This document shows positions 1 to 11,074 of a stretch of 11,074 bases of DNA, piece after piece; the first letter of the stretch is position 1, and each line of letters opens with the position of its first letter. Made by a program: the position numbers and the translations under genes. This DNA comes from a virus. Lineage: Duplodnaviria; Heunggongvirae; Uroviricota; Caudoviricetes. The stretch lies in the IMG/VR virus record IMGVR_UViG_2534682164_000010; one strand, written 5' to 3'. The notes beneath the pieces are model-generated. The model ran no database searches and was not told the origin of the DNA. It worked only from the letters and a program-made list of their open reading frames with translations.

Positions 1-394
1 CAGGTCTGGGTGGCGGACCTGACGTATGTTGCCACACAGGAGGGATGGTTGTACCTCGCTGGCATCAAAGATGTTTATACGTGCGAAATTGTCGGCTACG
101 CCATGGGAGAGCGCATGACAAAAGAGCTGACAGGTAAAGCCCTGTTTATGGCGCTCAGGAGCCAGCGCCCACCTGCCGGGCTAATCCACCACTCTGATCG
201 AGGTTCACAGTACTGCGCATACGATTACCGGGTCATACAGGAGCAGTCTGGTCTGAAAACATCAATGTCGCGTAAAGGTAACTGTTACGACAACGCTCCG
301 ATGGAAAGCTTCTGGGGAACGCTGAAAAATGAGAGCCTGAGCCACTATCGTTTTAATAACCGGGATGAAGCCATCTCAGTAATACGGGAATACA
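1..394 (+). pseudogene. IS600 orfB (transposase) internal segment, broken at 394/395 by IS1
   Basis: Translation (frame of ORF 10..399) is identical to the corresponding part of the intact 272-aa OrfB at 8695..9513; the reading frame runs into the IS1 terminus and stops at 397-399. Confidence 0.9.
386..394. repeat. IS1 target-site duplication GGGAATACA (left copy); right copy at 1163-1171
   Basis: Seen in sequence: identical 9-mer immediately flanks both IS1 ends. The intact IS600 copy has this 9-mer once (9410-9418). IS1 is known to make 8-9 bp duplications. Confidence 0.9.
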
Positions 395-409
395 GGTAAT
401 GACTCCAAC

Positions 410-913
410 TTATTGATAGTGTTTTATGTTCAGATAATGCCCGATGACTTTGTCATGCAGCTCCACCGATTTTGAGAACGACAGCGACTTCCGTCCCAGC
501 CGTGCCAGGTGCTGCCTCAGATTCAGGTTATGCCGCTCAATTCGCTGCGTATATCGCTTGCTGATTACGTGCAGCTTTCCCTTCAGGCGGGATTCATACA
601 GCGGCCAGCCATCCGTCATCCATATCACCACGTCAAAGGGTGACAGCAGGCTCATAAGACGCCCACGCGTCGCCATAGTGCGTTCACCGAATACGTGCGC
701 AACAACCGTCTTCCGGAGACTGTCATACGCGTAAAACAGCCAGCGCTGGCGCGATTTAGCCCCGACATAGCCCCACTGTTCGTCCATTTCCGCGCAGACG
801 ATGACGTCACTGCCCGGCTGTATGCGCGAGGTTACCGACTGCGGCCTGAGTTTTTTAAGTGACGTAAAATCGTGTTGAGGCCAACGCCCATAATGCGTGC
901 AGTTGCCCGGCAT
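410..913 (-). CDS. insB: IS1 InsB (transposase catalytic part, made as an InsAB fusion by -1 frameshift)
   Basis: ORF translation matches recalled IS1 InsB. The slippery AAAAAAC motif lies on the minus strand at 850-856, inside the insA/insB overlap. Confidence 0.95.
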
Positions 914-1107
914 CCAACGCCATTCATGGCCATATCAATGATTTTCTGGTGCGTACCGGGTTGGGAAGCGGTGTAAGTGAACTGCAGTTGCCATGTTTTA
1001 CGGCAGTGAGAGCAGAGATAGCGCTGATGTCCGGCAGTGCTTTTGCCGTTACGCACCACCCCGTCAGTAGCTGAACAGGAGGGACAGCTGATAGAAACAG
1101 AAGCCAC
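832..1107 (-). CDS. insA: IS1 InsA (transposition regulator, 91 aa)
   Basis: ORF translation [43 protein letters not shown]... matches recalled IS1 InsA. Confidence 0.95.
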
Positions 1108-1162
1108 TGGAGCACCTCAAAAACACCATCATATACTAAATCAGTAAGTTGGCAGCATCACC

Positions 1163-1266
1163 GGGAATACATTGAGATTTTCTACAATCGTCAGCGTCGT
1201 CACTCTCGTCTGGGGAATATCTCCCCGGCAGCCTTCAGGGAAAAATATCATCAGATGGCTGCTTAA
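1163..1266 (+). pseudogene. IS600 orfB 3' segment distal to the IS1 insertion (stop TAA 1264-1266)
   Basis: Codons from 1165 encode EYIEIFYNRQRRHSRLGNISPAAFREKYHQMAA*, identical to the C-terminus of the intact OrfB in copy 2. Confidence 0.85.
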
Positions 1267-1309
1267 AAAAAGAACAAATGGTAGTGTCCGCTATTGCCAG
1301 TACACCTCA

Positions 1310-1451
1310 GGGTATAAGGGGTTATGGCCACCGGACTACCAAACGGCTGCCAGCCCTCTTTCAGTTTATGTGTCAGCTTTTCCGCAAGATCTGACGGCGG
1401 CGCCGCCCTGACAACATCATAGTGTTTAAATGCCATGGTTCTTTCCACCAT
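1310..1451 (-). pseudogene. 5' fragment of a small phage-type gene (MAFKHYDVVRAAPPSDLAEKLTHKLKEGWQPFGSPVAITPYT...) truncated by the IS600 right end
   Basis: Minus-strand ORF 1263..1451 crosses the IS600 terminus at 1309/1310; only the first ~47 codons are non-IS. Its position downstream of Q, tRNAs and cargo suggests it belonged to the region before the lysis cassette. I cannot assign a product with confidence. Confidence 0.4.
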
Positions 1452-1696
1452 CTGAAAAATAATTCTTTAAAATACCTGACATGTAATACAGAAAAAACAC
1501 AAAACCATACCTTAAATAAAAACCTGATTATCAAGCAGATATGCATGGATAAACTACAAGACGAGATATAAACCACCCTGCATTTAAATAAACAATAAAC
1601 AACATCAGAAAAATAATTCTGCTCTATGGTTTACATTCAAAAATATCATTTATACTTTTCAGAACATCACCAGCAAGGCATAAACAAGGAAACTAA

Positions 1697-2032
1697 ATGA
1701 AGTGGATTGTGATTGATACAGTTATCCAGCCATCATGCGGAATATCTTTTTCAGTCATATGGAGTAAAATAAAATTAATAATCTGGTATCAATCGGATGC
1801 TTTCTTACCTCCTGAAAGTATATTTACACTGACTCACACAGGCATCATGCTCAATAACAAAGTGCTACCTGTAACCATTTACAACGTAGTACCATTCAAT
1901 AAAACATTCTGGAATTCAATCAAAAATAGCCAGGAATGCCCTACAAATACAGATAACGTATTGAATGAATGCTTTAATAACCGTTGCACTCTGCAAATAT
2001 GTCCTTATGGACTAAAACAACAAAGTCCATAA
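1697..2032 (+). CDS. hypothetical protein, 111 aa, AT-rich cargo ORF
   Basis: ATG preceded by AAGGAA about 8 nt upstream; possible -10 TATACT at 1651-1656; a perfect stem-loop follows at 2068-2089. By my reading about six of thirteen Ile codons are AUA. No family recognised. Confidence 0.4.
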
Positions 2033-2067
2033 GGAGTTTACTCACATCTGACAAAATCAATATAAAC

Positions 2068-2089
2068 AGCCCCTCCGGAGAGGGGCTGG
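2068..2089. terminator. perfect 9-bp stem / 4-nt loop hairpin CAGCCCCTC-CGGA-GAGGGGCTG between convergent ORFs
   Basis: Seen in sequence. On the minus strand it is followed by a U-rich tract (UUUAUAUUGAUUUU); on the plus strand it lies 36 bp after the stop of ORF 1697..2032. Compatible with a bidirectional intrinsic terminator. Confidence 0.5.
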
Positions 2090-2214
2090 AGAGTGGCGCT
2101 ATGTGCCATTGCATGGTGCCGGGTGCCTCCCGGTGAATTCAGTACCAGCACCTGAATCCGCGATTATCCCATATACCTACTCGCTGATTGCCCCTCCGCA
2201 CAGGGGGATTCACC

Positions 2215-2301
2215 ATGCCAGTTTCTTTTAACAAACTCCCCGCAAACCAGACAACAGTCAACCGCCTGAATTGTGAAGTATTTAAAAATTTCTCCCGCTA
2301 A
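2215..2301 (+). CDS. candidate mini-ORF, 28 aa (MPVSFNKLPANQTTVNRLNCEVFKNFSR)
   Basis: ATG at 2215 preceded by AGGGGGA about 8 nt upstream; stop TAA 2299-2301. Not supported by homology; could be chance. Confidence 0.15.
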   Translation: MPVSFNKLPANQTTVNRLNCEVFKNFSR

Positions 2302-2312
2302 CTGATACCCGG

Positions 2313-2399
2313 CTAACAGTCTGGCGTTTTCTTTTTCAGCAACGGGAAAGCAACAACCACCACACCCGCCACCAGCACACCGTCAGCCAGCACTGACAT
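2313..2399 (-). CDS. candidate small hydrophobic peptide, 28 aa (MSVLADGVLVAGVVVVAFPLLKKKTPDC)
   Basis: Minus-strand ATG at 2399, stop at 2313-2315. One hydrophobic stretch followed by KKK suggests a single-pass membrane peptide. Not supported by homology. Confidence 0.2.
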   Translation of the reverse strand: MSVLADGVLVAGVVVVAFPLLKKKTPDC

Positions 2400-2479
2400 T
2401 ATCCGGCTGCTGCAATGCCATTCACAAAAACAGTAAGCAATCACTTTTTACCGTAACAGGTGATAATCCAGATATGTAT

Positions 2480-2833
2480 CTACCCCAGATGAGTAATCCG
2501 AAGTTCATCCATACCACAGGTCCTGGCTATTCTGTTGTACTCCTGAACAAGAGCAAATAATTCTGAATTAGCAACCATGAACTCATCGCAAACCCTCTGT
2601 ATAGCATCACTATTCAGAATAATAACGTCTCTTCCCGAAAGACGATCAGGAGTACAGAACAAAACTGTCAAACGGCTGAAGGCCTTTGCTCGTGCTGCAT
2701 TGACTATATCAATACGCTGCCTAAGGATGAAACACCCCGACGCCTCATCAATATTCACTCTACCCACACCATATGAATGATAAATATTTAATGCTGAAAA
2801 AACCATTAGACCGTATAACAAACACTCAATCAA
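2480..2833 (-). CDS. hypothetical protein, 117 aa by ORF track (TTG start at 2833; first ATG gives 2480..2806)
   Basis: Open frame in AT-rich DNA just downstream (minus sense) of the phage tRNA genes. Contains several AUA and AGA/AGG codons by my reading. No family recognised. Confidence 0.35.
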   Translation of the reverse strand: MIECLLYGLMVFSALNIYHSYGVGRVNIDEASGCFILRQRIDIVNAARAKAFSRLTVLFCTPDRLSGRDVIILNSDAIQRVCDEFMVANSELFALVQEYNRIARTCGMDELRITHLG

Positions 2834-2943
2834 TACTTAACAGAACTTTTATTTTTGACAAACATAAAATATTTTCAACAATATCCTGAGCCAGGTATAT
2901 TTCAGTATAAGGCTCTGCCGGAAGGAATCTGGAAGAATGAATA

Positions 2944-3020
2944 TGGCGCGCTGTACTGGATTCGAACCAGTGACCGATTGCTTAGAAGGCAATTGCTCTG
3001 TCCGGCTGAGCTAACAACGC
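2944..3020 (-). tRNA. tRNA-Arg, anticodon UCU (77 nt including CCA)
   Basis: Reverse complement GCGTTGTTAGCTCAGCCGGACAGAGCAATTGCCTTCTAAGCAATCGGTCACTGGTTCGAATCCAGTACAGCGCGCCA folds as a cloverleaf: 7-bp acceptor stem with one G-U pair, anticodon loop CUUCUAA, T-arm ACTGG-TTCGAAT-CCAGT. Confidence 0.85.
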
Positions 3021-3120
3021 TGAATACCGATAATGGACCGCCATCGGGGACCCGCCCCCGCACCAACAACCCTGTTATCATGTCGTCTGCTCTTCCTGAT
3101 AAGCTAATGGCGGTTTGTGA

Positions 3121-3196
3121 TGGTGGCCCTTGCTGGATTTGAACCAGCGACCTGGCGATTATGAGTCGCTCGCTCTCACCACTGAGCTAAAGGGCC
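3121..3196 (-). tRNA. tRNA with CAU anticodon, most like tRNA-Ile2 (ileX/ileZ type), 76 nt including CCA
   Basis: Reverse complement GGCCCTTTAGCTCAGTGGTGAGAGCGAGCGACTCATAATCGCCAGGTCGCTGGTTCAAATCCAGCAAGGGCCACCA; perfect 7-bp acceptor stem; anticodon stem-loop nearly identical to recalled E. coli ileX. Ile2 versus Met cannot be settled from sequence alone. Confidence 0.8.
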
Positions 3197-3235
3197 GGGA
3201 GCAGAATAATAACGGTCCGTAATTAATTCCGCAAT

Positions 3236-3259
3236 AAAAAACCCGCTCGGCGGCGGGTT
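3236..3259 (-). terminator. intrinsic terminator (tR-prime-like) about 40 bp downstream of the Q stop
   Basis: Minus strand reads AACCCGC-CGCCGA-GCGGGTT followed by TTTTTTATT. Its position after Q matches the lambdoid late-operon arrangement. Confidence 0.6.
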
Positions 3260-3298
3260 GTAGAAACTCTTCTAACGTCAGGCATAAAACGCCCATAG

Positions 3299-4153
3299 TT
3301 ATGACGAATTTACCACAGATTCCGGAAAAATCAACCTAGTTACCTTTTTTAACTGCCGCTCAGCCCATGCTTCTTCAATATCAAACCGGGTCACCAGCGC
3401 ATCATAGAATTTCTTAACTGTTTTTTCCCATGACGCGCGTGTTATCTGGTTTGTCACCTCGCATATAGCATTAAATGCCTCCGTTGATGGTAGTCTTTCA
3501 TAGCCACGACCACCACAACGCTGGCAGTCTCTGATAACAGGCATACCACGTTTTACCGACTCTTCACGATGAATGGCGACACCACGCCCACGGCAATCCT
3601 TACAGGCGGTGGAAACCTCACCCTTTCCGCCACACTCCGGACAGGCAACTTTTACCACCTCCCTGACTTTTTTCCATTCTTCCCAGTAAGACGGATACAC
3701 ACCTTTCGTACACTTTGCCCATACCGGCGGCTTACCATCCGGATACTGGACCTTGTTTGTAAAAACTACGCTTTCAATAAATTTTTCCCCATAGCAACAA
3801 GGGCACTGCTTTTTACTCGCTGCGCTGCGGGCATAATCCTCAAAAGCGTACGAAGCCATAATGCGCATCACTACCGGTTTTATTTCTGCCGGAAGTTTTC
3901 TCAACGCCGCCACACGATCGCACCGACTGAGTGCATAATCTGCCAGTAATTCTGTTGCCCGCGCCCTGTCATTCATACTGATGCCCATTTTCCCCAGGAA
4001 CGCAGAAAACCCCATCTCAGCCCGATTCTGTGTCATGCCCTGCGCGGCCATCACATCAGTGATACTCAGCGCATCTTTTGACGTTGAGGCCGATGCATCG
4101 GTCAGGCAAGGGGATTTTGGGGAGTAGTATTTCGGTAAATCTTCCAGTTTCAT
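3299..4153 (-). CDS. phage late-gene antiterminator Q-like protein (284 aa)
   Basis: Sits directly after rusA and before a terminator and tRNA genes, the canonical Q position. Carries three CxxCxGxG zinc-finger-like repeats (CPECGGKG, CKDCRGRG, CQRCGGRG). N-terminus resembles long-form Q proteins of lambdoid prophages as I recall them. Start overlaps the rusA stop (ATGA). Confidence 0.65.
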   Translation of the reverse strand: MKLEDLPKYYSPKSPCLTDASASTSKDALSITDVMAAQGMTQNRAEMGFSAFLGKMGISMNDRARATELLADYALSRCDRVAALRKLPAEIKPVVMRIMASYAFEDYARSAASKKQCPCCYGEKFIESVVFTNKVQYPDGKPPVWAKCTKGVYPSYWEEWKKVREVVKVACPECGGKGEVSTACKDCRGRGVAIHREESVKRGMPVIRDCQRCGGRGYERLPSTEAFNAICEVTNQITRASWEKTVKKFYDALVTRFDIEEAWAERQLKKVTRLIFPESVVNSS

Positions 4154-4524
4154 TTTTTGACCTGCTCTTCATGCATTATGGGGTAAATCTTCACCCCCAG
4201 ACGTCCACCAGATACTGGCTGACCACGAACGATATTGATTTCATCAAACTGCTCATCGTCCATTAACACTCCCGCATGTGTCAGTGCATCCAGTGGTGCT
4301 TTCAGGATATTGTCCAGGTCACGACGGCGCTTATCCGGTGGCTCTGCAATAATCTTTATCGCCAGTCTTCCGGACAGGCTTAATTTCAGTCGCTGCTGAC
4401 GGACAATAAGCGCCACATCCCGGCGATAACGCTCACCGGCTTTTGATACAAAATATGTGTTGTCACGACGTCGCCAGTAAGTATTCACCGTCGGCGGATA
4501 AGGTAAAATAAACTCATGGCGCAT
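4150..4524 (-). CDS. rusA: RusA-family Holliday-junction resolvase (124 aa)
   Basis: Translation shares the conserved DxRRRDLDN, KAxxDALTxAG and GGRL motifs with recalled E. coli RusA. Confidence 0.85.
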   Translation of the reverse strand: MRHEFILPYPPTVNTYWRRRDNTYFVSKAGERYRRDVALIVRQQRLKLSLSGRLAIKIIAEPPDKRRRDLDNILKAPLDALTHAGVLMDDEQFDEINIVRGQPVSGGRLGVKIYPIMHEEQVKK

Positions 4525-4781
4525 CAGCGCAGCACCTCCTGCACCAGTTTTTCAAACTTTCCGACTCTGGTTTCCAGCTCTGCCACACAGTCCACCAGCT
4601 CATCTACTGCTTTCTGTGCGCGATGCTTCGCCTGCATCAGTTCCCGAAGCGCGGGTACCATATCTTTACGGATAGCGTCTTTTGTTATGCCCGTTTTTTC
4701 GAGTTGTTCAGCATGACGCAGCATTTCCTGCGCGTGTTTACGCAATTGTTCAGGGGTAAAAGTCATTGTCTGGTTGTTCAA
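4524..4781 (-). CDS. hypothetical phage nin-region protein, 85 aa, predicted helical
   Basis: Stop overlaps the rusA start by 1 nt (TGATG), suggesting translational coupling. No family recognised. Confidence 0.5.
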   Translation of the reverse strand: MNNQTMTFTPEQLRKHAQEMLRHAEQLEKTGITKDAIRKDMVPALRELMQAKHRAQKAVDELVDCVAELETRVGKFEKLVQEVLR

Positions 4782-4896
4782 AAGAAACGCTCCATCTTAC
4801 TGCTGTCAGTTCGTTTATTACTGTATCTGCGCGGATTGCCGGGCTTCATGGGAGTGGAAAGCACCCGTGCACTTTCCTGGTCCACAGGCAGAAAAT

Positions 4897-4901
4897 GTCC
4901 G
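4897..4901. repeat. IS2 target-site duplication GTCCG (left copy); right copy at 8251-8255
   Basis: Seen in sequence: identical 5-mer directly abuts both IS2 termini. IS2 is known to make 5-bp duplications. Confidence 0.8.
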
Positions 4902-4992
4902 TAGACTGGCCCCCTGAATCTCCAGACAACCAGTATCACTTAAATAAGTGATAGTCTTAATACTAGTTTTTAGACTAGTCATTGGAGTACAG

Positions 4993-5057
4993 ATGATTGA
5001 TGTCTTAGGGCCGGAGAAACGCAGACGGCGTACCACACAGGAAAAGATCGCAATTGT
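4993..5057 (+). pseudogene. insC: IS2 insC 5' fragment ([22 protein letters not shown]), runs into the IS21-family terminus
   Basis: First 22 codons match recalled InsC; the sequence diverges at 5058. Confidence 0.85.
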
Positions 5058-5115
5058 GTCAACGCCACGATGTTTGACCGTTATTTGCCATTTTCATGCC
5101 CGCTAAATACTTTCG

Positions 5116-7085
<1,970 letters not shown>

Positions 7086-7121
7086 GTTGATGTCCTTTCT
7101 GGTGTGAGAACCTTAAGGAAA

Positions 7122-7376
7122 CAACATGGTGTAGCAGCCAGCCAGTTATTTCTCTGGCGTAAGCAATACCAGGAAGGAAGTCTTACTGCTGTGGCCGCCG
7201 GAGAACAGGTTGTTCCTGCCTCTGAACTTGCTGCCGCCATGAAGCAGATTAAAGAACTCCAGCGCCTGCTCGGCAAGAAAACGATGGAAAATGAACTCCT
7301 CAAAGAAGCCGTTGAATATGGACGGGCAAAAAAGTGGATAGCGCACGCGCCCTTATTGCCCGGGGATGGGGAGTAA
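7122..7376 (+). pseudogene. insC: IS2 insC 3' fragment ([10 protein letters not shown]...PGDGE*, 84 codons)
   Basis: Matches the C-terminal 84 residues of recalled InsC. About 15 codons (QQSFEPGMTVSLVAR) are absent between the two fragments. Frameshift motif AAAAAAG at 7328-7334. Confidence 0.85.
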
Positions 7377-8239
7377 GCTTAGTCAGCCGTTGTCTCCGGG
7401 TGTCGCGTGCGCAGTTGCACGTCATTCTCAGACGAACCGATGACTGGATGGATGGCCGCCGCAGTCGTCACACTGATGATACGGATGTGCTTCTCCGTAT
7501 ACACCATGTTATCGGAGAGCTGCCCACGTATGGTTATCGTCGGGTATGGGCGCTGCTTCGCAGACAGGCAGAACTTGATGGTATGCCTGCGATCAATGCC
7601 AAACGTGTTTACCGGATCATGCGCCAGAATGCGCTGTTGCTTGAGCGAAAACCTGCTGTACCGCCATCGAAACGGGCACATACAGGCAGAGTGGCCGTGA
7701 AAGAAAGCAATCAGCGATGGTGCTCTGACGGGTTCGAGTTCTGCTGTGATAACGGAGAGAGACTGCGTGTCACGTTCGCGCTGGACTGCTGTGATCGTGA
7801 GGCACTGCACTGGGCGGTGACTACCGGCGGCTTCAACAGTGAAACAGTACAGGACGTCATGCTGGGAGCGGTGGAACGCCGCTTCGGCAACGATCTTCCG
7901 TCGTCTCCAGTGGAGTGGCTGACGGATAATGGTTCATGCTACCGGGCTAATGAAACACGCCAGTTCGCCCGGATGTTGGGACTTGAACCGAAGAACACGG
8001 CGGTGCGGAGTCCGGAGAGTAACGGAATAGCAGAGAGCTTCGTGAAAACGATAAAGCGTGACTACATCAGTATCATGCCCAAACCAGACGGGTTAACGGC
8101 AGCAAAGAACCTTGCAGAGGCGTTCGAGCATTATAACGAATGGCATCCGCATAGTGCGCTGGGTTATCGCTCGCCACGGGAATATCTGCGGCAGCGGGCT
8201 TGTAATGGGTTAAGTGATAACAGATGTCTGGAAATATAG
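7334..8239 (+). CDS. insD: IS2 InsD (OrfB, transposase catalytic domain; normally made as InsCD fusion)
   Basis: 301-aa ORF matching recalled IS2 InsD; stop lies inside the right terminal inverted repeat as expected. Confidence 0.9.
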
Positions 8240-8355
8240 GGGCAAATCCAGTCCGTTATAAAAACGCCGGTAAATCGTTCCCAGAGAACCGTGAGGTAGC
8301 CTGAGTTTAACGGACACTCCTTCCTGAAATAGAATGGCATCAGAAGGAGCTAATA

Positions 8356-8658
8356 ATGAGCAGAAAAACCCAACGTTACTCTAAAGAGTTCAAAGCCGAA
8401 GCTGTCAGAACGGTTCCTGAAAATCAACTTTCGATCAGTGAAGGCGCTTCCCGATTATCTCTTCCTGAAGGCACTTTAGGACAATGGGTTACCGCCGCCA
8501 GAAAAGGGCTCGGTACTCCTGGTTCCCGCACGGTGGCTGAACTGGAATCTGAAATTCTGCAACTGCGTAAGGCGTTAAATGAAGCTCGCCTTGAGCGAGA
8601 TATATTAAAAAAAGCAACAGCGTATTTTGCACAGGAGTCGCTGAAAAATACGCGTTAA
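8356..8658 (+). CDS. IS600 OrfA (HTH transposase subunit, 100 aa)
   Basis: Preceded by GGAG; contains slippery A7G run at 8599-8606 near its 3' end, typical of IS3-family programmed -1 frameshifting. Confidence 0.9.
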   Translation: MSRKTQRYSKEFKAEAVRTVPENQLSISEGASRLSLPEGTLGQWVTAARKGLGTPGSRTVAELESEILQLRKALNEARLERDILKKATAYFAQESLKNTR

Positions 8659-8694
8659 TCGAACAATGGGCGACAACAATTTCCCATTGAAGCG

Positions 8695-9513
8695 ATGTGT
8701 CAGGTATTTGGTGTATCCAGGAGCGGTTATTACAACTGGGTACAGCATGAACCCTCAGACAGAAAACAAAGTGATGAGCGGCTAAAACTGGAGATTAAGG
8801 TGGCACATATCCGCACTCGCGAAACATATGGAACCCGGCGGCTCCAGACGGAGCTGGCAGAGAATGGCATCATTGTTGGTCGTGACCGACTGGCACGTCT
8901 TCGTAAGGAGCTAAGGCTACGCTGTAAGCAGAAACGCAAGTTCAGAGCGACTACGAACTCGAACCACAATCTGCCAGTTGCGCCAAATCTGCTGAACCAG
9001 ACGTTCGCTCCTACAGCACCAAATCAGGTCTGGGTGGCGGACCTGACGTATGTTGCCACACAGGAGGGATGGTTGTACCTCGCTGGCATCAAAGATGTTT
9101 ATACGTGCGAAATTGTCGGCTACGCCATGGGAGAGCGCATGACAAAAGAGCTGACAGGTAAAGCCCTGTTTATGGCGCTCAGGAGCCAGCGCCCACCTGC
9201 CGGGCTAATCCACCACTCTGATCGAGGTTCACAGTACTGCGCATACGATTACCGGGTCATACAGGAGCAGTCTGGTCTGAAAACATCAATGTCGCGTAAA
9301 GGTAACTGTTACGACAACGCTCCGATGGAAAGCTTCTGGGGAACGCTGAAAAATGAGAGCCTGAGCCACTATCGTTTTAATAACCGGGATGAAGCCATCT
9401 CAGTAATACGGGAATACATTGAGATTTTCTACAATCGTCAGCGTCGTCACTCTCGTCTGGGGAATATCTCCCCGGCAGCCTTCAGGGAAAAATATCATCA
9501 GATGGCTGCTTAA
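8695..9513 (+). CDS. IS600 OrfB (DDE transposase catalytic domain, 272 aa from first ATG; natively fused to OrfA by frameshift)
   Basis: Contains the DDE-integrase core with HSDRGSQY and the C-terminal YNxxRxHSxLG-like motif. Confidence 0.9.
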   Translation: MCQVFGVSRSGYYNWVQHEPSDRKQSDERLKLEIKVAHIRTRETYGTRRLQTELAENGIIVGRDRLARLRKELRLRCKQKRKFRATTNSNHNLPVAPNLLNQTFAPTAPNQVWVADLTYVATQEGWLYLAGIKDVYTCEIVGYAMGERMTKELTGKALFMALRSQRPPAGLIHHSDRGSQYCAYDYRVIQEQSGLKTSMSRKGNCYDNAPMESFWGTLKNESLSHYRFNNRDEAISVIREYIEIFYNRQRRHSRLGNISPAAFREKYHQMAA

Positions 9514-9555
9514 AAAAGAACAAATGGTAGTGTCCGCTATTGCCAGTACACCTCA

Positions 9556-10493
9556 AGGCCACTGCGGAAGACGTGAAAAGCACGGGGAAAAACGCCGTCT
9601 TATCCGGTCAGCGTGCACAGGCAGCCGCAGGTTATGCCCGCGCAGCAGAACAGGCCAAAAATGACATTGATGCTGCGCTGACCGGCACTCTGAAAACGGC
9701 TAACCATCTGTCTGAAATCGCAGCAGCAGGCGAAAAGGCACAACAGAAGTCCCGGGATAATCTGGGGCTGAAAAGTGCGGCCACGATGGAAGCACAGAGC
9801 GACATTTACGACCGGACAAAAGGCCGTCTGGCGATACCCGGCGCATTCGGCTTTGGGTGTGCTTTTCTGCCTGAAGATGTTATCCGTTTTGACACTAAGA
9901 GTGATTTCCTGGCCTGGGTAAGGAATGCGCTGCCAGGTGAATATTCCGTTGCTGGCCCCTACGACATCATCATACCCGACACACGGTTTGAAGGGGTGCT
10001 CAGCATCCGGTGGACTGATGCACGCCCTGAGACAACAGAACCGCGGTACAGAGCCAAATCCCTTACTTTTTACGGCATTAACGGCCCCATTTATCACACC
10101 CGCTACTGCTACTGGCCCATATCCAGACTGACTGGCTGGGTGAAAATAAATATAACCACAGAAGATATTATTTACAGAATCGTGGCGAGCTCTGTCCGCA
10201 ACAGATGGGGAGACCCTGACATTGGCGGGCTGATTATTGCTGCGTACCAGGGAGAAGCTGACGGTGATAAAGTCATCAGACTTGTCAGGGGGCAGTCATA
10301 CAGAGGCTCACGACTGGGACCGGTGGGGATTTCAGTGCCCAGTACTCCCACCGGAACGTATATAGCATCCCCACAATTTTTCATTACGGGATGTTCAGAG
10401 CATTCATTACCGGGGTCATATTGCGCCCTGTCCGGGGTGCCGGATGCACATGTCTCTGGCGCAATGCCCGGGCTTTTTATTCGCACATCGTGA
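9556..10493 (+). pseudogene. phage tail-fibre-like gene, C-terminal ~312 codons, 5'-truncated by IS600
   Basis: Open frame begins exactly at the IS600 right end. The Ala/Gln/Lys-rich helical stretch followed by a Gly/Tyr-rich globular C-terminus resembles side tail fibres, and a putative assembly gene follows. Identification is by resemblance only. Confidence 0.45.
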
Positions 10494-10688
10494 GGAATGC
10501 ACCGTGGAAATTAAAAAATCATTAATCCCCGTTATACCGAAAGTGGCGCAGTAGACTGTGACGTTTTTTTTGACGACAGGGACCAGGCAGTCCCCTACAC
10601 AGCCACCGCTGATGATGTCGCACCGACGGGTCAGCAAATCTGGCAGGAACTGCAAAGTGGCAAATGGGGTGAGATAGCCCCATTCACT

Positions 10689-11066
10689 GTGACACCAGAA
10701 ATGCTGGAAGCGGCCAGAGAGGCCAGGCGTCAGGAAATTGAAGCATGGCGCGCAGAACAGGAGGCGAAGCCGTTCACGTTTGAATGGAACGGTCGTATCT
10801 GGAATGCTGGTCCCGACTCACTGGGCCGCCTGTCCCCGGTAGTCATGCTGGCAAAATCTGTCACAGCACAAACACATATGGCGTGGAGCGATGCCGATAA
10901 TCAGCAGGTGAAACTGTCGATGCCGGAACTGGAAGAACTGGCGGCAGCAATGGTGCAGGCGCAGGTCGATCGCAACGATGAGATTTATCGCCGTCAGCGT
11001 GAAATGAAAGAGGAGCTGAGCGGTCTGGATGATTTGGCTTCAATTCGGGCGTTTGACGTTGAGTAA
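10689..11066 (+). CDS. putative tail-fibre assembly/chaperone protein; frame is open from 10515 and an in-frame ATG at 10497 is followed by TAA at 10512-10514
   Basis: Position immediately after the tail-fibre gene; ORF track start is a GTG at 10689. Length from 10497 to the stop would be 189 codons, typical of such proteins. Family not verifiable without a search. Confidence 0.4.
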   Translation: MTPEMLEAAREARRQEIEAWRAEQEAKPFTFEWNGRIWNAGPDSLGRLSPVVMLAKSVTAQTHMAWSDADNQQVKLSMPELEELAAAMVQAQVDRNDEIYRRQREMKEELSGLDDLASIRAFDVE

Positions 11067-11074
11067 TGAATAAG

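Follow-up and report, generated by a model that had tools for sequence, protein, structure and literature searches.

Both IS600 copies in a decayed Shigella sonnei prophage are very probably the joints of one inversion and one deletion

The window analysed here, a stretch of 11,074 nucleotides that constitutes the entire draft contig ADUU01000128.1 and is 99.96% identical to Shigella sonnei 53G, very probably represents a lambda-like prophage with ipaH that had integrated at yecD/yecE and has decayed to its core; both of its same-orientation IS600 copies would be recombinant joints, left when IS600 copies mediated one inversion and one deletion. The original prediction had described two IS600 copies, at 1-1309 and 8292-9555, as direct repeats that bracket a 7-kb prophage remnant. 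Indeed, both copies lie on the plus strand and are 99.8% identical, as expected of direct repeats, and copy 1 ends at 1309, but the stretch 1-1309 is not a single IS600. The size of the remnant has to be corrected as well: of the 6982 bp between the copies only 3628 bp (1310-4901 plus 8256-8291) are phage DNA, i.e. 3.6 kb, while the other 3.35 kb (3354 bp) consist of an IS2 with a nested IS21-type element.

IS600 copy 2 (8292-9555, plus strand) is complete with 1264 bp, has the ends TGAGGTAGCC...CAGTACACCTCA (right terminus also given as ...GTACACCTCA) and encodes orfA (8356-8658, plus strand, 100 aa) and orfB (8695-9513, plus strand, 272 aa; NF033516 match, 1.1e-99). The length of ~1264 bp, imperfect terminal inverted repeats TG...CA and overlapping orfA (HTH) and orfB (DDE/rve) identify it as IS600 of the IS3 family; the called IS600 genes carry the Pfam domains HTH_Tnp_1 and rve, and copy 2 is 99.5-99.9% identical to RefSeq copies annotated as "IS3-like element IS600 family transposase". 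Of copy 1 the window contains the last 532 nt, which the contig end truncates and an IS1 divides in two. Nucleotides 734-1127 of copy 1 occupy 1-394 (plus strand; 100% identical to 9025-9418 of copy 2), the first 733 nt fall beyond the contig end, and nucleotides 1119-1264 follow at 1163-1309 (plus strand) with a right end ...CAGTACACCTCA identical to that of copy 2. Compared to copy 2, this last part contains one additional A within an A-run, probably a draft sequencing error. The IS1 (395-1162, minus strand, 768 bp, ends GGTAATGAC...GCATCACC) is flanked by a 9-bp target duplication, GGGAATACA, at 386-394 and 1163-1171, and its InsB ORF (410-913) matches NF033558. We found this IS1 in the 53G-type genomes (L004, L016 and L017), where it splits the copy 1 homology into 1127 + 137 bp, while it is missing from copy 1 of the other nine S. 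sonnei loci; full-length copy 1 is present in complete genomes, e.g. at 8350-9613 of L002.

The three-nucleotide flanks of the two copies do not pair. As predicted, copy 2 stands between CCG and AGG, with no 3-bp duplication. The left flank of copy 1, whose comparison with the other three had been proposed as a check, is TAG in complete genomes and pairs neither with the copy 2 flanks nor with its own right flank GGG. Because TAG pairs with none of GGG, CCG and AGG, copy 1 is also a rearrangement joint. All four control IS600 copies, in contrast, showed perfect 3-bp duplications (GTG in the locus L008; CAT, GTG and AAG in a prophage of enteroinvasive E. coli, EIEC). We thus rejected a simple insertion for both copies, given the unpaired flanks and their mapping to four different sites. 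The pairs TAG/IS600/GGG and CCG/IS600/AGG occur in all 10 S. sonnei loci, the copy 2 pair is found also in L016 and L017, and all retrieved S. sonnei chromosomes share the four joints. To the left of copy 1 the remnant adjoins an unrelated phage-like element (resolvase, Dam and others), and in an E. coli relative this DNA continues into the tape-measure and baseplate genes of that different element.

The DNA retained between the copies is that of a lambdoid phage, as indicated by Q and RusA domains, by phage tRNAs and by segments of a complete lambdoid prophage that match it with 99.1-99.4% identity. It begins at the copy 1 joint, in the flank GGG, with the 5' 127 bp (42 codons) of a DUF1737 gene (1310-1436, minus strand; PF08410 in S. 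sonnei loci), which is cut at a site that we call p2; the native sequence ...GCCTGCATCA|GGGTATAAGG is unbroken in the EIEC locus L014 at 30958. An iraM-like anti-adapter gene, a prophage moron, follows at 1697-2032 (plus strand; NCBIfam PRK09919, E 4.7e-48, 162 bits against a cutoff of 121). On the minus strand lie the late antiterminator Q (3299-4153; PF03589, E 7e-55), the RusA Holliday-junction resolvase (4150-4524; PF05866, E 1.8e-16) and, downstream of Q, two phage tRNAs called by ARAGORN within 2944-3196, namely tRNA-Arg(UCU) at 2944-3020 and a tRNA(CAU) at 3121-3196 whose homologue in E. coli relatives is annotated as tRNA-Ile. The segment 4524-4901 (minus strand) contains an 85-aa nin-region ORF (4524-4781) and the 3' end of a replicative helicase gene up to IS2; its homologues are annotated in EIEC as hypothetical protein and replicative DNA helicase. 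This segment is conserved with at least 99.5% identity in 10 EIEC genomes, compared to at most ~89% in all other E. coli.

IS2 (4902-8250, plus strand, in the parts 4902-5056 and 7127-8250) was delimited by direct reading of its ends and of its 5-bp target duplication GTCCG at 4897-4901 and 8251-8255. Its OrfB (7334-8239) matches PRK09409 (1.3e-219), and IS2 was also matched in phage and E. coli records. The element is interrupted by an IS21-type element (5057-7126, minus strand; istA 5913-7085, istB 5116-5916; NF033546, NF038214) that is ~100% identical to the IS21 annotated in phage fiAA91-ss, has no target duplication and whose joint has lost 41-46 bp of IS2 (IS2 nt 158-203). IS1 and IS2 are both full-length and carry the target duplications of their families (9 bp and 5 bp), as simple insertions do. 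IS1, IS2, IS600 and IS21 are all elements that have expanded in S. sonnei (Hawkey et al. 2020, PMC7373316; Seferbekova et al. 2021, PMC8072062).

What lies on both sides of copy 2? The original prediction placed it between the nin region and a plus-strand tail-fibre gene, and the right-hand assignment holds, whereas directly to the left there are no nin genes as such. Instead, we found 41 bp beside the IS2 end, composed of the 5-bp IS2 duplication and a final 36 bp of phage DNA, a remnant of the helicase gene (8256-8291, minus strand; site p1, flank CCG). Once IS2 is removed in silico, this stretch joins the nin/Q segment, and 4300-4901 plus 8256-8291 are colinear with EIEC strain FDAARGOS_944 at 99.8% identity, where p1 continues natively as ...GAGAACCG|TTACGTTG. 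To the right, copy 2 abuts the 3' 935 nt of a side tail-fibre gene (9556-10493, plus strand; from nt 479 of 1413), cut at site p3. This fragment is 99.1-99.6% identical to the intact EIEC gene, and the native p3 sequence ...GGACAGAA|AGGCCACTG is unbroken in relatives. A tail-fibre assembly gene (10444-11067, plus strand; DUF4376, PF14301) follows; it shows a draft frameshift at an A-run near 10512 and is intact in complete genomes (by comparison with L004, L016 and L017).

The comparison with EIEC indicates how these pieces were probably once arranged. FDAARGOS_944 carries a near-intact ipaHd-carrying lambdoid prophage at the same yecD/yecE site (NZ_CP065613.1, 452.9-500.8 kb), and all segments retained in S. 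sonnei are 99.1-99.4% identical to it. Its order is ipaH - tfa - stf ... DUF1737 - iraM - tRNA - Q - RusA - 85 aa - helicase. The chromosomal flanks of the S. sonnei locus (cmoA-yecN-yecE' on the left, stf3'-tfa-ipaH-dinI-yecD-aspS on the right) are collinear with EIEC at 99.1-99.2%, while the interior, from the DUF1737 fragment to the helicase 3' end, aligns to FDAARGOS_944 in inverted orientation at 99.35-99.43%. Synteny with related genomes, another check that had been proposed, thus supports a rearrangement, with the interior inverted relative to the tail-fibre/ipaH end. The copy 2 flanks map ~26 kb apart and on opposite strands in FDAARGOS_944, with both sites uninterrupted, in agreement with the prediction that copy 2 marks a rearrangement instead of a simple insertion. 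Moreover, out of 5426 E. coli genomes the same 10 contain both the helicase/85-aa flank (at least 99.5%) and the tail-fibre flank (at least 95.6%). Six of these have the two flanks on opposite strands at a distance of 22-27 kb; the window has both on one strand, at either end of a single IS600. Relative to EIEC, ~23.4 kb with lysis, head and tail genes are missing from the S. sonnei locus, as are ~17 kb that range from integrase to replication genes. The EIEC prophage itself differs in being nearly complete and collinear (~48 kb), in having its three IS600 copies at other sites, each simply inserted with a 3-bp duplication, and in not containing the tRNA-Arg/DUF3927 stretch, the IS2::IS21 and the left-hand resolvase/Dam element. 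None of the four sites is interrupted in relatives, which makes the S. sonnei arrangement the derived one and the EIEC prophage probably the ancestral form.

The original prediction attributed the rearrangement to deletion or intramolecular transposition. A rearrangement did take place, but deletion alone is insufficient: it would not turn the interior around with respect to the tail-fibre/ipaH end, so that no fewer than one inversion plus one deletion must be assumed. We propose four former IS600 positions, one in the left element (p0) and one each in the genes for the helicase (p1), DUF1737 (p2) and the tail fibre (p3). Copy 2 with its flanks CCG/AGG would result from an inversion between inverted copies at p1 and p3, and copy 1 with TAG/GGG from a subsequent deletion between direct copies at p0 and p2; alternatively, a p0/p2 inversion may have preceded a p1/p3 deletion. 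In either order, the two events would yield all four flanks and place the copies in direct orientation. Mechanistically, homologous recombination between IS600 copies by RecA is the most likely, although intramolecular IS600 transposition would leave identical joints. IS2 (with its nested IS21) and IS1 would have inserted afterwards in ordinary events. The late region missing from the locus might have moved elsewhere in the S. sonnei chromosome instead of having been deleted. We found no intermediates, i.e. neither a simple IS600 insertion at p1, p2 or p3 nor the reciprocal inversion joint. Collection-wide DNA scans have no bearing on this, as the control junction, too, was absent from the collections.

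Could a simpler history, or none at all, account for this arrangement? A single IS600-mediated deletion or adjacent-deletion transposition, with copy 2 as a pure deletion joint and nothing else, would be in line with the missing duplication and with flank sites that are ~26 kb apart in the intact prophage, and copy 2 would indeed be a deletion joint if the p0/p2 inversion came first. However, a deletion keeps relative orientation, while the nin/Q and tail-fibre segments are on opposite strands in six EIEC prophages and on the same strand in the window, and copy 1 too has no duplication and joins unrelated DNA. An inversion is thus additionally required, and we consider the single-deletion history very unlikely. 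Still less probable, and in our view close to dismissible, is that the two IS600 copies and the interior moved as a composite transposon, as the same-orientation pair bracketing a 7-kb segment could suggest: the outer flanks are unlike (TAG versus AGG), derive from different elements and are contiguous in no relative, and the right flank still has its native surroundings, both within the prophage and in the chromosome. Misassembly would be a natural concern for a repeat-rich 11-kb draft contig that carries five IS copies, terminates within an IS600 repeat and shows homopolymer discrepancies to the finished 53G genome, but order and junctions are the same in the finished 53G chromosome and in 11 other complete or near-complete S. 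sonnei chromosomes. The identity of the four junctions in these 12 chromosomes effectively rules out an assembly artefact.

An import of the interior from another prophage by long-range IS600 exchange between prophages or loci, instead of an inversion in place, seems unlikely to us. Shigella chromosomes contain many IS-bounded inversions and translocations (PMC8072062; PMC7373316), the DNA left of copy 1 stems from an unrelated element, modules like the copy 1 right flank are common in E. coli prophages (2251 genomes matching), and other S. sonnei lambdoid remnants carry similar modules. Against an import speak the joint occurrence of the rare helicase/85-aa module and the tail-fibre allele in the same 10 EIEC genomes, the location of the EIEC pieces in one prophage at yecD/yecE with ~99.1-99.4% identity to the S. 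sonnei pieces, and the native order and orientation of both chromosomal flanks.

Does the locus continue to rearrange? The original prediction suggested, from the S. dysenteriae stx locus, that this segment may be unstable as well. IS600 repeats that bracket a prophage are substrates for homologous deletion or duplication, and the defective stx prophage of Shigella dysenteriae type 1 is reportedly flanked by IS600. Both loci are lambdoid remnants that keep the Q/late-regulatory region, are eroded by ISs and bracketed by IS600. The S. sonnei locus differs in having no toxin or other obviously selectable cargo, in an interior that is half IS DNA and in a copy 1 split by IS1 in the 53G-type strain. 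By analogy, an 8.2-kb unit of one IS600 plus iraM, Q and the two rare-codon tRNAs could undergo recurrent recA-dependent deletion or tandem amplification in S. sonnei populations at phenotype-changing frequencies, which we regard as quite improbable. If it did, effects on RpoS stability via the IraM-like anti-adapter, or on AGA/AUA decoding, would be possible, in parallel to stx amplification in S. dysenteriae 1. A tandem copy or a single-IS600 deletion joint was found in none of 33, 19 and 7 contigs, a small sample partly biased to interior-keeping genomes, and none of 10 loci of 20 kb each, sampled partly on the presence of the interior, contained a CCG/IS600/GGG joint or a second iraM copy. 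Likewise, no TAG/IS600/AGG joint occurred among the contigs read, assemblies in which rare subpopulations are invisible. The stx region is highly conserved across S. dysenteriae 1 genomes (PMC7819885).

The locus offers a fully resolved example of insertion sequences dismantling a virulence-gene-carrying prophage in Shigella, with the ipaH and tail-fibre end kept in place, the regulatory core flipped and 40 kb lost. This helps to explain why chromosomal ipaH genes are found among phage scraps and ISs and not in recognisable islands. It is one more case of an already described IS-driven process, not a different one, and leaves the current understanding unchanged, as both IS-mediated rearrangement and the decay of prophages are well documented in Shigella. 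In the published Shigella IS literature searched, including two genome-wide surveys of IS expansion, IS-mediated rearrangement and gene loss (PMC7373316, PMC8072062), we found no joint-by-joint reconstruction of this locus. IS1 insertions that vary in either IS600 copy are usable as lineage markers.

The window corresponds in full to ADUU01000128.1, an 11,074-bp draft contig of Shigella sonnei 53G, and is 99.96% identical to the finished 53G chromosome (HE616528.1, locus L004). From the finished chromosome it departs only at 665-666, where AC and CA are swapped, and at 8668, 9511 and 10512, where the length differs by one base; 9511 and 10512 lie in A-runs. Because the window departs from finished 53G at the bases concerned, a 1-nt difference between the two IS600 copies and a frameshift in the DUF4376 gene are probably draft sequencing errors. 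Reading of the sequence bore out the original prediction for copy 2, which is a complete IS600 of 1264 bp (8292-9555) between CCG and AGG; its ends are those expected, and its orfA and orfB encode 100 aa and 272 aa. Copy 1 was predicted as an IS600 occupying 1-1309, but the element is split by a 768-bp IS1 on the minus strand (395-1162), whose 9-bp target duplication, GGGAATACA, is perfect. What the window holds of copy 1 is IS600 nt 734-1127 at 1-394 and nt 1119-1264 at 1163-1309; the first 733 nt lie outside the window, past the contig end. Since IS1 splits copy 1, the repeat search matched it to copy 2 in two blocks with unequal offsets (1-300 to 9025-9324 and 1162-1270 to 9409-9517).

With the missing left flank taken from complete S. 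sonnei genomes, the copy 1 joint reads ...GCTGATTAG/IS600/GGGTATAAGG and the copy 2 joint ...GAGAACCG/IS600/AGGCCACTG. All four flanks were found in 10 of 10 S. sonnei loci, and the copy 2 pair also in two further loci (L016 and L017). No two of the flanking triplets TAG, GGG, CCG and AGG pair with each other, either directly or as reverse complements. Perfect 3-bp duplications surround all four of the control IS600 copies, namely GTG at locus L008 and CAT, GTG and AAG in a prophage of enteroinvasive E. coli (EIEC); a duplication is thus the rule, from which both window copies depart. The earlier reading of copy 2 as a rearrangement joint lacking a target duplication thus holds, its flanks being unpaired and derived from separate prophage sites. 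The left flank of copy 1, on which that reading was to be checked, is TAG and matches none of the others, so copy 1 is a joint too.

Which rearrangements could have produced these joints? At the same chromosomal position, flanked by yecD and yecE, EIEC FDAARGOS_944 (NZ_CP065613.1) has a lambdoid prophage that is almost complete (about 48 kb), in the order dinI, ipaHd, tfa, stf, lom, J, tail, head, terminase, lysis, DUF1737, iraM, tRNA, Q, RusA, 85-aa ORF, helicase, replication and immunity genes, xis and int. The S. sonnei and EIEC loci were oriented by their collinear chromosomal flanks before alignment. The left flank (cmoA-yecN-yecE') and the right flank (stf3'-tfa-ipaH-dinI-yecD-aspS) are collinear at 99.2% and 99.1% identity, while the interior between the two IS600 copies aligns in inverted orientation at 99.35-99.43% identity. 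The EIEC prophage is uninterrupted at the three sites that we call p1 (helicase gene, ...GAGAACCG/TTACG), p2 (DUF1737, ...CATCA/GGGTAT) and p3 (stf nt 478/479, ...CAGAA/AGGCCA). Compared with it, the S. sonnei locus is missing about 23.4 kb (p2-p3) and about 17 kb (p1-int). The inversion and the losses are shown by this comparison itself, whereas how many events there were, in what order and by what mechanism is inferred. Of 5426 E. coli genomes, 10 have the rare helicase/85-aa module, and the same 10 have this stf allele; six of them carry the two on opposite strands, 22-27 kb apart. In the window they lie on one strand with one IS600 between them.

The DNA to the left of copy 1 has a different origin. 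It is a truncated 203-aa ORF from another phage-like element, one that also encodes a resolvase, Dam and an HTH protein. The ORF runs on in E. coli PEC178 (...GATTAG/TGACC...) toward tape-measure and baseplate genes; all contigs behind its cluster representative, P0017, are short and end at the IS. In finished 53G, the unrelated element occupies 1314-7572 of locus L004, left of the window, where it takes the place of the int end of the prophage and is joined to mid-yecE without any IS. It encodes a small resolvase/invertase, a Dam methylase, an HTH protein and several hypothetical proteins. Its relative in PEC178 is located between yciI and tonB and has a large serine recombinase at its end.

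Both IS600 copies are joints, and the most likely account of them is that an ipaH prophage at yecE underwent one inversion and one deletion. Two events at four IS600 sites, p1-p3 and a site p0 in the left element, would reproduce all flanks as well as the direct orientation, and two histories fit equally well. In history (a), inverted IS600 copies at p1 and p3 would recombine and flip a 26-kb interval, yielding copy 2 with CCG on its left and AGG on its right, and the same inversion would turn the p2 copy into the orientation of copy 2. A deletion between the direct copy at p0 and the p2 copy would then create TAG/IS600/GGG, with loss of the early region, the reciprocal joint and the inverted late region. 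In history (b), a p0-p2 inversion would be followed by a p1-p3 deletion. In Shigella, such changes usually proceed through homologous recombination of one IS copy with another (PMC7373316, PMC8072062). The joints would look the same after intramolecular transposition with inversion or deletion. IS3-family elements normally transpose via a circular intermediate, which leads to simple insertions.

Simpler origins fare less well. A single deletion would have to leave the remaining prophage in its original orientation, and the inverted interior contradicts this; a composite transposon made of the two copies and the DNA between them fails as well, as the outer flanks are unequal and not contiguous in relatives. 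A simple two-ended inversion between the visible copies, with the left flank of copy 1 as the other half of the nin-region gene beside copy 2, was rejected because that flank belongs to the unrelated element and because such an inversion needs inverted copies. Twelve independent chromosomes rule out misassembly. A long-range exchange that brought in the interior from another prophage is less parsimonious than inversion and deletion in place, given that every piece matches one prophage at the same site.

The inversion and deletion would also have generated partner joints, predicted as stf5' GGACAGAAAGG/TGAGGTAGCC, IS600 ...GTACACCTCA/CCGTTACGTTGTTTCG (helicase 5' part), DUF1737 3' part ...GCCTGCATCAGGG/TGAGGTAGCC and IS600 ...ACCTCA/TAGTGACCATCAAAAAATCGC (rest of the left element). 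E. coli genomes searched with all four in a single concatenated query yielded no recognisable full junction, IS600-end fragments swamping the ranking. A protein search that returns cluster representatives only did not find the predicted stf5'::IS600 fusion protein (162 aa, ending ...EDRKVR), and two variants had no exact match; as a negative this is weak. An exact DNA scan for stf5'/IS600 in genome_contigs and metagenome_contigs, collections that hold no S. sonnei, gave zero matches, as did the copy 2 control junction. Eight short-read S. sonnei contigs (L018-L025) were considered as an intermediate with IS600 in stf and both flanks present. They join a paralogous tail-fibre allele (P0003) to internal IS600 positions and were rejected as assembly chimeras, because this allele is involved and the stf/IS600 breakpoint differs per assembly.

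The original prediction also drew an analogy with the unstable stx locus of S. dysenteriae type 1, for which McDonough and Butterton (1999), listed among the references of PMC7819885, is reportedly the source paper; the analogy is reasonable in form. A deletion would be seen as ...GGCTAAGCTGATTAG/IS600/AGGCCACTGCGG and a tandem duplication as ...CCCAGAGAACCG/IS600/GGGTATAAGGGG. Neither a tandem copy nor a single-IS600 deletion joint occurred in sets of 33, 19 and 7 S. sonnei contigs, a small sample largely conditioned on genes of the unit or adjacent to it. The same two IS600 joints were present in all S. sonnei chromosomes examined, with variation in IS1 placement only; assemblies are blind to rare subpopulations with deletion or amplification. 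The locus is a textbook case of how IS elements drive the decay of Shigella prophages, and the genome has already been published.

The '7-kb prophage remnant' predicted between the copies is present, but phage DNA makes up only 3628 of the 6982 bp, the other 3354 bp being an IS2 with a nested IS21-type element. That phage DNA carries a DUF1737 fragment, an iraM-like gene, tRNA-Arg(UCU), tRNA(CAU), Q, RusA, the 85-aa ORF and the final 160 bp of the replicative helicase gene, all on the minus strand except the iraM-like gene. The latter (1697-2032, plus strand), a moron between the DUF1737 fragment and Q, belongs to the IraM anti-adapter family and is a candidate RpoS stabiliser; its exact protein sequence occurs in 4016 indexed blocks of a public assembly collection. 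Just downstream of Q lie, on the minus strand, tRNA-Arg(UCU) (2944-3020) and tRNA(CAU) (3121-3196), the second annotated as Ile in relatives. The EIEC relative has the Ile tRNA alone and lacks the stretch matching window 2358-3064. On the right side of copy 2, 935 nt from the 3' end of the side tail-fibre gene stf are followed by the DUF4376 tail-fibre assembly gene.

The IS2 (4902-8250) is flanked by a 5-bp duplication, GTCCG. The IS21-type element within it (5057-7126, about 2070 bp) has no target duplication; the joint lacks 41-46 bp of IS2 sequence (about nt 158-203), and a 5-bp microhomology, CAACA, is found at its right end. Phage fiAA91-ss carries an IS21-type element with the same boundaries, where likewise no clear duplication is visible. 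The IS2, the nested IS21-type element and the IS1 of copy 1 arrived separately, IS2 and IS1 by clean insertion with duplications. IS1 interrupts copy 1 in the 53G-type genomes (L004, L016 and L017) and copy 2, with a 9-bp duplication at window-equivalent 8798-8806, in L003, L005 and L010; the other S. sonnei loci have it in neither copy. These variable insertions are potential lineage markers among S. sonnei, and each of them shortens the homology available for recombination. At L008 2731-3994, an additional IS600 in inverted orientation lies inside the left-hand element, and its clean GTG duplication points to an insertion peculiar to that genome at this locus.

Follow-up and report, generated by a model that had tools for sequence, protein, structure and literature searches.

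What does a lambdoid prophage remnant carry at the position that holds the toxin genes in Stx2-converting phages? A preliminary description of the DNA analyzed here, a stretch of 11,074 nucleotides referred to below as the window, had regarded positions 1452-2943 as a prophage cargo slot filled with unrecognized genes. Our analysis agreed with that view as to the position of the slot, while its contents proved to be mostly known, namely iraL, the STnc100 small RNA gene and a DUF3927 gene, together with a gene for a 92-aa protein whose function is still without assignment. It is very probable that the slot represents the late-operon cargo of a lambdoid prophage of the type found in the potB island of E. 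coli CFT073, of which only a remnant is left, flanked by insertion sequences, in a Shigella genome, and that it is a common cassette which has already been described.

Setting and composition of the slot

The window is an insertion-sequence mosaic around a short lambdoid prophage piece. The order of features anticipated for this neighbourhood, in which RusA, Q, a terminator-like hairpin, tRNA(CAU) and tRNA-Arg(UCU) are followed by approximately 1.5 kb leading to a gene cut by IS600, was borne out by the features found, all on the minus strand. An ORF of 85 aa (orf85, 4524-4781) precedes the RusA gene (4150-4524), which takes its name from near-identical counterparts annotated as RusA in strains 042 and CFT073. 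The gene for the late antiterminator Q (3299-4153, 284 aa) matched Pfam Antiterm (E 7e-55) and phrog_127 (E 1e-110). The interval between Q and the tRNA genes contains a terminator-like hairpin (3240-3259) with a 7-pair stem followed by TTTTATT, which is a candidate for a tR'-like function. ARAGORN identified a tRNA(CAU) gene of the phage ileZ (Ile2) type (3121-3196) and a tRNA-Arg gene with the anticodon UCU (2944-3020), the latter also being recognized by Rfam (68 bits). The tRNA(CAU) is identical at 76 of 76 positions to the tRNA-Ile2 annotated in the Stx2 phage NC_049917, and its counterpart is labelled tRNA-Ile in strains 042 and CFT073; the tRNA-Arg(UCU) differs at two positions from the argO-type tRNA of the Stx2 phage. 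Beyond the slot lies a DUF1737 gene of which the first 48 codons remain (1307-1451); it matched Pfam DUF1737 (E 1.5e-15) and residues 1-48 of phrog_2036, and is cut at 1306/1307 by the right end of IS600.

Position 1307 is where homology with E. coli 042 and CFT073 sets in, none being found to the left of it. The IS600 copy to the left of 1307, which was named after a copy of 99.5% identity annotated in RefSeq, is itself split by IS1. To the right of 4790 are a second IS600 and an IS2 that an IS21-family element interrupts, and the early region of the prophage beyond rusA and orf85 has been replaced by these insertion sequences.

The slot had been judged by eye to be AT-rich. This holds for the slot overall, because its GC content is 39.3% compared with 50.0% for the whole window, but not uniformly, as the values for its successive stretches are 32% (1452-2057), 55% (2058-2247), 46% (2248-2479) and 39% (2480-2943). 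Both of the convergent ORFs proposed for the slot, at 1697-2032 on the plus strand and at 2480-2833 on the minus strand, were present.

The whole slot of E. coli 042 is approximately 99% identical to that of the window, and among 5426 complete E. coli genomes there are 862 that contain 80% or more of window positions 1200-3300. The potB-island prophage of CFT073, which looks complete from the integrase to the tail fibres, also has a slot of approximately 99% identity, with the same four features in the same order. The slot thus consists neither of gene fragments nor of sequence that is non-coding spacer in intact relatives, two of the outcomes that had been set against the cargo reading in the preliminary description.

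iraL, STnc100 and DUF3927

The plus-strand ORF at 1697-2032, for which no family had been recognized, was in fact found to encode IraL, a 111-aa RssB anti-adaptor of the IraM family. Its product matched the NCBIfam IraM model NF007393 over residues 1-110 with 162 bits, compared with a cut-off of 121, and matched the IraM structure PDB 8twd with an E value of 6e-31. It is identical to IraL of CFT073 (c1429) at 110 of 111 residues, with S74 in the window and L74 in CFT073, and is 61% identical over 107 residues to IraM of K-12 (b1160). When at least 95% identity to CFT073 iraL was taken as the mark of the iraL branch, these values placed the ORF in that branch, which is reported not to overlap with the iraM branch (PMC4045071). 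The exact protein is on record as the multispecies 'anti-adapter protein IraM [Shigella]', which makes Shigella the most likely source of the window, and RefSeq annotates the counterpart in E. coli 042 and CFT073 as WP_000871291.1.

IraL was reported to bind RssB and to stabilise RpoS in exponential phase (Hryckowian et al., mBio 2014, PMC4045071). In that study, binding of IraL to RssB and a longer half-life of RpoS were described for CFT073 and Shigella sonnei, deletion of iraL resulted in less log-phase RpoS in both, and iraL was enriched among Shigella and uropathogenic isolates (PMC4045071).

A putative iraL promoter was read by eye at 1630-1664 on the plus strand, consisting of a -35 hexamer TTTACA (1630-1635), a -10 hexamer TATACT (1651-1656) and a start site at A1664; this pair of hexamers was not among the promoters listed by a simple promoter scan. 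The published 5'-RACE end of the CFT073 iraL mRNA (ACATCACCAGCAAGGCATAAACAAGGAAACCA, PMC4045071) corresponds to window positions 1664-1695, with 31 of 32 bases identical and one mismatch. Two base changes from CFT073, adjoining the start site and in the 5' UTR, were found in the window iraL. The supplement of a CFT073 RNA-seq study lists iraL (c1429), and the unannotated 92-aa gene is absent from it. Taken together, sequence comparison identifies 1697-2032 as the known, complete iraL with its own predicted promoter, and the near-identity of both protein and promoter suggests that IraL of the window would likewise bind RssB and stabilise RpoS.

Both convergent ORFs had been described as using AUA and AGA/AGG codons, which would be decoded by the adjacent tRNAs. 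This description applies to the 92-aa gene, which has three AUA and five AGA/AGG codons, and applies in part to iraL, in which six of the 13 Ile codons are AUA, no AGA or AGG is found, and the sole Arg codon is CGT.

The region between the two ORFs (2033-2479), which had been described as rich in hairpins, was found to contain the STnc100 gene with its terminator and the DUF3927 gene, neither of which had been listed. The STnc100 gene (2058-2247, minus strand) was identified by a match to Rfam RF02076 of 132.4 bits, compared with a gathering score of 47, which extends over the full length of the model (positions 1-206). Its intrinsic terminator hairpin (2067-2088, minus strand) has nine pairs followed by a T-rich tail. 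Given its composition, this stretch does not have a minimum free energy fold of unusual stability (z = -1.6), and the identification rests on the Rfam model rather than on fold energy. The 3' part of the gene aligns nearly without mismatch with the copy located after stx2B in the Stx2 phage. STnc100 is a described prophage sRNA which is related to PasD and is common near Stx-phage cargo. It has been detected by RT-PCR in STEC vesicles and was reported to lie 75 nt downstream of stx2B (PMC12370729).

The DUF3927 gene (2313-2444, minus strand) starts with GTG and encodes a small hydrophobic protein of 43 aa, which matched Pfam PF13064 with 95.6 bits (cut-off 25). The product has a Gravy value of 0.95 and consists of a hydrophobic stretch followed by KKK. 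RefSeq WP_000562553.1 is the DUF3927 gene at the same place in strains 042 and CFT073. PHROG 1470, which matches DUF3927, carries the label 'TciB-like inhibition of cell division or resistance to colicin', and a literature search on TciB and DUF3927 returned nothing relevant.

The cassette is thus already known and widespread: iraL was characterized in 2014, including that of Shigella (PMC4045071), and STnc100 and DUF3927 have been catalogued. The retention of a 3.5-kb prophage fragment in a Shigella genome riddled with insertion sequences fits selection for iraL. The 92-aa protein is the sole part of the cassette without a known function; it is a real and frequent product that is mostly missing from annotation.

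The gene for the 92-aa protein

The minus-strand ORF at 2480-2833 corresponds to a real gene whose 5' end had been over-extended, to a TTG at 2833; the gene occupies 2480-2758 and comprises 92 codons from a GTG at 2758. Three lineages were compared: that of the window, that of ETEC4079, and one in which the gene follows an AraC-family gene. Each has a GTG start equivalent to that at 2758, exactly 92 codons and no indel, and their proteins are 57-63% identical to one another. Pairwise dN/dS was 0.255-0.259 in the three comparisons, and third-position changes were approximately twice as numerous as first- or second-position changes. The upstream extension is out of frame in one lineage, and PGAP calls the 92-aa form in ETEC4079. 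Distant relatives of the protein (21-40% identity, 91-106 aa) start with ATG and have a Shine-Dalgarno sequence, their ATG being located two or three residues upstream of the position equivalent to GTG 2758. The ORF was shortened because the three lineages share this start and the 92 codons. Comparative analysis strongly indicates that the 92-aa frame is under purifying selection and is a real gene, and that the 92-aa form from GTG is the correct gene model.

Among 5426 complete E. coli genomes the gene was present in 1314, with CFT073, ST131 strains, EPEC E2348/69 and O104:H4 among the carriers, and it is found in Shigella too. A gene that is this frequent and under clear purifying selection is nevertheless largely absent from annotation, as no RefSeq feature was found under the match in 38 of 40 records sampled down the ranking of the 1314 carriers. 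The family is small: a profile search of 1.84 billion representatives yielded 20 representatives at 50% identity, all of which are short and unannotated. When 50,697 phage genomes were searched by tblastn, the only one with a match was mEp460_ev081, in which the gene is unannotated. Where the contexts were readable, homologues were found in four other contexts, all of them prophage regions downstream of Q and, where present, of tRNA genes. In one lineage (60-80% DNA identity, 128 genomes) it is preceded, at a distance of 89 nt, by a gene for a 241-aa AraC-family protein.

The statement that this ORF belongs to no recognized family was correct with respect to Pfam and NCBIfam, but the protein is a member of PHROG 2873 (E 3.8e-70), and its exact sequence is already held by NCBI and UniProt as a hypothetical protein (WP_001017777.1, A0AAU8W454_SHISO), with no function recorded in the sources searched. 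No match was found in Pfam, NCBIfam or PADLOC, the PHROG matches were solely to families of unknown function, and a literature search with the old CFT073 tag c1428 returned nothing relevant. The protein is mildly acidic (pI 5.7) and has no membrane segment. Its AlphaFold model (pLDDT 85) is a generic alpha-hairpin made up of a helix, a short beta-hairpin and a second helix, and fold searches with this model returned generic helical hairpins only, with no informative homologue. Our guess is that the protein may be a small cytoplasmic factor that binds another protein via an antiparallel coiled-coil. An identity with the nucleoid-associated GapR/UPF0335 proteins was considered from a match with E values of 0.05-0.25, which covered only the first 47 positions, corresponding to the N-terminal helix, and was judged to be due to chance; it was rejected in view of the acidic character of the protein, the lack of a match to Pfam DUF2312 and the absence of such proteins from the fold matches.

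Several alternatives concern the nature of this gene and of the cargo. The ORF at 2480-2833 might be no gene at all; the tRNA genes and DUF3927 would then be separated by a non-coding leader or spacer that contains an open frame, and the omission of the ORF from RefSeq would be explained. The missing features in the sampled records, the lack of annotation in mEp460_ev081, the non-ATG start with a weak ribosome-binding site and the lack of a Pfam or NCBIfam family are what such a frame would be expected to display. A non-coding frame would not be expected to be kept at 92 codons without an indel in three lineages that have diverged to 57-63% identity, with a dN/dS of 0.26 and roughly doubled third-position changes, nor to have distant relatives of 91-106 aa with ATG and Shine-Dalgarno sequences, a PGAP call in ETEC4079 and a confident AlphaFold model; we consider this alternative unlikely. 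If the frame is a gene, as we conclude, it is conceivable, although rather unlikely, that its product is an unrecognized factor for lysogenic conversion that acts on a specific target in the host, for example one that binds a regulator or modulates proteolysis, alongside iraL.

It is quite improbable that the cargo of the slot serves anti-phage defence or superinfection exclusion, with the 92-aa protein and the membrane peptide DUF3927 acting as an abortive-infection or toxin-antidote pair. Such genes are frequent in prophage late-region slots, a gene for a soluble protein is followed here after 35 nt by one for a small hydrophobic peptide, and the label of PHROG 1470 points in the same direction; against this, no PADLOC model matched IraL, the 92-aa protein or DUF3927 even at E = 1, and the lineages examined besides that of the window gave no general linkage of DUF3927 to the 92-aa gene. 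The location of the gene behind the AraC-family gene in 128 genomes, and the presence of the anti-activator TraM among the helical-hairpin fold matches, would be consistent with a protein that acts on the AraC-type regulators of prophages as a partner or anti-activator, or that binds some other transcription factor in the way TraM acts on TraR, and we regard this as very improbable.

Proposed expression and comparison with known systems

In the proposed working of the cassette, iraL would have its own sigma-70 promoter, from which it is transcribed in the lysogen in the direction opposite to that of phage late transcription. IraL would bind the adaptor RssB, which could then not pass RpoS to ClpXP, and RpoS that escapes ClpXP would accumulate in growing (exponential) cells. 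Because the 92-aa gene, DUF3927 and STnc100 are on the late strand after Q and the terminator-like hairpin, as stx is, Q-modified polymerase should read into them; judging from position, late transcription would pass through all three and the unit would be closed by the STnc100 terminator. It is possible that these three genes also have weak promoters of their own. Induction of Q in the source strain is doubtful because insertion sequences replace the early region of the prophage, and the remnant may have lost the Q-dependent expression of its minus-strand genes.

The closest counterpart is iraL of CFT073 and S. sonnei, with which the window shares the mapped mRNA 5' end, the flanking DUF3927, STnc100 and DUF1737 genes, and the location in a prophage slot. 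The loci differ in that the potB prophage of CFT073 looks complete, whereas approximately 3.5 kb of prophage remain between insertion sequences in the window. IraM of K-12 belongs to one family with IraL, above the NCBIfam cut-off, and differs in that its locus is beside e14 and that it is regulated by Mg2+ starvation. The contact of IraM with RssB is of a different mode from that of IraL (PMC4045071). The STnc100 gene is similar to other members of RF02076 in its full-length covariance-model match, its terminator and its setting in a prophage late region, and differs from those prophages that carry two to five copies in that the window has a single one.

The slot was confirmed to be at the position equivalent to that of stx, as the preliminary description had proposed. 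In the Stx2 phage Lyz12581Vzw (NC_049917), the order is Q, tRNA(CAU), tRNA-Arg, tRNA-Arg, stxA, stxB, STnc100, nanS-p and the lysis genes, and in the window it is Q, the tRNA genes, the 92-aa gene, DUF3927, STnc100, iraL (on the opposite strand) and DUF1737. Stx2-converting phages (NC_049917 and 933W-like phages) and the window are thus alike in having Q, an identical tRNA(CAU), tRNA-Arg(UCU), cargo and STnc100 in succession, after which the phages have a gene with a DUF1737 domain at its start, as in the window, and then the lysis genes. Given the identical tRNA(CAU) on one side and the alignment of the STnc100 3' part on the other, stxA and stxB can be said to be replaced by the 92-aa gene and DUF3927. 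The two slots differ in this pair of genes, and no slot ORF of the window matched any toxin family in Pfam, NCBIfam or PHROGs, which speaks against cargo of the Shiga-toxin (AB5) type. They differ also in that iraL, on the other strand and at the point where nanS-p starts in the phage, replaces most of nanS-p. This feature-by-feature mapping onto the stx slot, with STnc100 as the shared landmark, may aid in reading the cargo regions of other prophages.

Insertion sequences and flanking reading frames

The whole prophage remnant, together with the remaining insertion sequences, lies between two copies of IS600 in the same orientation (window 1-1306 and 8345-9560), the left of which (1-1306) is itself split by an IS1. 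An IS2 that is interrupted by an IS21-family element, whose istA and istB genes are located at 5913-7085 and 5116-5916, respectively, occupies 4790-8350. This interrupted IS2 lies immediately past an 85-aa ORF on the minus strand (4524-4781), which is located upstream of rusA and overlaps the rusA start by one base. By eye, the 85-aa ORF looks coiled-coil-like, and comparison with PADLOC yielded only weak, non-significant matches. One database homologue (P0017) of the 92-aa protein encoded in the cargo slot carries, as a fusion, the IS-end sequence that also occurs at window 4818-5036.

Judged by eye only, two plus-strand ORFs at 9540-10493 and 10689-11066 resemble phage tail genes, namely the end of one for a side tail fibre and one for tail fibre assembly; they may be part of the same prophage remnant or of another one.

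The spacer between the tRNA genes

In the CFT073 prophage, the middle tRNA-Arg aligns with the segment between the two tRNA genes of the window (3021-3120), which is diverged at its centre, and no tRNA was called in this segment by either ARAGORN or Rfam. The segment probably represents the decayed remains of a third phage tRNA.

STnc100 in the cargo slot

In the RefSeq annotations of E. coli strains 042 and CFT073, a partial 'hypothetical protein' pseudogene is placed at the equivalent of window 2103-2231 on the plus strand. Because this pseudogene lies entirely within the match to the prophage sRNA STnc100, which is on the opposite strand, it is probably an annotation artefact.

Downstream of Q, STnc100 was found repeatedly as punctuation of the cargo slot. 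In other prophages it is present twice, at 3752-3940 and 4216-4409 in locus L003 and at 5352-5547 and 5612-5718 in locus L004. In E. coli O43 RM10042 (locus L012), where copies were located at 3686-4665 and 6424-6636, four STnc100 copies are arranged in tandem with a spacing of about 260 nt, flanked by the homologue of the 92-aa gene on one side and nanS-p on the other, and a fifth copy is found further upstream. The pattern suggests a terminator or junction element that recurs and serves as a site of cargo-module exchange.

A regulatory gene in the same slot of another lineage

Named prophage regulators include the PatE and Psr types. In another lineage, the same slot contains a gene encoding a 241-aa AraC-family regulator (3969-4694 in L004 and 5322-6047 in L012), and the homologue of the 92-aa gene is located 89 nt downstream of it.

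Follow-up and report, generated by a model that had tools for sequence, protein, structure and literature searches.

Genomic context of the hairpin-rich block

The hairpin-rich block lies at 2068-2399 of the window, i.e. the whole stretch of 11,074 nucleotides that was analysed. The neighbouring genes, coding for Q, tRNA-Ile(CAT), tRNA-Arg(TCT), a holin and a lysozyme, point to the late region of a lambdoid prophage, and the STnc100 copy identified below occupies the accessory-gene ('moron') slot of that region, with the Q antiterminator and the tRNA genes on one side and the lysis genes on the other.

The sequence contains all the features given in a preliminary description of this DNA, with coordinates differing by at most one base. 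Hairpin 1, which had been placed at 2068-2089, has a perfect 9-bp stem (CAGCCCCTC/GAGGGGCTG) and a CGGA loop at 2067-2088, and hairpin 2 (CCGGG-TGCCT-CCCGG, 2119-2133), hairpin 3 (ATTCAG...CTGAAT, 2137-2157) and hairpin 4 (CCCCT-CCGCAC-AGGGG, 2191-2206) were found exactly as described, the full stem of hairpin 3 being 8 bp long (2135-2142 with 2152-2159). The motif GCCCCTCCG, reported to be common to hairpins 1 and 4, is present at 2069-2077 and 2190-2198. A role of this motif as a switch between hairpin 4 (P2, see below) and the terminator was considered and discarded, two occurrences being found in only 41 of 70 distinct variants, so that it is not required. Two 28-codon ORFs follow the hairpins, one on the plus strand (2215-2301) and one on the minus strand (2313-2399). 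Two readings had been proposed for this arrangement, a type I toxin-antitoxin or small-membrane-protein locus and a set of terminators with chance mini-ORFs; each was partly supported by the analysis and neither is the answer.

The block is an STnc100 sRNA gene

The block matched the Rfam family STnc100 (RF02076) on the minus strand, from 2247 to 2058, with a cmscan score of 132.4 bits (gathering threshold 47; E 1.2e-29 / 1.1e-30). The match covers the whole model (positions 1-206 of 206), which takes in about 30 nt of promoter DNA in addition to the RNA. All four hairpins are helices of this one minus-strand RNA gene. This covariance scan, which the preliminary description had called for, settled the identity of the hairpin block; the locus is already known, its hairpins being those of an sRNA family that Rfam has long included. 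No other Rfam family, riboswitches included, was found in a permissive cmscan (E up to 1), and a tRNA-like fold was discarded, ARAGORN calling only the two tRNA genes. The STnc100 qPCR primers of PMC12370729 are identical to the window at 2125-2144 and 2199-2218.

The 159-nt minus-strand RNA folded with -69.5 kcal/mol (z = -3.1), a value equalled by none of 200 shuffled sequences, and its MFE fold reproduced the RF02076 helices, namely the closing helix, three internal hairpins and the terminator. The plus strand folded about equally well (z = -3.5). The fold, the covariance-model match and the helices upheld in homologues together confirmed the structured RNA suspected in the block. The element was found in 2860 of 5426 complete E. 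coli genomes, with up to 12 copies per genome, and 286 phage records, mostly from Stx phages, also matched.

Conserved helices and a covarying pseudoknot

The 5' domain of the RNA is compact: the closing helix P1 encloses the hairpins P2, P3 and P4, and a pseudoknot joins the segment following P2 to the P3 loop. This domain is followed by a linker of about 25 nt and by the intrinsic terminator. P1, present in both the MFE fold and the Rfam structure, pairs its 5' strand at 2211-2218 (GCAUGGUG) with 2111-2118 (CACCAUGC). P2 (CCCCU-GUGCGG-AGGGG, 2191-2206) is hairpin 4, P3 (GGAUUCAG-loop-CUGAAUUC, 2135-2159) is an 8-bp stem that contains hairpin 3, and P4 (CCGGG-AGGCA-CCCGG, 2119-2133), again from the Rfam structure and the MFE fold, is hairpin 2.

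We followed these helices in homologues collected with an exact 22-27-nt pattern over P4 and the 3' strand of the P1 helix; the invariance of these two elements is therefore uninformative, being fixed by the search pattern, except in PasD and phage P1. In 33 distinct homologues the modelled base pairs were formed in 94.3% of cells, compared to 34-48% with slid partners, and the covariation score was 0.200 against a shuffled mean of 0.133, a value reached by none of 500 shuffles. The P1 helix was paired in 97-100% of cells, with wobble changes only, P2 in 95% and P3 in 95.5%. P3 covaries, with five of its eight pairs changed on both sides, and P2 reads CCUUUC/GAAAGG in Enterobacter variants. 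In phage P1, the closing helix (GCGGUG/CACCGC) is shortened on both strands and the counterpart of P4 is CCGGG-AAGCA-CCCGG.

The pseudoknot, which covaries as well, pairs 2183-2188 (AUCAGC) with 2144-2149 (GCUGGU) in the P3 loop, and five of its six pairs have changed on both sides. Its complementarity was kept in four sequence groups (AUCAGC/GCUGAU, AUCAGUAC/GUACUGAU, CUGGUG/CACCAG and CCAGUCA/UGACUGG) as well as in PasD (AAUGAUC/GAUCAUU), with energies of -8.0 to -11.2 kcal/mol for the self duplexes versus a mean of about -3 for the cross-group ones. It was found neither in the nested RF02076 model of Rfam nor in the STnc100 and PasD literature cited here. A nested helix of the MFE fold that competes with the pseudoknot (GCGA/UCGC) was rejected, GCGA being changed to GCAA without compensation in one type of variant (L036).

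We found also that junction sequences such as GGUGAAU are unchanged in E. coli, Klebsiella, Enterobacter, PasD and phage P1 while the helices covary, and that 3' modules have been exchanged among different cores. Helices and junctions take up the best-conserved parts of the RNA, an unusual arrangement for an sRNA that acts by base-pairing, and such a mode of action does not account for the 5' domain.

Predicted promoter, terminator and predicted ends of the transcript

The transcript would extend over about 159 nt of the minus strand (2060-2218), from GCAUGGUGAAUCC to a U-rich tail. Its start near 2218 was deduced from a conserved extended -10 promoter and from homology to PasD2, whose 5' end has been mapped: in the cmscan alignment the PasD2 start (NC_011601 741157), estimated from RNA-seq (PMC8550237 Table S6), falls on the G of GCAUGGUG. 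The 3' end was placed by the terminator. The STnc100 copy appears to have an extended -10 sigma-70 promoter of its own, predicted at 2225-2254 on the minus strand with a -35 box TTGTCT (2254-2249), an 18-nt spacer and an extended -10 TGtTAAAAG (2233-2225), the start lying 7 nt downstream. TTTGTTAAAA and TTGTCTG are kept upstream of the RNA in most variants, and the divergent variants exhibit TTGAC(T/C) -35 boxes at equal distance. This promoter was missed by a simple consensus scan because its -10 ends in G. At Salmonella STnc100 promoters, an RpoD ChIP-exo signal has been reported (PMC10794520).

Hairpin 1 was called by a terminator scan as the intrinsic terminator of the minus-strand RNA (2067-2088), with nine pairs, seven of them G-C, and the tail TTTATATTGA. 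Its U-tract is weak in the window (UGUUUAUAUU; GGGGCUGUUUAUAUU) and reads GGGGCUUUUUU at other loci, the usual U run having apparently been replaced by the insertion of the convergent iraM. With such a U-tract, this copy may terminate less efficiently and bind Hfq less well than others do.

The idea of a terminator cluster thus holds for hairpin 1 and fails for the block, which is a discrete, catalogued minus-strand sRNA gene. It is very unlikely that the block consists of mere terminators and palindromes at a junction of convergent cargo genes and contains no RNA gene of its own. Hairpin 1 does resemble a terminator at the point where the plus-strand gene iraM converges with minus-strand genes, and the plus strand folds as well as the minus strand, but a U-run follows only one of the four hairpins and the other three are enclosed by the 8-bp long-range helix and covary together with the pseudoknot. 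Moreover, a conserved promoter stands upstream of the block, and the homologues are discrete transcripts on Northern blots and in RNA-seq.

The plus-strand ORF

The 28-codon plus-strand ORF (2215-2301; translation MPVSFNKLPANQTTVNRLNCEVFKNFSR) lies antisense to nucleotides 2-4 of the sRNA, to the promoter and to the spacer, and is, judged from its sequence, a chance frame. The ORF itself is present as described, and the strong Shine-Dalgarno sequence assigned to it, AGGGGGA (2202-2208), is the G-rich arm of P2. In 137 homologous loci, the frame opened by the same ATG had lengths of 2, 5, 10, 13, 16-21, 28, 33-34, 56-70 and 100-108 codons, the longest versions being antisense readings of tRNA genes, and the ATG was absent at nine loci. 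The suggestion of a chance mini-ORF was therefore right for this strand, since the frame length is not conserved.

That the ORF encodes a real small protein, of PHROG family 27294, is extremely unlikely. An AGGGGGA does stand 6 nt upstream of the ATG, the product matches phrog_27294 with E 6.6e-15, and a ribosome-footprint signal was seen in EDL933 on some STnc100 copies, although on the sRNA strand rather than on that of the plus-strand ORF (PMC5331693). However, the PHROG match is limited to positions 1-27 of the 59 in the profile, the first 21 codons, which are conserved, coincide with the promoter DNA of the sRNA, and neither Pfam nor NCBIfam gave a match, in addition to the variation in length, the lost starts and the antisense origin of the long forms. 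RefSeq annotation at this very common locus carries a spurious plus-strand 'hypothetical protein' in place of the sRNA.

The minus-strand ORF

The 28-codon minus-strand ORF (2313-2399) encodes, as had been noticed, a hydrophobic helix followed by KKK (MSVLADGVLVAGVVVVAFPLLKKKTPDC). A longer GTG ORF of 43 codons at 2313-2444 (RefSeq WP_000562553.1) contains it as its in-frame tail. The proposed membership of the peptide in a small membrane-protein family was verified by a match to Pfam DUF3927 (PF13064) of 95.6 bits (cut-off 25 bits), with residues 2-43 aligned to profile positions 7-53; the ORF also matched phrog_1470 'TciB-like' (49 bits) and TciB of phage P1 (106.4 bits). Neither NCBIfam nor toxin families gave a match. 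PADLOC returned none for the DUF3927 protein, the 117-aa ORF or IraM, by which membership of a defence system was ruled out. A tblastn search of DUF3927 against the phage records gave no match, probably due to low-complexity masking, and DNA matches and annotation were used instead; a literature search on 'TciB' yielded nothing relevant.

Intact DUF3927 relatives are 51-55 aa long and contain two hydrophobic helices linked by D-F-[ST]-S-[RK]. The decay of the window gene was read from a DNA alignment with two full-length loci, L047 and L049, the intact protein of the L049 type having 54 aa. The translation signals have been lost at 2445-2480 on the minus strand, the Shine-Dalgarno GGAG being changed to GGAT and the start GTG to GTT, and just downstream, inside 2313-2444, deletions of 15 nt and 5 nt have left VIAYCFCEWHC in place of the first helix. 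The decay was seen only at the 5' end, the 3' part being identical to intact copies. In L049 and L047, the DUF3927 start is overlapped by the GTGA end of a terB-like gene; this coupled gene also precedes DUF3927 in Klebsiella prophages and in phage P1 and is missing in the window, where an unrelated ORF (phrog_2873) stands upstream instead. In all likelihood the minus-strand ORF is what remains of a tciB-like DUF3927 gene degraded at its 5' end, with the C-terminal transmembrane helix left, and a one-helix peptide could possibly still be translated from it. RefSeq lists this degraded fragment as a protein.

A type I toxin-antitoxin pair of the sRNA and DUF3927 is very unlikely

Complementarity between the sRNA and the DUF3927 mRNA was compared with mononucleotide shuffles in the window and at both PasD loci. 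The longest Watson-Crick run was 7 nt in the window (shuffle mean 6.9), 8 nt for PasD2 and 9 nt for PasD1 (shuffle means about 7), and the duplex energies gave z values of -0.85 for the window and -0.33 and -0.32 for the two PasD loci. DUF3927 was found upstream in only 46 of 136 sRNA-seeded loci, the RNA lying after tRNA genes or stx2B in the others. When viral loci were seeded with DUF3927, the RNA followed in 76 of 76, a highly redundant set, and the same order was present at both PasD loci and in Klebsiella prophages.

The type I toxin-antitoxin locus suggested earlier, with the hydrophobic minus-strand peptide as membrane toxin and the structured RNA as antitoxin, was not borne out and is highly improbable. 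A hydrophobic helix with its KKK, a structured RNA about 94 nt downstream of the ORF and the frequent succession of the two would fit such a locus, but the RNA gene follows the ORF in tandem, with the same orientation and free of overlap, and their complementarity is at chance level. The sRNA also occurs behind tRNA genes or stx2B in loci that have no DUF3927, the ORF belongs to DUF3927/TciB and not to a toxin family, with no NCBIfam or PADLOC match, and the window copy has lost its Shine-Dalgarno, its start codon and its first helix. The translational coupling of intact DUF3927 to the terB-like gene is an operon and not a toxin-antitoxin organisation. The mini-ORFs are not partners of the RNA.

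Proposed function of the RNA

The block is very probably a minus-strand prophage STnc100 sRNA gene, accompanied by a chance ORF on the plus strand and a DUF3927 remnant on the minus strand. The published relatives provide a basis for its possible action. PasD1 and PasD2 were found by Hfq RIL-seq; their stability depends on Hfq, and their 3' linker contains the seed UGUGAG (PMC8550237). In EDL933, 11 STnc100 copies are transcribed, one of them confirmed by Northern blot (PMC5331693), and downstream of stx2B STnc100 is overlapped by EcOnc27/sRNA103, an sRNA that binds Hfq (PMC12711010). By analogy, the window copy would start near 2218 from its own promoter, end near 2060, be made in the lysogen, bind Hfq and base-pair in trans. 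The seed may lie in the variable linker (2089-2110, ...CCACUCUCCA...) that immediately precedes the terminator, the conserved 5' domain may act as a structural module, and the terminator might also stop the sRNA promoter from reading into the lysis genes.

Phage P1 contains a core-like sequence (P1 70080-70199) in the presumed tciA-tciB-tciC leader, with a score of 33.4 bits that is below threshold and with no terminator in between. Its position upstream of the tci genes is the reverse of the recurrent DUF3927-then-sRNA order, and its location upstream of tciA hints at the 5' domain as a cis-acting leader.

The pseudoknotted 5' domain could instead be the functional unit, protein- or ligand-binding or cis-acting and tied to the terB/DUF3927 'tci' module, with pairing by the linker being secondary. 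The invariant junctions within covarying helices, the swapping of 3' modules among cores, the recurrent synteny with DUF3927 and the phage P1 leader agree with this, and it is nevertheless unlikely. No riboswitch was found among Rfam families, two thirds of the sRNA copies have no DUF3927 upstream, the phage P1 match is weak and the pseudoknot was not traced there, and published work favours Hfq-dependent action in trans for relatives. A general role as riboswitch or leader of a downstream ORF was rejected: an ATG directly follows the terminator in several variants, but 93 of 129 lambdoid instances combine a terminator with the absence of an ATG-started ORF of at least 40 aa beginning within 260 nt (such an ORF being absent in 99 of the 129), so that a leader role is not general. 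The wider proposal that the 5' domain of STnc100 and PasD (P1-P2-pseudoknot-P3-P4) is an RNA module in its own right, coupled to the terB/DUF3927 cassette and with the Hfq-bound linker as an exchangeable add-on, is rather unlikely.

STnc100, PasD and DUF3927 occur in more than half of the complete E. coli genomes and beside genes for Shiga toxin. Mutational work on this family could start from the covarying pseudoknot and from the recurrent order of DUF3927 followed by the sRNA.

Comparison with known systems

The window copy shares with STnc100 the helices, the slot in the lambdoid late region, the many copies per genome and the primer sites, and exhibits no family-defining difference from it. 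STnc100 was first listed in Salmonella, and in EHEC it overlaps EcOnc27/sRNA103 downstream of stx2B, whereas the window copy is preceded by a DUF3927 remnant. Traits of its own are the 'AAUGGCACAUAGCGCCACUCUCCA' 3' module and the weakened U-tract beside the convergent iraM.

PasD1 and PasD2 of EPEC E2348/69, homologues of EHEC EcOnc13, share architecture and position with the window RNA, lying between Q and holin and about 40 nt behind a DUF3927 gene. They also share the 5' motif GCAUGGUGAAUCC, and P3 and the pseudoknot are kept by compensatory change. In contrast, the P4/P1 3' region and the linker diverge, and the PasD seed UGUGAG was not found in the window RNA (2060-2218). With 37.7-41.4 bits on RF02076, below threshold, PasD is a distant relative only, and a common ancestor of PasD and STnc100 has been proposed (bioRxiv 10.64898/2026.05.13.724894).

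Type I systems (hok/sok, tisB/istR-1, zor/orz) resemble the window in having a small hydrophobic ORF beside a structured prophage sRNA. They differ from it in that the window RNA has no antisense overlap or extended complementarity with the ORF, lies in tandem with it and is often found alone, the ORF being degraded. Finally, TciB/DUF3927 of phage P1 (PF13064, PHROG 1470) and the window ORF have a common core (SRIMSVLADGVLV...P..K), the 'Tci' name resting on homology only, and the window copy differs from intact DUF3927 by the loss of the first helix, the Shine-Dalgarno, the start codon and the terB-like partner.

An STnc100 RNA gene on the minus strand

A covariance-model scan of the window against Rfam, as the preliminary description had suggested, returned a sole non-tRNA match, RF02076 (STnc100, a prophage sRNA family), at 2247..2058 on the minus strand, with 132.4 bits (gathering score 47), an E-value of ~1e-30 and the entire model covered; this model takes in ~30 nt of upstream DNA. 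The four hairpins (2067-2088, 2119-2133, 2137-2157 and 2191-2206), the motif GCCCCTCCG, found twice, and the two mini-ORFs (2215-2301, plus strand; 2313-2399, minus strand) were all present, at most one base from the positions first described, and all four hairpins coincided with helices of the model. On the minus strand, the 8-bp closing helix P1 (2211-2218 with 2111-2118) encloses P2 (2191-2206), P3 (2135-2159) and P4 (2119-2133), and is followed by the terminator hairpin (2067-2088), also called by the terminator scan (2088-2067, minus strand). Folding of the minus-strand RNA reproduced P1-P4 and the terminator exactly (-69.5 kcal/mol, z = -3.1), with none of 200 shuffled sequences equally stable. 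The published STnc100 qPCR primers (PMC12370729) matched exactly at 2125-2144 and 2199-2218. The window copy is a typical member of STnc100, an element already known. The structure had been rightly spotted, and its strand and partners misread, the RNA gene lying on the minus strand in tandem with the ORF.

Exact-pattern scans collected 120 viral and 9 genomic loci, to which the loci of PasD1 and PasD2, two Hfq-bound sRNAs of EPEC E2348/69, were added; the sRNA region showed 70 distinct variants. In the covariation alignment of 33 distinct core sequences, standard pairs filled 94.3% of the cells, compared to 34-48% when the partners were slid, and the covariation score was 0.200 against a shuffled mean of 0.133 (0/500 shuffles reached 0.200). 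Five of the eight P3 pairs had changed on both sides; P4 and the 3' strand of helix P1 sat in the search pattern and hence could not vary among the pattern-collected loci. The minus-strand block is an RNA gene of a known family, with a covarying structure and a terminator at its end.

A conserved pseudoknot

We found also that the stretch of six to eight bases directly after P2 (AUCAGC, 2183-2188) is complementary to GCUGGU in the P3 loop (2144-2149). This complementarity survives wholesale sequence change, as AUCAGUAC/GUACUGAU, CUGGUG/CACCAG, CCAGUCA/UGACUGG and, in PasD, AAUGAUC/GAUCAUU. Self duplexes reached -8.0 to -11.2 kcal/mol versus a cross-group mean of about -3, and five of six pairs were altered on both sides despite an imperfect register. 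In three variants (L010, L005 and L030) the two strands form instead a nested hairpin preceding a short P3. The competing helix GCGA/UCGC of the minimum free energy fold was not conserved and was rejected. The pseudoknot was found neither in the nested structure line of RF02076 nor in the publications consulted, one of which (bioRxiv 10.64898/2026.05.13.724894) used RNAalifold, a program unable to predict pseudoknots.

Two different STnc100 variants occur in one locus in L042 (1485-1786, ~250-300 nt apart) and in L007, L012, L016, L022, L052, L076 and L116, all viral contigs. Core types and 3' modules are found in varied combinations, which suggests modular recombination.

Transcript start and end

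The 5' end of PasD2, estimated by RNA-seq, lies at NC_011601:741157 (PMC8550237 Table S6), the G of GCAUGGUG, which is homologous to window position 2218. Upstream, TTGTCT, an 18-nt spacer and TGtTAAAAG (window 2254-2249 and 2233-2225) are kept in nearly all variants, and the divergent Klebsiella and Enterobacter variants carry TTGAC(T/C) boxes at equal distance. From this conservation and from PasD2 we infer that the window sRNA has its own extended -10 promoter and 5' end; together with the terminator, the start at 2218 would give an RNA of ~159 nt, ending at ~2060. A simple consensus promoter scan made no call at the sRNA promoter because the -10 hexamer ends in G. RpoD ChIP-exo signal has been reported at Salmonella STnc100 promoters (PMC10794520).

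In loci with an iraM insertion, such as the window (1697-2032 and 2040-2066), GGGGCTGTTTATATTG stands where others have GGGGCTTTTTT as a rule; the U-tract of the sRNA has apparently been cut short by the insertion. This weakened U-tract may lower termination and Hfq binding in the window copy.

The two mini-ORFs

The plus-strand ORF has its ATG (2215-2217) opposite nucleotides 2-4 of the sRNA; the "strong Shine-Dalgarno" ascribed to it is the G-arm of P2, and the rest of the frame runs antisense to the promoter and spacer of the sRNA. Across 137 homologous loci, the ORF from the same ATG had 2, 5, 10, 13, 16-21, 28, 33-34, 56-70 or 100-108 codons, and nine loci lacked the ATG. The long versions are tRNA genes translated antisense, and the conserved first 21 codons coincide with conserved promoter DNA. 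On these grounds the ORF was rejected as a gene; the length scatter bears out the chance frame offered first as an alternative. Its partial match to phrog_27294 (profile positions 1-27 of 59) fits a family of mis-called ORFs.

The minus-strand ORF is the tail of a 43-codon GTG ORF (2313-2444) matching Pfam DUF3927 (95.6 bits) and PHROG 1470 "TciB-like". DUF3927 counted 859 clusters at E <=0.001, in E. coli and Klebsiella; its intact members have 51-55 aa and two hydrophobic helices (MTVKLRLAVAALLLFLVVMVDFTSRIMSVLADGVLVAGVVVVAFPLLKKK..). At intact loci GGAG precedes a GTG start codon that shares GTGA with the stop of a terB-like gene. The window copy reads GGAT and GTT at these two sites, has lost the first helix to deletions of 15 and 5 nt, and lacks the terB-like gene; the 28-residue peptide described previously is the surviving second helix. 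We could read no convincing ribosome-binding site before GTG 2444 or ATG 2399. Given the lost translation signals, first helix and terB-like gene, we call this copy a probable remnant, from which a one-helix peptide might still be translated. The 4-nt overlap (GTGA) of the terB-like and DUF3927 genes is seen in L213:2079-2656 (a Klebsiella prophage), L049 and L047, and may be compared with the adjacent tciA/tciB of phage P1; it points to a membrane cassette of two translationally coupled genes, placed between Q and the lysis genes.

Genomic setting

The locus is an accessory-gene slot in the late region of a lambdoid E. coli prophage, and 1600-3100 is 99.5% identical to E. coli 042. Along the minus strand lie the Q antiterminator gene (3299-4153), tRNA-Ile/Met(CAT) (3121-3196), tRNA-Arg(TCT) (2944-3020), an unannotated 117-codon ORF (2480-2833; phrog_2873, unknown function, 233.9 bits) whose counterpart carries no CDS in the RefSeq record of E. 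coli 042, and the DUF3927/sRNA block. A prophage-borne homologue of the anti-adapter gene iraM (1697-2032, plus strand; NF007393, 162 bits) then runs convergent to the sRNA terminator, and beyond it are DUF1737, holin, lysozyme and spanin genes. The stretch between the Q gene and the tRNA genes contains a strong hairpin of terminator type, AACCCGCCGCCGAGCGGGTT (3240-3259, minus strand), with TTTTATT after it. This hairpin lies ~40 nt past the Q stop and could be the tR' of the late promoter region. The overlapping 390- and 266-codon ORFs at 5116-7085 (minus strand) resemble an istA/istB pair of IS21 type that has inserted into the prophage, judged by gene sizes, arrangement and protein sequence read by eye, and from there onward the window is no longer collinear with E. 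coli 042.

Occurrence and annotation

Of 5426 complete E. coli genomes, 2860 carry the sRNA sequence of the window or close variants, with up to 12 copies per genome, and RefSeq has only "hypothetical protein" at these loci. No ncRNA was annotated over the sRNA in E. coli 042 or in sampled matches from other complete E. coli genomes; in the 042 record the plus strand opposite it is annotated as a partial pseudo-CDS, "hypothetical protein" (window 2103-2228). An E. coli-type STnc100 identical to a viral-contig copy lies in an 888-nt Xanthomonas pisi contig (NZ_JPLE01000080.1), probably as assembly contamination. For a known element, what remains of value is the pseudoknot, the synteny of DUF3927 with the sRNA, and the annotation errors, given that over half of complete E. 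coli genomes carry the locus.

Relation to DUF3927 and to known systems

DUF3927 lay upstream on the same strand in 46/136 sRNA-seeded loci, usually at a spacing of 94 or 33 nt, and was followed by the sRNA in all 76 viral loci seeded with DUF3927, which form a highly redundant set. The same order occurs at both PasD loci, and Klebsiella prophages carry Q, TerB-like, DUF3927, STnc100 (80 bits) and holin. The sRNA is also found without DUF3927, after tRNA genes or stx2B. The type I toxin-antitoxin reading proposed initially does not hold: sRNA and DUF3927 gene are in tandem, not antisense, complementarity between sRNA and DUF3927 mRNA was at chance level in the three pairs tested (window, PasD1, PasD2), and the sRNA often occurs alone. 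The two are linked, though in another way than toxin and antitoxin are. In lambdoid loci the RNA runs into a terminator, and 93/129 instances combined a terminator with the lack of any ORF of >=40 aa starting at an ATG within 260 nt.

In EDL933, 11 STnc100 copies are transcribed, one confirmed by Northern blot (PMC5331693), and the one that follows stx2B overlaps with EcOnc27/sRNA103, an sRNA that binds Hfq (PMC12711010). PasD1 and PasD2 were recovered abundantly by Hfq RIL-seq, need Hfq for their stability and carry a predicted seed, UGUGAG, in the linker preceding the terminator (PMC8550237). By analogy with these relatives, the window sRNA would pair in trans, in an Hfq-dependent manner, through an exchangeable linker; its own (...CCACUCUCCA...) is C/U-rich and complementary to GGAG-type sequences. 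This proposal leaves unexplained the conservation of the 5'-domain helices and junctions, the most conserved parts of STnc100.

PasD scored 37.7-41.4 bits on RF02076 and is therefore a distant relative; Zhu, Shabalina and Storz have proposed a common ancestor (bioRxiv 10.64898/2026.05.13.724894). TciB of phage P1 is a DUF3927 protein (106.4 bits), its name resting on homology only, via adjacency to the TerB homologue TciA. At phage P1 70080-70199 (L219:81-200), an STnc100-core-like element, GCGGUGAAU...ACACCGGGAAGCACCCGGCACCGCAA, scored 33.4 bits, below the Rfam threshold; its closing helix, GCGGUG/CACCGC, is two bases shorter on each strand, and the ~35 nt that separate the element from the tciA start downstream contain no terminator. 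The core-like element thus stands ahead of the tci genes in phage P1 rather than behind them, and nothing else than this phage P1 arrangement hints at a link in cis.
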